A stretch of DNA of 59,692 nucleotides from NCBI GenBank assembly GCA_002452615.1, contig DKES01000021.1:1-59692 (forward strand). Reading direction: 5' to 3'. This DNA comes from Patescibacteria group bacterium UBA6816. Its GTDB lineage: Bacteria > Patescibacteriota > Patescibacteriia > UBA2591 > UBA6264. Under the pieces are notes generated by a model. That model was not told the origin of the DNA. It searched no databases and saw nothing but the letters and a program-made list of their open reading frames with translations. Each line of letters begins with the position of its first letter. Within the stretch, counting starts at the first letter, position 1. Shown one piece after another: positions 1-59,692 of this stretch. The position numbers were made by a program, and so were the translations under genes.

Positions 1-443
1 ACTGGATTAGCGCTAAGAGAAAGAATTTTCCAGGCATCTTTCCAAACATTAACATCTTTTTCCTGACAATCAATTTCTTTAATTAAATTCCAAGAAAAAT
101 CTTTTCCCGGTTCCACGGCGGTAAAAAAATTAGGAACCAAGATCTTAATTCCAGGCCAAGTATAACAACCAATTGCAGCCTGAGTTACTAAGGCCACTGG
201 AATAACCCGGTTAATACAACCTTGAACAACACTTTCTCCAGAATAAGGCGAATCACTTTTTCCCTTTTTTAAGGGTAGATTGACGTCAGTTAAAACCGCT
301 AAAAGGTCTTCTCGGTTAATTACTTCCAAGGCCTCTTCAACGTTACTGACAACCATTCCTTCGTGACCGACTTCCTCTATTGCGGTTAGGGCAGCCAACT
401 CATTTTTAAAATCACTTTCAACAATTAAAATTTTTCCTCTCAT
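1..443 (-). CDS. CheY-like receiver-domain protein (C-terminal part runs off the window)
   Basis: Own translation from ATG 443 gives MRGKILIVESDFKNELAALTAIEEVGHEGMVVSNVEEALEVINREDLLAVLTDVNLP..., open to position 1. AAGGAGGA lies 5 nt upstream. The KILIVESD and LTDVNLP pattern resembles REC beta1/beta3. Confidence 0.5.
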   Translation of the reverse strand, partial: MRGKILIVESDFKNELAALTAIEEVGHEGMVVSNVEEALEVINREDLLAVLTDVNLPLKKGKSDSPYSGESVVQGCINRVIPVALVTQAAIGCYTWPGIKILVPNFFTAVEPGKDFSWNLIKEIDCQEKDVNVWKDAWKILSLSANP

Positions 444-457
444 TCATTTCCTCCTTT

Positions 458-733
458 TTAATCTTCAATTTCAAATTGTTCCGGCCGCCATTTTATCTTT
501 TCTTTATAGACTGACCTCTCCACCTCCTCAATACAGACTTCGAGAAAAGAATTAATCAATCCAAAATTGGCAGCAACTCTTTTTGAATAAAAAAGCACTG
601 GACCAGGAAAAATCCTGGTAATCACAGGAAATTCACAAGAAAAAACCTTTTGTTGAAGGATTTTTTTAGTTTCCATAACATCTAAAAAATCATCCAGATT
701 AACTAAAATCACTTCTTTTCTTTTAACGAACAT
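458..733 (-). CDS. hypothetical protein (91 aa)
   Basis: ORF with a strong AAAGGAGGA Shine-Dalgarno 7 nt upstream of the ATG. Its stop is 14 nt before the next ATG. No recognisable motif. Confidence 0.6.
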   Translation of the reverse strand: MFVKRKEVILVNLDDFLDVMETKKILQQKVFSCEFPVITRIFPGPVLFYSKRVAANFGLINSFLEVCIEEVERSVYKEKIKWRPEQFEIED

Positions 734-838
734 CTTATGGTCCTCCTTTATTTATATTTTAAGATTAACATATTTTTCTGTTTTGTCAACCCTGTTAATA
801 AAGATAAAAATCCCGCCTTGTTTAAGGCGGGATTGGGC

Positions 839-1342
839 TTAATGTTTAAGCCATTTTTTGAATTGAGGATGTTTGAGCCATTCTTTAAATTGGGGAAAAT
901 AAATCATTCCCAGGATAAAACCGAGAAAAGCCCCGATAAAAAATCCTAATATTCCGCTCACCCAGGCTCCGAAACGTCCGGCGACGAATAAACCAAAGAA
1001 GACACTAATCAAAGTAATTAAAACAGAAAAAACAATAAAACCAATAAATCCTCCTCGGAAAGCGGTTTGCGGGTCTTTGATTCGAGTGTCTTTTCTTTTT
1101 TCATAAAAAACAAAGACTTCAAAAAAGACTAAACAAAATAGGGCGAAAGAAAAAACCTGCAAGGAAAAAACCATCCACCAGGGTAAATGAATTATTCCTC
1201 CAAGCCATATCTTTCTGGCAATTACCAAAGGCCATTGAAACCAACCATAGTATAAAACATAGACAAGGGTTAAGCCAAAGACCCAGATAACAGACAAAAA
1301 CTCAATGGTATGAAACCATTTTTTCTTTTGTTCTGGTAACAT
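839..1342 (-). CDS. hypothetical integral membrane protein (167 aa)
   Basis: Several hydrophobic helices. AAGGAGGG Shine-Dalgarno upstream of the ATG. Confidence 0.7.
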   Translation of the reverse strand: MLPEQKKKWFHTIEFLSVIWVFGLTLVYVLYYGWFQWPLVIARKIWLGGIIHLPWWMVFSLQVFSFALFCLVFFEVFVFYEKRKDTRIKDPQTAFRGGFIGFIVFSVLITLISVFFGLFVAGRFGAWVSGILGFFIGAFLGFILGMIYFPQFKEWLKHPQFKKWLKH

Positions 1343-1402
1343 TTTTACCCTCCTTAAATTTTAAAGACTGATTAATTATAAAATATCACATTTTTTTGCT
1401 TT

Positions 1403-1542
1403 TGTCAATCCTTCAGGTTGAACCCGTATAAAATGTCAATCCTTCAGGTTGAACCTGTGTAAAATACACAGGTTCAACCTGTGCAATTCTAACCTGTGCA
1501 ATTCTACCTGACACCTATATAAATACCCGGGTTCAACCAGGG
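1403..1542. repeat. cluster of direct repeats and CAGGTT-N-AACCTG palindromes
   Basis: tgtcaatccttcaggttgaacc occurs twice (1403..1424 and 1435..1456, period 32). Perfect palindrome cacaggttcaacctgtg at 1467..1483. aacctgtgcaattct occurs twice. Variant ccgggttcaaccaggg at 1527..1542. Confidence 0.85.
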
Positions 1543-1548
1543 CAATAA

Positions 1549-1577
1549 TTGACAATCCCCTTTAAAAAACATATAAT
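1549..1577 (+). promoter_or_regulatory. sigma70-type promoter of glyA (TTGACA-17 nt-TATAAT)
   Basis: TTGACA at 1549..1554, a 17-nt spacer, TATAAT at 1572..1577. The glyA ATG begins 7 nt after the -10 box, which implies a leaderless mRNA. Confidence 0.6.
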
Positions 1578-1583
1578 TAAAAC

Positions 1584-2828
1584 ATGGACTTAAAAAAGAC
1601 TGACCCTTTAATTTCTAATTTAATCAAAAAGGAAATAAAGCGACAAAAACAAGGATTAGAGCTTATTCCTTCGGAAAATTTTGTTTCCCTGGCGGTTTTA
1701 AAAGCCCTGGGGTCTCCTTTAACTAATAAATATTCTGAAGGTTATGTTGGGAAAAGATATTATGGGGGTAATGAATTTATTGACCAAATAGAATCTTTAA
1801 CTATTGCTCGGGCGCAAAAATTATTTAAAGCGCCTTATGTTAATGTTCAACCCTATTCTGGTTCTCCGGCTAATTTAGCAGTTTATTTCGGTTTATTAAA
1901 ACCCGGGGACACTATTATGGGCATGAATTTAGCTCATGGTGGACACTTAACTCACGGCCATAAAGTCAATCTTTCTGGAAAAATATTTAACTTTGTTCAA
2001 TACGGAGTAGATCCTAAAACTCATTTAATTGATTATAATCAAATAGAAAAACTAGCTCGAATTCATCGCCCTAAATTAATAGTTTCTGGTGCCACTGCTT
2101 ATCCTAGAATTATTAAATTTAAAAAAATTGCCCAAATTGCTCAAAAAGTTAAAGCCTTAAGCATGGCAGATATTGCTCATATTGCTGGTTTAATTATTGG
2201 TCAAGTTCATCCCAGTCCTTTTCCTTTTACTGATATTGTTACTACCACCACTCATAAAACTTTGCGAGGACCAAGAGGAGCCATGATTATGTCAAAAAAA
2301 GAATTTGCTCCTCAAATTGCAAAAAGTATTTTTCCTGGAATGCAAGGTGGTCCGCATAACCATACCACCGCCGCCATTGCCGTAGCTTTAAAAGAAGCCG
2401 CTGCTCCTAAATTTAAAACTTATGCTCACCAAATAATTAAAAATGCTCAGGTTTTAGCCGAGTCTTTAAAAGAACAAGGATTAAAATTAATTTCTAATGG
2501 CACTGATAATCATTTAATTTTAATTGATTTAACCCCGACAACAATGACTGGAAAACAAGCCGAAAAAATCCTTGAACAAACCGGCATTTATGTTAATAAG
2601 AATATGATTCCTTATGACCCACGCTCACCTTTTAATCCCTCGGGAATTAGATTAGGTACTCCCGCCTTAACTACACGCGGATTCAAAGAAAAAGAAATGA
2701 AAATAATTGGTAAATTAATTGCGCAAGTAATTTATCACGCTGATAAAAATTCAGTTCTAAAAAAAGTCTCCGCTCAGGTGAAAGCTCTCACCCTTAAACA
2801 CCCCCTTTATCCTCGTTTAAAAATATAA
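1584..2828 (+). CDS. glyA: serine hydroxymethyltransferase
   Basis: 414 aa. SHMT signatures TNKYSEGYVGKRYYGG and the PLP-lysine context VTTTTHKTLRGPRG. Confidence 0.97.
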   Translation: MDLKKTDPLISNLIKKEIKRQKQGLELIPSENFVSLAVLKALGSPLTNKYSEGYVGKRYYGGNEFIDQIESLTIARAQKLFKAPYVNVQPYSGSPANLAVYFGLLKPGDTIMGMNLAHGGHLTHGHKVNLSGKIFNFVQYGVDPKTHLIDYNQIEKLARIHRPKLIVSGATAYPRIIKFKKIAQIAQKVKALSMADIAHIAGLIIGQVHPSPFPFTDIVTTTTHKTLRGPRGAMIMSKKEFAPQIAKSIFPGMQGGPHNHTTAAIAVALKEAAAPKFKTYAHQIIKNAQVLAESLKEQGLKLISNGTDNHLILIDLTPTTMTGKQAEKILEQTGIYVNKNMIPYDPRSPFNPSGIRLGTPALTTRGFKEKEMKIIGKLIAQVIYHADKNSVLKKVSAQVKALTLKHPLYPRLKI

Positions 2829-2829
2829 A

Positions 2830-3633
2830 ATGTTAAAAGGAAAAAAAATTGCCCAGAGCATAGAAAAACAATTAAAAGAAAAAATAAAGCAAAAAAATAT
2901 TCAGCCTGGTTTGGCCGTTATTTTAATCGGTCAAAATCCGGCTTCAAAAATTTACGTTTCTTTAAAAGAAAAAGCGGCCCAAAGAATAGGAATAAAAGTT
3001 AAAAAAATTTTACTTCCCGGAAAAACTAGTTTTAAAAAAGTTGTTGACTTAATTAAAAAATTAAATCAAGATAAAAAAACGCACGGAATTGTTATTCAAC
3101 TTCCCCTCCCCTCTCATTTAAATTCTAAAAAAATAATTTCTTGTTTATCTCCAGAAAAAGATGTCGATGGATTTTTAAAAAATTCTAAATTTATTTCTCC
3201 GGTTCACCAAGCCATTCTTGAATTAATAAAACAAAGTAAAAAAAATCTAAAAAATAAATCAGGTTTAATTTTAAGTAAAAAAAATTCTATTTTTGCCCAA
3301 AATCTGGAAAAATTATTAGAAGCTAAAAAAATTAAAACTAAAAATTTAGCAATTAAAAATAATTTGCCCCAAAAAGAAATAAAAAAAGCTGACCTTTTAA
3401 TTACTATTTTGGGTCAACCAGAAATAATTAAACCAGAAATGGTTAATAAAAAAGCCGTCCTAATTGATGTCGGCTATAGTCAAAGAAAGGGGAAATCATT
3501 TGGAGATTTAGACAAAAAAATTTATCAAAAAATAGAAACTGTTTCTCCAGTTCCTGGTGGAATCGGCCCATTAACCGTGGTTTATCTTTTAAAAAATGTG
3601 GTTAAAGCTGCGGAAAAAATAAAAAATAATTAA
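2830..3633 (+). CDS. folD: bifunctional methylenetetrahydrofolate dehydrogenase/cyclohydrolase
   Basis: LAVILIGQNPASKIYV and the C-terminal SPVPGGIGPLTV motif. Starts 2 nt after the glyA stop. The central NAD(P)-binding region is divergent. Confidence 0.9.
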   Translation: MLKGKKIAQSIEKQLKEKIKQKNIQPGLAVILIGQNPASKIYVSLKEKAAQRIGIKVKKILLPGKTSFKKVVDLIKKLNQDKKTHGIVIQLPLPSHLNSKKIISCLSPEKDVDGFLKNSKFISPVHQAILELIKQSKKNLKNKSGLILSKKNSIFAQNLEKLLEAKKIKTKNLAIKNNLPQKEIKKADLLITILGQPEIIKPEMVNKKAVLIDVGYSQRKGKSFGDLDKKIYQKIETVSPVPGGIGPLTVVYLLKNVVKAAEKIKNN

Positions 3634-3648
3634 ATTTAAATTAAAATT

Positions 3649-3870
3649 ATGTCTCAATTATTCACTGTTATTCAAATTGTTATTTCTATTCTTTTAATAG
3701 TTTGTATTTTACTTCAACAAAGAGGAGCTGGTTTAGGGGGTGTTTTTGGTGGAGGTGGAGAAGACTATCACACTAAAAGAGGATTAGAAAAAACTGTTTT
3801 TATCGCCACTATTATTTTAGCCTTTTTGTTCCTTTGTTTGGGAATAGTCCGCTTAATTTTGAATTCATAA
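3649..3870 (+). CDS. secG: preprotein translocase subunit SecG
   Basis: 73 aa. Two TM helices flank the Gly-rich loop LLQQRGAGLGGVFGGGG. Confidence 0.85.
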   Translation: MSQLFTVIQIVISILLIVCILLQQRGAGLGGVFGGGGEDYHTKRGLEKTVFIATIILAFLFLCLGIVRLILNS

Positions 3871-3877
3871 TCGGTTT

Positions 3878-5608
3878 ATGTCTTTCTTATTATTTTTAAA
3901 AAGACTAAAAAGAGCCAAGGCTTCAGCTAAAGCAAAACCAAAATGGCCAAGCTGGAAACAATGGAAATATCTAGGAGAAATTCTTAATAAAAAAGAAAAG
4001 AAAATTATTAGGCTTCTTCTTTTGATTTTCTTCTTATCTTTATTTTCTTTAACCATTCATTGGTATTTTTTAAATTCTCAAATTGTCCCACGCGTTTCTG
4101 GCCATCATGTTGAAGGTTTAGTGGGAGAAATTAAAATTCTTAATCCCCTTTTTTCTAATAATGAGGTTGATTTAAGTATTAATAAACTTATTTTTTCCGG
4201 GCTCTTAAAAAAAGATGTTGATTTAAATTTAATTCCTGACCTGGTAAAAGATTTTAATCCCCGCTTAATAGAAAATCAAACTTATGATTTTTGTTTACGG
4301 GAAAATCTTTTTTGGCATGACAAAGAAAAAATAACTAGTGCGGACATAGTTTTTAATTTAAATTTAATTAAAAATGTCCTGGCTTTATCAAAATTTAAAA
4401 AAACAGAAATTAATTTAATTAATGAAAATTGTTTTCAAATCAAAACAGATGACTGGAATCTTTTAACAACTGGTCTCTTGCCAAAACATATTTGGCAAGA
4501 AATTGAAGAGGAAAATCTTACCACAGTTGAATTTAATTTAAAACCAATTGGGAGTGGCCCCTACCAATTTGATTCTTTAACTAAAACTGAATCCGGAGAA
4601 ATAAAGTCCTATCATCTTAAAAGAAATGAAAAATATTATTTAACCGGCCCTTTTTTAAAAAATATTTCTTTTCGCTTTTACTCTGACTTTGAACAAGCTC
4701 ACCAAGCTTTAAAAAACCAAAAAATCAATGGTCTAATTTGCTCTTCTTCTCAATTTGAACAAAATTTAACTGAAGTTAAGGGAATTAAAAATTACCAATT
4801 AAACCTTCCTTATTATACGGCTATTTTTTTCAACCTGCGTTACAAAGAAGGAGAAAACAATCCTTTAGGAGAAAAATCTGTTCGCCAAGCCTTGGCTCAC
4901 CTGACCCCTAAACAAGAAATTTTTGAACAAGTTTTACATCAACAAGGATTTATTGTTGACGGGCCCATTCTTCCCTTTTCTGAATTTTTTAATCCAGAAA
5001 TAAAAAAATATTCTTACGACCCCTCTTTAGCTAGAGAAATCTTAGTCCGCGCCGGATGGAGAAAAAATGACCAAGGATTTTTTGCTAAAAACGGAGAAAT
5101 ATTGGAAATATCATTAACCACTATTAAAGGAACTGAATTTGAAAAAATAGCAGAATTAATTCAAAAATCTTGGCAACAAATTGGTTTAAAAATAAAATTA
5201 ATTGTTATTCCCTCAGAACAAATAAAAGAAGTCATTAAAAATTATAATTTTCAAGGATTTTTATACGGCATTTTAGAAAATCGTCATCCCGACCCTTTTT
5301 CTCTTTGGCATTCTTCTCAAAGTAATTCCCCGGGTTTAAATTTAACCGGCTTTAATTATCGCCGGGCTGATGAATTATTAGAAAAAATATCCTTGGATGA
5401 AGACCCCTTAAAAAAGAAAGAGTATTATCTTGAATTTCAAGAAATTATTACTGATAATTTACCGGCAATTTTTCTATTTAACACTAATTATAACTATCTG
5501 ATTGACCGGGAAATAAATGAAATTAAAATTGACCAAATTGTCCACCCGGCTGACCGTTTTAATCAAATAGAAAAATGGTATATTAAAACTAAAAGAATTC
5601 AACTATAA
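3878..5608 (+). CDS. membrane-anchored solute-binding protein, family 5 (OppA/DppA-like)
   Basis: 576 aa. N-terminal TM anchor, then a sequence resembling peptide/nickel-type ABC substrate-binding proteins. No permease genes are adjacent. Confidence 0.75.
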   Translation: MSFLLFLKRLKRAKASAKAKPKWPSWKQWKYLGEILNKKEKKIIRLLLLIFFLSLFSLTIHWYFLNSQIVPRVSGHHVEGLVGEIKILNPLFSNNEVDLSINKLIFSGLLKKDVDLNLIPDLVKDFNPRLIENQTYDFCLRENLFWHDKEKITSADIVFNLNLIKNVLALSKFKKTEINLINENCFQIKTDDWNLLTTGLLPKHIWQEIEEENLTTVEFNLKPIGSGPYQFDSLTKTESGEIKSYHLKRNEKYYLTGPFLKNISFRFYSDFEQAHQALKNQKINGLICSSSQFEQNLTEVKGIKNYQLNLPYYTAIFFNLRYKEGENNPLGEKSVRQALAHLTPKQEIFEQVLHQQGFIVDGPILPFSEFFNPEIKKYSYDPSLAREILVRAGWRKNDQGFFAKNGEILEISLTTIKGTEFEKIAELIQKSWQQIGLKIKLIVIPSEQIKEVIKNYNFQGFLYGILENRHPDPFSLWHSSQSNSPGLNLTGFNYRRADELLEKISLDEDPLKKKEYYLEFQEIITDNLPAIFLFNTNYNYLIDREINEIKIDQIVHPADRFNQIEKWYIKTKRIQL

Positions 5609-5690
5609 GCCAGGGTGGTGAAACTGGTAAACACGTGCGGTTCAGGGCCGTATGCTGAAAAGCTTGTGGGTTCAACTCCCACCCCTGGCA
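5609..5690 (+). tRNA. tRNA-Leu (anticodon CAG), class II with long variable arm
   Basis: Acceptor GCCAGGG/CCCTGGC with discriminator A. D stem GTG/CAC. Anticodon stem TGCGG/CCGTA with loop TTCAGGG. Long variable arm. T arm GTGGG-TTCAACT-CCCAC. CCA is not encoded. Confidence 0.93.
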
Positions 5691-5724
5691 ATTTAAGCTT
5701 TGATTTAATTAAATATTTATTATT

Positions 5725-6405
5725 ATGTCTCTGAAAGTCAATCATCTAGGAATTATTATGGATGGAAATCGCCGTTGGGCTAAGGCTCGTAATCTTCCCT
5801 CTTTTAAAGGACATGAGGCTGGTTATAAAAAAGTAGAAGAAGTTTTAAACTGGTGTCGAGAAAAACAAATCAAAATTCTAACTCTTTATTCCTTTTCCAC
5901 GGAAAATTGGCAACGTCCGGAAAAAGAAGTGAAATTTTTAATGAAACTATTTGAATTGGCCCTTTATCGCGATATTAAAAAACTTCATCAAAATAATGTT
6001 TGTTTAAAAGTAATTGGCCAACGCCATAAATTACCCTTAAAGGTTCGCCAGGGAATTATTCAAGCGGAAAAATTAACGCGAAATAATACTGGAGGAATTT
6101 TAAATTTAGCCATTAATTATGGTGGTAGACAAGAGCTGGTCTCGGCTTTTAATAAAATTCTTAAAAAGGGATTAAAAAAAATAACCCCGGAAACTATTAC
6201 CAAAAATCTTTATACCGCGGGATTACCAGACCCGGATTTAATTATTAGAACTTCAGGAGAGCAACGTTTATCCGGCTTTTTAATTTGGCAGTCAGCTTAC
6301 TCAGAACTACTCTTTATTAAACCAAATTGGCCAGAATTTTCCCAAAAAGATTTTAACCAAGCCTTAACTGATTTTAATCAACGCCAAAGAAGATTTGGTA
6401 AATAA
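5725..6405 (+). CDS. uppS: isoprenyl transferase (undecaprenyl diphosphate synthase)
   Basis: HLGIIMDGNRRWA and IRTSGEQRLSGFLIWQ motifs. Confidence 0.95.
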   Translation: MSLKVNHLGIIMDGNRRWAKARNLPSFKGHEAGYKKVEEVLNWCREKQIKILTLYSFSTENWQRPEKEVKFLMKLFELALYRDIKKLHQNNVCLKVIGQRHKLPLKVRQGIIQAEKLTRNNTGGILNLAINYGGRQELVSAFNKILKKGLKKITPETITKNLYTAGLPDPDLIIRTSGEQRLSGFLIWQSAYSELLFIKPNWPEFSQKDFNQALTDFNQRQRRFGK

Positions 6406-6434
6406 AAAATATTTTAATAACTTTAAAAAATTTT

Positions 6435-7184
6435 ATGCGCTTAAAAAATAAAATTGCTATTATTACTGGGGCCGGGGCTGGAATTGGTCGGGCGACTGCT
6501 TTAGCTCTCGCTCAACAAGGAGCTAAAATTGTCGTGGCTGACTGGTCAGAAGAACAAGGCCAAGAAACAGTAACTCAACTTAAAAAACAAGGAACTGAAG
6601 CTATTTTTATTAAAACTGATGTTAGTCAAGCCAAAGATATAGAAAAAATGGTAGAAACTTGTTTAAAAGAATTTAATCAAATTGATATTTTGGTTAATAA
6701 TGCTGGTATTTTCCATACTTCTTCTATCCATGAAACCAGTGAAAAAGATTGGGACCGGGTTTTAAATGTTAATCTAAAAGGAGTATTTTTAAGTAGTCGT
6801 CGAGTTATTCAAGAAATGCTTAAACAAAAAAAGGGCAAGATAATTAATGTTGCCTCAATTGCTGGTTTAAGGGGTTTTGAAAAAAGCGGGGCCTATTGTG
6901 CTTCCAAAGCAGGAATTATTAATCTGACCCGCGTCATGGCTTTGGAATATGCTTCTCAAAATATTAATGTTAATAGTGTTGCCCCGGGAATTATTAAAAC
7001 CGCCATGACTAAGGAAATGTTAACTGACCCGGCCACTAAAAAATCTTTTGAAACCTCCACTCCGTATTCTCGCTTAGGTAAATCAGAAGATATTGCCGAA
7101 GCCATTGTTTATTTAGCTTCAGAAGAATCAAACTTTGTTAACGGAGAAACTTTAGTTGTTGACGGAGGTTGGACCGCTAAATAA
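6435..7184 (+). CDS. SDR-family oxidoreductase (FabG-like)
   Basis: Rossmann motif TGAGAGIGRA, NNAG, and catalytic YCASKAG (Y-x-x-x-K). Confidence 0.9.
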   Translation: MRLKNKIAIITGAGAGIGRATALALAQQGAKIVVADWSEEQGQETVTQLKKQGTEAIFIKTDVSQAKDIEKMVETCLKEFNQIDILVNNAGIFHTSSIHETSEKDWDRVLNVNLKGVFLSSRRVIQEMLKQKKGKIINVASIAGLRGFEKSGAYCASKAGIINLTRVMALEYASQNINVNSVAPGIIKTAMTKEMLTDPATKKSFETSTPYSRLGKSEDIAEAIVYLASEESNFVNGETLVVDGGWTAK

Positions 7185-7191
7185 AAATATT

Positions 7192-8550
7192 TTAATCTTG
7201 AGTTAAAATTTTCTTTATTTGAGAAAGTTCTTTTTGAACTTTCTTTTCATTATCAGCCTCTACGGTTAAACGAAGAATTGGTTCTGTGTTAGAAAAACGC
7301 GCATTAAACCACCAATTTTTTCCCTGAACAGTTAAACCATCTTCCTGCCATTGAGTCTCCTGATGATAAAAGTGGGCTAATTTTTCAATTATTTCTTCTT
7401 TATTTTGATAAATTTTAAAATTTTCTTCTTGGCGAGGATAATGCTTAAATTCTGCGATTAATTCTGATAAAGTATAGTTGTCTTGGGATAATATTTCTAA
7501 CATTAAAAGAAAAGCTCGGCCTCCGGATTCATTGTAAAAAACATCTCTAAAAAATAAATGTCCGGAATTTTCTCCTCCTAAAACTGCTTCATTGTAACGC
7601 ATATTTTCTCTCACAAAAGGATATCCAGTGATACTTCTAATTGGCTTACCTTGATATTGAAGAATTGTTTCTGGCACTACTTGAGAGCAATCTCCAGTAT
7701 AAACTATTTTTTCTTCTTTTTTTCTAGATAAATATTCTCGGGCAAACAAAGCAATTACTAAACTAGCAGAAATAATTTTTCCTTTTTCATCAAGAAAAAC
7801 AGTTCGGTCCCCGTCTCCGTCAAAGCTTAAACCAAAATCCGCTTTTTTTTCCTTAATTTTTTCTTGACAAGCCTTAAGAGCATTTTTTTCTTTAGGATTA
7901 GGACTTCTTTTAGGAAAACGACCATTGGGTTTAAAATAAAGGGGAAATAATTTAAAAGGCAATTTCTTAGATAATTCCCTAATTATTTTTCCAGCTGGAC
8001 CATGGCCGGCATCAACTACTACTTTTAAAGGTTTGATTTTTTGAGGGTCAATTAGATTTAACAAATATTTAAGATAAAAGGGTAGTAAATTTTTTTTCAC
8101 CACGCTAGTTTTTTTTCTCCTTAAAAATTTTTCTCCAGCTAATTCTTTAATTCTTTCTAATCCATTTTCTTGATAAATGGGAGTGGTTTGACTAGAAAAT
8201 ATTTTAAACCCATTATATTCTTTGGGGTTATGTGAGGCTGTAATCATCACTCCTCCTTCATAAGGAAAATAGCTTAAGCTGAAATATAAGAGGTCAGAAG
8301 AAACAAGGCCTAAATTAATTATTTTTCCTCCTTGACTATTCACTCCTTTAATAAATTCTCGAGAAAGGATGGGTGAAGATAAACGCGCGTCTCGACCCAA
8401 TAAAATCCTAATTTCTTTTTCTGGTTTTTTTAATTCTCTGCTTAAAAATACTACTAAAGCCGCCCCAATTCTAAAAGCAGTTTCTTTGTTAATTTCCTCC
8501 GGATAAATTCCCCGGACATCATAAGTTTTAAAAATAGAATTATTAATCAT
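7192..8550 (-). CDS. phosphoglucomutase/phosphomannomutase family protein
   Basis: Phosphoserine loop TASHNP and metal loop FDGDGDR. 452 aa. Confidence 0.9.
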   Translation of the reverse strand: MINNSIFKTYDVRGIYPEEINKETAFRIGAALVVFLSRELKKPEKEIRILLGRDARLSSPILSREFIKGVNSQGGKIINLGLVSSDLLYFSLSYFPYEGGVMITASHNPKEYNGFKIFSSQTTPIYQENGLERIKELAGEKFLRRKKTSVVKKNLLPFYLKYLLNLIDPQKIKPLKVVVDAGHGPAGKIIRELSKKLPFKLFPLYFKPNGRFPKRSPNPKEKNALKACQEKIKEKKADFGLSFDGDGDRTVFLDEKGKIISASLVIALFAREYLSRKKEEKIVYTGDCSQVVPETILQYQGKPIRSITGYPFVRENMRYNEAVLGGENSGHLFFRDVFYNESGGRAFLLMLEILSQDNYTLSELIAEFKHYPRQEENFKIYQNKEEIIEKLAHFYHQETQWQEDGLTVQGKNWWFNARFSNTEPILRLTVEADNEKKVQKELSQIKKILTQD

Positions 8551-9248
8551 TTTTGAGCAATTACAACTAAGTTATGACCTTTTCGCCAATTAGTTTTTTG
8601 TCCTTGGCGAGTATAATAAACCTCTTTTAAACAAAACCCTGCTTTTTTAATTATATTTTTTAACTCTCTTTTAGTAAAGGCATGGTAATATCTGGAAAAT
8701 TCTTGATGCTGATGTTTAAAGGGAATAATTGTTTCTTTAAAACCAAAAAATATTTTTCTTAAATGATATTTTTTTATTAAACGAGGCTGATAAAGATTCC
8801 AAACTGTTAAAATTAAATATCCTTTTTTATTTAAAAAATGAAAACAATCTTTTAAAAGTTTAATTCTTAATTCTTGACTCGGTAAATGATGTAAAAAGGC
8901 AATCGCAAAAATAATTTCAAACTGATTTTCTTTAAAGGGTAAATTTAAAGCATCAGCGTTTAAAAATCTATCTTTGGGAAATTTTTTTTGAGCTTGATAA
9001 ATTAAATTTTTTGATTGGTCCACTCCTAAATAATCTATTTCTTTATCTTTTAAAAAAAGATTTAGTCTTCCGTTTCCGCAGCCTAAATCTAAAACCCGAT
9101 CCCCTTTTTTAATGTATTTTGACCAATCCTTAAACTCGGGCCAAAAATAACCCCGAGTTTGAGAAAATTTATCAGCAATTTCTTCCCAAATTTTTTTATT
9201 TTCCGCCAAGATTGCTTTAATTTTTTTTGTTTTCATTGTTTTTATCAT
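8547..9248 (-). CDS. class I SAM-dependent methyltransferase
   Basis: SAM motif I VLDLGCGNGR. Overlaps the downstream gene by 4 nt. Confidence 0.85.
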   Translation of the reverse strand: MIKTMKTKKIKAILAENKKIWEEIADKFSQTRGYFWPEFKDWSKYIKKGDRVLDLGCGNGRLNLFLKDKEIDYLGVDQSKNLIYQAQKKFPKDRFLNADALNLPFKENQFEIIFAIAFLHHLPSQELRIKLLKDCFHFLNKKGYLILTVWNLYQPRLIKKYHLRKIFFGFKETIIPFKHQHQEFSRYYHAFTKRELKNIIKKAGFCLKEVYYTRQGQKTNWRKGHNLVVIAQK

Positions 9249-9477
9249 AATTTAAATTTTCAAACAAATCAAGAGTTAATTTAAAACCTTCGTTCCAAAA
9301 CCATTTTAAAATCACCTCTAATTCCCAAGGAATGTTTTTCTTTACCAAACGACGGGATAAAAAATTTTTAAAGTGAAAATGTTTTATTTTTAGAAAAACA
9401 TGTTATGATTAAATAAGTTAAACAACCTTAATTTAAAAATAATTTTAAATCAGAATAGATTTAAATAGATATTTATC

Positions 9478-11055
9478 ATGGATCAACCAACAAAAAAAAT
9501 AATTGAATTGACCAAAGAATTAGCCTTAAAAAAATTTTCTAATCATGAAGATTTTTTTAAACTAATTCAAAAAATATGTTCAAAAAAAGAAATCCCCCTG
9601 CCTCGTTATAGTGAAATTTTTGCGGTTTATCAAAAATTAAAAAAACAAGGGAAAATTAAAAAAAACCCTTTTTTAGAAGAAATAAAAAAAAGACCAATTC
9701 GTTCTCTGTCCGGAGTAGCAATAGTGGCTGTTTTAACTAAACCCTGGCCTTGCCCAGGTCAATGTTTTTATTGTCCTTTAGAAAAAGGGGTGCCCAAAAG
9801 TTATTTATCCGGAGAGCCAGCAGTAGAAAGAGCTAAAAAATTAAATTTTGACCCTTATCTTCAGGCTAAAAAAAGAATCGAAATTTTAGAAAAAAATAAT
9901 CATCCAGTTGATAAAATTGAATTAATTGTTATTGGAGGAACTTGGTCTTATCTTCCCTCAAAATATCAAACCTGGTTTATTAAGCGTTGTTTTGACGGCG
10001 CTAATTTTTCTTCTAGTAAAAATCTAGCCGAAGCTCAAAAAAAGAATGAAAATTCAAAACATAGAATTATTGGTATTACTTTAGAAACTCGCCCTGACTA
10101 CATTGACGAAGATGAGTTAAGAAGAATGAGAAAATTGGGATGTACTAGAGTTGAAATTGGAGTCCAATCTACTGATAATAAAATTTTAAAGAAAAATAAA
10201 AGGGGCCACGGAGTTGAAGAAACAATAGAAGCAACAAGGCTTTTAAAAGATGCTGGTTTTAAAATTTGTTATCACTTAATGCCTGGCCTTTATGGTTCTT
10301 CTCCTAAAAAAGATTTATTAGTATTTAAAAAAATATTTTCTCAGCCAGAATTTCAGCCCGATATGATTAAAATATATCCTTGTGTTGTTACTAAAGGTTC
10401 TCAACTATACCAAGCCTATAAAAAAGGTGAATATAAACCATATTCTGATAAACAACTAATTAATCTTTTAATTAAAATAAAGAAGATTATTCCACCATAT
10501 GTTAGGATAAATCGATTAATCAGGGATATTCCCTCTTGGCAAATACAAGGAGGAAGTAAGGTGTCTAATCTTAGACAAACAATTCAAGAAAAAGCCAAAG
10601 AACAAGGAGTCTTTTGTCAATGTATTCGCTGTCGAGAAATTAAAACAGGAAAAATTAAAAAACAAGATTTAAAATTAATTAAAAGAGAGTATTCAGCATC
10701 AAATGGAAAAGAAATTTTTCTTTCTTTTGAAAATGAAAAAGAAAATAAATTAATTGCTTTTTGCCGTTTAAGGTTGCCAGAAAAAAATAATAAGTTTATT
10801 TTTTCTGTTCTCAAAGATAGTGCTTTAATCAGAGAACTTCATACTTATGGTCAATTAGTTGAAATTGATAAAAAAAATAAAAAAGCATCTCAACATTTAG
10901 GGTTGGGCAAAAAACTAATTAAAGAAGCGGAAAAAATTGCCCGAAAAAAAGGATATCATAAAATGGCCATAATTGCCGGAATAGGAGTTAGAGAATATTA
11001 TCGCCATTTAGGTTATCGTTTACAAAACACTTATTTAATTAAGTTATTAAAATAA
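9478..11055 (+). CDS. Elp3-like radical SAM/GNAT enzyme
   Basis: 525 aa. Cluster motif CPGQCFYCP followed by a radical SAM core. C-terminal acetyltransferase-like HLGLGKKLIKEAEKIA. Confidence 0.85.
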   Translation: MDQPTKKIIELTKELALKKFSNHEDFFKLIQKICSKKEIPLPRYSEIFAVYQKLKKQGKIKKNPFLEEIKKRPIRSLSGVAIVAVLTKPWPCPGQCFYCPLEKGVPKSYLSGEPAVERAKKLNFDPYLQAKKRIEILEKNNHPVDKIELIVIGGTWSYLPSKYQTWFIKRCFDGANFSSSKNLAEAQKKNENSKHRIIGITLETRPDYIDEDELRRMRKLGCTRVEIGVQSTDNKILKKNKRGHGVEETIEATRLLKDAGFKICYHLMPGLYGSSPKKDLLVFKKIFSQPEFQPDMIKIYPCVVTKGSQLYQAYKKGEYKPYSDKQLINLLIKIKKIIPPYVRINRLIRDIPSWQIQGGSKVSNLRQTIQEKAKEQGVFCQCIRCREIKTGKIKKQDLKLIKREYSASNGKEIFLSFENEKENKLIAFCRLRLPEKNNKFIFSVLKDSALIRELHTYGQLVEIDKKNKKASQHLGLGKKLIKEAEKIARKKGYHKMAIIAGIGVREYYRHLGYRLQNTYLIKLLK

Positions 11056-11118
11056 GCGCCCTGAGGTTTTTTAAATTCAGAGCACTTTGATTGCGAAAGA
11101 TAATATTTTTCCTTGTTA

Positions 11119-11158
11119 AGGTCGCACCTCTTTATTTTATAATTTAGAGGTGCGACCT
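11119..11158 (+). terminator. hairpin terminator after the Elp3-like gene
   Basis: 13-bp perfect stem aggtcgcacctct/agaggtgcgacct followed by cttgttttt on the plus strand. Confidence 0.6.
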
Positions 11159-11195
11159 CTTGTTTTTATGTTTTAATGTTTTTATGTTTTAATGA

Positions 11196-11240
11196 TTTTT
11201 CCCAATCCCTAAGTACCCAAGTACCTAATCCATGTTCTTA
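11196..11240. repeat. 45-nt dispersed element, copy 1
   Basis: tttttcccaatccctaagtacccaagtacctaatccatgttctta matches 39480..39524 at 41 of 45 positions. Its end contains the murF stop codon. Confidence 0.85.
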
Positions 11241-12545
11241 CGTCTTCAGCCATGACCGACTCTGACGAACTAAATATTTTTTAGCTAAATGGGGTTGGCT
11301 CATTAAACCCTTAACTATTCTTTCCATTCTTGTTGCTTGAGAACCTTTAATTAAAATTAAGTCCCCTCTTTTTATTCTGGGAAGAATAAAATCAACTACC
11401 CCTAAACAACTATTAAAACTAAAAATTCCTTCCTCTTTAAATCCAGATTGACGCGCTCCTTGAGCAATTGCTTTTGCTTCTTTTCCAATGGTTATTAAAT
11501 AATCAAAGTTCATTTCTGAAATTTCTTGACCGATTTGATAATGAGCTTTTAAACTTAATTCTCCTAATTCTAGCATATCCCCCAAAAGAGCCCATTTTTT
11601 ACTATTAAGGGGAAGATTAATTTTTTCTATTGTTTTTAAAGCTGATTTCACCGCCCGAGGAGAAGAATTATAAGTATCATCTAAAATAAGACTCTTATTT
11701 TTCCCCTTTAAAACTGACAACCGACCAGGCAAAGGTTGATAATCTTTAAGGGCTTTGGCCATTTCTAATAAATTAATATTAAAAGTTAAACCCACGGCCA
11801 GACCGGCTAAAACAGAATAAATCTGGGCTAAAGAAATAATTTGAGGTAAAAACATAGGAACAACCTTCCCTTGATAACTTATTTTAAAAGAAGAACCTTT
11901 AATTTCTAATCCTGATTCTTTAACTTCTTGCTCAATTTTCCATTCTAAAATTTGTAAGTCTGCTTGAGAAGAAAAACCATAGGTAATAATTTTGGCCTGT
12001 GTTTTTTCTTTTAAAGGCCAGACTTTATCGTCATCGGCATTTAAAATGGCCCAGTGTTCTGAAGATAAATGAGTAATAATGTTTTGTTTTTCTTTTACCA
12101 CTCCTTCAATGTTTTTAAAAAACTCTGTATGAGCTAAATCAATCGCTGTTAAAACTCCTACTTGACAAGGAGCTATTTTTAATAAATACCTAATATCCCC
12201 TGGTCGGTCGGCGGCCATTTCTAAAACTAAAACTTCTGGATATGATTTAATCTTAAAAAAAGATTTTCTCAATCCAGAAATAAAAACAATTAACCAACCT
12301 AATAAATTTTTTCCCGGGGAATTTTTGCCAATAACCGTTAAAGGCAATCCAATTTCATTGTTATAATTTCCCCAAGTTTTTCCTACTTTAAAATTGGTTT
12401 TTAATATTAAACTACTAGTCTCCTTGGCCGAAGACTTCCCCACACTTCCAGTAATTCCTACAATCTGGGGATTTTGTTTTTGAATTATTTTAATGGCTAA
12501 AAATTTTAAAATTTTTTGTAAAATTTGAGAAAACATATTTAACAA
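11238..12545 (-). CDS. murF: UDP-N-acetylmuramoyl-tripeptide--D-alanyl-D-alanine ligase
   Basis: P-loop GITGSVGKSS and the MurF-type GNYNNEIGLPLT motif. Last gene of the dcw block. Confidence 0.9.
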   Translation of the reverse strand: MLNMFSQILQKILKFLAIKIIQKQNPQIVGITGSVGKSSAKETSSLILKTNFKVGKTWGNYNNEIGLPLTVIGKNSPGKNLLGWLIVFISGLRKSFFKIKSYPEVLVLEMAADRPGDIRYLLKIAPCQVGVLTAIDLAHTEFFKNIEGVVKEKQNIITHLSSEHWAILNADDDKVWPLKEKTQAKIITYGFSSQADLQILEWKIEQEVKESGLEIKGSSFKISYQGKVVPMFLPQIISLAQIYSVLAGLAVGLTFNINLLEMAKALKDYQPLPGRLSVLKGKNKSLILDDTYNSSPRAVKSALKTIEKINLPLNSKKWALLGDMLELGELSLKAHYQIGQEISEMNFDYLITIGKEAKAIAQGARQSGFKEEGIFSFNSCLGVVDFILPRIKRGDLILIKGSQATRMERIVKGLMSQPHLAKKYLVRQSRSWLKT

Positions 12546-12553
12546 TTTAATTT

Positions 12554-14329
12554 TTAATCATTTTTATCTGGAGGAACATTATAATAATCAAGAATAAATT
12601 CAGCTAATTGACCAAAAACTGGTGCTGCCGTGGAATCAGCATATTTATATTTTTGAGGATTATCTAATTTAACTAAGGCCACAAAACGAGGATTAGTGGC
12701 TGGAGCAAAACCAATAAAAGAATGAATTACTTTATCAGAGTACCCGCCCTTGTCTTTAGGAACTTGAGCCGTCCCAGTTTTTCCCGCAACATAATAACCT
12801 GGAACTTGGGCTTTACCACCATAACCGTTTTCACAAACCGAAACCATCATCGCACTTAACAAAGAAGCACTCCCCGGAGAAATAACTTCTCTAATAAATT
12901 GGGGCTGATATTCTTTTTCTACCCCTCCTTGAATTGATTTTTTAACCAAATAAGGTTTCATTAAACGCCCTTGATTAGCAATCACCCCAACAGCATTAAT
13001 CATTTGAATTGGCGTTACTGTGATTCCCTGACCAAAAGAAGCCGTGGCTAAATATATTTCTTGTTTTTCATTAAGATTACTAATATCCCCAATAGCTTCG
13101 TTAGGAATTTCTATTTGAGTTAAACTTCCAAATCCAAATTTTTTTAAATAATTACGAAAATTATCACGGCCTACTTTTTGAGCCACAAATACTGCCCCAG
13201 TGTTAATTGATTTTTCTAAAACATTAGTCATGGTTTGACGACCAAAAGTTCGTTTTTCTACATTACTAATAGTTTCACCACTTAAAGTAATTTGACCAGG
13301 GTCAAAATAAGAAGTTTCTGGAGAAATCTTTTTGGTATCTAAACCAATCGCTAAGGTAATAACCTTAAAAATAGAACCGGGTTCAAAAACAGAATCAATG
13401 GCCTTATTTTTAAAAACAGCATAATCTTTTATTTCAGAATATTTATTCGGGTCAAAATCAGGTTCACGGCAAAGAGTTAAAATTTCTCCGGTTTGGGGGT
13501 CCATCACAATAATTTCTCCTGATTCAGCTTTATATTCTTGAACCGCTTCTTTTAATAATTGATGGGCAAAAAATTGAACCGTCCGGTCTAAAGTTAAAAT
13601 TAAATCCATCCCTTTTTCTGGCTCTTTGATTAAATTATCAGTAAGAATAAAATCTGCCCCACTTTGATTTTTTCTTAAACCAGGTTCTCCGGTTAATTCT
13701 TGATTAAAAAATTCTTCTAACCCATATTGTCCTTCGCCAAAAGAACAATCAATTCCCTGACAATCTGCAGTTGAGCGAAAAAATCCAGTGACATGGGAAA
13801 AAAGATTTTCTTCTGGATAATAACGTCGGGTAATTGATTCAAAACTAATTCCTGGTAAGCCGAGATTTTTAATTTCTTCTGCTTCTGATAAGGAAATATC
13901 TTTTTTTAAAACTTCGTAAAACCTTTGTTTGTCAGAAAGTTTGGTTAAAATATTTTTTAATTCATCGGTTTCTTCATTTTCTTCAATTAACCAAGTTTGT
14001 TCTAAAATTTTTTGTGATTCTTCTAAATCAAGATAAGGAACAATTTTTTCCCACCATTGGTCTAATGACATTTTAGAATTACTAATTTGATTGGGAGAAA
14101 CAATTAAATTATAAGTTTTATAATTAATTGCCAAAGGAGAAAGCTCTCCTTCGTCAAAAACAAAAATTTCTCCGCGGTCAGCCGGAATAATCTGTTCAAG
14201 AATATTTTTTTGATAAATATTTGTTCCTAAAAAATTATGGCCCCAAACTTGTAATTCAAATAAACGGGCCATAATTATAAAACCAAGGATAAAAATAACA
14301 ATAATAATAAAAGTAAACCGTCCCTTCAT
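12554..14329 (-). CDS. ftsI: penicillin-binding protein 2 / FtsI-type transpeptidase
   Basis: N-terminal TM. SIFK (SxxK), SIN (SxN) and KTGT motifs. Position in the dcw block. Confidence 0.9.
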   Translation of the reverse strand: MKGRFTFIIIVIFILGFIIMARLFELQVWGHNFLGTNIYQKNILEQIIPADRGEIFVFDEGELSPLAINYKTYNLIVSPNQISNSKMSLDQWWEKIVPYLDLEESQKILEQTWLIEENEETDELKNILTKLSDKQRFYEVLKKDISLSEAEEIKNLGLPGISFESITRRYYPEENLFSHVTGFFRSTADCQGIDCSFGEGQYGLEEFFNQELTGEPGLRKNQSGADFILTDNLIKEPEKGMDLILTLDRTVQFFAHQLLKEAVQEYKAESGEIIVMDPQTGEILTLCREPDFDPNKYSEIKDYAVFKNKAIDSVFEPGSIFKVITLAIGLDTKKISPETSYFDPGQITLSGETISNVEKRTFGRQTMTNVLEKSINTGAVFVAQKVGRDNFRNYLKKFGFGSLTQIEIPNEAIGDISNLNEKQEIYLATASFGQGITVTPIQMINAVGVIANQGRLMKPYLVKKSIQGGVEKEYQPQFIREVISPGSASLLSAMMVSVCENGYGGKAQVPGYYVAGKTGTAQVPKDKGGYSDKVIHSFIGFAPATNPRFVALVKLDNPQKYKYADSTAAPVFGQLAEFILDYYNVPPDKND

Positions 14330-14339
14330 AATAACTGTT

Positions 14340-14675
14340 CTATTTTACGGCTAAGCTTTCTTGGGAAGAGGAAAAAACATAATCTACTCCTTCTAGTTTA
14401 ACCATTTTCAATCCTTGTATCGTTTCATAAACATTGGCCATTGAACCTAAATTACTTGTTTGTTTCATTAATTCCTGGTTTTCTTTTTTAAGCGCTTCTA
14501 ATCTTTCTTTCATTATCTCTATTTTTAAACACTGGTTTACGCCGGTATTAACCTGCCACAAATAAACAGAAACCAACGTAAACAAAACCACTAAAGCACA
14601 ACAATTAAAAATTCTCACTCTTTTGGAAAGGTTTTTCCTCATAAATGATTTAAAAAATTTTTGGGCAATGGTCAT
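14340..14675 (-). CDS. FtsL-like cell division protein
   Basis: 111 aa with a single TM plus coiled coil. Lies between rsmH and ftsI, as ftsL does in dcw clusters. Confidence 0.55.
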   Translation of the reverse strand: MTIAQKFFKSFMRKNLSKRVRIFNCCALVVLFTLVSVYLWQVNTGVNQCLKIEIMKERLEALKKENQELMKQTSNLGSMANVYETIQGLKMVKLEGVDYVFSSSQESLAVK

Positions 14676-14706
14676 ATTAAATAATTTAATAAATTAATTA
14701 TAAAAA

Positions 14707-15609
14707 TTAAGAAATTTTTTCTCCGACTCTTAATTTAGCGCTCCGAGCGCGTTTATTCTTTTTTATTTCTTGCTCTGAAGGAGAGATTGGTTTTTTGGTT
14801 AATTCTTTTATCTTTGATTCATCTTTAAAAAATCTTTTAACAATCCGGTCTTCTCCGGAGTGATAACTAATCACTGCGATTTTTACTCCCTCGGGTAAAA
14901 TTTCCAAACTATCAGCTAAAACTTTTTTTAAATTTTCCAACTCATCATTAACTTCAATTCTTAAAGCCTGAAAAACACGTGCTGAACTTTTAATGTGATA
15001 ACGAAAACCCAAGGCTTGTTTAATTATTCTAACTAATTGATTAGTTAAAATAATTTTTTCCTTTTTTCTTTCAGCTAAAATTTCCCGGGCAATTCTTCCT
15101 GAAAATCTTTCTCCCCCGTAAATTTTAAAGATATTTTTTAATTCCTCTTCTGAATATTGATTAAGGATGTGGGCCGCGGTTAAATTTTTATGATAAGGAT
15201 TAAATCTCATGTCCAAGACTTCCTGACGCATAAAGCTAAAACCGCGACCACTTTCCTCAATTAAACCTGAGGATAATCCTAAATCAAAAAGAATGCCATC
15301 AACAGAAAAAAATCTGTTTTCTTTTATAATTTTTTTTAAATTAACGAAATTATCATTAATAATGATAAAATTTTTTTCTAAACCCAAATCTTTAATCTTT
15401 TCTTTTAACTTTAAAGCACTCTTGGGGTCAGCTTCAATTCCTAGAATTTTTCCTTGATAATTATTTTTTTTTAAAAGGGCTAAACTATGTCCTCCCTCTC
15501 CAATGGTCGCGTCAATAAAAAATTTATCCGATAAAGAATCTGACTGGTGAACTAAGTGTTCAGGGAGAAGATATTCTCCAACTTCTTTTAAAAGGACTGG
15601 AAAGTGCAT
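14707..15609 (-). CDS. rsmH: 16S rRNA (cytosine1402-N4)-methyltransferase
   Basis: HFPVLL start and the DATIGEGGHS motif. Immediately downstream of mraZ. Confidence 0.95.
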   Translation of the reverse strand: MHFPVLLKEVGEYLLPEHLVHQSDSLSDKFFIDATIGEGGHSLALLKKNNYQGKILGIEADPKSALKLKEKIKDLGLEKNFIIINDNFVNLKKIIKENRFFSVDGILFDLGLSSGLIEESGRGFSFMRQEVLDMRFNPYHKNLTAAHILNQYSEEELKNIFKIYGGERFSGRIAREILAERKKEKIILTNQLVRIIKQALGFRYHIKSSARVFQALRIEVNDELENLKKVLADSLEILPEGVKIAVISYHSGEDRIVKRFFKDESKIKELTKKPISPSEQEIKKNKRARSAKLRVGEKIS

Positions 15610-15620
15610 AAAATAAAATT

Positions 15621-16052
15621 TTAAATTCCTAAACCCTCTAAAGCTTCTGCAATTTCTGAACTGTCTTTTTCTGATTCTTGTTTATATTTTTTCCATTTAG
15701 TTTCATCCCAAATTTCTAAACGGTCATAAACTCCGGCCACCACTACTTTTTTCTTTAAATCAGCATATTTTTTTAAATAATCAGGTAAAGAAATTCTTCC
15801 CTGTTTATCTACTTTTGTTTCCATGGCTCCGGCAAGCATTAAGCGTCCAAAGGCTCGGTTCTTAGCCTTGCTAATAGGCATTTTAGAAATATTAGAAGCT
15901 AATTTTTTCCATTCTTTTTGGGGAAATAAAAAAAGGCAGGATTCCAACCCTCGGGTGACTACTGCCCCTGACAAAAGCTGTTTTCTAAACTTAACTGGAA
16001 GTCCCAGTCTATTTTTAGAATCAATTAAATAATTGTATTCACCAATAAACAT
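15621..16052 (-). CDS. mraZ: transcriptional regulator MraZ
   Basis: MFIGEYNYLIDSKNRLGLP and a second DKQGRISLP repeat. I prefer ATG 16052 to the track start (GTG 16076), because MraZ proteins begin MF.G. Confidence 0.92.
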   Translation of the reverse strand: MFIGEYNYLIDSKNRLGLPVKFRKQLLSGAVVTRGLESCLFLFPQKEWKKLASNISKMPISKAKNRAFGRLMLAGAMETKVDKQGRISLPDYLKKYADLKKKVVVAGVYDRLEIWDETKWKKYKQESEKDSSEIAEALEGLGI

Positions 16053-16068
16053 AAGCTTTTTAAATTGG

Positions 16069-16119
16069 TTATCCACAGTTTGTTATACTTATCCCCACTT
16101 TTATCCACTTTTATCCACA
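16069..16119 (-). promoter_or_regulatory. array of GTGG(A/G) boxes, putative MraZ operator
   Basis: The minus strand reads cTGTGGATAAAAGTGGATAAAAGTGGGGATAAG. The CCAC cores at 16115, 16105 and 16095 are exactly 10 bp apart. A fourth box lies at 16069..16077. All are just downstream of the -10. Confidence 0.55.
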
Positions 16120-16127
16120 GTGCTTAT

Positions 16128-16156
16128 ATTATATACCATTTTTTCCCACTAAGCAA
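16128..16156 (-). promoter_or_regulatory. promoter of the dcw operon (TTGCTT-17 nt-TATAAT)
   Basis: The minus strand has TTGCTT (16156..16151), a 17-nt spacer and TATAAT (16133..16128). Confidence 0.5.
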
Positions 16157-16203
16157 TAATTAGCTGTGGAAAACTTTTAATCCTGTTAATAACTTTTAAA
16201 GAA

Positions 16204-16230
16204 CAAAAAAGAGCCGGCTAAAGCCGGCCC
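16204..16230 (-). terminator. rho-independent terminator
   Basis: The minus strand reads GGGCCGGC-TTTA-GCCGGCTC followed by TTTTTT, downstream of the 283-aa gene. Confidence 0.75.
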
Positions 16231-16253
16231 TTTTAAACTTTCTACCTAAACAA

Positions 16254-17105
16254 CTATTTTACAAATATTTTTGAAAACCAACCAAAAAGACTAAAACCTC
16301 TTTTTTGTTGTTTGATTTCTTCTTGTCCTTTTTCTACTACTTGATTAATAGTGGTAATTTTTTCATCTAAAACTATTGAATCTTCTGGGCTTTCTAATTG
16401 TTCTTTTAATGATTCTAATTCCTGAACTTTTTCTGATTGTTCTTTTAATTTTTCTTCAGCTTTTTTCAATTGACTATAATTCGGACCAATTAAAAACTTA
16501 ACTACCCCTTTTCTTTCTTGAACCATGGAAAGAGCTTGTTCTGCTTCTTCTTGTATTTGATTTTGTACTTGAGCTACTTGTCTTATTTGGTCCCCCACTC
16601 CTTCATTTCTTTCTGCTACTTGAAGCATTTTTTGAACTGCATTCGCCACCTCACTGCGTCTCTGTAAAGATTTTTCATTTAATAACTCTTTTCCTTTTTG
16701 TTCTTGAGCCCCCTTTGCCGTATCCAGGGCTTTCTCTTGTTGTGGCTGTTGTTCTCCTAATTCTAATTCTAGTTCTGGCTCTGGAACCATAATTAAATCA
16801 GGAATTAATTCTGAATCTAATACTGGTTCTGATTCTTGTTCTTTTTGTTCTTGTTGTTTTTGTTCTAAAACATTTGTTGCTGAATCATTTAATCCTGTTC
16901 CGGGTTCATGAATCTGTTGATTTTGTCTTGACCTTGTTTCTTCATTTAAATCTTCGACTTCTCCTTCAAATTCAAATTCAGCCTCTATTACTGTTGTTTC
17001 TTCTGTTTGTCTTTGTGGTCCTTGTTGTTTTTGTTGAGCAAAAATTCCTAAAGGAAAAAGAATTAAAACCAGGAAAGCAATTAAAAATAATTTTGTTTTT
17101 TTCAT
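16254..17105 (-). CDS. secreted Gln/Glu-rich coiled-coil protein
   Basis: Signal peptide MKKTKLFLIAFLVLILFPLGIFA followed by a low-complexity Q/E-rich sequence. Confidence 0.75.
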   Translation of the reverse strand: MKKTKLFLIAFLVLILFPLGIFAQQKQQGPQRQTEETTVIEAEFEFEGEVEDLNEETRSRQNQQIHEPGTGLNDSATNVLEQKQQEQKEQESEPVLDSELIPDLIMVPEPELELELGEQQPQQEKALDTAKGAQEQKGKELLNEKSLQRRSEVANAVQKMLQVAERNEGVGDQIRQVAQVQNQIQEEAEQALSMVQERKGVVKFLIGPNYSQLKKAEEKLKEQSEKVQELESLKEQLESPEDSIVLDEKITTINQVVEKGQEEIKQQKRGFSLFGWFSKIFVK

Positions 17106-17199
17106 AAATAAAAATATTAATTTAAAATATTAGTGATTATTTATCTTACTCGACCTATGGTTTAATTATATACCTGTAACCTGTATTAGGCAATGCCTT

Positions 17200-18078
17200 T
17201 TAGGGTTGTAAAACATCTTCTACTCTATCATTAACAGAAATAACTACTTCGTCCACACTATCAAACTGTTTTAAGGTTTCAGCAATCTGGGCTCGAATAG
17301 CAGCTGTTAAACAAGAACCCCCAACTTGATATTCTAATTGTTCATTAAAATCAACATAAGCAACCCCTTCTTCAATTACTATTGATTGAATCTCTACTCC
17401 TTCATTAATGTTATTAAAATATCCTTGATCTTTTTCTTTTTCAGTTAATCCTTTAAATAATTCTTGGAGGGCGGCTCGGGCAACTCCTTTGGTGTAAGGA
17501 ATTTCTCTTTTAATTGGGAAAACTTTATTACAAAATATTTCATCATCAAAGTTTTTATTACTAAAATAAATATCTACGGTCATCTTCTCTAAAGGAACAA
17601 GAGTAATGGGAATTTCTATTTGGTCATCATTTTCTTTTAATCCCGAGGGATTATCTTTTTTTAAAATTAACATTGCCTCTGTTTTTTCAGAAACTGAAAA
17701 ATTAATAACAGCATTGAAAGGAATAAAATCTTCTGTCATCCAATCATCTTGAGCTTGAGCAATTCCCTGAGCAATAACTTCTCTTTGGGCATTTAAAATA
17801 TAAACGGGAAAATCTGCCTCAAAAAACCAAGTTCCTCGCGCTTCCCCAGTAATTTGTAAGGGCGTAGATATTTCTGCTCCGGCCTGAGGAGAAAAAAGCT
17901 TAATTAATTCTGTTTCTTTTACCAAACAAGGTTCAGTTGGTTTTAGCTCTGAGGGACGGCCTTGTTTAATCCATTCCCCATTTTCACAAACCCAAGTATT
18001 TTTCCCTCCTTTTAAGAGAAAAATTATCACGACTAAAAGAAAACAAATTAAAATGATTTGAATAATTTTTTTAAACAT
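17200..18078 (-). CDS. membrane-anchored Gmad2 Ig-like / GerMN domain protein
   Basis: N-terminal TM. The segment ISTPLQITGEARGTWFFEADFPVYI resembles a Gmad2 Ig-like domain. The C-terminal part resembles GerMN. Confidence 0.65.
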   Translation of the reverse strand: MFKKIIQIILICFLLVVIIFLLKGGKNTWVCENGEWIKQGRPSELKPTEPCLVKETELIKLFSPQAGAEISTPLQITGEARGTWFFEADFPVYILNAQREVIAQGIAQAQDDWMTEDFIPFNAVINFSVSEKTEAMLILKKDNPSGLKENDDQIEIPITLVPLEKMTVDIYFSNKNFDDEIFCNKVFPIKREIPYTKGVARAALQELFKGLTEKEKDQGYFNNINEGVEIQSIVIEEGVAYVDFNEQLEYQVGGSCLTAAIRAQIAETLKQFDSVDEVVISVNDRVEDVLQP

Positions 18079-18089
18079 ATTTAATTTTT

Positions 18090-18596
18090 TTAATTAAAGA
18101 AAATAAAAATTGTTAATAAAAATAAAGTGGTTAAAAGTATTACCGGCATAAAAGGATAATAATTTCCTTTTCGCCAAATCTTCCAAATAAAGCGGGTTAA
18201 TTTATTAATTAGGGTTATTAAAACCATAAAAATAAGAATAAGAAAAGGAGAAAACAAAGAACAGGCTGCCATTTTAGCCCAAACATCTCCCCAAGCAATT
18301 TTCCCTAAATAATGAAAACATAAAGGTAGGGCTAATAAAATTAATCCCCATTTAATAAAAAAATAAATAAAATTTTCTCCGACATAAAAATGATGGTAAA
18401 TATCTGTCCCTAACATCACTAAAACAAAAAGTATCCAAATTTGAAAAAATTCTTTTTGAGCTGATAAGTGTTTTAAATCAGAAAGAGTAGCCACGGTAAA
18501 AGAACCTAATAAAAAAAATAATAAATATATTTGTAAATTACTTAATTTAATTAAAAACAAAGATTGAATTAATTCTAAATCCATAAAATTAAGCAT
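18090..18596 (-). CDS. polytopic membrane protein, possibly A24-type (prepilin peptidase-like)
   Basis: 5-6 TM helices. Asp-containing motifs ATLSDLKHL and AWGDVWAK are loosely similar to the two catalytic Asp motifs of A24 peptidases. The function call is weak. Confidence 0.4.
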   Translation of the reverse strand: MLNFMDLELIQSLFLIKLSNLQIYLLFFLLGSFTVATLSDLKHLSAQKEFFQIWILFVLVMLGTDIYHHFYVGENFIYFFIKWGLILLALPLCFHYLGKIAWGDVWAKMAACSLFSPFLILIFMVLITLINKLTRFIWKIWRKGNYYPFMPVILLTTLFLLTIFIFFN

Positions 18597-19662
18597 TAGA
18601 TTTTATCTCAATAACATCGCCGTCTTGAATAATATATTCCCGACCCTCAGTTCTAATTAACCCCTTTTCTCTAGCCTTTGATAATCCCTTGGCCCTAACT
18701 AAATCTTGCCAGTTAATTACCTCTGCTTTAATAAAAGCATTTTCAAAATCAGTATGAATTACTCCTCCGGCTTGTGGAGCTTTTTTCCCTTTTTTTAAGG
18801 TCCAGGCTCGAGTTTCATCTTCTCCAGTGGTAAAAAAAGTAATTAAATCTAATAATTCATATGATTTTTTTATTAAATCATTAATTTTACTTTCCGCCGG
18901 CAAACCTAAAGAAACTCTTTCTTCTTTATTTAAATCAGCGGCTTCTAATTCTGTGGCAATATCAATAATTAAAAAGGGCCAATTATTTTTTTGAAAAATA
19001 TCAATAATACTTGAATCTATTTCATTAGCTAAACCATTTAAAAGAAAAATTCTTTGCTTCATGCTTAAAAACTGATAATTTTTCAAAATATTTTTTTCTT
19101 CTTCTAACCATGCTTGAGTTGATAAAACTTTTCCTTGTTTTAAAAATTCTTGAGCTTTATTTAAAACTGTTAACTCTTTAATAATATTTTTATCTGATTT
19201 AACTGACTTAGCTCCTTTTTCTAAACTAATCAATCTTTTTTCCACAGTTTCCAAATCTTTAAAAATCATTTCTAATTCTAAAACTTCTTTATCTCCCATA
19301 ATGTCTATTTTCCCTTGAGGATTAATAATTTTATCATTTTTAAATCCCCGTAAAACATAAACAATTGCGTCCACATTTCTAATATTAGCCAAAAATTGAT
19401 TACCCAATCCTTCTCCTTTGTTTGCTCCTTTAACTAAACCGGCAATATCCACAAATTCTATAGTAGTATAAATCTTTTTTGCCGAATTAGTTATTTCTGT
19501 TAATTGGTCTACTCTTGAATCTGGTACTGCCACCACCCCAATATTTGGGTCAATGGTGCAAAAAGGATAATTAGCACAATCTACTTCTTTTTTAGTAATG
19601 GTTTTAAATAGGGTTGATTTTCCCACGTTAGGTAAACCAACAATACCAATGCTTAAAGACAT
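18589..19662 (-). CDS. ychF: redox-regulated ATPase YchF
   Basis: GIVGLPNVGKSTLF P-loop and a C-terminal TGS-like domain. 357 aa. Confidence 0.95.
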   Translation of the reverse strand: MSLSIGIVGLPNVGKSTLFKTITKKEVDCANYPFCTIDPNIGVVAVPDSRVDQLTEITNSAKKIYTTIEFVDIAGLVKGANKGEGLGNQFLANIRNVDAIVYVLRGFKNDKIINPQGKIDIMGDKEVLELEMIFKDLETVEKRLISLEKGAKSVKSDKNIIKELTVLNKAQEFLKQGKVLSTQAWLEEEKNILKNYQFLSMKQRIFLLNGLANEIDSSIIDIFQKNNWPFLIIDIATELEAADLNKEERVSLGLPAESKINDLIKKSYELLDLITFFTTGEDETRAWTLKKGKKAPQAGGVIHTDFENAFIKAEVINWQDLVRAKGLSKAREKGLIRTEGREYIIQDGDVIEIKSNA

Positions 19663-19683
19663 TTTTATTTTTTTAATTTAGGA

Positions 19684-20061
19684 TTATAAGCTAAAGCCAA
19701 GGACAAAAAAGAAAATTCCCAAAATAATTATTACTGGGGTCCATAATCCTAATCCTTTTTTTATCCATTGAAGAGCTATTTTATTAAAAAATTTAGGAAA
19801 AACTAAAATCATTGTCCCTTTAATTATGGCCATCCATCCCATTAAGGTAATAATCAAGCCCCATTCTAATTTCCAAACATTATGAAAGGTAATAATCAAA
19901 AAACCAACCCCTAAAGCCAAATAAGAAGATAAAAACATGATTAGCTTATGATTAACCATTTCTTTGATTAACTTTCTATAATATTGTGGTTCAAAAAGAA
20001 GTCCTAAACCAATTAATAAATAAATTAATCCAAAAAGTTGAAAAATTTGTCCGTCAGTCAT
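19684..20061 (-). CDS. hypothetical membrane protein (125 aa)
   Basis: Four predicted hydrophobic helices. No motif recognised. Confidence 0.65.
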   Translation of the reverse strand: MTDGQIFQLFGLIYLLIGLGLLFEPQYYRKLIKEMVNHKLIMFLSSYLALGVGFLIITFHNVWKLEWGLIITLMGWMAIIKGTMILVFPKFFNKIALQWIKKGLGLWTPVIIILGIFFFVLGFSL

Positions 20062-20098
20062 ATAAAATAAATTAATTTTGTCTAAATAAAATCGACCT

Positions 20099-20713
20099 TT
20101 AATTAATCAAAAAACTTTGGGCTACTTTTTCAAAGACAGTTCTATTTTGTTCCCAATCAGCTTTAACAGTATTAAAAGAAATTGCCCAAACATCATCTCC
20201 CTTTCCTTTAATAATCACCACTAAAACTTTAAATTCTATTTTATTTTCTTTTATTTCTAATTCAAAAGAGCGGGCCGGATTAGCATTAATATCTAAAATT
20301 TTTTCATTTTTAAAAATAGCTTGGGGAGAATATTCTAGTAAAGTCTTTTTTAAAACTTTTTCATATTCTTCTAAATCTTCTACATCATCTAAAGAATCAA
20401 GGGTCACAGCATAATAGGAAACAAAATTAATTTGTTGGGCCCTTTCTTCTTGGGGTTGGTTGACTGTATCTGTTACTAATAAAGAAATTCCTAGGGGGGC
20501 CTCTTGTTTAGTCCAACCCGCTGGAATTAAAATACTAAAACCATTCCCTAAAACTATTTGGTCCTCAGGTTCTTTTAATTCTTCCTCGGGTTCTTCTTTT
20601 TCTTGAGGTAAACTTACTGAATTTTCTTCTAATGGCTTTTGAAAAATTAAAAAAATAATTACCCCAAAAATTAAAATTAAAAAAATGATGATGAAAATAT
20701 TATTTTTTTTCAT
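20099..20713 (-). CDS. hypothetical N-terminally anchored exported protein
   Basis: N-terminal TM helix followed by an acidic linker and a globular part. Confidence 0.7.
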   Translation of the reverse strand: MKKNNIFIIIFLILIFGVIIFLIFQKPLEENSVSLPQEKEEPEEELKEPEDQIVLGNGFSILIPAGWTKQEAPLGISLLVTDTVNQPQEERAQQINFVSYYAVTLDSLDDVEDLEEYEKVLKKTLLEYSPQAIFKNEKILDINANPARSFELEIKENKIEFKVLVVIIKGKGDDVWAISFNTVKADWEQNRTVFEKVAQSFLIN

Positions 20714-20722
20714 TTTTATTAA

Positions 20723-20998
20723 TTATTTTTCTTTTAAACGTATTTCCAATCCTTTTCTAAAATATTCTATTTCCTCTTTATTTAAAGCTCTTTTATATTT
20801 ATCCCAATATTCTTTCTTGATCTTTTCTAATTCTTCTTCAATAAAATTAGGGTGGTTGGCCTTAAAATAATCTTTATTAGCTCTTTCCAAAATCAGGTCT
20901 ATTTCTTCACTGGAAAAATCAGCTTCTCTTAAGGCTTTCATCCATTCACTGACATCGTCATTAGGAATTCCTCCTTCAATTTTATTAAATTTTTCCAT
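20723..20998 (-). CDS. hypothetical protein (91 aa)
   Basis: ORF in an operon-like position. Charged, helical-looking sequence. Confidence 0.55.
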   Translation of the reverse strand: MEKFNKIEGGIPNDDVSEWMKALREADFSSEEIDLILERANKDYFKANHPNFIEEELEKIKKEYWDKYKRALNKEEIEYFRKGLEIRLKEK

Positions 20999-21013
20999 AA
21001 TTTTGTTTTTAAA

Positions 21014-22063
21014 TTATTTAATAAATTTTTTACATTCTTGAGCAATGGCTTTTTCTTCCTCGGTTTTGATTCTTAAAATCTTTACTTGACTTAACCAAGG
21101 CAAACCTTGTTTAATTTTTTTAACTGTATAAGGGTCACCCGAACCAATTGCGCCAGTAAAAACTACTCCTTGAACTTTTCCCAAAACCCCCTGATAAGCA
21201 CTAAGGTATTTTTGTAAACGGTAAATAAAAATATCAAAAGCTAATTGAGCTTTTTTATCCCTCTTTTTTACTGCGGCTAAAAGTTTTTTAAAATCCTGAC
21301 TTCCCCACAATCCTTTAATTCCTGATTCAAAATTAAATAAATTATTAACTTCCTTTAAAGAAAGTCCTAATTTCTGATAAAGATAAAATCCTAATCCTGG
21401 ATCCAAATCTCCGGGACGCGTCATCATTACCAACCCCTCTAAAGGAGTAAAGCCCATGCTGGTGTCAATAGCTTTTCCTTTTTTAATCGCAGCCACAGAA
21501 CAACCTCCCCCTAAGTGACAAGTGATTAAATTAATAGTGGACAATTTTTTTTTCATTTTTTGGGCCGCTTGTTGAGCCACATATTGATGGGAAATACCGT
21601 GAAAACCAAACTTTTGGATTCTGTGTTTTTTATAATATTTTAAAGGCAAAGCGTAAATTTTTGCCTTTAAGGGTAAATTAGTAAAAAAAGCTGTATCAAA
21701 AACAGCTAAATGATTTGTTGGTAAATACTTTTGCGCCCAAGTTAAAATCTTTAATTGAGCCGGATTATGTAAAGGGGCTAAAGAATTAAATTTTTCTATT
21801 TCCTTGATTATTTGACGATTAATAAGGGTGGGTTGATAAAATTTATCTCCCCCGTGAACAAGACGATGTCCGACCACTTGAATATTGGTAAAACTACTAA
21901 TTTCTTTTAAAATTTTCTGAAAAGCTTTTAAATGGTCTGAATCTGAAGTTAAATTTTGCCAGTCATTTTTCTTTAAAACTTTTAAATTGTTTGCTTGAAA
22001 AAGCTGATATTTTAAGGAAGTGCTACCGGCATTAAAAACTAAAATTTTTTTACTAGTTTTCAT
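21014..22063 (-). CDS. ackA: acetate kinase (short form, 349 aa)
   Basis: KILVFNAGSTSLKYQLF, VGHRLVHGG, and a C-terminal TEEEKAIA resembling the ackA TNEE..IA motif. Confidence 0.88.
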   Translation of the reverse strand: MKTSKKILVFNAGSTSLKYQLFQANNLKVLKKNDWQNLTSDSDHLKAFQKILKEISSFTNIQVVGHRLVHGGDKFYQPTLINRQIIKEIEKFNSLAPLHNPAQLKILTWAQKYLPTNHLAVFDTAFFTNLPLKAKIYALPLKYYKKHRIQKFGFHGISHQYVAQQAAQKMKKKLSTINLITCHLGGGCSVAAIKKGKAIDTSMGFTPLEGLVMMTRPGDLDPGLGFYLYQKLGLSLKEVNNLFNFESGIKGLWGSQDFKKLLAAVKKRDKKAQLAFDIFIYRLQKYLSAYQGVLGKVQGVVFTGAIGSGDPYTVKKIKQGLPWLSQVKILRIKTEEEKAIAQECKKFIK

Positions 22064-22072
22064 TTATTATTT

Positions 22073-23212
22073 TTAAATATGAATAAATTGATACACAATA
22101 CCAAAAAATAAAACTAAATAAATAAAATAAGCTAAAAGTCGCGGCAAATTAATTTTAAATTCTGGTTGGCGTTCCCCTTTTTTCTTAGCTTGATAATAAG
22201 TCATCAATAAAACAATTCCTTGAAAACCAGACAAAGTTCCTCCGGCAAAAGCAATTACCCGAATAAAACTTCTTAACCCTAAAATGAAAAAAATTAAAGG
22301 TACTCCTACAGTTATTAACCAAGCCCCAATTAAAGGAAATTTATAATCTTTATAAAATAATTCTCTAAGAAAATAACCTAAAGCCAAAAAAGAAGTAGTC
22401 ATGGCTAAAATACCAAAGATTCCTCCTACTAAAATTGCTTTCCCACCGGTTACTGCCTTTAAACCAATTAAAGCTGTTTCTGAAGTATTAACACCTGTAA
22501 CTCCCACAATCGCAAAACAAAAAAGAACATAAATAATTATAGGAATAATCATCCCCAAAGCTAAAGATTTTTTTAAAAGATGAGCTTGGTCTCCTAGAAT
22601 TCGCCGCATTGTGGGAATAGCCACTGCCCCACACATAGAAAATAAGACGGCCCCATAAGGAAAAAGAAATTTAGACCAATAAATTGTTTTTAAATTTTCT
22701 ATTTGGACATAAGGCCAAGCTTGAAAAAAAACAAAAATAACCACGGCCATTAAAAATAGAGTCATCCCCGCTTCTAAACGACTAACAATTCCAATCCCTT
22801 TTAAAATTAATGAACTAGCCAAAGCCCAAAAAACCAAAGACCAAATAAAAGGACTCCCTCCTATAACCGGGGTTAAAAGAGCGTCTAAAAATTCTCCCAC
22901 CCCAATAGTATAAGCAATTAAAGCGCTAAAAATTCCTAAAATTAAAGAAATGGTAATTAAAACTTTTCCCTTTTTTCCTAAATACTTTTCCGCATAACCA
23001 GCAATTTCCAATTTTTCATGAGTGCGCAAAATAACTTCTGCATAGCAAAGATTAATTAAGAAAAACAAAACTGCCATGACTGCCAAATAAGCCATCCCAA
23101 TTAAAAACCCGCTTTGGGCAAAAGCATAAGGCAAACCAAAAATTCCTGCTCCGACGATTGTACCAATTAAAACTGAGGTTGAACGAAAAAAACGAGAATC
23201 TTTTGAAATCAT
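22073..23212 (-). CDS. amino acid permease (Trp/Tyr/Ser-type transporter family)
   Basis: About 11 TM helices. The N-terminal STSVLIGTIVGAGIFGLPYAFAQSG is typical of this permease family. Confidence 0.8.
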   Translation of the reverse strand: MISKDSRFFRSTSVLIGTIVGAGIFGLPYAFAQSGFLIGMAYLAVMAVLFFLINLCYAEVILRTHEKLEIAGYAEKYLGKKGKVLITISLILGIFSALIAYTIGVGEFLDALLTPVIGGSPFIWSLVFWALASSLILKGIGIVSRLEAGMTLFLMAVVIFVFFQAWPYVQIENLKTIYWSKFLFPYGAVLFSMCGAVAIPTMRRILGDQAHLLKKSLALGMIIPIIIYVLFCFAIVGVTGVNTSETALIGLKAVTGGKAILVGGIFGILAMTTSFLALGYFLRELFYKDYKFPLIGAWLITVGVPLIFFILGLRSFIRVIAFAGGTLSGFQGIVLLMTYYQAKKKGERQPEFKINLPRLLAYFIYLVLFFGIVYQFIHI

Positions 23213-23214
23213 AG

Positions 23215-24252
23215 TTATTCTTCTTTTTGAGGTTTATCTAATAACAAAGGTTCTACTTTGTCCCGACCTTCTTTGGTTATTTTTAAAATATCTTTATCTA
23301 TTTTACCAAATTCTTTAGCAGAGCGATTATAACTATTAATCACAGTCTCTAAGTGTTCTCCTAATTTTTTTAAAAACTGGTCATATTGAACAATATCCCG
23401 ACTTAATTTTTCTACATTTTTTTGAATCTCTTTCACTGATTCCTCAATTTGAAAAGAACGCAATCCTTGTAAAACCATTTGTAAATAAGCTAAAAAAGTG
23501 GTTGGAGAAACAATAATTACTTTTCTATCTTTAAAGGCATATTCAATCAGATTACGCGCGCTCACCTGAACTCCTCCTACTTCTCCCACCAACAAGTCAT
23601 AATAAATTGCCTCTGAAGGAATAAACATAAAAGCAAAATCAAAAGTATTTTTCTCGGGTTGAATATATTTGGCGGTTTCATCAATCCGTTTTTTTAAATC
23701 CGCTTTTAATGCTTTTTCTAATTTTTCTTTTTTATCCTTATCTCTTTCTTTAATTAAACGGTTATAATTCTCCAAAGAAAATTTAGCGTCAATGGGTAAA
23801 ATTTTATCTTTAACAAAAATTGCGGCATCAACAATTAAATCTTGGTCATTATTTTTGTCTCGACCAATCTTATATTGCATTTGATAAACTTTGGGCGGTA
23901 AAACATTTTTTAAAACTGTTTCTAAATAAAATTCTCCTAAAACACCTCTTTGTTTGGGATTTTTTAAAATATCTTGAAGATTTTGCAATTGGTCGGCAAA
24001 ATTAATTACTTGTTTGTTGGTCGCATCTAAGTCCCCTAATTTTTTAGTCACGTCTTCTACAATTTTCAAATTTTGCTCTTGTTGAGAACGTAAATCAGAC
24101 CGAACATTGTCTAACTGCTCCTGAATCATTAAATTGCTTTGTTCGTCTTTATTTTCTGAACTTTTCTTTTTAATTTGTGATAAAAACAAAAGCAAAACCG
24201 CAAAACCGGCCACCAAGACAATAATTAAGATTATAAATTGTAAACTGGTCAT
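23215..24252 (-). CDS. rmuC: DNA recombination protein RmuC
   Basis: N-terminal TM, coiled coil, and the RmuC-type ILPIDAKFSLENY motif. Confidence 0.9.
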   Translation of the reverse strand: MTSLQFIILIIVLVAGFAVLLLFLSQIKKKSSENKDEQSNLMIQEQLDNVRSDLRSQQEQNLKIVEDVTKKLGDLDATNKQVINFADQLQNLQDILKNPKQRGVLGEFYLETVLKNVLPPKVYQMQYKIGRDKNNDQDLIVDAAIFVKDKILPIDAKFSLENYNRLIKERDKDKKEKLEKALKADLKKRIDETAKYIQPEKNTFDFAFMFIPSEAIYYDLLVGEVGGVQVSARNLIEYAFKDRKVIIVSPTTFLAYLQMVLQGLRSFQIEESVKEIQKNVEKLSRDIVQYDQFLKKLGEHLETVINSYNRSAKEFGKIDKDILKITKEGRDKVEPLLLDKPQKEE

Positions 24253-24379
24253 TTTTAAAAATTAAAAGATTATCTCCTTACCTGAATTATACAACAAAAA
24301 ATCGTTCTTGACAAACGTTCGCATCAACTCCTGATAAGTCTAGCTTGTAATTTACACGGTTGTTTGTAATATATAATAT

Positions 24380-24424
24380 ACACAGGTTCAACCTGTGTAA
24401 ATAAATACACAGGTTCAACCTGTG
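24380..24424. repeat. two copies of the palindrome (A)CACAGGTTCAACCTGTG(T)
   Basis: A 19-nt perfect palindrome at 24380..24398 and a 17-nt perfect palindrome at 24408..24424. The core is the same as at 1467..1483. Confidence 0.9.
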
Positions 24425-24432
24425 CAAGAGCC

Positions 24433-24459
24433 TTAGACCAAACCAACAAGGAGGGAAAA
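24433..24459 (+). repeat. 27-bp direct repeat flanking the AbiE module (left copy)
   Basis: ttagaccaaaccaacaaggagggaaaa matches 26230..26256 at 24 of 27 positions. Confidence 0.8.
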
Positions 24460-24489
24460 CTTATTTTTTCTAATGCGACTTATATTTTA

Positions 24490-25284
24490 TTAAAATCTTA
24501 GGTTTTTTCTAATTAATTTCTCTAATTCTAAATTAATTTTTTCAAAATCAGGCAAATCAGAAATTTGATTTGCCAGTCTGTTTTTCCAGTTAATTTTATA
24601 ATTTGGTTTTTGAATCTCTAAAATCAAATCGTTAATATTAAAAAAATAACCATGTTTATCTATAAATATCTTTCTAATCTTTTTAAATTTTAAATCCTGC
24701 TTTAATAATTTCCATAAATCATAAACATCTCTTGGTTCGTCAACCACATCAAATAAATGACTTATCTTATCGGTCGCAATTGATTCTAAATCATAAGATA
24801 AAAAATCTGCTTTAAATTTCTTTAAATCCTGATAAAAAAATTTAATTGGTCTTTTTTCAAAAGGTGGTAAAAAATTATCTTCTAAAATGTCTACTTTTAA
24901 CTCTTTTCCGTTGCCAGAATAAATTTCCGAAACAATATCATAGGAAAAAAATATTTGCAGATGACCATCTTGTAAAATCCTCTTTTCCTTTATTTCTTCC
25001 ACTTCCGCGGGAAAATCTTGATTAATTTTTTTTAAAACCCTTGATAATTTTTGAGGGATATTTTCTATTCCTTCTTTAACTAAAAAATCCAAATCTTCAG
25101 AAAAACGATAATCTGGAAAATAGATCTTTTTTAAACAAGTTCCTCCGCGAAAAACTAAATTTTTTAAATCATTGTTTAGAGATATATAATACAAAAAAAG
25201 TTCAATAAAATAATCTTTTTCAATCGTCTCTTCTAGTAATAAAAGATTTGAAGATATTTTTTTAATTTGAGTATGATTTATCAT
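24490..25284 (-). CDS. AbiEii/AbiGii-family nucleotidyltransferase toxin (type IV TA)
   Basis: FRGGTCLKKIYFPDYRFSEDLDF nucleotidyltransferase motif (DUF1814-like). 264 aa. Confidence 0.85.
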   Translation of the reverse strand: MINHTQIKKISSNLLLLEETIEKDYFIELFLYYISLNNDLKNLVFRGGTCLKKIYFPDYRFSEDLDFLVKEGIENIPQKLSRVLKKINQDFPAEVEEIKEKRILQDGHLQIFFSYDIVSEIYSGNGKELKVDILEDNFLPPFEKRPIKFFYQDLKKFKADFLSYDLESIATDKISHLFDVVDEPRDVYDLWKLLKQDLKFKKIRKIFIDKHGYFFNINDLILEIQKPNYKINWKNRLANQISDLPDFEKINLELEKLIRKNLRF

Positions 25285-25287
25285 CTG

Positions 25288-26103
25288 TTAAGCTTTGATA
25301 ATTTTCTTAATTTGTTTAGGCGAAACATTATCAATTAAACGCCAATTATTTTTGCTTAAATTTTTATTAGATAAGCTAGGGTCAAATAAGTCATATCTAT
25401 TTTTGATATATTTTTTTAAATTCTGGTAAACATCTTTATTGCCAATCTCTAAAATTTCTAAAAGATAACCCAAGCGTTTGGCAATTATATTCTTGTTATA
25501 TTTCTTAACATACTGAATTAATTTTTTAAAGTCTATTTTATCTTTAACTAAATAAACTCCGGTCGCCACCTCGGTAATACCACCACAATATTCTGGATGA
25601 AACAATCCGTCTAAAATTGTCTTTTCTATGTCAGAAAAACGAACTTTATTTTGTTTATTAATCCATTCTTCTGTAATTCCAAAAAGAAATCTTTTATTAA
25701 TAAAAATAAAATTTAAAAAATTTTTTAAATCATTCGGGGCTATTTGTCTTTTAGGGGTCGAAATAAAAACTTTGTTTATTGGATGAGTAACCATTCCCCA
25801 AAAATCCATGGCACTATAAAAAGAAATATAATATTCTGAAGAGTTAGCAATCTCCTTAGCAGCCACAAACCAGTTACCAATATATTTTTTTATATTACCT
25901 ATTTCTTGAGGAACAATAATATGTTTACCTCTTTTAAAAGAAGAAATAATTCCCCTTTTTTTTAATTCTGAAATCAATCTACCGGCTGAAAAATAATTTA
26001 AACTAGTTATGTCTTGAACGTCCTTAATACTAAAAATAACTTTATTTTGATTATAAAGGTTTTTAATAAGATTAATACTTGTATTTCTTTTGACTTTTTT
26101 CAT
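25288..26103 (-). CDS. AbiEi-like antitoxin / transcriptional regulator
   Basis: 271 aa, ending 4 nt upstream of the AbiEii gene. The size and position are typical of AbiEi. Confidence 0.7.
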   Translation of the reverse strand: MKKVKRNTSINLIKNLYNQNKVIFSIKDVQDITSLNYFSAGRLISELKKRGIISSFKRGKHIIVPQEIGNIKKYIGNWFVAAKEIANSSEYYISFYSAMDFWGMVTHPINKVFISTPKRQIAPNDLKNFLNFIFINKRFLFGITEEWINKQNKVRFSDIEKTILDGLFHPEYCGGITEVATGVYLVKDKIDFKKLIQYVKKYNKNIIAKRLGYLLEILEIGNKDVYQNLKKYIKNRYDLFDPSLSNKNLSKNNWRLIDNVSPKQIKKIIKA

Positions 26104-26123
26104 AAAAAAACTACCATTTCTTC

Positions 26124-26154
26124 ATAGAATTAACGCCTACATCGTTAATTCTAT
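26124..26154. promoter_or_regulatory. 12-bp perfect inverted repeat, putative AbiEi operator
   Basis: atagaattaacg-cctacat-cgttaattctat. It overlaps the -10 box of the promoter. Confidence 0.6.
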
Positions 26155-26176
26155 ACATAAAACGTAGTTTTGTCAA
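26148..26176 (-). promoter_or_regulatory. promoter of the AbiE operon (TTGACA-17 nt-TAGAAT)
   Basis: The minus strand has TTGACA (26176..26171), a 17-nt spacer and TAGAAT (26153..26148). Confidence 0.6.
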
Positions 26177-26229
26177 TAAAAATTTATTCAGATATCCACA
26201 TATATTTTTTATACTACTTTTTACCCCTT

Positions 26230-26256
26230 TTAGGCTAAACCAGCAAGGAGGGAAAA
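26230..26256 (+). repeat. 27-bp direct repeat flanking the AbiE module (right copy)
   Basis: ttaggctaaaccagcaaggagggaaaa. See 24433..24459. Confidence 0.8.
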
Positions 26257-26349
26257 ATAATAGTCGATATTAGTCTAAATCTGATTTTTCGCCCTAAAAC
26301 CCGCTTGAATAAAGGGTTCCCGAGTATCATTTGAGGGGCGGTCCCCTTT

Positions 26350-26559
26350 TTAATTTTTATATCTAGAAAATAACAGGGTTAAAATCCCTAAAATAAAAAC
26401 AATAATTAAAAAAGATTTTATTTCCAACCAAAGACTCACAAAACCGGGTTGAAAATCCTCTATCATCAAGAGTAAAAACAATAAAACAAAGCTAACCCCG
26501 AATAAATCTCGAATAAAATAATAAAAAACTTTAGCTAATTTTTTCCCAGAGATGTTCAT
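26350..26559 (-). CDS. small membrane protein (69 aa)
   Basis: Two hydrophobic helices. Overlaps the upstream gene by 29 nt. Confidence 0.5.
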   Translation of the reverse strand: MNISGKKLAKVFYYFIRDLFGVSFVLLFLLLMIEDFQPGFVSLWLEIKSFLIIVFILGILTLLFSRYKN

Positions 26560-27397
26560 ATTTTCTTAAAATATAAGATTTTAAATCAAACCAAAAATCA
26601 GACCAAGTGGTTGTTGGCCGGTCTAAATTTATTAAAACTTCTTTTATTTTAATTTGACGACGATAATCCTCTAATCCTGGAGCAGAAATCATAAATTCAT
26701 AAGCGTTTTCATTAAGATGTTCTTGTCCGGCCCAAAATTCTAAAATTTGTTCTTTATCCCCCTTTAAAGAAATTGTTTGCGGAGAAACATAATTGGCAAT
26801 CACATAATCTGCTTCTGACAAAGATAATTCTGGAGACCATTCTTTAATAATTGTTTCTTGTTCTTTTTCAAAAGCTTCCGGGCTAAAAGCATAGAAAAAG
26901 GTAATAATTTTTCCAGCGGGCAAATTATTAACAAAATCATAAATAGAATCAAATTTTTTATTTTTTTGCCATAAACTAATCCCTTGTTCAGTTAATTTAA
27001 ACCAATCTAAATTATCTAAAGCTTGATTCTCCAAAGGTTTTAAGCTAAATCGCCAATCTAATGGGTCAGTTCTTTTTTTTAACAATCCCATTTGCAAAAG
27101 CTCTTGTTCTTTATTTTGATAAACCATTTTAATTTTTACTCGGTCAAATGTTCTTGGGACTTTAACTTTAAAATAGGCCGGCTCTATAAAAATAATTTGT
27201 CCTCCTTCTTTATCTTTATCTGCTCCCACTCTTTCTTTGGGGTATAATTCAGAAATAAAATTAGACTCGTCATAAAAATCAGTCTCTATTTGAAGTTGAC
27301 CTTGAGGAACAATATTTTTATTTAAAAGCCAACCTAAAAAAATCAAAGCTAAAATAATCAAAACAACACGATAAATTTTCAAAATAATTTTTAGCAT
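26531..27397 (-). CDS. hypothetical N-terminally anchored protein (288 aa)
   Basis: N-terminal TM helix. Lies downstream of the 758-aa membrane protein gene. Confidence 0.75.
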   Translation of the reverse strand: MLKIILKIYRVVLIILALIFLGWLLNKNIVPQGQLQIETDFYDESNFISELYPKERVGADKDKEGGQIIFIEPAYFKVKVPRTFDRVKIKMVYQNKEQELLQMGLLKKRTDPLDWRFSLKPLENQALDNLDWFKLTEQGISLWQKNKKFDSIYDFVNNLPAGKIITFFYAFSPEAFEKEQETIIKEWSPELSLSEADYVIANYVSPQTISLKGDKEQILEFWAGQEHLNENAYEFMISAPGLEDYRRQIKIKEVLINLDRPTTTWSDFWFDLKSYILRKYEHLWEKIS

Positions 27398-27460
27398 ATA
27401 TTTTTTTGAGAATCCAACCCCTTGTCTATATTTTCCCTCAAGGGTCAGACCTCTTTATTT

Positions 27461-27505
27461 ATGCCTGCCCTGTAGTGAACGCAAAGCGTTCTACTACTGG
27501 GGTTT
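27461..27505 (+). repeat. solitary 47-nt-type hairpin unit (B unit)
   Basis: atgcctgccctgtagtgaacgcaaagcgttctactactggggtttt is the same unit as the 39548..39735 array. It abuts the TGA stop at 27506. Confidence 0.9.
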
Positions 27506-29782
27506 TCATGGTTGATAATGCCAAATCATAACTGAACCAATTCTTTCCGGCTCTCCTAAAAGAAAATTTAATTGGTCAATAATCTCTTCTCTCCGGGCAA
27601 AATAAATCCAAGATTCTTCAGTCATAAAATAACACTCTTTGGCTCCGGTAATAATTAAAGATTTTTTTAAATCCCTTAAAGAAGGATTTTTGTTCATATT
27701 ATCAAATAATTGTACTCTTTCTGGCTGACGATATTCATAATAATAAGGAAATCCACCGGTAATAATTTGGCGGCCAGAAACCCCTTCTAAAGCCAACAAA
27801 GGCCAGGTGTTAGCTAAAACACAAAAAGGACCTGGTTGGTCTTCGAATTTTTCCCAAAGATATTCTGCCGCTTGATATTCATCTGCAGTGACTACTTGAA
27901 ATTTAGGACCAGAAGCATAAACCGTACTAGATAAAAGAGCTAAGAATAAGCCTATCGCTATAATCATGGCTGAAGGAGCAAAAATTCTTTTTGTTTTTAA
28001 AACTAAATTATAAAGCCCCCAGGCCAAAGGAAAAAAGAATAAAAAAGAAACAAACATAACCAAACGTTTACTTAAAAGATTGTTCCCTTCTAAAAAATAA
28101 TAAGAAATTCCCTGATTAAGAAAAACAAGCAAAAGTAAAAGTAAAAACAACCATCCTATTTGAGGATGCTTTAATTTTTTATAAGAAAACAACGCCCCTA
28201 AGCCAATTAACCAAACTAAAGGAGTTAAAATCAAAGCCCAGGGCAAAATATCTATAAAAACTGCCCGAGATAATTTTTGATCCAAAGAGGCATAAAGCCA
28301 ATTGTCTTGCTCCCAACCATAAATCCGCGGAAAAATGGGCTGAGAAAAAATTAATTTCTGGGGAAATTCTTTCAACATTAATTGACTATTAGTTTTAAAA
28401 TCTGTTTCAGTTTTAAGCCAAGAATACTGGTTATAAGTTTCTAAACCTGGAATAAGAATTAATAAAAACACAGAAAAAATAATAATCAAAGGTAAAAAAA
28501 CTTTTTTATTCTTTTTTTGATTTTTAAACAAAAAAGCTAAAGCTAAAATTTCCAAATAAAGAATTAAATAAAGTAAATAATTAAAATACAAAAATAAAGC
28601 CAAAAGAATTAAGGCACCAAACAATTTTAAAGAAGAATTTTTTTGTTTTAAATATTTAATAACAAAAATTAAAGCAAAAACAAAAAGGAGAAAAGAAAAA
28701 CTTACCGGCATAGTAATACTCCCATAAGCTTGCCAGGGATAAAAACAAAAAGGCATTAAAAGTAATAAACAAAGAAATTCTTTTTTTGAGGAAAAAAACA
28801 AACCTATTTTTAAAAGCAAAAGAGGTAAAAAAATAGAAAATAAAAGCCAGCCTAAAATCAAATCCCAATAAAAATTATCTAAACCAGTTAACCAGGATAA
28901 ACCAATCACCAGTCCCCACATATTAGCGTAAGAAGTTTTATTCCCTACCACTAAAACTTGGGGAACTTTTAAAGGGCCTATTTCAACAAATTCTGCTTCG
29001 GGCCCAATTAAACTAGGAGCATAAACTTGTCCCTCCATTAACCATTTTTCCGCCCCTAAATGGCGCCATTTATCTCCTCCAAATCCGGTTTGATAAGGAA
29101 TAATAAGATAAGCGTGTCCCAAAAAAGAAATTAAAATAATTAAAATTAAAAATGTTTTTAGTTTTAAACGAGAAAAAGCCAAAATGGTTAAAATAAAAAT
29201 AAGTGTTCCCCAGGCATAAAGATAAAAGGGATGAATAACTGTCCAAGGGGAACGAATAAATTGACCGGTGCGGGAATAAAAAAGCAGAAAAAAAGAACCA
29301 AAAAATAAAAAAACCCCCAAAACATAAATTATTTTTTTAACTTTTTGAAAATAATCTTGTTCTACTTTTTCTGCTAAACTAATAGCGCGGGGTTCTGATT
29401 TTCTAGTTTTACTTATGATAGAAATAAGTAAAGTTAGAAAAATCAAATAAAAAAATAAATAAGCTGGGGTGACCCGGATAATAATAATTGGAATTGCCAA
29501 ACCAAACGCAATTAAAAATAAAAAACAAAAAAGTCCAAAAATAGTCTGTAATTCTTTTTCCCAACCATAACGATTTAAAATTTTTCCTAACCAAACTGAA
29601 TTAAAAAAGAAAAAAATAAAAAGACAAAGAATATTAAAAAAATAAGACCATCCGCCCAAAGGCAAAGATTCCCCTTTCCTGGCGAAAAAATTTAAATACC
29701 AAAAAATTATAGTTAAAATAGCTATGCCGGTAAAAAAATATTTTTTATTGTCTTTTAATTCTTTAATTATTTTACTCCACAT
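27506..29782 (-). CDS. large polytopic membrane protein (758 aa), possible GT-C-type glycosyltransferase
   Basis: More than 15 hydrophobic helices plus a C-terminal soluble domain. Overlaps the upstream GT4 gene by 11 nt. The function is inferred from architecture and context only. Confidence 0.8.
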   Translation of the reverse strand: MWSKIIKELKDNKKYFFTGIAILTIIFWYLNFFARKGESLPLGGWSYFFNILCLFIFFFFNSVWLGKILNRYGWEKELQTIFGLFCFLFLIAFGLAIPIIIIRVTPAYLFFYLIFLTLLISIISKTRKSEPRAISLAEKVEQDYFQKVKKIIYVLGVFLFFGSFFLLFYSRTGQFIRSPWTVIHPFYLYAWGTLIFILTILAFSRLKLKTFLILIILISFLGHAYLIIPYQTGFGGDKWRHLGAEKWLMEGQVYAPSLIGPEAEFVEIGPLKVPQVLVVGNKTSYANMWGLVIGLSWLTGLDNFYWDLILGWLLFSIFLPLLLLKIGLFFSSKKEFLCLLLLMPFCFYPWQAYGSITMPVSFSFLLFVFALIFVIKYLKQKNSSLKLFGALILLALFLYFNYLLYLILYLEILALAFLFKNQKKNKKVFLPLIIIFSVFLLILIPGLETYNQYSWLKTETDFKTNSQLMLKEFPQKLIFSQPIFPRIYGWEQDNWLYASLDQKLSRAVFIDILPWALILTPLVWLIGLGALFSYKKLKHPQIGWLFLLLLLLVFLNQGISYYFLEGNNLLSKRLVMFVSFLFFFPLAWGLYNLVLKTKRIFAPSAMIIAIGLFLALLSSTVYASGPKFQVVTADEYQAAEYLWEKFEDQPGPFCVLANTWPLLALEGVSGRQIITGGFPYYYEYRQPERVQLFDNMNKNPSLRDLKKSLIITGAKECYFMTEESWIYFARREEIIDQLNFLLGEPERIGSVMIWHYQP

Positions 29783-30908
29783 AAATTTTGACTAAATTTT
29801 TAACTATTTGCGGCCAAAAATACTTTGTTTGAGTTAAATGATAACTTTGTTTTCCCCATTGAGACAATGTTTCTGAATCTTTAAAAGCAATTAAAATCTT
29901 TTCGGCTAAATCTAAAGGGTCATTAATTTTAACAATTAAACCATTCTTTTCTACTAAACTTCTTGGACCAGGTAAATTAGAAACTAAAACCGGCTTAGCA
30001 CAGGCCATAGCCTCTAAGGTTACCAGACCAAAAGCTTCTGAGCGAGTAAAAGAAGGCAGGGCAAAAATATCAGCTAAATTATAATAATCAGGTAAAATTT
30101 CATCTTCTATTCTTTTAGCAAAAATAACTGATTTTTTTAAACCTAACTGATTGGTTAATTTTTCATATTCCGGTCTTAAATCCCCATCGCCAACAATTAA
30201 TAATTTTATTTCTGAAGTAGATTTTTTAACTATTTCCATGGCCCTAATTAAAAGCTTAATTCCTTTAAAGTAATGGGCTCGGTCTAGTCCCCCAACAGAT
30301 AAAACAATTTTATCTTTTAAATTTAAATTATGTTTTTTTAATAAAGATTCTTTTTTCTCTTGAGGAAAAAATCTTTTTTGATTTACCCCAAAAGGACTAA
30401 TTTTAAATTTCTTTTTGTTTTTTTGCTCAAACTTATTAAGTTTAGAATGGACCAAATAATCTTGAGAAGAAACTAAAATTTGGTCCGCTTTTTTTACCAT
30501 CAAAGGTAAAAATAAAAAAGAGTTTAATTTAAAAATTAAACCTCTTACTCCGGGGGCTAAAGGATCCATGTGATATTGGACAATTAATTTTTTCTTTTTT
30601 AATTGAAGACTAAACCATAAAAGAAGAATTTCCGCTCCACCAAAAAAGGGCCAATGTAAATGAATTAAATCAAAATTTTTTAAATCTTTGACTAAACCGG
30701 GAACAAAAGCGGCGTTACCATATTTAAACCAAAAGGGAATGTATTTTATTTTAAACCCATCTCGAGAAACAATTTTATTTTTTTTTCCTGGCACCAAAAC
30801 CACGACTTGATGCCCTAATTGAGTTAATTCTTTAACCTGAGCCAAACAAACATTACCCATACCTCCGGAATAAGGAGGAAAAGTTGAAATTAAGTGAACT
30901 ATTTTCAT
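29772..30908 (-). CDS. glycosyltransferase family 4 (GT-B)
   Basis: N-terminal PPYSGGMGNV and C-terminal EAFGLVTLEAMACAKPVLVS motifs. Confidence 0.9.
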   Translation of the reverse strand: MKIVHLISTFPPYSGGMGNVCLAQVKELTQLGHQVVVLVPGKKNKIVSRDGFKIKYIPFWFKYGNAAFVPGLVKDLKNFDLIHLHWPFFGGAEILLLWFSLQLKKKKLIVQYHMDPLAPGVRGLIFKLNSFLFLPLMVKKADQILVSSQDYLVHSKLNKFEQKNKKKFKISPFGVNQKRFFPQEKKESLLKKHNLNLKDKIVLSVGGLDRAHYFKGIKLLIRAMEIVKKSTSEIKLLIVGDGDLRPEYEKLTNQLGLKKSVIFAKRIEDEILPDYYNLADIFALPSFTRSEAFGLVTLEAMACAKPVLVSNLPGPRSLVEKNGLIVKINDPLDLAEKILIAFKDSETLSQWGKQSYHLTQTKYFWPQIVKNLVKIYVE

Positions 30909-31139
30909 CCCGTTAAAAGCAGATTGCGATTAAACTCAATCTACTGAAATTAATGTTAATTAAATTATAGACCTTTTTATTCTTTATTCCCCGCTAAAGG
31001 CAATCGCAGCTTCTAACGGGATTCATATCTTTCATTATATTTATTTTAAGCGAAAAAACAAGGTTATTTATAAATTATTTAGGGTTGTTTTTAATTTAAT
31101 TCTATTTATAATAAAAATATAAATAATTTAATCAAAATT

Positions 31140-31586
31140 ATGTCAAATTGCATCTTTTGTAAAATTATTAAAGGAGAAATTCCAAGCGCTAAAATCTGGG
31201 AAAATAAAGATTTTATAGCTATTTTAGACGCTTTTCCCAATACTAAGGGGATGACCCTGGTAATGCCTAAAAAACATTATCCCTCTGATGCCTTTGAGAT
31301 GCCTAATTCTGTTTATCAAAAATTTATGCAAGCCGGAAAAGAAGTGGCCCTGCTTTTAAACAAAAAATTAAAGGTTCAAAGAACAGCTTTGGTAATGGAG
31401 GGAATGGGTATAGACCACGTTCACCTCAAACTTTATCCTTTACACGGCTTGGAAAAAAAATTCAAGAAAATGGAAGTTAAAACTAACATCTTTTTTAAAA
31501 ATTATCCTGGTTATACTACTACTAAAATGGGCCCGGCCGCCGACCCTAAAGAATTAGAAAAATTAGCCCAAAAAATAAGAGAATAA
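31140..31586 (+). CDS. HIT-family nucleotide hydrolase/transferase
   Basis: CIFCKII start and the histidine triad DHVHLKLYP. Confidence 0.9.
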   Translation: MSNCIFCKIIKGEIPSAKIWENKDFIAILDAFPNTKGMTLVMPKKHYPSDAFEMPNSVYQKFMQAGKEVALLLNKKLKVQRTALVMEGMGIDHVHLKLYPLHGLEKKFKKMEVKTNIFFKNYPGYTTTKMGPAADPKELEKLAQKIRE

Positions 31587-31602
31587 GAGAATAAAAAAGT
31601 TT

Positions 31603-31635
31603 AATCTCTTTACAAGTCTAACCTGTAAAGAGATT
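31603..31635. terminator. hairpin between convergent genes
   Basis: 12-bp perfect stem aatctctttaca/tgtaaagagatt. A T-run follows on the minus strand (aaactttttt). Confidence 0.6.
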
Positions 31636-31660
31636 ATTAGAAAAAATTTGGTGTGGGGAT

Positions 31661-32743
31661 TTACCAAAAAATAATTTTACGAATTATTTTCCAATAAGTT
31701 CCTAAAATTGGATTAACTATTTTTTTAATCAAAGAATTGTTAAACCCGGTAAAATTAAAATAAGGTTCTAAATAATAACTTAAATCTTTGTCAGTTATTT
31801 TTCTTGTTTTTTGAATTCTTTTTCGCTTAATTAGAGTTTTGGGAATTTGTCCTAAACAAGTAAAATAACTTTTTATTTTTAAATGCCCCCAGCCAGTGAT
31901 TAAGCTAAACCCTAAAATTCCTATTTCCATAAATAATGCCGCTGGCAAAATTAAAATTAAGGTTGGCCATTTATAAAATTTTATCAAAGTTAATAATCTA
32001 TTTCTTTCTGACCAATACCAGCGATGACGAGGAATCCCCTCTTTATATTTATGATAAAGTTGAGCTTCAGGAAGTAATTTTATTTTATAATTCTGAAATC
32101 TGGCCCGTAAACACAAATCTAAATCTTCATGATAAAGAAACAAATCTTGGTCTAAAAAGCCAATTTTTTTTAAAAGAGAAGATTTTATAAAAAGAGCCGC
32201 TCCAGAACCATAAGTTAAATCTTTGTTTAGCTTGGCAATATTTTCTGGCGAAGCTATTTTTTTATAATCGGCGCAAAAACCAAAACCTAAATAATGAATT
32301 TTATCTCCACTGGTTTGAATCTGTTCTTTTTTTTCTTGATTTGTTGATTGCGGAGACCAACATAAAATCAAAGGTTGAAGAGCAAAAACATTTTCTTTTT
32401 CTTTAGAAAAACCTTGCCAAAGTTTTTCTAAACAATCTGATTTTAAAACCGTGTCTTGATTTAAAAGAAAAATGTAATCTGCCTTTTCCTCAAAAGCTAA
32501 TTCTATTCCCTGATTATTAGCTCCGGCAAATCCCCGATTTTTTGAATTAACAATCAAATCGACTGAAGGGTAATTTTCTTTTAAATATTCAACTGAATTA
32601 TCTTGAGAAGCATTATCCACAACAATAATCTTCTCTGGAGATAAGGTTTGTTTTTTTAAACTATTAAAACAGTCAGGTAAATATTCCTGACCGTTATAAG
32701 AAACAATAATTACGGCAATTTTAGGCAAATGATTTTCTTTCAT
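31661..32743 (-). CDS. glycosyltransferase family 2
   Basis: IAVIIVSYNG, VVDNASQD and the LNQD (DxD-like) region. C-terminal TM segments. Confidence 0.9.
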   Translation of the reverse strand: MKENHLPKIAVIIVSYNGQEYLPDCFNSLKKQTLSPEKIIVVDNASQDNSVEYLKENYPSVDLIVNSKNRGFAGANNQGIELAFEEKADYIFLLNQDTVLKSDCLEKLWQGFSKEKENVFALQPLILCWSPQSTNQEKKEQIQTSGDKIHYLGFGFCADYKKIASPENIAKLNKDLTYGSGAALFIKSSLLKKIGFLDQDLFLYHEDLDLCLRARFQNYKIKLLPEAQLYHKYKEGIPRHRWYWSERNRLLTLIKFYKWPTLILILPAALFMEIGILGFSLITGWGHLKIKSYFTCLGQIPKTLIKRKRIQKTRKITDKDLSYYLEPYFNFTGFNNSLIKKIVNPILGTYWKIIRKIIFW

Positions 32744-32746
32744 AAA

Positions 32747-33319
32747 TTATTTAATAATTTCCCCTAAGGCTGTTTTTTTTATTCCGGCCGCATTTCCTTC
32801 ATCTGTATCAATATGAAAAGCGGGTTCAAAATTACTATCTACTCGCACCACTACTTGATGAAAAACTAAACTCCTTTTTTCTGAATCAATCTTAACAGAA
32901 ACTAAATCTTTATTCTTAAGATTGTTCTTTTTCGCAGTAAATAAATCTAAATGAAGATGTCGCTGAGCAACAATAACCCCAGCTGATAAATTAACTTCTC
33001 CTTGAGGACCGATTAAAACGCATTTTTCTGAATCAGCTAAATCTCCTGATTCTCTAATCGGCGGATTTAATCCTAAAAAATAAGCATCAGTTTGGGAAAT
33101 TTCTACCTGGGTCTGTTCGCGCCAAGGACCAATTATACGTACCTCTTTTAATATATTTTTAGAAGTTTTTAAATCAACTTTTTGTTCGGCACTAAATTCT
33201 CCGGGTTGAGAAAGGTCTTTTATTTTTTTTAATTCTTTACCCGAACCAAAAAGTTTTTCTCCGTCTTGCTTTGATAAATGAACGTGCCGAGCAGAAACTT
33301 CAGTTAAAATTTTATCCAT
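32747..33319 (-). CDS. pduL: phosphate acyltransferase PduL-type
   Basis: Duplicated PduL pattern with VSARHVHLS and AQRHLHLD, plus HIDTDEGNAAG. Confidence 0.85.
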   Translation of the reverse strand: MDKILTEVSARHVHLSKQDGEKLFGSGKELKKIKDLSQPGEFSAEQKVDLKTSKNILKEVRIIGPWREQTQVEISQTDAYFLGLNPPIRESGDLADSEKCVLIGPQGEVNLSAGVIVAQRHLHLDLFTAKKNNLKNKDLVSVKIDSEKRSLVFHQVVVRVDSNFEPAFHIDTDEGNAAGIKKTALGEIIK

Positions 33320-33320
33320 G

Positions 33321-34307
33321 TTATTTTTTAATTACTTGACTAATTTGTTTTTTATTTAAAAAACCTTTTTGAGCTCCAATTTGACTAATTACTGAAGCAC
33401 TATTAAAGACTCCCCACTTTAAAGCTTTTTTAATGTCTTCGGGATGATAAAACAGACTAGAAACAAATCCCGAGGAAAAAGAATCTCCTGCTCCAGTAGT
33501 ATTAATTACTTTGGCTGGCGCGGGTCCTTGATAATAAAATTTATTCGCGTAAGCCTGCGCTCCTTTTTTTCCACAAGTAATCACTACTATTTGTGGGCCC
33601 ATGAAAGAAAGCTCTTTTAAAAGATTTTTTACTTTTAAGTCTTTAACTTTTTTTCTTGATAAAACTAATTCCCTAGCCTCGTCTTCGTTAAGAATTAAGA
33701 CGGATGTTTTTTTTAAATATTTATTTATTTTTTTAAAACCAGCTTTTAATTGAACATTAGAAGGATTCCAGGCTATTTTTGTTTGGGAATCAGTTAAAGA
33801 AAAAACATGATTTAAAAAATCTTCCCAAGCCGGCAAACTCAAAGAAGAAAGATAAAGCCAGGGCAAACCCTTTAAATCTTGTTTTTTTATTTTAAAACTA
33901 AGGGCATCATTAGCGCCCCGATAAGCTAAAATAACATGAGCCCTTTTTACTTTTTTTAACCCCAAAATAAAAGAAAATCCAGTACTATTTTTTTTATCTA
34001 TTTGAATTAATTTAGTACCAATTCGGTTTTGTTTTAGTTTTTTTAATAATTGTTGTCCTTCTCGGTCCTCTCCTATTCTTCCCATCATTATTGATTTTAA
34101 GCCTAATTTTGAAAAACCAACGGCAGTATTACAAGCTCCTCCCCCAGGTTCAAAATAAACTTTATCTACATAAACTTTGGCTCCTAATTCAAAACCAATT
34201 AACTTGGTTTGTAAGGGATTTTCCGGAGTATCAATAACTTGTCCTTCTTTGGTTAAAAAAATAATATCGCGCATTACTCCGCCAATAGTTAAAATGTCAT
34301 AATTCAT
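33321..34307 (-). CDS. PfkB-family carbohydrate kinase
   Basis: The ribokinase-like N-terminal region and the TGAGDSFSSGF anion-hole motif. Confidence 0.88.
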   Translation of the reverse strand: MNYDILTIGGVMRDIIFLTKEGQVIDTPENPLQTKLIGFELGAKVYVDKVYFEPGGGACNTAVGFSKLGLKSIMMGRIGEDREGQQLLKKLKQNRIGTKLIQIDKKNSTGFSFILGLKKVKRAHVILAYRGANDALSFKIKKQDLKGLPWLYLSSLSLPAWEDFLNHVFSLTDSQTKIAWNPSNVQLKAGFKKINKYLKKTSVLILNEDEARELVLSRKKVKDLKVKNLLKELSFMGPQIVVITCGKKGAQAYANKFYYQGPAPAKVINTTGAGDSFSSGFVSSLFYHPEDIKKALKWGVFNSASVISQIGAQKGFLNKKQISQVIKK

Positions 34308-34451
34308 ATTTTCTATAAATTAAAATAAAATAATAAGCCAATTGTAATAATGGCTAAAAAGATTTGAATTAATTTCAAAAATATATTCCAAAATCTATAT
34401 TTATCTTTTTCAAAATGTTTATTAAAAATTTTCATTTGATAAAATTTAATT

Positions 34452-34483
34452 AAAAGGAGTGGCAGGATTTCACTACTCCTTTT
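34452..34483 (-). terminator. hairpin terminator after the HNH gene
   Basis: The minus strand reads AAAGGAGTAGTG-aaatcctgc-CACTCCTTTT followed by an AT-rich run. Confidence 0.55.
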
Positions 34484-34493
34484 ATTTGTCCAC

Positions 34494-34727
34494 TTATGAA
34501 CTTTTTTGTGACATTGTGCCACGCTTAGTTATTTTCCTGCCACTTTTTATCCTTTTGATTCTCTTCAACAAGGCAATAACCTCTTCTAGGGTTTTGTCTC
34601 CAAATAAAACGTGCCATTGGCGGTGTTTTTCAATATCCATTAAAAGTAAGTTTCTCTTATTTGATTTCCCGCCACGAGATTTTGGAACAAGATGATGATG
34701 GTTGCGTCCTTTTAATTTCTTTCCCAT
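34494..34727 (-). CDS. mini HNH-motif protein (77 aa from ATG 34727; track start GTG 34733)
   Basis: HHHLVPKSRGGKSNKRNLLLMDIEKHRQWHVLF fits the H-H..P.S.GG..N..L..H..H pattern of an HNH nuclease motif. Local G+C is higher than in the surroundings. Confidence 0.7.
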   Translation of the reverse strand: MGKKLKGRNHHHLVPKSRGGKSNKRNLLLMDIEKHRQWHVLFGDKTLEEVIALLKRIKRIKSGRKITKRGTMSQKSS

Positions 34728-34736
34728 AACCACCCC

Positions 34737-34961
34737 TTATGCTTCAGCCATCTCTTCTGCTTCCAGCGCATTTTCATCAATGATATGAACAATGTCTGAA
34801 AGGCTATAAAGCTCTCCCTTTATCTTATAGAGACATTGAGGACAGAGGGCGTCAATAGCAATATAATAATGTTCGTCATCTTCTTTGATGAACCAAACAT
34901 CTGTAATCATGGCCGCTTCTCCGCATTTGGGACAACTAAATAAAGCCTTGGCCCTTTTCAT
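34737..34961 (-). CDS. Zn-ribbon protein (74 aa)
   Basis: CPKC ... CPQC pairs and an acidic tail. Strong GGAGGTGG Shine-Dalgarno upstream. Local G+C is higher than in the surroundings. Confidence 0.7.
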   Translation of the reverse strand: MKRAKALFSCPKCGEAAMITDVWFIKEDDEHYYIAIDALCPQCLYKIKGELYSLSDIVHIIDENALEAEEMAEA

Positions 34962-34998
34962 CTTCCACCTCCTTTTTATTTAAGAACAATAAAAATAT

Positions 34999-37347
34999 TT
35001 AAAAATCTCTTAATTGAGCTTTAAATTTTTCTTTCATTAATTTAATAATTTTCTCTTCTATTTTTTCAATTACCGCTGATTTTAAAGTTCCCTGGTCTGA
35101 CTGATAAATTACGTGAAAACCTAAATTATATTTACCTCCTAATTCCTGGTCTTGAAAAAGGTCAAAAGGAATTAAATCAACAATATAATTATCCAACTTT
35201 TTTAAAGATTGGTAAATATCTCGCCAACAAACATTATCATTAATTAAAAAAGCCAAATCTCTTTTTACTGGCGGATAATTAATAATTTTTTTATATTTTT
35301 TTTCTTGTTTAGGTAATTTTAACAAAGATTCAAAATCCAATTCAAAATAAGCCTGAGTTTGGTTTTCTCCCCAAAAACCAATCACTTTTTCTTGGTATTT
35401 AATTTCTTCTTTTAAAGAAATTTTTAAAGGATAAACAATTTTATCCTGGTCAATATTTATTTGTTGAAAAATTAAATCAATCGTATTTTTAATTAAAAAA
35501 CACTTTCTCTCACAAATATTTGCATAAATATCTGAAGAATTTTTTTTCTCTTTAACTGATTCTTTAAATATTAATCCCCCTATTTTCTTTTTTTCCTGGG
35601 GACAAAAAACACGACCTATTTCAAAAATCATAAATTCAGAAAAATAACGTGAATTTTTAAGTGCTTTATCAATTAAATCAGGGACTAAACTTAAACGAAG
35701 ATATTTTTCTTCACTACTTAAAGGATTGGTTATTTCTCTGGGTTTTAAATTTTCTTTAAAATATTTAATTTTCTTTTCAGAACTAAAAGCATAACTGTAA
35801 ACCTCGTCAAAACCAATGCTGGTTAAAAGATTTTTCAATTTATTTTCCAAAATATATTCCGGGGTTTGTTTTAAAGGACACATTGCCGACAAAATGGGTT
35901 GAGAATTAATTTTTTCTGAACCATAAATTCTTACTATTTCTTCTACTAAATCTTCAAAAATAGTTAAATCAGTCCGGTGGTCCGGGGGAATAATAATTAA
36001 ATCTTTTTTTTGTGGCTTAATTTTACTCCCTAAATTTTTAAGAATTTGTTTCATTTTTAAAGGAGAAATATCTACCCCTATAAATTGTTGAGCCTTTTCT
36101 GGATTAAAAATAATTTCTCTTTTTTGGTTTAAAGCTTTTTTAGCTTCTGGAGATTGCTGGTCATAAATTTTACTAACCACTTTACCTTGAGCTAATTCTT
36201 TAACTAATTCAATGGCTCGGACTAAACCCTGAGAAGCAAAAGACAAGGGTAGACCTTTTTCAAAACGAATAACCGCTTCGGTCCTTAATCCTAATTCCCA
36301 CCCGCTCCGTCGAACTTGAGTCGGATTAAAATTAGCTGATTCAATAATAATTTTTTTTGTTTCTTTAGTAATCGCCGATTCTTTTCCTCCAATAATTCCA
36401 GCCAAAGCAATGGGTTTTTCTTGGTCCGCCACCACTAAATTATTAGAGTTTAATTGATATAACTGGTCGTCCAGAGCTAATAATTTTTCTCCTTTTTGAG
36501 CTAAACGAACATTAATTTCTTCTCCTTTAATTTTTTCCGCATCAAAAGCGTGTAAAGGTTGTCCTATCTCCCACAAAACATAATTGGTAATATCAACTAA
36601 ATTATTAATTGGTTTAACTCCCAAATTACGTAAACGATTTTTTAGCCACAAAGGAGAGGGTTTAATTTTTATCCCCTCCATCACTACGCCTAAATAACGG
36701 GGGCATAAATTTTTTTCTTCTATCTTTATTTTAATCAAATCTTTTTTAGAAACTAAAGGAAAAGAAAAATCTTTTATTTTTGTTTTTAAATTTAAAACCG
36801 CTCCTATTTCTCGCGCTAAACCAAAATGATTAAATAAGTCTGGTCGATGAGTTAAAGCTTTGTTTTCTATTTCTAAAATAACATCATCTCGATTAAGAGC
36901 TTTAATTAATTTAGTGCCTGGTTTTAAATCTGAAGATAAAATCATAATCCCTTCATGTCCAACTCCTAATCCTAATTCATCTTCAGCACAAAGCATTCCC
37001 TTAGATTCCACTCCCCTAATTACAGCTTTATCTATTTTTAATCCATTAAACAAACAAGCTCCCTCTAAAGCTAAAGGAACTTTTTGTCCTTTTATTAAAT
37101 TAGGCGCTCCACAAACAATTTTTCTTTTTCCTTGGCCGGTTTCTACTAAAACTATTTTTAATTTATCTGCTCGCGGATGAGGCTTAATTTCTAAAATTTC
37201 CGCCACCACAACTTTTTCTAAACCTTGACTTAAATCAAAAATATTTTCTGTTTCCGCTATTTTTGTACTTAAAACTTCTCCTAATTCTTGAGGAGTCTTT
37301 TTAAAACTAGGGATAAGTTCTTTTATCCACTGATAAGATATTTTCAT
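34999..37347 (-). CDS. pheT: phenylalanine--tRNA ligase beta subunit
   Basis: 782 aa. MKISYQWIKE start typical of PheT, then an N-terminal tRNA-binding OB region. Downstream of pheS. Confidence 0.95.
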   Translation of the reverse strand: MKISYQWIKELIPSFKKTPQELGEVLSTKIAETENIFDLSQGLEKVVVAEILEIKPHPRADKLKIVLVETGQGKRKIVCGAPNLIKGQKVPLALEGACLFNGLKIDKAVIRGVESKGMLCAEDELGLGVGHEGIMILSSDLKPGTKLIKALNRDDVILEIENKALTHRPDLFNHFGLAREIGAVLNLKTKIKDFSFPLVSKKDLIKIKIEEKNLCPRYLGVVMEGIKIKPSPLWLKNRLRNLGVKPINNLVDITNYVLWEIGQPLHAFDAEKIKGEEINVRLAQKGEKLLALDDQLYQLNSNNLVVADQEKPIALAGIIGGKESAITKETKKIIIESANFNPTQVRRSGWELGLRTEAVIRFEKGLPLSFASQGLVRAIELVKELAQGKVVSKIYDQQSPEAKKALNQKREIIFNPEKAQQFIGVDISPLKMKQILKNLGSKIKPQKKDLIIIPPDHRTDLTIFEDLVEEIVRIYGSEKINSQPILSAMCPLKQTPEYILENKLKNLLTSIGFDEVYSYAFSSEKKIKYFKENLKPREITNPLSSEEKYLRLSLVPDLIDKALKNSRYFSEFMIFEIGRVFCPQEKKKIGGLIFKESVKEKKNSSDIYANICERKCFLIKNTIDLIFQQINIDQDKIVYPLKISLKEEIKYQEKVIGFWGENQTQAYFELDFESLLKLPKQEKKYKKIINYPPVKRDLAFLINDNVCWRDIYQSLKKLDNYIVDLIPFDLFQDQELGGKYNLGFHVIYQSDQGTLKSAVIEKIEEKIIKLMKEKFKAQLRDF

Positions 37348-37412
37348 GCCAAATTCATTAAAAATTATGAATTATGAAATAATGAAATGATTTTTACTAT
37401 AAATTTGAGCAT

Positions 37413-37430
37413 CCCTCACCCACTTTCTTT
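37413..37430. repeat. left arm of an inverted repeat in the pheS-pheT spacer
   Basis: ccctcacccactttcttt is complementary at 16 of 18 positions to 37597..37615. Confidence 0.7.
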
Positions 37431-37596
37431 CAGAAAAAACTGATTTAAGTTATGAGTGTATGGATAAACAGAATTAACTTTAATATATTTTACTTTTTAA
37501 ACCTTTTATTTTTTTTCTGATAAGGTTTGATAACTGAAAAAATGAATAAAAGGAATTTAGATTTATTATAACTTATTTACCTTAAACTTAAAAATT

Positions 37597-37615
37597 AAAG
37601 AAAGTTGGTGCGGGG
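37597..37615. repeat. right arm of an inverted repeat in the pheS-pheT spacer
   Basis: aaagaaagttggtgcgggg. See 37413..37430. Confidence 0.7.
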
Positions 37616-37683
37616 TAAAGGTTTTTTAACAATAATTCCTGCTCCTTCGCCAAGCTCAGGATTGAAATTATTGGAAAAACTCT

Positions 37684-38706
37684 TTAAAACTGCCGAATAA
37701 ATCTTAAATCACCAGAATGAAACCAGCGAATATCATCAATTTGATAACGCATTAAAGTTAACCGGTCTAACCCTAAACCAAAGGCAAATCCCGTATATTT
37801 ACCGGCCGGATAACCAACTGACTTAAAAACTTGAGGATGAATCATCCCGGCCCCTAAAATTTCCACCCAACCAGTTTGATTACAAACCGGACATCCTTTC
37901 CCTTGACAATTAAGGCAAGCAAAATCAACTTCAAAACTTGGTTCAGTAAAAGGAAAATAACTGGGCCGTAACCTTATTTTAATTTTTGTTCCAAACAAGG
38001 ATTGTAAAAAAACTTTTAAAGTATCAATTAAATTAGCAACGTTAATATTCTTATCCACGACAAAACCCTCCATTTGGTGAAGGGTATGCTCATGTGAAGC
38101 ATCAGTGGCCTCGTGACGAAAACACCGGCCAAAAACACAAACCTTTAAAGGAGGGGTTTGTTTTTCCATTACTCGCACCTGCATCGGTGAAGTGTGAGTT
38201 TTTAAAAGTTCTCTTTTTTTAGATTTTAAATAAAAAGTATCCCACATATCTCGAGCCGGATGACCAGGCGGGATGTTTAAAGCTTCAAAATTATAATAAT
38301 CTGTTTCTATTTCCGGTCCTTCTAAAATTTGATAACCCATGGAATAAAAAATATCACTCAATTCATTTTTAACTTGAGTTAAAGGGTGAAGATGACCATA
38401 ATTAATTTGTTTTCCCGGTAAAGTAAAGTCAATGAAAGTTTCTTGATTTTTTTCTTGAGCCAAACTACATTCCTGTAATTTCTGATTGATTAAATTTTCA
38501 ATTTCATTTTTAGCTTGATTGGCCAAGGCCCCTGCTTTTGGCTTTTCTGTTGGCGATAAATCTTTTAACCCTCTTAATAATTGAGTTAATTTACCCTTTT
38601 TTCTACCTAAATATTCTTGCCTAATTTCTTTTAATTGATCAGGGTTAGTTGTTTGCTCGATTTGCTCTTGAGCCTTAACTCTTAATTCTTTTATTTTTTT
38701 TAACAT
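37684..38706 (-). CDS. pheS: phenylalanine--tRNA ligase alpha subunit
   Basis: Class II motifs including GFAFGLGLDRL. 340 aa. Confidence 0.96.
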   Translation of the reverse strand: MLKKIKELRVKAQEQIEQTTNPDQLKEIRQEYLGRKKGKLTQLLRGLKDLSPTEKPKAGALANQAKNEIENLINQKLQECSLAQEKNQETFIDFTLPGKQINYGHLHPLTQVKNELSDIFYSMGYQILEGPEIETDYYNFEALNIPPGHPARDMWDTFYLKSKKRELLKTHTSPMQVRVMEKQTPPLKVCVFGRCFRHEATDASHEHTLHQMEGFVVDKNINVANLIDTLKVFLQSLFGTKIKIRLRPSYFPFTEPSFEVDFACLNCQGKGCPVCNQTGWVEILGAGMIHPQVFKSVGYPAGKYTGFAFGLGLDRLTLMRYQIDDIRWFHSGDLRFIRQF

Positions 38707-38740
38707 GAATAATAGTTAAAAAATTTTTGATTAAAATTTA

Positions 38741-39184
38741 TTATTCTATTTTATATTGCTTGCGAGAAGAAAGAAAAAATAATTCTAAAAATATTAAAAA
38801 AATCAAAAAAAGCAAACTATTCCACCAGCGCAACAATCCTATTCCCTGTAAAATCATTAATCCAATTAAAAAAAGACTGAGCCAGGTTCCCTGACGAAAA
38901 GAAACTTCTACCTGTTTAAAAACTGGCCCCTTTTTTCTTCGCGCCCAAATAATAAAACCCAGTAAAGAAAAAACACCAAGAGTAGCCAAAAATAAACTAA
39001 AATAAAATAAAATAAAACCAATTAAACCGGTTTCTTTGGGATTAACAAAAAATAAAACCAGGGCCCAAATCAGCCAACAAATCAAAGTTAAAACAAGCAT
39101 TAAATTAAGATATTTCTTTAAGGTCATATTTTCAAATAATAAATTAATATAATCTGTAATTATGAAGAGATCACCAATCCCCAA
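38741..39184 (-). CDS. hypothetical membrane protein (147 aa)
   Basis: Four hydrophobic helices. Confidence 0.65.
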   Translation of the reverse strand: MGIGDLFIITDYINLLFENMTLKKYLNLMLVLTLICWLIWALVLFFVNPKETGLIGFILFYFSLFLATLGVFSLLGFIIWARRKKGPVFKQVEVSFRQGTWLSLFLIGLMILQGIGLLRWWNSLLFLIFLIFLELFFLSSRKQYKIE

Positions 39185-39228
39185 ATACTCAATCCTTATT
39201 CTAATGCCTGCCCCGTAGTGAACGCGAA

Positions 39229-39384
39229 GTGGGAACTACGAGGCGAGACCTCGTAGGTGGAAACTTGTTTGTGGGAACTACGAGGCGAGACCTCGTAGGT
39301 GAAATCTTGTTTGTGGGAACTACGAGGCGAGACCTCGTAGGTGAAATCTTGTTTGTGGGAACTACGAGGCGAGACCTCGTAGGT
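39229..39384 (+). repeat. tandem array A: 42-nt unit, 3 full copies plus 1 truncated (degenerate copy at 39432..39469)
   Basis: The unit is gtgggaactacgaggcgagacctcgtaggtgaaatcttgttt. Each unit carries the hairpin CTACGAGG-cgaga-CCTCGTAG. Copies start at 39229, 39271, 39313 and 39355. Confidence 0.95.
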
Positions 39385-39479
39385 AATGTTTTAATGTTCT
39401 TTGGACAAGGTCGAACCTTGTCTATTTTTAAGTGGGAGGTATCTACGAGGCGAGACCTCGTAGGTGGAATGTTCTAATG

Positions 39480-39524
39480 TTTTTCCCAATCCCCAAGTAC
39501 CCAGGTTCCCAATCCATGTTCTTA
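39480..39524. repeat. 45-nt dispersed element, copy 2
   Basis: tttttcccaatccccaagtacccaggttcccaatccatgttctta. See 11196..11240. Confidence 0.85.
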
Positions 39525-39547
39525 TGTTTTTACGTTCTTATGTTTTT

Positions 39548-39735
39548 ATGCCTGCCCTGTAGTGAACGCGAAGCGTTCTACTACTGGGGTTTTTATGCCT
39601 GCCCTGTAGTGAACGCGAAGTGTTCTACTACTGGGGTTTTTATGCCTGCCCTGTAGTGAACGCGAAGCGTTCTACTACTGGGGTTTTTATGCCTGCCCTG
39701 TAGTGAACGCAAAGCGTTCTACTACCGGGGTTCTA
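39548..39735 (+). repeat. tandem array B: 47-nt unit, 4 copies
   Basis: The unit is atgcctgccctgtagtgaacgcgaagcgttctactactggggttttt. Copies start at 39548, 39595, 39642 and 39689. Each has an imperfect long hairpin with a GCGAAGC core. A half unit at 39204..39229 is fused to array A. Confidence 0.95.
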
Positions 39736-39780
39736 GTGTTTCTATATTATATCAATTTCCCTTATTCCTGACAAGAAAAA

Positions 39781-42735
39781 TTATTCTTGGCGATAAGGGC
39801 AAATGGGAAAATAATCACAATGTTGACACATATAACCAGGTTGAGGAGGAAATTCCTTTTTCTCTATTTTGGCAATAGTTTCAACAATATCTTTTTTTAA
39901 ATCTTTCAAATCTTTTGACTCCCCTAAAAAAGAAACTTGCTCCCCTGACTCTAAATAATAAAAAGTTAAATTATTAACTGGTTTAGTAAAAACTTGAGGT
40001 AAACTTTCCATGGCCATTTGATAAAGCAATAATTGTTGCTTATTATCTTTACTTAATTTCTTTTTTTGCCCAGTTTTATAATCAATAAGATGATAACCCC
40101 CTTCTTGTTCATCAACCCGATCAATAACCCCTTTAATAGTATCCTGGCCTATTTTAAAATTAAACTCTTTTTCCAAGTATTTTATTTTTGGAGGATTTTT
40201 TATAAAATCTTGATAAAAAATTTTTAAGGCTTTTTTACCTTTTTCCCAGTATTCTTTTTTTTGTTCCTTATTTTTATACCAATCATCAATCCAAGCCTGT
40301 TCATAAATTTTTATTAAATCATCAAAATTTAATCCTTTGACCTCTTTTGGTTTGCCAAACAAATCCTTTTGTTTTGCTTGTTGGTTTTTTTGCCAATCCA
40401 AACAAAATTGATAAAGAGTCTGATGCATAGTTTTACCAAAACTAAAAACTGCTTTCCCTCGCCGAGGAACTTTTAAAACAAAAGCAAATTTGTATTGCAA
40501 AGGACAAACATTAAAAGCAGTAAACTGAGAAAAACTAAATTTAGAAGGTAAAACAAAATTAAAATCCCCCTTTTCTTCAGATATTTCTTTATTTTTTTCT
40601 AAAATACTACTGGCCATTAATGTCTTTTTCTTTTTATCTTCATCTATTAAACCTAATTCATACAAAAATCTAGACAATTTTTTAGAGGTTTTTCCACCAT
40701 AATCTTCAGCAGAAGTTAAATAAAGCCCTTGTTTAGCCCGGGTTAAAGCCACGTAAAATAATCTTCTTTCTTCTTGTAGATGAATGTCTCCTTGGGGAAT
40801 AATTTCTTTAATTAATTTTTCTGGAATTTCAATAGGGTCACGCCGCTCAATAGTGGGAAAACGCCGGTCCACTAAATTAACGACAAAAACGTATTTGAAT
40901 TCTAAACCTTTGGCGCTATGAATTGTACTCACTTTAACTGCTTCTGGACCTTCTTCTATTTCTGCTTTCATAGAACCAGTGTCGCCAGTAGAAATCATTA
41001 AATCAATCATTTTTATAAAATTAGGTAAAGAAGCATCAAAATTAACTGACTCGAAACTTTCTACCTTTTTAAAAAACTGATTCAACCAAAAAATATTTTC
41101 ATTTTGTTGGCGCTCTTGTTTTTCCTGATTAGTTAAAATTTGTAAATAACCGCTATCTTCTAAAAAAGCGTAAATAACCCGGCTAACACTTTTTGTTTTG
41201 GCTAAAATTGTATGTTTATCTACTTGCGCTAAAAATTCTTCCAAAGCTTGGATTGTTTTAGAAGACAATTGAGGAATAGTTGTGGCTTGCTTAACAGCCT
41301 CATAAAGGGACAAACTTTTTTTATTGGCATAACTGGTTAACCGCACTAAATCCTCATTACTAATTTTATCCTTAAAAACAGGCGAAGATAAAACGCGATA
41401 AACAGCTGAACCTTCATGATAATTATCTAGTAATTTTAAATAAGATAAAATATCCAAAATAAGGGGTTTGGAAAATAAACCGCGTCGAGCCAAAAATTGG
41501 TGCGGTATTCCAGCAAAATTTAAAGCCTGAACAAAAATTTCCGCCTGACTATTAGCCCGAGCTAAAATAGCAAAATCATTCCAAGTTGATTCTTGGTCCT
41601 GTTTTTTTAACTCCATTATCTTTTTTATCACTCCCCTAGCCTCATCTTCTTGAGTTTTAAAATGTAAATGAGCGGTTTCTGGCTGACCCTTTTTCATGGC
41701 GATTAATTTTTTAACCACTTCTTTTTCCTGGGCCTCTAAACGAGCCGGGTTGTTTTGTTGAATAAAATTATATGACAAATCTAAAATCTGCTGTTGAGAA
41801 CGGTAATTATTTATTAAAACTATTTGTTTGGATTTAGAATAATCTTTTTTAAACTGCAAGACGTTATTATAAGAAGCTCCCCGAAATAAATAAATTGCCT
41901 GGTCATCATCAAAAACGACCGTGATATTATTCTTAGGTTGGGCCAACATCCGCAGTAATTGATACTGGGCCCAATTAGTGTCTTGGAATTCATCCACTAA
42001 AATATATTTGAATTGTTCTTGATATTTTTCTAAAATTTGAGGTCTTTTTTCAAAAAGTTTTAAAGTATAATTAATTAAATCCCCAAAATCCAAAGCATTA
42101 TTATCTAAAAGTAATTGTTGATAAGTGCAATAAGCATTAGCCACTTCTTTAATTCGGGCTGTTTCTTGGTCTAAAGATTCTCCAGACATGGTGGTATCCT
42201 TGTCTTGTTTTAAATTTTCCGCATATTCCAAATATTCTTCCGGGGTAATTAATTCATCTTTGGCCCGGGAAAAATGTTTAACCAAACTCCGCACAAACTT
42301 AGTTGGATTGCCCAAGGGTTTATAATAATCTAAATCAAATTTATCTAAGTTTTCCTGAACTAAAAAACTTTGTTGGGTTTCATCTAATAATTTAAAATTA
42401 ATCGGTAAACCAATGTCCAAGGCATGTTGTTGTAAAATTCTTTCGCAAAAAGAATGAAAAGTAGAAATCCACAAATCCACATAACCATAAGGTAAAAGGC
42501 GGTCCACTCTTTCTTCCATTTCCTGGGCCGCTTTTTCTGTAAAAGTTAAAGCTAAAACTTGATTAGTTTTAACTAAACCCTTTAAAATTAACCAAGCTAA
42601 GCGCTTGGTAATAACCGTAGTTTTTCCTGTTCCTGCCCCGGCAATAATTAAAAGAGGACCTTCTTTATAAGTCACTGCTTTTAATTGCTCTTGATTTAGT
42701 CCTTGAATAATATTATCTTTAGAATTTTCTCCCAT
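39781..42735 (-). CDS. UvrD/PcrA-type helicase fused to a PD-(D/E)XK (Cas4/AddB-like, Fe-S) nuclease
   Basis: Walker A GAGTGKTT and DEFQDT. The C-terminal nuclease region has IDYKTG and Cys ligands NVCP plus CQHCDYFPIC (CxxCx5C). Confidence 0.9.
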   Translation of the reverse strand: MGENSKDNIIQGLNQEQLKAVTYKEGPLLIIAGAGTGKTTVITKRLAWLILKGLVKTNQVLALTFTEKAAQEMEERVDRLLPYGYVDLWISTFHSFCERILQQHALDIGLPINFKLLDETQQSFLVQENLDKFDLDYYKPLGNPTKFVRSLVKHFSRAKDELITPEEYLEYAENLKQDKDTTMSGESLDQETARIKEVANAYCTYQQLLLDNNALDFGDLINYTLKLFEKRPQILEKYQEQFKYILVDEFQDTNWAQYQLLRMLAQPKNNITVVFDDDQAIYLFRGASYNNVLQFKKDYSKSKQIVLINNYRSQQQILDLSYNFIQQNNPARLEAQEKEVVKKLIAMKKGQPETAHLHFKTQEDEARGVIKKIMELKKQDQESTWNDFAILARANSQAEIFVQALNFAGIPHQFLARRGLFSKPLILDILSYLKLLDNYHEGSAVYRVLSSPVFKDKISNEDLVRLTSYANKKSLSLYEAVKQATTIPQLSSKTIQALEEFLAQVDKHTILAKTKSVSRVIYAFLEDSGYLQILTNQEKQERQQNENIFWLNQFFKKVESFESVNFDASLPNFIKMIDLMISTGDTGSMKAEIEEGPEAVKVSTIHSAKGLEFKYVFVVNLVDRRFPTIERRDPIEIPEKLIKEIIPQGDIHLQEERRLFYVALTRAKQGLYLTSAEDYGGKTSKKLSRFLYELGLIDEDKKKKTLMASSILEKNKEISEEKGDFNFVLPSKFSFSQFTAFNVCPLQYKFAFVLKVPRRGKAVFSFGKTMHQTLYQFCLDWQKNQQAKQKDLFGKPKEVKGLNFDDLIKIYEQAWIDDWYKNKEQKKEYWEKGKKALKIFYQDFIKNPPKIKYLEKEFNFKIGQDTIKGVIDRVDEQEGGYHLIDYKTGQKKKLSKDNKQQLLLYQMAMESLPQVFTKPVNNLTFYYLESGEQVSFLGESKDLKDLKKDIVETIAKIEKKEFPPQPGYMCQHCDYFPICPYRQE

Positions 42736-42745
42736 AAAACACTAT

Positions 42746-43543
42746 TTAATTAAGTTTTTCAGTTATATTAAATAATTTTTGGGCGTTTTTAGTAGTTTGT
42801 TTAATTACCTCTTCTTGAGAAATTTCTTTTAATTCAGCAATTTTTTGAGCCAGCAAACGAATATAAATCGGTTCATTTCTCCCCCCGCGATAAGGTTCAG
42901 GAGCTAGAAAAGGACAATCTGTTTCTAAAAGAATTTTATTTAAAGGGGCCTGGATAACTACTTTTAAAAGCCTTGGGGTCGCATTTTTAAAAGTGATTGG
43001 CCCGGTAAAACCCATGTAAAAACCTAAATCTAAAAATTGTTGGGCAATTTCCCAATCAGCTGAAAAACAATGAATCACTCCTTTTGATTTAACCTGTTTC
43101 TTTAAAATTTTTAATAAATCCAAATAAGCATCATGGGGCTCTGTTTTACTTCCTCGACAATGCAAAACCACGGGTAAATTAAACTCTTGAGCTAATTTTA
43201 AATGTTTTAAAAAAACTTTTTTTTGTTCTTCAGGCTCATATTTTTCTTGATAATAATCCAAGCCTGTTTCTCCAATTGCTTTCACCTGGTCTTTGTTTTT
43301 TTTAATTAGCTCCTGAAATTCTTCTAAAATAAAATCCTCGTCTTCTACATGAATAGGATGTAATCCTATGGCAGCATAACAATGAGAAAACTCTTGAGCT
43401 ATTTGACAAGCTTTTTTACTCGTTTCTAAATTAGAACCAATATTAATCACTGCTTTTAATCCTTGTTTAAAATTATCTTGGATTACTTTTTGATAATCTT
43501 GGCTAAAAGCTTTAAAATTTAAATGGGCGTGAGTATCAATCAT
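42746..43543 (-). CDS. tatD: TatD-family metal-dependent hydrolase
   Basis: MIDTHAHL start, GETGLDY, and a TDCP-like LETDCPFL motif. Confidence 0.92.
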   Translation of the reverse strand: MIDTHAHLNFKAFSQDYQKVIQDNFKQGLKAVINIGSNLETSKKACQIAQEFSHCYAAIGLHPIHVEDEDFILEEFQELIKKNKDQVKAIGETGLDYYQEKYEPEEQKKVFLKHLKLAQEFNLPVVLHCRGSKTEPHDAYLDLLKILKKQVKSKGVIHCFSADWEIAQQFLDLGFYMGFTGPITFKNATPRLLKVVIQAPLNKILLETDCPFLAPEPYRGGRNEPIYIRLLAQKIAELKEISQEEVIKQTTKNAQKLFNITEKLN

Positions 43544-43557
43544 AATTTTTATTCTTT

Positions 43558-44010
43558 TTATTTTTTCTTTAAATGTTGAGGTTTAAAAGAAAGGGGTAAA
43601 AGTTCTGAAATTTTTGCTAGAATAATTTTATCTTTATTGGGATTAGACATAATGATTTCTAAATCCTCTTGAGCCATTTGGGCAAATTCTGCTAACATTT
43701 GTCGGCAAATCCCACAAGGAGTAATTACTTCTTCTGAAAAATCCCCTTGAGCGATAAGAGCCAGAGCTTTAAAATGTTGTTCTCCTTGTGAATTAGCCCG
43801 AGCCAAAGCAGCTCTTTCAGCACAAATAGTAGCACCAAAACTAACATTTTCCATATTGGCACCGGCGATAATTTTTCCAGCCGGGGTTAATAAGGCTGCT
43901 CCGACTTTAAAATTAGAATAAGGACTATAAGAAAATTCTCGACTAGCGGCCGCTTGATTTAAAAGATTTTGATATTCTTTTTTTAAATCTTCAAATTTTA
44001 ATTCTTGCAT
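43558..44010 (-). CDS. cdd: cytidine deaminase
   Basis: Zinc ligand motifs CAERAAL and PCGICRQ. 150 aa. Confidence 0.92.
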   Translation of the reverse strand: MQELKFEDLKKEYQNLLNQAAASREFSYSPYSNFKVGAALLTPAGKIIAGANMENVSFGATICAERAALARANSQGEQHFKALALIAQGDFSEEVITPCGICRQMLAEFAQMAQEDLEIIMSNPNKDKIILAKISELLPLSFKPQHLKKK

Positions 44011-44120
44011 ATAAAAATTTTAAATTATTAAACTCTTATTTATTATAACATATTACTGAATTTTTAAAATCTGTAATTAAAATTCTCTAGTTTTTATTAA
44101 AAATTATTTATTTTAATAAA

Positions 44121-44149
44121 AGAGGGTCTGTTAAAAGACCCTCTTTTTT
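44121..44149. terminator. bidirectional hairpin terminator
   Basis: agagggtct-gttaaa-agaccctct is flanked by A-runs and T-runs on both sides. Confidence 0.7.
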
Positions 44150-44178
44150 GAAAAATTAATTTAACCTATCATTTCAAA

Positions 44179-44436
44179 CTATTCTAACATTTCTTCTTCC
44201 ATTTCTGGTTCAGCTTCCATTTCTGGTTCAGCTTCCATTTCTGGTTCAGCTTCCATTTCTGGTTCAGCTTCCATTTCTTCTTCAGCTCCTATTTCTGGTT
44301 CAAAAGTTTCTGGCATTTCCTCTTCAAACATTTCCTCTTCTGGTTCTTCTTGTACTGGTGCCATGGTACAACCACTCACTAAACCTAGAACTAAAACTAG
44401 ACCAAGAAAAGAAAATAAAAATTTTGATTTCTTCAT
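44179..44436 (-). CDS. acidic repeat lipoprotein (85 aa from ATG 44436)
   Basis: Signal peptide plus lipobox MKKSKFLFSFLGLVLVLGLVSGC. Four perfect 18-nt repeats at 44209..44280 encode EAEPEM. The track ORF start at 44523 is an upstream extension that overlaps the neighbouring gene. Confidence 0.7.
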   Translation of the reverse strand: MKKSKFLFSFLGLVLVLGLVSGCTMAPVQEEPEEEMFEEEMPETFEPEIGAEEEMEAEPEMEAEPEMEAEPEMEAEPEMEEEMLE

Positions 44437-44482
44437 AAACGTGATATAATTAGATTTATTAAATTTTTTAAAACTTTCCCCC

Positions 44483-44947
44483 CTACAGCATTTCATTATA
44501 TATTTCGTCATAAATATTGTCAACCACTGCTCTAACTACTTTTCCTTCTTCGTTTACTGTCACTACAATCATATGAGTAACTTCTTGTTCAACCAATTCC
44601 TCTTCAGCTGAAAGGTCTCCATAACCTGGATAATCAGAAACAAAACTAAAAGAAAATTCTGTTCCCCCACTAGCTCTAATCGGGTCTCCCTCAATCATTA
44701 AATTTTTTCCAGAAAAAACATAAGTTGGAGAAAAATTTAAAACCCAATTTTGAGCAATTTCTTGTTCTTCGCTTTTATCTTCAGTCTCGATAATAACTGG
44801 TTCAGCTATAACTTCATTTTCTTCTAGTTCTGATTCTTCTTCAGCTCCTAATTCTGGTTCTTCTTTTGGGGCCATGGTACAACCACTCACCAAACCTAGA
44901 ACTAAAACTAGACCAAGAAAAGAAAATAAAAATTTTGATTTTTTCAT
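44483..44947 (-). CDS. lipoprotein (154 aa), paralogous signal peptide
   Basis: The lipoprotein signal MKKSKFLFSFLGLVLVLGLVSGC is identical to that of the downstream gene. Confidence 0.75.
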   Translation of the reverse strand: MKKSKFLFSFLGLVLVLGLVSGCTMAPKEEPELGAEEESELEENEVIAEPVIIETEDKSEEQEIAQNWVLNFSPTYVFSGKNLMIEGDPIRASGGTEFSFSFVSDYPGYGDLSAEEELVEQEVTHMIVVTVNEEGKVVRAVVDNIYDEIYNEML

Positions 44948-45076
44948 AAAAACTTAAATTAAATAATTATTGTTAAACAATCTTATTTTAACTCAATCTA
45001 TTTAAGGTGTCAACTCTTTTAAACCCCTATCCCTCTTATTCAGATTTAATCTGAACAAGAGGGTTTAAAATCACCA

Positions 45077-46270
45077 TTAATCTATCTTTAATAATTTTCC
45101 AACATAATCAACATCTTTATCTCCTCTACCAGAAAGATTTACTACTATTATCTTATCTTTACTTAATTGAGGGACAATTTTTATTGCCTGGGCCAAAGCA
45201 TGAGCACTTTCTAAGGCTGGAATAATTCCTTCTACCTGACTTAATAAAGAAAAAGCTTTTAAAGCTTCTTGGTCATTAATGGTCACATATTCAACTTTTT
45301 TTTGGTCCTTAAAAAAAGAATGTTCTGGCCCAACCCCAGGATAATCTAACCCCGAAGCAATTGAGTGCACTGGTTGAGGCTCTCCTTTTTTATTTTGTAA
45401 AAGATAAGTAAACATTCCATGCAAATTTCCAGGAGAACCTAAAGTTAAGGTCGCAGCGTGGTCACCGGGACGAAAACTTTTACCCGCCGGCTCCACTCCA
45501 ATCATTTTAATTTTATCATCAAGAAAAGCATTAAATAATCCCATGGCATTAGAACCTCCTCCAACACAAGCAATTAAATAATCTGGTAACCTGTTTTCTT
45601 TTTTTAGAATCTGTTTTTTTGCTTCTTTTCCCACCACTGATTGAAAATCTCTAATCATCATTGGATAAGGATGTGGGCCCACTACTGAACCAATCCCAAA
45701 AAAAGTATTTTTAAGGTCGTGAAGATAAGCTTCAAAAGCGCTATCAACAGCATCTTTTAAACATTTTCCACCCTTATTAACCGTTACTATTTTAGCTCCT
45801 AATATCTTCATTCGCAAAACATTGGGATGTTGCTTTTTAATATCAATTGCTCCCATGTGAATCTCACATTTTAATCCCGTAATAATGGCGGCGGTAGCCA
45901 GGGCTACTCCGTGTTGCCCTGCCCCGGTTTCAGCTAATAATTTCTTTTTTTTCATGCTTTTGGCCAATAAAGCTTCTCCTAAAGTATGATTAATTTTATG
46001 AGCGCCAGTATGATTAAGGTCTTCTCTTTTTAAATATATTTTGGCTCCTCCTAATTTTTTAGTTAAATTTTTTGCCAAAAATAATGGTGAAGGTCTTCCC
46101 ACGTAATCAACTAAAAGCCGTTGATATTCTTTTTGAAAAGACTTATCTTTTTTCATCTCTTGATAGGCTTTTTCAATTTTTACTAACTCTTTTTTTACTT
46201 CTGGAGGAACGATTTGTCCACCGTACTGGCCAAAAAATCCTTGTTTATTAGGTAATTTTATTTTTTTCAT
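45077..46270 (-). CDS. trpB: tryptophan synthase beta chain
   Basis: [13 protein letters not shown], the PLP-lysine motif [11 protein letters not shown], and GGGSNAMG. 397 aa. Confidence 0.93.
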
Positions 46271-46380
46271 AAAAATTAAATTAAATTAAAAAAATTGATA
46301 AATAAAAACTAATCCTCTTAAACCAATAATAGGTCGCCAAATTTTTAAAATAAAATTTAATTTTTCTTTTTTTCATTAGT

Positions 46381-46410
46381 AAAAATAAAAAACCGCCTAG
46401 TAGGCGGTCC
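46381..46410 (-). terminator. attenuator terminator (segments 3:4 plus U-tract)
   Basis: The minus strand reads GGACCGCC-tacta-GGCGGT followed by TTTTTTATTTTT. Confidence 0.75.
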
Positions 46411-46435
46411 TAAATTAAAAGATTAATAATCAAAA

Positions 46436-46498
46436 CTACCGCCTACCAAAAGAGGCGGTCCACCAGTTTAAATTGAATTTAATCAATAAAGATTTCAT
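46436..46498 (-). CDS. trp leader peptide, 20 aa, MKSLLIKFNLNWWTASFGRR
   Basis: ATG at 46498, TGG TGG at 46465..46460, TAG at 46438..46436. The Trp codons lie directly 5' of hairpin segment 1, and the stop codon is embedded in segment 2. Confidence 0.7.
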   Translation of the reverse strand: MKSLLIKFNLNWWTASFGRR

Positions 46499-46504
46499 AT
46501 CTTT

Positions 46505-46532
46505 ATATTAGTTTAAATCATTTTTTAGTCAA
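46505..46532 (-). promoter_or_regulatory. promoter of the trp leader (TTGACT-16 nt-TAATAT)
   Basis: The minus strand has TTGACT (46532..46527), a 16-nt spacer and TAATAT (46510..46505). The leader ATG starts 7 nt after the -10. Confidence 0.55.
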
Positions 46533-46580
46533 GTTAATTTATCCCCTTAAAATTCCCTCCCTCAGCAGCACTTATAAAAA

Positions 46581-47384
46581 CTACTTTTTCAATAATTCTT
46601 CTTCATAAACAGGCCTTTTTCTTTGATAAAAAATACCTAAAGGAATTTTAGAATTATTATCTTCATAATCCCACTCTTTTATCTTCTTAATTATTTCTTG
46701 GTCAGATTTTAAATCACCTTTTTTCATTTCATACACTCTTTGATTGTAAAAATCAGTGGTGTCAAAAAAAGTAATACAAGGCTGAAGAATTTCAATAAAA
46801 GAAAAACCTTTATGTTTAGCTCCTTTTTTAATCAAATCTTGAAGGTGATTAATTTTCATAGAATATCCTCGAGCAATAAAACTGGCCCTTAATGAAAACA
46901 TTAAGCTTAAGGGATTAAATGACTCTTCAATGCTTCCTTGAGGAGTTGATTTTCCTTTAAATCCTTTGGGCGAAGTTGCTGTAAATTGGCTAGTGGTTAA
47001 AGCAAAATTTCTATTATTATGAACTAAAACCGTAAGGTCAGTGTTTCTTTTAGCGGCGTGAATTAAATGGGCAATTCCCTCATTATAACAACCTCCATCT
47101 CCAATAAATACAATAACCTTGAGCTTAGGATTGGCCATTTTTATTCCTTGAGCTGAAATAACTGGTCGTCCATGTAAGGAAGAAAAGCTGTTTAAATTTA
47201 TGTAATCAATAATTTTTGAGCTACAGCCAATCCCACTTACTAAAACTATTTCTTCTTTTGGGGTTCCTTTTTTTATCATTTCAGCAACGACTCCTTTTAG
47301 AGCGGCTAAAATAGCAAAATTACCACATCCTGGACACCAAGTATTTTGCGCTGAAGTTTCTAATTTTATATTTTTATCAGACAT
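46581..47384 (-). CDS. 2-oxoacid:ferredoxin oxidoreductase beta (TPP-binding) subunit
   Basis: NTWCPGCGNF motif and the GDGG TPP-binding motif (FIGDGGCYNEG). Confidence 0.92.
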   Translation of the reverse strand: MSDKNIKLETSAQNTWCPGCGNFAILAALKGVVAEMIKKGTPKEEIVLVSGIGCSSKIIDYINLNSFSSLHGRPVISAQGIKMANPKLKVIVFIGDGGCYNEGIAHLIHAAKRNTDLTVLVHNNRNFALTTSQFTATSPKGFKGKSTPQGSIEESFNPLSLMFSLRASFIARGYSMKINHLQDLIKKGAKHKGFSFIEILQPCITFFDTTDFYNQRVYEMKKGDLKSDQEIIKKIKEWDYEDNNSKIPLGIFYQRKRPVYEEELLKK

Positions 47385-47391
47385 ATGATTG

Positions 47392-49014
47392 TTAAAATTT
47401 AGATAATTTTTTTTCTATTTCTTCTGGTAAAAATGGCCGGGCATCATATTTTAAAACTTTTTTGTCTATTCTTATTCCATAACTATTTAAAAGTTTTTCC
47501 ATTTGTCCTAAAGCATTAGTTTCTACTAAGGCAATTTTTTTTACTCCTTTTAAAGCCTGTTTTACTTTCTTTTCTGGAAAAGGCTGTAAAATAATCGGCT
47601 GAACCATTTTAAATCCTAATCTCTCTGCCGCTTCTTTGGCTGGCCCCTTTGTTGACCCCCAACAAATAATAGCCTTCTTTGACTTTTTGTTTCCGTAAAC
47701 TTTAACTGATTCTAATCTATCTACCTCTTTTTCCATTTCTTTAAACTTTCTTAATCTTTTATTCTGCATTTTTTCTGTATTTTCTTCATCTTCTATGGTT
47801 AAACCAAATTCATCATGTTCATAGCTATTTGATTTAGAAATTACATTTTTATCCCCGGGAAAAGCCATGGGAGAAATCCCATTTTTTGTGTCTTGATATC
47901 TCAAATATCTCCCTTTTTTATCCCATAAAAGAGGTCTTTCACAATTGATTTTTTTTAAAATATCTTTATCAAAACTAAAAGTACTCTCAGAAATTTCCTT
48001 ATCTATTAATAAAATTGAAGGGGTCTGATATTTCCAGGCCAGATTTAATATTTTTCCTCCCCAAAAACAAGACTCTTCGGCATCACCAGGGGCAATCACA
48101 AAACTAACAATATCCCCGTGTCCGGCACTTAAGACAAATGATAAATCTCCTTGGGCTTGATAAGTTGGGACCCCACTTCCCGGAGACATTCTTTGACTTT
48201 CTACTATTACTAAAGGATTTTCACTTTGGGCCGCTAAACTAAATCCTTCCGTCATTAAAGCAAAACCTCCTCCAGAAGTTCCAACCATGGTTCTAGTTCC
48301 GGCATAAGCTGCTCCTACGGCGGCATTAACAATTCCTACTTCGTTTTCTAACTGAGAAACAACCACTTTAAACTTATCCTTGTTTTTTGCTAAATAATGT
48401 AAAATTCCTGTGGCCGGGGTCATGGGATAAGCAAGATAAAGTTTAAGTCCGGCTTTTACCGCTCCTAAAGCCAGGGCTTCATTACCAGTTATAAGGGGAA
48501 ATACTTTTTTATTTAATCTTTTGATTTTAAATAATATTTCTGCTTTATCAAAAGCTTTTTGGGCCACTTTTAAATTTAACTTTTGAAATTTTTTAAATTC
48601 TTGTTTTAAAACTTTTTCTAAAATTTTCCATTCTATCCCAATATTCTTGGCAAAAATAGCAATAATGGCTGTATTTTCCATCATTGGTTTACCCTTAACT
48701 TCTTCCACTGCTTTTTTTGCCATGCTGTCATGAATAATAATCCCCTTTTTATCCAATTTCTTTTGATGTTTTTTAATAACCTCTTCATTTAAACCTAATA
48801 AAAAATCAAGTTTTTTTCTATGAGAAAGAACTTTTTTGTCTGAAGCTCTAAGATGAGAAAAACTATGTCCTCCTCTAATCAAAGATTGGTAATCGTCATA
48901 AATAAAAATCTTATAACCAAGTTCAGCAAATAACTTAGCAATTATTAACCCGGCTTTCCTGGAACCTTCGCCAGCTCGACCTCCTATTAAAATTGAAAAA
49001 TCTTTTTTAATCAT
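47392..49014 (-). CDS. 2-oxoacid:ferredoxin oxidoreductase gamma-alpha fusion subunit
   Basis: 540 aa. The N-terminal gamma-like domain (IGGRAGEG) is followed by an alpha domain (GNEALALGA..AYPMTPAT). Confidence 0.9.
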   Translation of the reverse strand: MIKKDFSILIGGRAGEGSRKAGLIIAKLFAELGYKIFIYDDYQSLIRGGHSFSHLRASDKKVLSHRKKLDFLLGLNEEVIKKHQKKLDKKGIIIHDSMAKKAVEEVKGKPMMENTAIIAIFAKNIGIEWKILEKVLKQEFKKFQKLNLKVAQKAFDKAEILFKIKRLNKKVFPLITGNEALALGAVKAGLKLYLAYPMTPATGILHYLAKNKDKFKVVVSQLENEVGIVNAAVGAAYAGTRTMVGTSGGGFALMTEGFSLAAQSENPLVIVESQRMSPGSGVPTYQAQGDLSFVLSAGHGDIVSFVIAPGDAEESCFWGGKILNLAWKYQTPSILLIDKEISESTFSFDKDILKKINCERPLLWDKKGRYLRYQDTKNGISPMAFPGDKNVISKSNSYEHDEFGLTIEDEENTEKMQNKRLRKFKEMEKEVDRLESVKVYGNKKSKKAIICWGSTKGPAKEAAERLGFKMVQPIILQPFPEKKVKQALKGVKKIALVETNALGQMEKLLNSYGIRIDKKVLKYDARPFLPEEIEKKLSKF

Positions 49015-49201
49015 GTCTCTAATTATTTATTACTCTATGGTCATATTATTATACATATAATATTAAAATAAATGAAATTCCCTTTTTAAACATAAAATTA
49101 TTTTAATAAATTTCTAAAAATTTATTTTCTTATTTATATTATAATACTTTTTAATAAAAAAACGTCTAAGTGTGGGTTATTTTCTTTTATTAATTATTAT
49201 T

Positions 49202-50608
49202 TTATTTTTTAGGAAAAAGAGGTTTACCAAACTTAATTTTTTTAGAATTAAATCTTTTTTCTATTTCTTCAGCTATCTCAGGAAGAAAAGGTTTTAAATC
49301 ATAAGCAATTTGACGAACCGTTTTAACTGCATGACCTAAAATTTCAGTCAGTTCCTTATTTTGCTTGTGCCAAAATTCTTTCTTTTCAAGATATTTATTT
49401 TCTTTGCTTATTTTATTCCAAATCTCCTTTAAAGCTTGATTAAAATTAAAATTATTTAAATTATTTTCAATATAAGGAGAAAATTTTTCCGGTAAATTAA
49501 AATCAGCCTTATAATCAGAACGGGAACAAACTTTAGATACTCTCTGAACTAAATTTCCGAGTCCGTCGGCCAGCTCTTTGTTATAAACATTTTCCACCCG
49601 GTCCCAAGAAATATCAGCATCTTTAAATAAAGGGCCGTGCCTTAAAAGATAATATCGGGCAACCCCTCTTCCAAATTTTTTTACTATCTCTGAAACTGTG
49701 ATAATATTATTTTCTGACTTACTTAATTTTTTACTTTTCATACTTAAAAATTCATGGGCTAAAATTACATCTGGCACCCTCAAGTCAGCCGCTTTTAACA
49801 TTGCTGGCCACAACAGTGCGTGCCATCGTAAATTATCTTTTCCCAAGAGATGAATAATATGGGTCTGTTCATCCCAAAAACCTTTTGGTTGAGCCGCGCT
49901 ATAATAGTTTATTAAAGCATCAAACCAAACATAAATTGTTTGCTCCTGGTCTTCTGGAACTGAAATTCCCCAATCTATGTTTTTACGAGAAACAGAAATA
50001 TCTTTTAACCCTTGTTTAAGAAAATTAATCATTTCCCTTTTTTTATTTTTAGGAACAACAAAATCTTCTTTCTTTTCTAAAAGATTTAATAAAAAAGACT
50101 GATATTTAGACCATTTAAAAAAATAATTTTCTTCTTCTATTTTTTGTAAATCCTTAGAAGGATGATCTCCACATCGCCCGTTAACAAGTTCTGATTTTCT
50201 TTTAAAGGCTTCACAACCTAAGCAATAATATCCCTCAGATTTTTCTTTGTATAAATCGCCTTTATTTTTAGTTTTTTTCCAAAATTCTTTTACATATTTT
50301 TCATGGTCAGCATCAGTAGTCCGAATAAAACGATTATAAGAAATATTTAGCAAATCAAGTTCTTCTTTATCTTTCTTTGCTATTTGGTCTACATATTCTT
50401 TCGGTTCTAAATTTTTTTTACGGGCAGTTTCTTCGATATTTTGGCCATGTTCGTCAGTCCCAGTAGTAAAATATACCTCTTTTCCTAATATTCGATTATA
50501 CCTTGCTAAAACATCGGCTAATATCTTTTGATAAGCATGTCCTATATGAATAGGGCTATTAGCATAATCTATCGCAGTGGTAATTAAAATTTTATCTTTT
50601 TTAGTCAT
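49202..50608 (-). CDS. metG: methionine--tRNA ligase
   Basis: HIGHAY and KLSKS class I motifs. Zinc knuckle YCLGCEAF...CGDHP. Confidence 0.95.
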   Translation of the reverse strand: MTKKDKILITTAIDYANSPIHIGHAYQKILADVLARYNRILGKEVYFTTGTDEHGQNIEETARKKNLEPKEYVDQIAKKDKEELDLLNISYNRFIRTTDADHEKYVKEFWKKTKNKGDLYKEKSEGYYCLGCEAFKRKSELVNGRCGDHPSKDLQKIEEENYFFKWSKYQSFLLNLLEKKEDFVVPKNKKREMINFLKQGLKDISVSRKNIDWGISVPEDQEQTIYVWFDALINYYSAAQPKGFWDEQTHIIHLLGKDNLRWHALLWPAMLKAADLRVPDVILAHEFLSMKSKKLSKSENNIITVSEIVKKFGRGVARYYLLRHGPLFKDADISWDRVENVYNKELADGLGNLVQRVSKVCSRSDYKADFNLPEKFSPYIENNLNNFNFNQALKEIWNKISKENKYLEKKEFWHKQNKELTEILGHAVKTVRQIAYDLKPFLPEIAEEIEKRFNSKKIKFGKPLFPKK

Positions 50609-50727
50609 AAATATTAAATGAGATAATCCTTGATCTAATTATTTTCCTTTGTTCTCTGTGATTATATGTTAATTTAAAAAAGAGGTTTAGTCAAGATAAA
50701 AAAGGTTTTTAAAAACCTTTTTATTTT

Positions 50728-50761
50728 TGACTTCCCCAGGCGAATGAAATTAAAACTATTT
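50728..50761 (+). repeat. roughly 40-nt dispersed element, decayed copy (E4)
   Basis: tgacttccccaggcgaatgaaattaaaactattt aligns with 52142..52180. Confidence 0.5.
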
Positions 50762-50816
50762 AAAAGGAGACAAAATATAATTAAAAAAGAATCCTATCTC
50801 TTAAGATGGATTCTTT

Positions 50817-51338
50817 TTAAATTTGCCTCCTTTTCTCTCTGTTTTTTAAAGCCAAATATTTTTTCCCTTTTCTGTCGTAAATATGGTATAAAATAAATAA
50901 CCACTCTTTTAACCAATCTGTAATCGGGATTTGGTAATTAATTGGCTCTAAAGAAATTTTGAGGTTATAGGCTCTAAAACAGATCCAAAATCTAATCGCG
51001 TGTTGCCATTGAGTGATAACCGTAATCTCTGGATTTTTAATTCCCATTAAGAATAACTTTGAGGTGCTAAATTTCACATTTTGAAACGTGTCTAGAGACC
51101 TTTCTTCTAAGATTATTTGGTGATAAGATATTCCCTTTTTCACCAAATACTTGGCCATCAATCTGGCCCCTGGGATTGTTTGAATTTTAGGGGGTAAAAA
51201 AATTCCACCAGATAAGAGAATAAAATCAAAATCTCCTTTTCTATATTTTTTTAAACCCGCCTCAATACGTTTTATCGTATCTTGAACTAACTTATTCTTT
51301 TCAACAACCCCACCGAGAGGAATCATTAATATCTTCAA
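50817..51338 (-). CDS. YdcF/DUF218-family protein
   Basis: ILLSGGIFLPP...ARLMAKYLVKKGI...EERSLDTFQN is the pattern typical of DUF218. Probable TTG start after GGAGGAG. Confidence 0.75.
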   Translation of the reverse strand: MKILMIPLGGVVEKNKLVQDTIKRIEAGLKKYRKGDFDFILLSGGIFLPPKIQTIPGARLMAKYLVKKGISYHQIILEERSLDTFQNVKFSTSKLFLMGIKNPEITVITQWQHAIRFWICFRAYNLKISLEPINYQIPITDWLKEWLFILYHIYDRKGKKYLALKNREKRRQI

Positions 51339-51409
51339 AACTCCTCCTTTCTTTTTTAAAGATTATTTTTATAATATCATATTTTTGATTTTTGTCAAGA
51401 TTAAATAAA

Positions 51410-51439
51410 ACAGAAAAGGCTTAAATAAGCCTTTTCTGT
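51410..51439 (-). terminator. hairpin terminator after the RelE-type toxin gene
   Basis: 14-nt perfect inverted repeat acagaaaaggctta/taagccttttctgt followed by a T-rich run on the minus strand. Confidence 0.6.
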
Positions 51440-51522
51440 TGGTTAAACTTGAAGAATGGAGGTGATTAAAGTTTGCTTATGGAAAATGGGTGATAATCTA
51501 AAATTAAAGTTTTATTAATCTA

Positions 51523-51792
51523 TTAATAAATCTCGTGTTTACCTATAAAATAAAATCTGGCTATATTTTTCTTTTTATCTGCAAAATCAAAAATAATCCT
51601 ATATTCATAATTTACAGAAAATGCTAAAAAGCTACTTAATTTACCATGAAGCCTGTGTGTTTTTAAACTTGAATCAAAAGGATTTTTACGATTTTTACGA
51701 AAAATTTTTTCTTTATCCTCAGCCAAATCTTTAATTTTTGCTGGCAACTTTTTGTATTGCTTTCCAAATTTAGGCAAATATAATATTTTCAT
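51523..51792 (-). CDS. RelE/ParE-superfamily type II toxin
   Basis: 89 aa. The pattern LKTHRLHGKL...YRIIF, and its position directly after a small RHH gene. Confidence 0.8.
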   Translation of the reverse strand: MKILYLPKFGKQYKKLPAKIKDLAEDKEKIFRKNRKNPFDSSLKTHRLHGKLSSFLAFSVNYEYRIIFDFADKKKNIARFYFIGKHEIY

Positions 51793-51800
51793 AAATCAAT

Positions 51801-52016
51801 CTATCGCAAATCCTTTAAAGATTTCAAAGTCTTTCCTTTGCCGGCCTCAAATTTTAAACGATCTTTTTTGAGTTCGTCTACTAATTTATTATCATTCCAT
51901 TCACGAATAAGATAACGAAAAAATTCACTAACAGAAGAATAACCTTTTTCTTTAATCTCTTTTTTTACCATCTTTACCATTTTTTCAGGCAAAGAGATGT
52001 TAACAATATTACGCAT
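51801..52016 (-). CDS. ribbon-helix-helix (CopG/ParD-like) antitoxin
   Basis: 71 aa. N-terminal beta-strand VNISLPEKMV followed by two helices (SVSEFFRYLIREW). Confidence 0.8.
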   Translation of the reverse strand: MRNIVNISLPEKMVKMVKKEIKEKGYSSVSEFFRYLIREWNDNKLVDELKKDRLKFEAGKGKTLKSLKDLR

Positions 52017-52030
52017 ATAATTATTTATTA

Positions 52031-52053
52031 ATTGTAATAATTTGTATTACAAT
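52031..52053. promoter_or_regulatory. 9-bp perfect inverted repeat, putative antitoxin operator
   Basis: attgtaata-atttg-tattacaat lies 15 nt upstream of the antitoxin ATG. Confidence 0.5.
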
Positions 52054-52141
52054 ATTAACAGATATAATTTAGATGTCAATTATAAAACTGTGGATAAACC
52101 AATTAACGAAATCGGGGTATCACTTGACCTTTTGTCTAGGT

Positions 52142-52180
52142 TGACTCCCCAGGGCGAACGAAGTTCGAACCTGTTTGAGT
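52142..52180 (+). repeat. roughly 40-nt dispersed element (E3) with a CGAAC-GAA-GTTCG hairpin
   Basis: tgactccccagggcgaacgaagttcgaacctgtttgag is related to 54256..54294, 59078..59113 and 50728..50761. Confidence 0.6.
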
Positions 52181-52191
52181 GTGTATTAAAA

Positions 52192-52214
52192 ATACACCGG
52201 TTCAACCAGTGTAT
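52192..52214. repeat. variant of the CACAGGTTCAACCTGTG palindrome
   Basis: atacaccggttcaaccagtgtat. One mismatch between the arms. Confidence 0.7.
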
Positions 52215-52310
52215 TTTTTATTTTATATCATTTTTTGGGAACAGTCCCCTTTTTTAAAGTCCCCTTTTCAATTAAAATTTTAATTATTATATTTTTTAGA
52301 TTTCTTTTTT

Positions 52311-52637
52311 CTACTTTTTTATTTTAACTGCCGTACCATAGGCCAACATTTCAGAAGCTCCCGCCATTACCATAGAAGTGGTAAACCTAATACCGGTAAC
52401 TGCATCTGCCCCTAAATTTAAGGCTTCGTTGACCATTCTATTATATGCTTCTTCTCTAGAATCTTTTGTCATTTCTGTATATGTTTTTACTTCTCCACCC
52501 ACAATATTTCTTATTCCAGCCCCAATATCTCGACCAATATTTCTTGCTCTAACAGTACTACCTTTAACTACTCCTAAAATTTCTATAATTTCTTTTCCGG
52601 GAATATTATTCCCGGTAGTTACAATGATATTTTCCAT
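52311..52637 (-). CDS. YbjQ-family (UPF0145) protein
   Basis: 108 aa. Full-length resemblance to YbjQ-type proteins (GIRNIVGGE...GADAV.GIRF). Confidence 0.88.
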   Translation of the reverse strand: MENIIVTTGNNIPGKEIIEILGVVKGSTVRARNIGRDIGAGIRNIVGGEVKTYTEMTKDSREEAYNRMVNEALNLGADAVTGIRFTTSMVMAGASEMLAYGTAVKIKK

Positions 52638-52661
52638 ATTGTTAAAAAATTAATTAATAAA

Positions 52662-52823
52662 TTATTTTTGTTTTTTTATTTTTTCAATTTCATCTTCTTT
52701 TTTATTAAAAAAAATGGCCAAACCAATAACAAAAAAGAAAACTCCAAAAAGAATAGCTAAAAAATCAATCCTTGGTCCATCTATAAATCCGGCAAAAATA
52801 ATAAACCAAATTGACAAAAACAT
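52662..52823 (-). CDS. possible small membrane protein (53 aa)
   Basis: My own ORF reading gives MFLSIWFIIFAGFIDGPRIDFLAILFGVFFFVIGLAIFFNKKEDEIEKIKKQK. It has two hydrophobic helices and is below the track size cut-off. Confidence 0.35.
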   Translation of the reverse strand: MFLSIWFIIFAGFIDGPRIDFLAILFGVFFFVIGLAIFFNKKEDEIEKIKKQK

Positions 52824-52907
52824 TAATACTAATCCACTTATTGTTCTACTTAATTTGTTTATTCTATTTAATTAAAAAATATAAAAAAATGGACTACTCC
52901 TTTTAAG

Positions 52908-54158
52908 TTATTCAGTACTTCTCTCAATTTTTCCGCATTGAGGGATGGCTTGCTCCACTAATAACATAATCTCATCAATTTTGGGCTCAACCGCGACCCA
53001 CTCCTCTCCATTTTTAAGATTAGCCACCACTCTCCGGCTATGATCTTGAAAAACTCTTTCTACTCGGCAATCTTTAATTGCTAATTTAATTGCTTCCCAA
53101 GCTAAAATATTAACCCAAGCCTGGTCTTCATTTTTCTCAATAATCTTTTTCACTCTTCCTTCTTTCCTAAAATTAGTAATTTCTTTTTGAATTTCCTTTG
53201 GGAATATCTCTTCAACGCTTTTTCCCCAATCAGCCCCATCAAGTGGAATTTCATGAGAAAAACGACTTAAATCATAAAAAGACAATTCGTTAGGATAATC
53301 TATTTTAGCCGGCAAAGAAGCACCGCTTAAATTTTTTAATTGACCATCTTCAATAATATATTCTCCACAAAAGACCCAAACATAAAAAGGAAATAAAACA
53401 TTTTCTGGGCCTAAATTTTCAATTGAACAAAAACGATGACTATTTTCGTGATTTTGCCAACTAAAATCTTTTTGGGTTAATAAATAACTAATAATTGATT
53501 TTTCTTGATGATTTTTTAAAGATTCATTGAAAGCATATCCTGAAACCTTATCCGCAATACTATCAAAACTAAAGACCTCTCTTTCATTTTTGCATTCGCT
53601 TTTTTGCAACTCAGGATAATTAGAGCATTGTGCATAACGAGCTACAAAACTAACTGTTATTAAAAAATCTTCTTTTATAGTTGAATAAGCATATTCTGTA
53701 TAAATTGAACCGGCCGCCCCTTCACTGGATTCTTCAATACAATAAACCTGTTTATCAATAACTTTCTTTTTTGTTTTATTAAAAATATCATCCCTTACTT
53801 CACAATCTATTTCTCCATTAACAATACTGAACTTAGGTGGATATTTATCATCAAGGCTAATAATTCTTGTTTTCCATTCTTGAGAAGAAATATATTCTGG
53901 GTCAAAAATCTTATAAGAATTATTTTCTAAATTTTCTTTTTCTTCTTTAGAAAGTTCTCTAACAAAATGTTTGCCATCAGCAGTATAACATTGTTCTGGA
54001 TAAGACTCGAGAACAGGATAACCTGCTTTTACACATTCTTCAAAGGAAGTTATTTCATCATCCTTAATGCCAATGTCCTTTTCTTTATTTAAAAAAAGAA
54101 AAAACCCGCCAATTAAAACGATAAGTATAATAACAAATAAAAAAAGATGTTTTCTCAT
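52908..54158 (-). CDS. hypothetical N-terminally anchored exported protein (416 aa)
   Basis: N-terminal TM helix followed by a Cys-containing extracytoplasmic region. No motif recognised. Confidence 0.75.
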   Translation of the reverse strand: MRKHLFLFVIILIVLIGGFFLFLNKEKDIGIKDDEITSFEECVKAGYPVLESYPEQCYTADGKHFVRELSKEEKENLENNSYKIFDPEYISSQEWKTRIISLDDKYPPKFSIVNGEIDCEVRDDIFNKTKKKVIDKQVYCIEESSEGAAGSIYTEYAYSTIKEDFLITVSFVARYAQCSNYPELQKSECKNEREVFSFDSIADKVSGYAFNESLKNHQEKSIISYLLTQKDFSWQNHENSHRFCSIENLGPENVLFPFYVWVFCGEYIIEDGQLKNLSGASLPAKIDYPNELSFYDLSRFSHEIPLDGADWGKSVEEIFPKEIQKEITNFRKEGRVKKIIEKNEDQAWVNILAWEAIKLAIKDCRVERVFQDHSRRVVANLKNGEEWVAVEPKIDEIMLLVEQAIPQCGKIERSTE

Positions 54159-54255
54159 ATTTATATTATAACACTTTTAAATAAATTAAAAAACATCCCT
54201 AAAAAATGTTTTTTACAATCTCATTTATATCAATATCTCTAATTGTGTATTAAAT

Positions 54256-54294
54256 TGGCTCCCCACCATGGACGTGATTAGAACCTGTTTAGAG
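54256..54294 (+). repeat. roughly 40-nt dispersed element (E1)
   Basis: tggctccccaccatggacgtgattagaacctgtttagag. Confidence 0.6.
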
Positions 54295-54364
54295 ACCAAT
54301 ATTTAAAATAAAAAGTTCTGGCACATTTTCTATATCTTTTATACTACATTTTTTTGAATGAAAG

Positions 54365-55465
54365 TTATTTGTTCAGCAATTTAAGCAACTCAGTAAATTT
54401 ATAAACCTTATTACGTTGTTTGTTGGGAGTGGAATCTTCAATTATCCCAGCTTTAACAAATTTTGCCACCAAATTAAAGAATGTCTGGGTATTCTTTATC
54501 TTTGTCTTTTTTCTAATACTTGAAGTCGAAAAGACAGGGTGAATAAAAATAGCATCCAATAAATTAACAGCATATATGGAATTAATATCAATAATTTCCT
54601 CTTTGTATTTTTCATATAGATCAAGAATTCCTTTGCTAGTTTTTTCAGCGTCTTGAGCTTGAGTGGTGAGAGCAAATAAGAAAAACTTAATCCATGCCTG
54701 CCAATCTTTCTTTTCACTGACTCCCCTCAAGAGATCGTAATAATCATCACGATGTTCCTCAAAAAATTCACTTAAATACAAAAACGGATGAGATAATAAA
54801 CCCCTCTCAAATAAAAACAAAGAGGTTAACAGCCTACCAACACGACCATTGCCATCCAAAAACGGATGGATAGCCTCAAACTGATAATGGGCTATTGCAA
54901 TTTGAACCAGCCTATCTCTTTCATCGTTAGAATTTAGATATTTTTCCAAATTACCAAACAAAGAAATAATTTCATTAGACGGAGGAGGCACGAAGCTTGC
55001 TTCCTCGATACTTGCCCCGGGCCTGCCGATATAAACTTGGATTTTCCTAAATTCACCCGGGGCCTTATTATAACCACGGCCAGACCTTAGTAAAATCGCA
55101 TGCAATTTTTTAACTAAATTCTCCGATAGTGGAGTTTTTTCTAAACTGTTTATACCCAAATTCAAAGCTTCACGATAATTTATAATTTCGCTAATATCTT
55201 TTTTCTTTTCAATATCTTTACCACCATCCGGCCTAGCCTCAAACTCAAATACCTCGTTAATCGTTGCTTGAGTGCCTTCAATTTTAGAACTTAAAACTGC
55301 TTCTTTAGTCTGCATGGTTCGACCGAGTAATTCAGGATTTGGCAAATGCGAAATCAAAGCATCTAAACTTGCCAATGCTCTATGTGCTTTTGTAATTTCT
55401 TTGATTAAACTATCGTAATTTACTTTAACTGGTAATTTTTCTGGTATAAAAGATTTTTTTGACAT
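54365..55465 (-). CDS. Fic-family protein, class II (internal inhibitory motif)
   Basis: Fic motif HPFLDGNGRVGR. An N-terminal SSKIEG matches the (S/T)xxxE(G/N) inhibitory helix. The C-terminal region looks like a wHTH. Confidence 0.92.
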   Translation of the reverse strand: MSKKSFIPEKLPVKVNYDSLIKEITKAHRALASLDALISHLPNPELLGRTMQTKEAVLSSKIEGTQATINEVFEFEARPDGGKDIEKKKDISEIINYREALNLGINSLEKTPLSENLVKKLHAILLRSGRGYNKAPGEFRKIQVYIGRPGASIEEASFVPPPSNEIISLFGNLEKYLNSNDERDRLVQIAIAHYQFEAIHPFLDGNGRVGRLLTSLFLFERGLLSHPFLYLSEFFEEHRDDYYDLLRGVSEKKDWQAWIKFFLFALTTQAQDAEKTSKGILDLYEKYKEEIIDINSIYAVNLLDAIFIHPVFSTSSIRKKTKIKNTQTFFNLVAKFVKAGIIEDSTPNKQRNKVYKFTELLKLLNK

Positions 55466-55474
55466 ATTTTTATG

Positions 55475-55533
55475 ATTAGAATAAGGAATTTCGTTATTCT
55501 AATGATTAGAATAAGATTTTCGCTTATTCTAAT
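55475..55533. promoter_or_regulatory. two tandem inverted repeats ATTAGAATAA(G)-N7-9-(C)TTATTCTAAT upstream of fic
   Basis: IR1 at 55475..55503 has 10-bp arms. IR2 at 55505..55533 has 11-bp arms. An extra half-site lies at 55546..55556. Confidence 0.55.
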
Positions 55534-55687
55534 AATATCATATTTATTAGAATAATGCAAATAAATTAATAGTAAGAAAAGGTGAAGAAAAGGTGAGAAA
55601 ATCAGTGAGAAAAGGTGTCAGGAACCCTTTTCACATTTTATATAAAAAAATTAATTAAATATTTAACCAAATATTGAGGTGCCTGAG

Positions 55688-55724
55688 AAAAGGTGTCAGG
55701 AACCCTTTTCCCTGACACCTTTTT
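55688..55724 (-). terminator. hairpin terminator after the CcdA-like gene
   Basis: aaaaggtgtcagg-aacccttttc-cctgacacctttt. Perfect 9-bp GC-containing stem flanked by A/T runs. Confidence 0.7.
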
Positions 55725-55730
55725 CACATT

Positions 55731-56480
55731 TTATATAAAAAAATTAATTAAATATTTAACCAAATATTGCAAATAATAAACTCCGGCTATTAAAAAAATG
55801 AATGCTACTACATATCTCATTAACTTTTCAACCTTTTGAACAATTTGAAAAGCTTTGCTAACTTTTTGCATTGAAAAAGCAATTAAGAATGAAAATATAA
55901 TAACTGGTAATCCCGTACCAAGAGCAAAAATCGGGGGCAAAAGTAAACTCTCAGCAGATTTCAGAACCAATGGAATTAAAGCTCCGAAAAATAGCACTCC
56001 ACTATAAGGACAAAAAGCAAAAGCGAATAATATACCCAAAAGCAAAGAGCCAATATATCCTTTATTGGCCAACCATTTTTTTAATTTTTCAATTTTTTGG
56101 TTATGTCCATTAGTTTTAATTTTTATCACCCCAAACATCACTAAACTGATGATAATTAAAATGGGTCCTAAAACTTTATCACCCCAGCCTTGGAAAATTC
56201 GAGAAATTTGAAAAGATGACAAGCCAAAATAAATTAAAGTGGCCAGAAGAGTATAACTAATACCTCGACCCAAAGTATAATACAAACCATTAAGTAAAGT
56301 GTTTTTAGTTGTTTTTATCTCTTTGGAAATATAGGCAATGGCAGTAATATTAGTGACTAAAGGACAAGGGCTTATTGAAGTTAAAATTCCCAACAAAAAA
56401 GCAGTTAAAAGAGGAATATTATAATTATCTATTAAAACATTAATAAAATCCATAATTATTTTTCGCGAAGCGGAAAACAA
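55731..56480 (-). CDS. CcdA/DsbD-family transmembrane thiol-disulfide transfer protein
   Basis: Six TM helices with conserved Cys in the TM motifs SISPCPL and FCPYSG. Confidence 0.75.
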   Translation of the reverse strand: MFSASRKIIMDFINVLIDNYNIPLLTAFLLGILTSISPCPLVTNITAIAYISKEIKTTKNTLLNGLYYTLGRGISYTLLATLIYFGLSSFQISRIFQGWGDKVLGPILIIISLVMFGVIKIKTNGHNQKIEKLKKWLANKGYIGSLLLGILFAFAFCPYSGVLFFGALIPLVLKSAESLLLPPIFALGTGLPVIIFSFLIAFSMQKVSKAFQIVQKVEKLMRYVVAFIFLIAGVYYLQYLVKYLINFFI

Positions 56481-56487
56481 GCTCCGC

Positions 56488-57009
56488 TTATTTACCTAAA
56501 AGTTTATTTAATTTATTCTCAAAATAATTAATAAATTGATTCTCGTTGTTAACTAAACGCCAAACCGTAACATCTTCTTTAATATTGTCTTTCCCATTAA
56601 TAATAGCGTTAACAAAAAGAGATGAACCTCGAGCTTGATATTTCATAACTATATCTCTATTCTCTGATAACTCACCATTTATGTCTTTAAACACTATTGT
56701 TCCATTTTTATATTCTTTTGAAAATTTTTCTTTGATTGTTTTTAAAGCATATTCGCCGACTGTAATGCATGACCAACACTGTTGTGTTCCATGAAAATGG
56801 ACCACTTCAATTTTATCCGCTGTAAATTCCGCTTTGGATATTTGATTTGAATCATTAACAGAATTATTTATTGTTGTTTGATTATTATCTGTTTGTTGAT
56901 TAGTATTTTTTGGTGTGCAACCAGTTAACAGTATAAGACCAATAATTAATAGGGGAAATAAATATAATTTTTTACTCACCCCATTAGATATTTTTTTATT
57001 TTTTTTCAT
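56488..57009 (-). CDS. lipoprotein with CxxC motif (thioredoxin-like?)
   Basis: Lipobox LLTGC, a Q/N-rich linker, and HFHGTQQCWSC. Confidence 0.7.
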   Translation of the reverse strand: MKKNKKISNGVSKKLYLFPLLIIGLILLTGCTPKNTNQQTDNNQTTINNSVNDSNQISKAEFTADKIEVVHFHGTQQCWSCITVGEYALKTIKEKFSKEYKNGTIVFKDINGELSENRDIVMKYQARGSSLFVNAIINGKDNIKEDVTVWRLVNNENQFINYFENKLNKLLGK

Positions 57010-57095
57010 ATTATCTTATCTGGTTAATAATTATATATTTCCCGTCAGCTCCGAGCATTAAATACAGATATCTAACGGGGTTCATAATTTTTGAT

Positions 57096-58208
57096 TTAAA
57101 CTAAACCACCAAATATCAAACCGGCCATTGTTGAATAAAAGACTACTAACAAAATATAGACAGCTGTTTTTTTATTACCCAACACTCGTCTAACTACCAG
57201 CATATTAGGCAAACTTAATGAGGGTCCGGCTAAAAGCAATGCCAAAGCCGGGCCCTGGCTCATACCCTTGGCAATTAAGGCTTGCAAGATTGGAATTTCC
57301 GTCAAGGTAGAAAAATACATAAACGCCCCGAAAATAGAGGCAACCAGATTGCCTATCAGAGAATTTGAACCGACTATTCTTACAATCAGTTCTTCTGGTA
57401 AAAACGGCATAATAAAGCCCGCTACAAAAACACCGATAAATAAAATTGGCAAAAGCATTTTTGTAAAAGACCAAGTTTCTTTGAGCCATTCTTTAGTGGT
57501 TTCTTTTTGGAATTTAGCCAGGGCTATGATTGCCACGACCATAGTCAAGCCGACCATTAAAAAATATTTGAATGGTGAGTTGATTTGCAATCCGTTGACC
57601 ACCAAAACCGTCACCATTGTTAACATAAAAATTAAAACGGTTGTTTTATTGTATGATGGTTGATTGCTCTGCTCAATAAAAAGATTCCCGTCTTTAGTCT
57701 TTTCCTTAAACATTAATTGCATAGAAAGCCCAACTAAAATAGATAAAAGAACAGCTGAAATAATTCTGGCCAGGCCGATGTTCGGGCCTAAAACAGATAG
57801 CGTTAAAAACATGGCCGCAATATTGATCGCCGGACCTGAAAAAAGAAAAGTAATAGCCGGTCCAAGTCCGGCTCCTCTTTTTCTAATTCCAGCAAATAAT
57901 GGTAAAATTGTACAAGAACAAACCGCTAATATTGCCCCTGATACTGAAGCCAAAGAATAAGACACTATTTTCTTGGCTTGACTACCTAAGTATTTAAGAA
58001 TAAAATCTTTTTTAACAAACACAGAAATCGCCCCGGCAATAAAAAAAGCGGGCACTAGACAAGTTAAAATATGCTGACGGGCATATTCATTTAAAAGTTT
58101 AAAACCAGATAAAATTGCTCCCGTAAAAAAAGCCGATTCCATGGGCATAAAGTAGAATAGTAAAAATAGCCCGAGCAATAGAATAAAAATTTTAATATCT
58201 TTTTGCAT
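57096..58208 (-). CDS. COG0701-type permease (ArsP-like family)
   Basis: About 10 TM helices. The vicinal Cys motif AVCSCTILPLFAG is typical of this permease family. Sits in an ArsR/thioredoxin context. Confidence 0.8.
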   Translation of the reverse strand: MQKDIKIFILLLGLFLLFYFMPMESAFFTGAILSGFKLLNEYARQHILTCLVPAFFIAGAISVFVKKDFILKYLGSQAKKIVSYSLASVSGAILAVCSCTILPLFAGIRKRGAGLGPAITFLFSGPAINIAAMFLTLSVLGPNIGLARIISAVLLSILVGLSMQLMFKEKTKDGNLFIEQSNQPSYNKTTVLIFMLTMVTVLVVNGLQINSPFKYFLMVGLTMVVAIIALAKFQKETTKEWLKETWSFTKMLLPILFIGVFVAGFIMPFLPEELIVRIVGSNSLIGNLVASIFGAFMYFSTLTEIPILQALIAKGMSQGPALALLLAGPSLSLPNMLVVRRVLGNKKTAVYILLVVFYSTMAGLIFGGLV

Positions 58209-58219
58209 AGTATTTAATC

Positions 58220-58237
58220 ATCAATATGTATTGATAT
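58220..58237. promoter_or_regulatory. ATCAAT-N4-ATTGATAT palindrome upstream of the permease gene
   Basis: atcaat-atgt-attgatat lies 12 nt upstream of the ATG at 58208. The half-sites are the same as at 58854..58873. Confidence 0.5.
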
Positions 58238-58250
58238 TATAGGTAAAATT

Positions 58251-58275
58251 TTATCTCTGCCAAAAACAGAGATAA
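58251..58275 (-). terminator. hairpin after the thioredoxin-like gene
   Basis: ttatctctg-ccaaaaa-cagagataa. Confidence 0.5.
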
Positions 58276-58288
58276 AAAATATTAACTT

Positions 58289-58522
58289 TTATTTAAGCCA
58301 GCTTTTTATTTCTTCCACGTCAGGAATTCTTCCTGAAGCTTTAACTTGCTCGTCAATCACAATCGCTGGAGTAGACATTACTCCATATTCGATAATTTTA
58401 TTAATATCATAAATATGTTCGATTTGAACGTCTTTAAGGCCAAGCTCTTCCACGGCTTTTTTGGCGTTACTCTCTAATGTCTGGCAATTAGGGCAACCAG
58501 AGCCCAAGATTTTGATAGTCAT
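58289..58522 (-). CDS. small thioredoxin-fold protein (redox-active disulfide protein 2 type)
   Basis: 77 aa. MTIKILGSGCPNCQ active site. Confidence 0.88.
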   Translation of the reverse strand: MTIKILGSGCPNCQTLESNAKKAVEELGLKDVQIEHIYDINKIIEYGVMSTPAIVIDEQVKASGRIPDVEEIKSWLK

Positions 58523-58528
58523 ATATTT

Positions 58529-58840
58529 TTATTGGTTATTAATATAATGAGATAAAAGCGAATAATATTTACTTATTATTTGAGCGTTAAGGCTGTAAAT
58601 TACTTTAGTGCTTTCTTTTCTTGATTCCACCAGCTTGAAATCTTTTAATACTTTTAGATGATGAGAAACCAAATTCTGGGGCAAATCCAAATGTTGCCAG
58701 ATATCGCAGACGCACAGTTCCTGCTTTTGCAGGATACATAAAATTTTTAAACGATTAGGTTCGGCGATGACTTTTAAAAATTCGGCTGTCTGGTCAAGAT
58801 TATTTTTAGATTTTTTGGTTTTACAGCAATTAAAATTCAT
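58529..58840 (-). CDS. ArsR/SmtB-family transcriptional regulator
   Basis: IAEPNRLKILCIL, ELCVCDI, and the recognition helix SHHLKVLK. Confidence 0.9.
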   Translation of the reverse strand: MNFNCCKTKKSKNNLDQTAEFLKVIAEPNRLKILCILQKQELCVCDIWQHLDLPQNLVSHHLKVLKDFKLVESRKESTKVIYSLNAQIISKYYSLLSHYINNQ

Positions 58841-58853
58841 AGAATTATTTTAA

Positions 58854-58873
58854 ATATCAATACAAATTGATAT
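58854..58873. promoter_or_regulatory. ATATCAAT-N4-ATTGATAT perfect palindrome, putative ArsR operator
   Basis: 8-bp perfect arms, 14 nt upstream of the arsR-like ATG. Confidence 0.55.
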
Positions 58874-59009
58874 TATAGACGGTTAAAATCTTCTGTCAAC
58901 ATAAACTTATCCACAAATAAAAATCGCTTGTTTAGCGATTTTTGTTCTTTATTTAATTGTTATATCTACGTACAGATTAACAATAGATTAATATATTCGG
59001 TCTGTAAAA

Positions 59010-59081
59010 TTCTGATTTATGGCATGAACCAGAATAAATTCGGTTCACGGCATAAATCAGAACTTCGTTCTGATTTATGGC
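59010..59081. other. structured element with mutually exclusive pairings
   Basis: A 13-bp perfect hairpin cataaatcagaac-ttc-gttctgatttatg at 59051..59079. Its 5' arm can alternatively pair with an identical copy of the 3' arm at 59010..59023, enclosing the small hairpin 59025..59047. Confidence 0.6.
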
Positions 59082-59113
59082 TCCGCATCGTGGACGACGT
59101 TAGAACTATATTT
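59078..59113 (+). repeat. roughly 40-nt dispersed element (E2)
   Basis: tggctccgcatcgtggacgacgttagaactatattt aligns with 54256..54294. Confidence 0.55.
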
Positions 59114-59274
59114 CAGCAGTCAGATGAGTATATTTATATTCCTGATTTAAAATAAAAGGTACCTGACACCTTTTTTTATTTTTTTCTTTACTAAGAATTA
59201 AAATTTATAAGAACCTACTCACTTCGTTCGCAGAACCTTGAAATTAAATATTATCGTATAAATATTAAAGTAAT

Positions 59275-59511
59275 TTATTTATAAATTTTTTCACTTCTTC
59301 TCTCTATGGATAAAATCATAATCCTCTCTTGTTTCAAATAATAAATTATTCTTATCTTTCCTTTTCTTACTCTAAAAATATTATTTTTACTTTTAAGTTT
59401 TTTAACGTCTAAATTTTTAAAATCTTTATTTTTAATTTTAACTAAAATATCCCTAACTACTTTTTTTTCTTTTCTATCTAATTTCTGTAGAGATTTAGTG
59501 ATTTTATCCAT
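59275..59511 (-). CDS. RelE/ParE-superfamily type II toxin
   Basis: 78 aa. The pattern NIFRVRKGKIRIIY...I..I.RR. Starts 3 nt after the upstream small gene. Confidence 0.75.
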   Translation of the reverse strand: MDKITKSLQKLDRKEKKVVRDILVKIKNKDFKNLDVKKLKSKNNIFRVRKGKIRIIYYLKQERIMILSIERRSEKIYK

Positions 59512-59513
59512 AA

Positions 59514-59692
59514 TTACAGCCTTAAAAGAAGGTCGTCAATATCAATTCCACCCTTTTTAATTTTTGTAAAATCAATTACTGATTCCCATATTTCATTTTC
59601 TTGAATGGGACTTATTTTAAATAAAGGCTTGGAACGTTTAACAACAATAAAAGACTTTCCTTCTTTAACTTTTTCAGAATATTCTGACATTT
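59514..59692 (-). CDS. Phd/YefM-like antitoxin (probably truncated by the window end)
   Basis: Own translation gives ...MSEYSEKVKEGKSFIVVKRSKPLFKISPIQENEIWESVIDFTKIKKGGIDIDDLLLRL. The KGKSFIV.KRSKP core is typical of this antitoxin type. An ATG at 59690 is possible, but the frame stays open to the window edge. Confidence 0.6.
   Translation of the reverse strand, partial: MSEYSEKVKEGKSFIVVKRSKPLFKISPIQENEIWESVIDFTKIKKGGIDIDDLLLRL

Follow-up and report, generated by a model that had tools for sequence, protein, structure and literature searches.

Gene context and repeat content of the island

The window, by which we mean the whole 59,692-nt stretch that was analysed (contig DKES01000021.1 of Patescibacteria group bacterium UBA6816), encodes on its minus strand a UvrD helicase fused to a PD-(D/E)XK nuclease (39781..42735), a small membrane protein without a Pfam match, PheS and PheT. 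The homologues of the helicase are from Patescibacteria. From the stop codon of the helicase-nuclease gene to the probable ATG of the small membrane protein gene (39127) extends a non-coding island (39128..39780) with two kinds of hairpin repeats, here called A and B. The ATG at 39127 is the more likely start and gives a protein of 128 aa, the homologues of relatives having 127-129 aa, while the TTG start chosen by the ORF finder would set the island boundary at 39185. Two ORFs of 82 and 74 aa that run across the arrays would be spurious annotation if the arrays are REP clusters, as proposed below.

An earlier note, made from the letters of the window alone, had described two tandem arrays of hairpins, and both turned out to be real. 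TRF places array A at 39229-39384 (plus strand, period 42, 3.7 copies, 98% matches, score 298) and array B at 39542-39732 (plus strand, period 47, 4.1 copies, 97% matches, score 361). Every 42-nt A unit carries the hairpin CTACGAGG-CGAGA-CCTCGTAG, a core of 21 nt with an 8-bp stem, and exact matches to this core (CTACGAGGCGAGACCTCGTAG) are found in the island at 39236, 39278, 39320, 39362 and 39443 (n=5), the last of which is the detached fifth copy (39443..39463, plus strand) that the note had also recognized. The four 47-nt B units are composed of an 8-nt linker, TTTTTATG, and a 39-nt element, GCCTG-CCCT-GTAGT-GAACGC-GAA-GCGTTC-T-ACTAC-T-GGGG, the period being that of the element plus one 8-mer. 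Exact B cores lie at 39559, 39606, 39653 and 39700 (n=4), and the units of the array score 67-72 bits with a B covariance model. Judging from dinucleotide shuffles of the sequence, 0 A cores and 0 B cores are expected. Single units of either kind fold on both strands in the way that had been described, with energies of -18.4 (plus) and -18.1 kcal/mol (minus) for B, a 35-nt hairpin of 15 pairs with two bulges, and of -12.8 (plus) and -13.4 kcal/mol (minus) for A. Among the B copies of the window, the T at 39621, which gives a G.T wobble on the plus strand, and the A in the loop of the last unit had both been noticed before; a further difference, the C that replaces T as the bulge base of the last unit, had been missed.

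The half B unit that was said to be fused to array A does exist (39199-39231, recovered as repeat family D4), but it is more than a half. The B covariance model aligns end to end with 39203-39247 (20.2 bits), and this stretch is therefore regarded as a complete B/A hybrid unit (39199..39247, plus strand), in which the B 5' half ATGCCTGCCCCGTAGTGAACGCGAAG is joined to the A-type 3' side TGGGAACTACGAGG.

Several features had escaped the earlier note. A solo B unit (27460..27506, plus strand; 70.8 bits) occupies a 108-nt gap between two minus-strand genes; it has the same orientation as the B units of the island and begins 1-4 nt past the stop codon of a 758-aa gene. Beside it, at 27441-27452, is a fragment of a third repeat, AAGGGTCAGACC, that is known from the RAYT locus L084/L085 discussed below. 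Both B sites of the window thus lie between co-directional genes. Within the island, an unrelated hairpin, TGGACAAGGT-CGA-ACCTTGTCTA, followed by TTTTT (39402..39430, plus strand), is terminator-like on the plus strand only, a CCAATCCCCAA motif is duplicated in the spacer (39174-39191 and 39486-39503), and 8-mer repeats (ATGTTCTT and variants; 39516..39550, plus strand) adjoin the B array; B copies of other genomes have these 8-mers at their flanks as well.

Directly past the helicase stop codon there is a promoter-like site, TTGTCA-17-TGaTATAAT (39746..39774, minus strand), with 11/12 matches and a TG extension, and corresponding sites (TTGTCA/TTGCTA - 16/17 nt - TGnTATAAT/TATTAT) are readable in the spacers of L077, L081 and L078. 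The position of this site suggests that the minus-strand island is the 5' leader of a predicted small-protein/pheS/pheT transcript. On this gene strand the B hairpin is followed by CAGGCAUAAAAAC and the A hairpin by UUCCCAC, T-runs being present 3' of the hairpins on the plus strand only. Since no U-run follows them on the mRNA strand, the hairpins should not terminate transcription and would be tolerable upstream of essential genes. An origin of the island from an Rfam family was considered and rejected, as permissive searches with the island and L031 returned nothing beyond miRNA/snoRNA noise; at gathering thresholds Rfam returned a single tRNA for the whole window.

Four syntenic relatives, with helicases 63-74% identical to that of the window, share the gene order TatD - helicase - small protein - PheS - PheT, and A and B units are absent from their homologous spacers of 68-169 nt. 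The spacer of the closest relative, L077, is filled with the same 8-mer repeats and has a CAATCCCCAATCCC motif without A or B, which indicates that the hairpins were added to an older spacer.

The helicase protein is present on five contigs. An independent assembly (L001, ENA ERZ27315029) has an identical 596-nt spacer, which speaks against the assembly artefact that the earlier note had allowed for, though the number of B units varies: two contigs (L002, and L003 of NCBI GCA_002440775.1) have 2 B units as against 4, both of them stopping inside the A array, and a further contig (L004) terminates in the last B unit. The units are real; the number of B units (2 vs 4) is polymorphic or beyond short-read resolution, and the copy number is not secure.

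The A hairpin and a RAYT family of CPR bacteria

Looking for the units elsewhere, as the note had proposed, was productive for both of them. In a single metagenome scan the A core was found as an exact match in 11 contigs, in the form of solo copies and of arrays, and these contigs share no other similarity with the window. On L064, which has eight A copies, a scan for HUH...Tyr motifs picked out one ORF of 239 aa that was then confirmed with Pfam (Y1_Tnp, E = 5.5e-11, exceeding the gathering score). In NCBIfam the ORF is closest to 'REP-associated tyrosine transposase', with a score of 42.6 that is below the cut-off of 80. Both the HUH motif (NHYH) and the Tyr motif (YIHINP) are preserved in it. 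E. coli RayT, used as a probe, had no match in the retrieved contig sequences. The RAYT gene of L064 has A arrays on both flanks and one in-frame internal A copy, and the association of RAYT and A is seen again on L063.

The CPR RAYT family has 4,573 homologues; of the named ones among the best 120, nearly all belong to lineages of Patescibacteria, and the contigs that carry them are mostly very short. At five RAYT loci (L064, L084/85, L087, L088 and L092) the gene has its own hairpin variant upstream, inside and downstream, with CTAC..GTAG, GTAC..GTAC, TTAC..GTAA or GCGG/CCGC stems. These variants include GTACGAGG-TTCGA-CCTCGTAC on L087 (GCA_021735685.1), TTACGAGGC-GAA-GCCTCGTAA on L088 (Nealsonbacteria) and GTACGCGG-TCTCG-CCGCGTAC on L092 (an ENA contig). 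The internal copy is translated as TYEVSPRR, MYEVRPRT, SYEASPRK or MYAVSPRT, fitting the local hairpin in each case. The terminal tetranucleotide of A, which is GTAG in the window, is GTAC or GTAA in other genomes. No variation is seen among 13 aligned CPR RAYTs at N83 H84 x H86 and Y144 x H146 x N148, and a profile of these 13 proteins finds ISDra2 TnpA and E. coli TnpA-REP in the PDB as marginal matches (E about 0.02). Because identical hairpins both flank and invade RAYT genes, and because hairpin and enzyme vary together, there is strong evidence, drawn from sequence comparison, for A as the putative cognate REP of a CPR Y1/HUH RAYT family.

The window itself was correctly described as devoid of a RAYT gene, since phmmer with the CPR RAYT against its six-frame translation found nothing. 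The wider search for Y1 (RAYT) genes that the note had called for did find them at A-flanked loci, among them P0122 (L084/L085), a protein 71% identical to that of L064 and encoded in both assemblies in which the contig of the window is present, ERZ27315029 and ERZ27315056. Both P0122 contigs end in repeats beside the gene. On L084, ligA is followed by a B unit (9596-9639, reverse), five A hairpins interleaved with the third repeat, the RAYT gene (10001-10708) with one in-frame A copy, and more A; this is the one case in which B abuts a RAYT-flanking A array. The GTAG tetranucleotide had been taken as a clue to REP elements and RAYTs, and aptly so, as a RAYT with identical A hairpins and an attached B unit occurs in the same assemblies. 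In their tetranucleotide signatures, the coding part of L084 and the window are correlated at r = 0.90 (0.83 and 0.96 in same-contig controls, 0.87-0.91 in close relatives), which fits an origin from the same genome, short of proof. Apart from the RAYT locus in the same assemblies, copies are known from two loci in about 78 kb. Another member of the family, P0123, belongs to MAG JAHIMV01, in which three B copies with 8-mer flanks like those of the window are present too.

Distribution and structure of the B hairpin

The occurrence of B was surveyed by an exact-pattern scan of one genome per species. The core is present in 56 stretches, nearly all of them from Patescibacteria and from many classes, the carriers including Saccharibacteria as well as Magasanik-, Falkow-, Sung-, Nealson-, Kaiser-, Giovannoni-, Ryan- and Wildermuthbacteria. 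Around the core a block of about 40 nt is conserved, GCCTG-CCCC-GTAGT-GAACGC-GAA-GCGTTC-T-ACTAC-T-GGGG, and this 40-nt sequence is identical in >40 species over many Patescibacteria classes. Mostly there is one copy per contig, with several in some genomes (6 contigs of MAG CAZJVL01). Viral contigs gave 0 matches to the A core and 0 to the B core.

Most B copies are intergenic, 27 of them between co-directional genes, 9 between convergent and 0 between divergent ones (ORFs of at least 80 aa). On whole short contigs, 10/26 hits are near contig ends (within 250 nt) where 3.6 are expected (p = 0.0016), an excess of the kind that multi-copy repeats produce by breaking assemblies. With respect to the neighbouring genes, a recomputed count gave 19 antisense vs 8 copies (p = 0.05), and the effect is weaker with longer ORFs (p = 0.05-0.15), so that it amounts to a weak trend. 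One speculative explanation for the excess is that the opposite orientation would look terminator-like.

The pairing of the hairpin is conserved with a marked strand bias. On the written strand, 99.2% of the pair cells are standard, and there are 23 G.U-type wobbles vs 3 on the opposite strand. Members of the exact-core set show nearly no two-sided covariation, as expected from the search pattern. Diverged members identified with the covariance model (L028, L031, L053, L065 and L040, the last with three tandem B variants) preserve YTKCCCC-GTAG together with the GAA loop and the closing GGGG, and their inner stem varies in a compensatory manner, pair 17:34 being TA, CG, GC or AT and pair 20:30 AT, GC or TA. 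The suggestion that variation between the B copies is constrained by structure is thus borne out in the wider data set by one-strand G.T wobbles together with a compensatory inner stem. The GTAG tetranucleotide is invariant in 42 exact-core copies and in 8/9 diverged members, and it is unchanged even where its partner is CTGC, CTAT or CCTTC.

The surroundings of B are heterogeneous. A gene family tied to B was sought and rejected: the nearest neighbours are unrelated, 80 of them singletons, and the families that recur (rpoD, dnaG, infB and pilin-like proteins) are housekeeping ones. In 8-kb windows around the B copies, no RAYT and no A-family hairpin was found apart from the window and L084. 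A TTCTTTGGCGGCAAAT motif, non-coding and also found without B, stands 3' of about 20/58 copies, and in some genomes B is one module of a longer intergenic element that is conserved and apparently structured (5' ...GGCGGTGT..TTGAAA.TAGTCCGAAC... and 3' AAGTTTTTCTTTGGCGGCAAAT). An origin of these flanking motifs from tRNA, tmRNA or 5S RNA was dismissed, as ARAGORN and Rfam detected no overlapping RNA gene, and a supposed likeness to 5S was not borne out.

Since GTAG, bulges, wobbles on one strand, an extragenic position and solo as well as tandem copies are all described features of REPs, B appears to be a second REP-like element, with an invariant GTAG on the 5' side of an inner palindrome that varies. 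An indirect link between B and the RAYT is suggested by the way in which B abuts A arrays, both in the window and at the RAYT locus, and by the B/A hybrid unit.

The island as a probable BIME-like REP cluster

Most of what is known about REP/RAYT systems comes from Proteobacteria and a handful of other phyla, and REPs are as a rule lineage-specific. They have been described as imperfect palindromes of about 20-40 bp with a GT[AG]G tetranucleotide, an unpaired tag, at one end; they are extragenic, located mostly downstream of ORFs and between unidirectional or convergent genes, and occur as singletons, dimers and clusters (PMC3733652). Their features and their recognition by TnpA-REP are documented (PMC3733652, PMC8266576), and a Y1/HUH transposase gene flanked by its repeats is called a REPtron (PMC8266576, PMC6006769). 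The earlier note had held the head-to-tail order of the units against a REP identity, an argument that loses its force given that REPs of the GTAG super-family are known to form head-to-tail dimers and tandem clusters (PMC3733652).

We consider it likely that the island is a BIME-like REP cluster of a CPR REP/RAYT system. With the REP/BIME elements and RAYTs of E. coli, Pseudomonas and Stenotrophomonas it has in common short imperfect palindromes with a GTAG-type tetranucleotide, an extragenic location between co-directional or convergent genes, the occurrence of singletons and tandem clusters, and G.T pairs and bulges in the stems; as in a REPtron, a single Y1/HUH gene stands amid its own hairpins, and the hairpin co-varies with the transposase. 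There are also differences. Hairpins of the A family differ in their last base (GTAG, GTAC, GTAA), few copies are known, the host is a CPR bacterium with a reduced genome, and head-to-tail units of two types are found with no inverted REPIN pairs. Several observations count against the assignment, among them the low copy number, the sub-threshold NCBIfam score and marginal PDB matches of the RAYTs, the weakness of the orientation trend and the failure to find B beside RAYTs or A-family hairpins elsewhere. GTAG, moreover, is base-paired with CTAC inside the stem in both A and B, in place of the unpaired tag, and B is identical across classes and deep CPR lineages, which is unusual for a REP. 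The uniformity of B and its strand-specific structural constraint may mean that it is more than a passive REP and reflect movement of the REP/RAYT system between deep CPR lineages or a takeover for a conserved host function, an explanation that we put forward only tentatively; movement between lineages was perhaps aided by the reliance of CPR bacteria on DNA uptake.

If the island is such a cluster, the A and B units would have landed in an older spacer rich in 8-mer repeats and multiplied there locally. By analogy with known systems, the RAYT would bind the folded single-stranded A hairpin, cut and rejoin the DNA beside it, and so move the element in trans; strand-specific action of this kind would have indirect support in the wobbles of B, which are confined to one strand. 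On weaker evidence, B is probably handled by the RAYT in the same way as A. The arrays could have grown by slippage or unequal recombination of a unit made up of element and 8-mer, or by repeated insertion into successive 8-mers, and recombination between a B and an A unit may have generated the hybrid. Any effect of the leader hairpins on mRNA stability would be a by-product.

A different view of the same hairpins is that they are kept mainly as RNA elements of the pheST leader, as 5' stabilisers or processing sites, with the solo unit as a 3' end protector and the likeness to REPs secondary. The conserved promoter-like site, which puts the island at the extreme 5' end of the transcript, and the stable minus-strand hairpins (-18.1 and -13.4 kcal/mol) are in keeping with it, as are the different hairpin that L077 has at the same leader position and the solo B unit directly after a stop codon. 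However, the wobbles keep the structure on the strand opposite to the mRNA (23 cells vs 3), close relatives do without A and B, the same units lie beside unrelated genes elsewhere, and there is no Rfam family match; we regard this explanation as unlikely. It is more improbable still that the units are one-way intrinsic terminators of the plus strand (hairpin then GTTTTT) that shield the operon from antisense transcription. Such a role would account for the T-run 3' of B and for structural constraint falling on the plus strand, where a scan also flags two terminator-like sites in the island, but the T-run after B is not conserved, GGGGGACG, GGGGCGGG and GGGGAGGC being common flanks, and no plus-strand gene or promoter here needs termination. 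On the gene (minus) strand the units lack the U-run that characterizes intrinsic terminators. A role as RNA stability element or plus-strand terminator may be a side effect, and neither of them explains the association of A with the RAYT or the absence of the units from relatives. Among the three candidates named in the earlier note, the REP/BIME-like element is thus the one that we retain; an RNA element is a possible secondary effect that the data do not call for, and a dedicated protein-binding array is unsupported, except in the sense of RAYT binding.

The fact that assemblies break in the island and disagree on the number of B units, and the near-identity of the units within each array, could also point to an artefact of assembly or to a tandem duplication confined to this site, in either case without any wider family. 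This is very improbable, since B recurs in 56 stretches from other genomes and A in 11 further contigs, a solo B unit lies elsewhere in the window and an independent assembly has the identical 596-nt spacer; where the note had envisaged that the units might occur nowhere else and show no structure-preserving variation, dispersed copies and covariation were found. A guide-RNA array of TIGR-Tas or CRISPR type was considered as well, given that TIGR stem-loop arrays are tandem hairpin units and occur in parasitic bacteria (PMC12045711), a setting similar to that of the intergenic units in this parasitic-type bacterium. In TIGR-Tas arrays, variable spacers of 8-12 nt separate conserved repeats or stems (PMC12045711), whereas the units here are 97-98% identical over their full length and have no variable spacers. 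No Nop-domain gene adjoins the island, and the Pfam lists for window positions 1-12.8 kb and 29.8-59.7 kb contain no Nop-domain, Cas or other effector; with solo copies scattered among unrelated genes in addition, the probability of a guide-RNA array is close to nil.

The BIME-like REP cluster that we favour can also be compared with other Y1 transposase systems. IS200/IS605 elements (IS608, ISDra2) employ a Y1 HUH transposase that acts strand-specifically on subterminal single-stranded hairpins, as predicted here, and ISDra2 TnpA is a weak match of the CPR RAYT profile. Unlike the ends of these transposase-carrying elements of 1-2 kb, the units described here are free-standing, 21-47 nt long and apparently dispersed in the genome. 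Among TnpA-Y1 proteins, REP copies inside the tnpA-REP gene are reported to be the hallmark of subclass 2.4 (Quentin et al. 2018, PMC6006769), and CPR RAYTs have such copies too, while their NHYH-type HUH and YIHxNP Tyr motifs resemble those of subclasses 2.8 and 2.6 in a comparison by motif only. The proteins on which subclasses 2.4 and 2.8 are based came from Cyanobacteria, Bacteroidetes and a small number of other phyla, CPR being outside the sample (PMC6006769).

The full text of open-access papers yielded no A or B sequence and no description of a RAYT in Patescibacteria. REP/RAYT systems are of a known kind, and their presence in Patescibacteria does not seem to have been described. If the interpretation is correct, genomes streamlined to about 1 Mb maintain a large RAYT family, each member with its own hairpins, a situation that bears on the persistence of selfish or domesticated DNA under strong genome reduction. 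It would also explain the frequent breaks of CPR metagenome contigs at these repeats, and the combination of hairpin and RAYT would offer a simple marker for gene flow among CPR lineages. In-frame insertions of the hairpins were also observed in real genes, namely ligA and the RAYT gene itself.

Apparent insertion and associations of the B hairpin in other genomes

In L008 (424-525), one of the stretches of other genomes that carry the B hairpin, the B unit lies exactly between GCAGG and TTCGAATCCTGC-CGGGGACGA, where it seems to interrupt the apparent T-arm of a tRNA 3' fragment, and an intact tRNA-Arg is found 13 nt upstream. This arrangement has the appearance of an insertion event. At a second such locus, the 2.9-kb contig L015, both ends are formed by 156-nt inverted repeats (1-156 and 2740-2895; 99% complementary) that contain B together with a second GAA-loop hairpin, and the sequence between them encodes an XRE-type HTH protein, a methyltransferase-like ORF and an ORF of 286 aa. 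L015 could be either a composite element or a contig whose two ends both ran into a repeat.

Of the 58 B copies, about 20, from different lineages (including loci L005, L007, L014, L017, L023, L031, L035, L038, L046, L058 and L059), are followed at a distance of 10-90 nt on the 3' side by a near-invariant motif, AAGTTTTTCTTTGGCGGCAAAT(TC), which is also found without B. In several cases the immediate 5' flank of this motif pairs with a block lying upstream (GGCGGTGT..TTGAAA.TAGTCCGAAC), with compensatory changes; no Rfam family matches. In L010, L015, L022, L028, L040 and L043, B is followed on its 3' side by GGGGCTTTCCGCCGCCGCCGAATTTCGTG and then by a second hairpin, which varies in a compensatory way (CCAGT-GAA-ACTGG, CCAGC-GAA-GCTGG, ATTTCGC-TTT-GCGAAAT). 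Since B, GGGGCTTTCCGCCGCCGCCGAATTTCGTG and a second hairpin recur together at these six loci, mixed clusters of hairpins are common in CPR spacers.

Repeats at the RAYT locus

The RAYT locus is represented by L084 and L085, from the same two assemblies as the window's contig. One A hairpin in L084 (7870-7890) lies within the called gene for NAD-dependent DNA ligase (7548-9581), which is uninterrupted; in other bacteria, replication and repair genes have been reported to contain REPs (PMC3733652). A third repeat with a period of about 98 nt, GAGGCTGAGCCTC followed by CAGGGATTAGGGTCAGACCCCAAGGGGTCAGACCCTG, alternates with the A hairpins here (L084 9740-9925; L085 60-140 and 960-1040).

Spacers and reading frames around the island

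Within the repeat island, the C-tract motif CAATCCCCAA(T/G)... (39174-39191 and 39483-39520) is conserved in the spacer of the syntenic relative L077. Its minus-strand (mRNA) reading consists of GGG/GGGG runs spaced 3-5 nt apart, which might fold into a G-quadruplex. The listed plus-strand ORFs of 82 aa (39229-39477) and 74 aa (39432-39656) cross the arrays and are repeat products, for which gene annotation is unwarranted. For the small membrane protein, the in-frame ATG at 39127 (128 aa) is a more likely start than the TTG at 39184 (147 aa), because homologs in relatives measure 127-129 aa.

The pheS-pheT spacer (37348-37683) holds a variable insert inside a conserved long-range stem, GAGCAYCCCKCACCCACTTTCTTT ... 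AAAGAAAGTKGGKGCGGGGTAAAGG, and its size is 336 nt in the window, 285 nt and 373 nt in the syntenic relatives L078 and L079, and only 8 nt in a third, L081; it may be another structured spacer prone to insertion. An 18-nt coding tandem repeat (44196-44302; 5.9 copies, plus-strand consensus CTTCCATTTCTGGTTCAG) lies inside a minus-strand ORF. Among other assemblies of the locus, L001 and L002 have two units (36 nt) fewer than the window, and L003 matches it.

Follow-up and report, generated by a model that had tools for sequence, protein, structure and literature searches.

The window, that is, the whole stretch of 59,692 nucleotides analysed here, carries on its minus strand a stand-alone trpB gene, 5′ of which lies a gap of 310 bases. 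The neighbour on the far side of this gap is a 2-oxoacid:ferredoxin oxidoreductase operon on the same strand, with its stop at 46581. A previous, sequence-only reading had assigned to the gap a promoter, a short ORF with tryptophan codons and four RNA segments able to pair in alternative ways, and every element that it named is found on the minus strand where it had been placed. From promoter to gene, the features are:

46505..46532, minus strand: sigma-70-type promoter (pattern scan), with −35 TTGACT at 46532..46527, a 16-nt spacer and −10 TAATAT at 46510..46505
46436..46498, minus strand: ORF1, 20 codons, leader peptide MKSLLIKFNLNWWTASFGRR followed by a TAG stop
46453..46459, minus strand: segment 1, ACCGCCU, beginning at the base after the second UGG; its 1:2 pairing is supported by covariation
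46438..46447, minus strand: segment 2, GGUAGGCGGU, with core AGGCGGU at 46444..46438; pairs with segment 1, as anti-antiterminator or putative pause hairpin, or with segment 3, as antiterminator
46431..46437, minus strand: short U-run AGUUUUG, right after hairpin 1:2; terminator-like in the pattern scan
46399..46408, minus strand: segment 3, ACCGCCUACU, with core ACCGCCU at 46408..46402; 5′ arm of the terminator and antiterminator partner of segment 2
46381..46398, minus strand: segment 4, AGGCGGU (46398..46392), and U-tract UUUUUAUUUUU (46391..46381)
46281..46376, minus strand: ORF2, a second upstream ORF of 31 codons with one invariant Trp codon at 46325..46323
45077..46270, minus strand: trpB, the regulated gene, a canonical tryptophan synthase beta chain of the TrpB1 type, 397 aa with zero Trp

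The TrpB protein scores 549 bits against TIGR00263 (cutoff 392) and also has relatives in the PDB. A tblastn search of the window and of the flanking DNA of 63 related loci detected no trpA. Trp residues are absent from all 61 of 61 full-length CPR TrpB orthologues, compared with a content of 1.2% in the proteins of the window; such a Trp-free TrpB fits an enzyme that is made during Trp starvation.

The TTGACT-16-TAATAT promoter of the sequence-only reading is present on the minus strand in the pattern scan, but the distance from its −10 hexamer to the ATG of ORF1 is 6 bases rather than the 7 nt claimed. This spacing puts the predicted transcription start at or beside the AUG, and ORF1, judged from the position of the promoter, is probably leaderless. 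Shine–Dalgarno sequences are nearly absent from this genome (2 of 44 genes). For comparison, we assembled 46 distinct CPR/Patescibacteria loci with the same architecture before trpB. A TTGACA-like/16–18/TAnnnT promoter lies directly 5′ of ORF1 in 34 of these 46 loci, and the exact 6-nt gap between promoter and ORF1 recurs in 26 of the 34, so that the promoter-to-ATG spacing is kept; at arbitrary positions, the background frequency of such a promoter is 0.6%.

ORF1 itself is present as described by the sequence-only reading, a 20-codon mini-ORF whose tandem TGG TGG (46465..46460) forms codons 12–13. Trp thus accounts for 2 of its 20 residues versus 1.2% in the long ORFs of the window. The TAG stop (46438..46436) shares one base with segment 2, whose 3′-terminal U opens the stop codon. 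Orthologous leader ORFs in the 46 relatives encode 14–24 aa and contain WW in 33 loci and a single W in 13, always immediately before segment 1; their stops lie 6–27 nt past the last W codon, which places them inside segment 2 or just ahead of it.

All segments of the four-segment layout are likewise present. Hairpin 1:2 has a predicted energy of −11.8 kcal/mol and the intrinsic terminator 3:4, with a 7-bp stem and a 3-nt loop, of −11.0 kcal/mol; of the 6–8 bp originally proposed for 3:4, 7 bp hold up and an eighth pair is sterically impossible. The proposed 2:3 pairing also exists, but the 9 bp ascribed to it are an understatement, as it extends to 10–12 bp (GGUAGGCGGU with ACCGCCUACU). When segment 1 is hidden in a masked fold that represents a ribosome on the Trp codons, the best structure is the 2:3 antiterminator at −20.1 kcal/mol, strong enough to compete with the −11.0 kcal/mol of 3:4; when a ribosome is placed at the stop codon instead, the terminator 3:4 forms. 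Left free, the leader is most stable as a nested 1:4 plus 2:3 hairpin (−34 kcal/mol), and hence the attenuator model depends on the order of co-transcriptional folding, as in E. coli. Relative to dinucleotide shuffles, the leader folds with z = −4.9.

The pairings are maintained among the relatives. Covariation was scored on an unfitted MAFFT alignment against 500 shuffles. For 1:2 and 3:4 together, 86.1% of cells are paired, with 64 double-change cells versus 24.5 in the shuffles (0/500), and slid controls reach 33–53%; for 2:3, 87.0% of cells are paired, with 30 double changes versus 13.6 (0/500), and slid controls reach 26–50%. RNAalifold run on the alignment independently predicted both hairpins, with compensatory changes in 9 of 10 pairs. 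In masked folds of the 46 loci with a ribosome on W, the 5′ arm of the terminator pairs upstream in 76%, compared with 4% when the upstream part is shuffled and 21% when it is swapped between loci, while the terminator is still preferred in 11 of 46; moving the ribosome to the stop gives the terminator in all 46 loci. Duplexes of segments 2 and 3 average −14.0 kcal/mol for cognate and −9.5 kcal/mol for non-cognate combinations. Segment 2 is followed by a TTT run in 41 of 43 aligned relatives (TTTT in 29), and the U-tract straight after 3:4 is conserved. Thus, the W mini-ORF and the four-segment pairing are both kept across the 46 distinct loci, with covariation, and the alternating 1:2, 2:3 and 3:4 logic set out by the sequence-only reading is supported by energetics, masked folds, conservation and covariation of all three pairings.

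A covariance model derived from the relatives matches the window only at this leader (76.5 bits, E = 8e-12; next best match elsewhere, E of at least 0.12) and, across the related loci, finds one copy per locus, always just 5′ of trpB. The heptamer ACCGCCT occurs five times in the 59.7 kb, four of them in this leader region, and a gapped pattern matches nowhere else. A generic genome repeat or terminator motif was rejected, given the near-confinement of ACCGCCT to this site and the single place at which the covariance model matches. Both hairpins are terminator-like in the pattern scan and lie 3′ of a same-strand, converging-free operon, and they might therefore be tandem intrinsic terminators of the 2-oxoacid:ferredoxin oxidoreductase genes, with the short ORFs arising by chance. 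However, a conserved promoter separates the upstream gene from the hairpins, and the gene 5′ of the leader differs among related loci (tRNA, Trp repressor and others), which implies that the element travels with trpB whatever lies upstream. A plain terminator, moreover, needs no Trp codons, reading frame, particular stop position or 2:3 complementarity, yet all of these are conserved with covariation. We rejected this explanation because the promoter is conserved and the element stays with trpB, and consider it exceedingly improbable.

Comparison with known RNA families bears on a different alternative, namely, a leader switched by the binding of a ligand or protein (as a riboswitch, T-box, TRAP-like target or the orphan RF04312), with translation of ORF1 irrelevant. 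In the Rfam scan for Trp-leader and T-box elements that had been suggested with the sequence-only reading, no leader family reached its gathering score. The Trp_leader model RF00513 gave 20.1 bits (E = 0.29; gathering score 41), Phe_leader was sub-threshold or absent, and the T-box covariance model had no match at E ≤ 10 in a permissive scan of 45900..46900. The trpB ncRNA motif RF04312, known from Firmicutes and Fusobacteria (PMC11109978), gave 23.4 bits (E = 1.2). This weak match speaks for an RNA switch, as does the fact that the authors of the motif could not decide between riboswitch, protein-binding site and classic attenuator (PMC11109978); but it falls far under the gathering score of 59 and reflects only a generic hairpin plus terminator. 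The failure of the T-box model even at E ≤ 10 tells against a T-box. A TRAP target would comprise 9–11 (G/U)AG triplets at 2–3 nt spacing, and only 6 irregularly spaced triplets occur in 228 nt, which argues against a TRAP site. Loops and spacers of the leader are not conserved among relatives, so no aptamer-like core is apparent; what is conserved is the ORF at the predicted transcript start, the UGG codons directly before segment 1 and a stop codon located at segment 2. A switch of this kind is thus very unlikely. Because the Trp_leader, T-box and trpB-motif models all fail to recognise it, the leader is trpL-like in its working and lies outside that family: the likeness to E. coli trpL that the sequence-only reading drew applies to the mechanism and not to membership of the Rfam family.

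At the sequence level, all hallmarks of a trpL-type element are found: a Trp-codon leader ORF, a terminator, a competing 2:3 antiterminator and the appropriate geometry of codons and stop. We are therefore highly confident that the leader is a ribosome-mediated transcription attenuator that would set trpB expression by the supply of charged tRNA-Trp; the transcription start, pause, transcription–translation coupling and Trp response are predictions. According to this model, the RNA would start at or beside the AUG of the 20-codon ORF and hairpin 1:2 would form behind the polymerase. By analogy with the 1:2 pause hairpin of E. coli trpL, the U-run at 46431..46437 is a putative pause site or weak terminator, and together with 1:2 would probably hold the polymerase until a ribosome on the leaderless ORF1 melts the hairpin. 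When Trp-tRNA is scarce, the ribosome would stall on UGG UGG and cover segment 1, leaving segment 2 to pair with segment 3; the terminator would be blocked and the polymerase would enter ORF2 and trpB. When Trp-tRNA is plentiful, the ribosome would reach the UAG overlapping segment 2 and cover that segment, such that 3:4 and the U-tract would form and transcription would stop ~110 nt before trpB. Precedents exist in classical Trp attenuators of Actinobacteria (PMC1262725) and in leaderless sensory short ORFs of mycobacteria (bioRxiv 10.1101/834739).

Transcripts that read through would next meet ORF2, which starts 16 nt after the first U past segment 4 and stops 10 nt short of the trpB ATG. 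The sequence-only reading had left it open whether this ORF matters. It proves to be strongly conserved and to be part of the system. ORF2 is found in about 38 of 46 relatives, and its W is invariant (38 of 38), the next residue being R in 30 and Q in 6. The motif Y-Y-F-Y-N-R-x-T-E/Y-x-W-R shows synonymous codon variation, indicative of conservation at the level of the peptide, which extends up to W-R and leaves the tail unconstrained. Such conservation is one trait of regulatory arrest peptides of the TnaC/SpeFL/Erm-leader type, a class considered for ORF2; the other trait, stalling at a defined codon, is a prediction in this case. In a six-frame search of 1.0 Mb, the motif was almost exclusive to the position before trpB. 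phmmer, run exhaustively against 1.84 billion representatives, returned no match, as expected for an uncalled 31-aa ORF. An ermC-like model, in which the ORF2 Trp region sequesters the trpB start, gained no support: relative to shuffled sequences, the start region is equally accessible and its pairing with the Trp region is reduced. An interaction of this Trp region with segments 2, 3 or 4 was rejected, cognate and non-cognate duplex energies being the same. Together, the conservation of the peptide and the invariance of its Trp codon suggest that a second control step linked to Trp acts on translation or mRNA stability, and ORF2 stands out as a candidate for a sensory peptide of a new kind.

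The leader might also act mainly after transcription, with the folds and the two upstream ORFs controlling trpB translation, through re-initiation or occlusion, or mRNA decay. The essentially Shine–Dalgarno-free genome favours such control, as does the closeness of the ORF2 stop to the trpB ATG, within 50 nt in most relatives; furthermore, the B. subtilis anti-TRAP operon, as far as the citing account goes, uses a Trp-codon leader for translational control (cited in PMC4027176), and re-initiation after leader ORFs has precedent (PMC4833913). Against it stand the conserved U-tract straight after 3:4, a hallmark of intrinsic terminators, the predicted open state of the trpB start, unpaired with the ORF2 Trp region, and the variable distance from ORF2 stop to trpB, which ranges overall from overlap to 170 nt. 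We consider this explanation of the leader unlikely, and post-transcriptional control may well come on top of attenuation instead of competing with it.

A joint reading goes further and is offered only tentatively, as something we think could be true but is probably not: ORF2 would represent a new class of regulatory nascent peptide that completes a two-tier Trp sensor, combined with a possible exchange of cassettes between Actinobacteria and CPR. The conserved first ~15 residues of ORF2 (…YYFYNRxTExWR) would pause the ribosome at the invariant Trp codon, the signal being Trp-tRNA, tryptophan in its free form or indole, the substrate. An indole-salvage enzyme would then be governed by attenuation, followed by a peptide-dependent checkpoint on translation or mRNA stability. 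The cassette, consisting of a leaderless WW leader and a stand-alone Trp-free TrpB, may have been exchanged between the two groups.

To our knowledge, gene regulation in CPR/Patescibacteria, organisms that cannot be grown alone and have minimal metabolism, is still almost entirely unexplored. Classic E. coli-type Trp attenuation is itself well established, and its occurrence in this group is apparently new; we found no Trp attenuator from CPR or Patescibacteria in the literature. A conserved leader-peptide attenuator would imply close timing of transcription and translation in these cells, translation of leaderless short ORFs, and active tuning of a single salvage step (indole + serine to tryptophan) to the charging of tRNA-Trp. 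As a compact, sequence-defined element, the leader could serve as a metatranscriptome read-out of tryptophan starvation in uncultured cells.

Like E. coli trpL (RF00513), the CPR leader combines a short ORF bearing tandem UGG with four segments that form mutually exclusive 1:2, 2:3 and 3:4 pairings, a 3:4 plus U-tract terminator, a stop that lets the terminating ribosome cover segment 2 and a likely pause at 1:2. Unlike trpL, its ORF is apparently leaderless, without a 5′ UTR or Shine–Dalgarno sequence; segments 1 and 3, and likewise 2 and 4, are the same heptamers; a single stand-alone trpB is controlled instead of trpEDCBA; and a second conserved Trp-containing ORF follows the terminator. 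The trpR-(TrpL)-trpBA region of Chlamydia trachomatis (PMC7755916, PMC6504234) resembles our locus in belonging to a reduced genome with a tryptophan synthase retained for indole salvage and in having a Trp-codon leader in the gap before trpB. Some CPR loci (L011, L018) even have a Trp_repressor-family gene directly 5′, in the Chlamydia-like order trpR-leader-trpB, whereas no trpR adjoins the leader in the window; C. trachomatis further differs in keeping trpA, in using the iron-dependent repressor YtgR and in its much longer leader. With the leaderless polycysteine short ORFs of mycobacteria (bioRxiv 10.1101/834739), the CPR system shares a sensory ORF as first cistron and a ribosome that, stalled on cognate amino-acid codons, switches RNA structure, but the CPR switch is an intrinsic terminator. 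In the B. subtilis anti-TRAP operon, as summarised in the citing account, a transcriptional Trp-tRNA sensor is likewise followed by a Trp-codon short ORF just before the regulated gene, with T-box attenuation preceding the leader peptide rtpLP (Chen & Yanofsky 2004, as cited in PMC4027176). By this analogy, rtpLP is a possible counterpart of ORF2. On the same account, the first tier there is a T-box and not a leader peptide, and rtpLP has three Trp codons, no conserved peptide and a fixed stop-to-Shine–Dalgarno spacing, whereas the spacing of ORF2 is variable.

Related leaders occur in Actinobacteria, where leaderless WW leaders precede stand-alone trpB genes in Leucobacter, Micrococcus, Gleimia, Boudabousia and others. 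Published actinobacterial attenuators, from Corynebacterium and Streptomyces, concern trpE-type operons (Seliverstov et al. 2005, PMC1262725), and we found no description of the stand-alone-trpB leaders in the literature. These leaders differ from the CPR leader in placing the stop codon in the loop of hairpin 1:2, in having longer terminators and an antiterminator that is rarely seen in masked folds, and in lacking ORF2, with a Shine–Dalgarno sequence preceding trpB. Nevertheless, in the actinobacterial loci compared here, the trpB genes are 59–66% identical, their −10 boxes lie 6–7 nt before the leader ATG, and the leader peptides end in ...WW(T/A/S)(A/V)-stop, followed by CCGCC/GGCGG hairpins and a U-tract. 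Sequence comparison thus indicates that the actinobacterial and CPR leaders probably share an origin, and the likeness suggests that gene and regulator move together.

The leader upstream of trpB was read from the minus strand (46150..46700) together with the ORF listing, and every element named in the sequence-only reading, which had proposed a ribosome-mediated Trp attenuator here, is present:

46532..46505, minus strand: promoter TTGACT-16-TAATAT (sequence reading and pattern scan)
46498 (ATG) to 46438..46436 (TAG), minus strand: leader ORF, termed ORF1, MKSLLIKFNLNWWTASFGRR (sequence reading and ORF listing)
46465..46460, minus strand: TGG TGG codons of ORF1
46459..46453, minus strand: segment 1, heptamer ACCGCCU
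46444..46438, minus strand: segment 2, AGGCGGU, the complement of ACCGCCU
46408..46402, minus strand: segment 3, heptamer ACCGCCU
46398..46392, minus strand: segment 4, AGGCGGU, with UUUUUAUUUUU directly after
46376..46281, minus strand: second upstream ORF, termed ORF2, 31 codons
46270..45077, minus strand: trpB

Two measurements of that reading shift slightly: the -10 box and the ATG are separated by 6 nt rather than 7, and the hairpin of segments 3 and 4 (3:4), given as 6-8 bp, comprises 7 pairs and a 3-nt loop. Of the five copies of the heptamer in 59.7 kb, four lie within the leader, whose fold is far more stable than those of its dinucleotide shuffles (z = -4.9). Hairpin 1:2 amounts to -11.8 kcal/mol and hairpin 3:4, the terminator stem, to -11.0 kcal/mol. 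When the bases under a ribosome whose A site is occupied by the second UGG were excluded from pairing, a 12-bp 2:3 helix (the antiterminator) closing a small hairpin was obtained at -20.1 kcal/mol and the terminator was absent, a stability sufficient for 2:3 to rival 3:4. With the ribosome at the stop codon, the terminator was the best fold (-14.1 kcal/mol with flanking pairs). Folded without constraints, the entire leader is most stable as a nested 1:4 plus 2:3 hairpin (-34 kcal/mol), so the outcome must hang on co-transcriptional folding order, as in E. coli.

TrpB scans of genome and metagenome collections yielded 160 loci. An identical TrpB protein is encoded by contigs of assembly GCA_002440775.1, from an uncultured bacterium, and the closest loci (67-79% identity) are almost throughout from Patescibacteria (CPR) assemblies, including Parcubacteria, Moraniibacteriota, Gracilibacteria, Falkowbacteria, Pacebacteria, Berkelbacteria and Saccharibacteria. 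The same leader plan lies upstream of trpB in 46 distinct sequences, across which both the Trp-containing mini-ORF and the four-segment pairing are conserved. In these relatives, ORF1 counterparts span 14-24 codons; 33 loci have WW and 13 a single W. Segment 1 abuts the Trp codon(s), and the stop falls 6-27 nt past them, inside or beside segment 2, which is followed on its 3' side by a short U-run (TTT in 41 of 43). Segments 3 and 4 and the U-tract come 62-85 nt past the Trp codons. The segments vary by lineage yet remain complementary, as in ACCGCC/GGCGGU, ACUGCC/GGCAGU, CUACCC/GGGUAG and CACACCUUU/AAAGGUGUG, among others.

Compensatory changes, which the sequence-only reading led one to look for, were found for both alternative structures in a plain MAFFT alignment of 43 leaders. 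For 1:2 plus 3:4, 86.1% of cells are paired (33-53% with a slid partner), with 64 double-sided changes against 24.5 in shuffles; for 2:3, 87.0% are paired (slid partner, 26-50%), with 30 double changes against 13.6. Neither count was reached in any of 500 shuffles. Unprompted, RNAalifold predicted both hairpins, with compensatory changes in 9 of 10 pairs. Masking the bases under a Trp-codon ribosome in each of the 46 leaders led to the antiterminator in 76%, compared with 4% when the upstream part was shuffled and 21% when upstream parts were exchanged between loci; a ribosome on the stop led to the terminator in all 46. Cognate duplexes of segments 2 and 3 average -14.0 kcal/mol versus -9.5 for non-cognate ones. 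A covariance model made from the leader alignment matches each CPR locus exactly once, always immediately 5' of trpB; the window holds a single copy (76.5 bits) and no other match. Anatomy, energetics, conservation and covariation all support the mechanism first proposed; trpL-type Trp attenuation is the best explanation of the leader and very probably the right one.

In 34 of the 46 loci ORF1 is directly preceded by a TTGACA-like box and a TAnnnT box 16-18 nt apart, and the box-to-ATG gap is exactly 6 nt in 26 of these 34 (background 0.6%). This conserved spacing places the predicted start site at the AUG, and ORF1 is thus predicted to be leaderless. A Shine-Dalgarno-like core precedes only 2 of 44 long ORFs in the window; since this genome hardly uses such sequences, their absence before ORF1, ORF2 and trpB is no argument against translation. 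In several window genes, for example those starting at 1584 (plus strand) and 54158 (minus strand), a TATAAT box lies 6 nt 5' of the ATG. Together these observations suggest that leaderless and Shine-Dalgarno-independent initiation is common in the genome. The promoter before ORF1 is absent in four loci, L011, L018, L007 and L092, which carry a purine-rich stretch 5' of ORF1. In L011 (2585..2833) and L018 (2436..2756) the gene adjoining the leader ORF belongs to the Trp_repressor family (PF01371, 71-72 bits); L007 and L092, judged by eye, share this upstream arrangement.

The sequence-only reading had left it undecided whether the 31-codon ORF2 matters. It is kept between terminator and trpB in about 38 of the 46 loci, starting 7-30 nt past the U-tract start and ending anywhere from overlap with trpB to 170 nt before it. 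Its Trp, at residue 13-19, is invariant (38 of 38), preceded by Y-Y-F-Y-N-R-[ACSG]-T-[E/Y]-x, and the next residue is Arg (30) or Gln (6); the tail past W-R (1-19 residues) is unconstrained. Thr codons include ACG, ACT, ACC and ACA, and third codon positions are the most variable (entropy 1.29 versus 0.95 and 1.08), which argues that constraint acts on the peptide. In six frames of 1.0 Mb, 35 of 38 matches to the motif fall at the ORF2 position. Pairing of ORF2 with the trpB start region or the attenuator segments was not found, nor were homologues among 1.84 billion database representatives (phmmer). Two CPR sub-clades lack ORF2, as do Actinobacteria; in the latter, and in the CPR sub-clade with trpR, trpB is preceded by a Shine-Dalgarno-like sequence instead. 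We regard ORF2 as belonging to the attenuator system, probably as a second Trp-related checkpoint. Some relatives carry a 50-170 nt insert between ORF2 and trpB (L008, ~2900-3000; L014, ~2850-3000; L022, ~600-870; L088, ~640-800) with long GC-rich inverted repeats, for example CACCCCGU...ACGGGGU, which closes just 5' of the trpB ATG; a mobile repeat and an additional structured element are both conceivable.

TIGR00263 (549 bits) identifies the product of the regulated gene as a canonical beta chain rather than TrpB2. Its best relative with a solved structure is the ancestral LBCA TrpB, a reconstructed enzyme known to be highly active on its own (PMC11917138). Neither the window nor, in 63 related loci, the 2.5-3 kb next to trpB encodes a TrpA; trpB is therefore locally alone, which fits indole salvage. 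All 61 full-length CPR TrpB orthologues contain no Trp, where about 5 residues would be expected at the window average (mean 1.2% of window proteins), so the enzyme could be made during Trp shortage. Two adjacent ORFs 3' of trpB (44179..44947, minus strand) share an identical lipoprotein-type signal peptide, MKKSKFLFSFLGLVLVLGLVSGCTMAP, and one has an acidic EAEPEM repeat tail. A (near-)consensus TTGACA-17-TA(T/A)AAT promoter lies at 45013, upstream of the first, and another at 44523, where the second frame has its upstream end, 5' of its internal signal-peptide ATG.

The next-closest TrpB proteins (59-66% identity) are from Leucobacter, Micrococcus, Gleimia, Boudabousia, Luteococcus and other Actinobacteria. 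Twelve actinobacterial loci (L033, L046, L053, L054, L058, L061-L065, L068 and L149) have a related leader ~60-260 nt 5' of the trpB match, with a -10 box 6-7 nt from the ATG, and a peptide ending ...WW(T/A/S)(A/V). Its stop codon falls within the loop of a CCGCC/GGCGG hairpin; a second hairpin comes next, with a U-tract after it in most loci. Three of the twelve are weak matches to the covariance model (26-30 bits). The antiterminator is rare in their masked folds, and their logic may thus differ in detail. These resemblances suggest that actinobacterial trpB and leader have a history in common with the cassette of CPR. Actinobacteria are known to use classical Trp attenuators (PMC1262725), and mycobacteria to use leaderless sensory short ORFs (bioRxiv 10.1101/834739).

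In a permissive Rfam scan of the leader all matches were sub-threshold, namely Phe_leader (24.9 bits; gathering score 55), the trpB motif RF04312 (23.4; 59) and Trp_leader (20.1; 41), and no T-box matched. The authors describing RF04312, an orphan candidate of Firmicutes and Fusobacteria, left open whether it is a classic attenuator (PMC11109978); its match here is restricted to the generic hairpin and terminator. No description of a CPR Trp attenuator was found in the searched literature. The CPR leader would follow the same working logic as E. coli trpL, although it lies outside the Rfam Trp_leader family. It departs from the textbook trpL in that its leader ORF is predicted to be leaderless, in that segments 1 and 3, and likewise 2 and 4, are identical heptamers, and in the conserved second Trp-containing ORF. 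For ORF2 the nearest precedent is the two-tier anti-TRAP control of B. subtilis (cited in PMC4027176). The order trpR-leader-trpB of L011, L018, L007 and L092 resembles that of Chlamydia trachomatis (PMC7755916).
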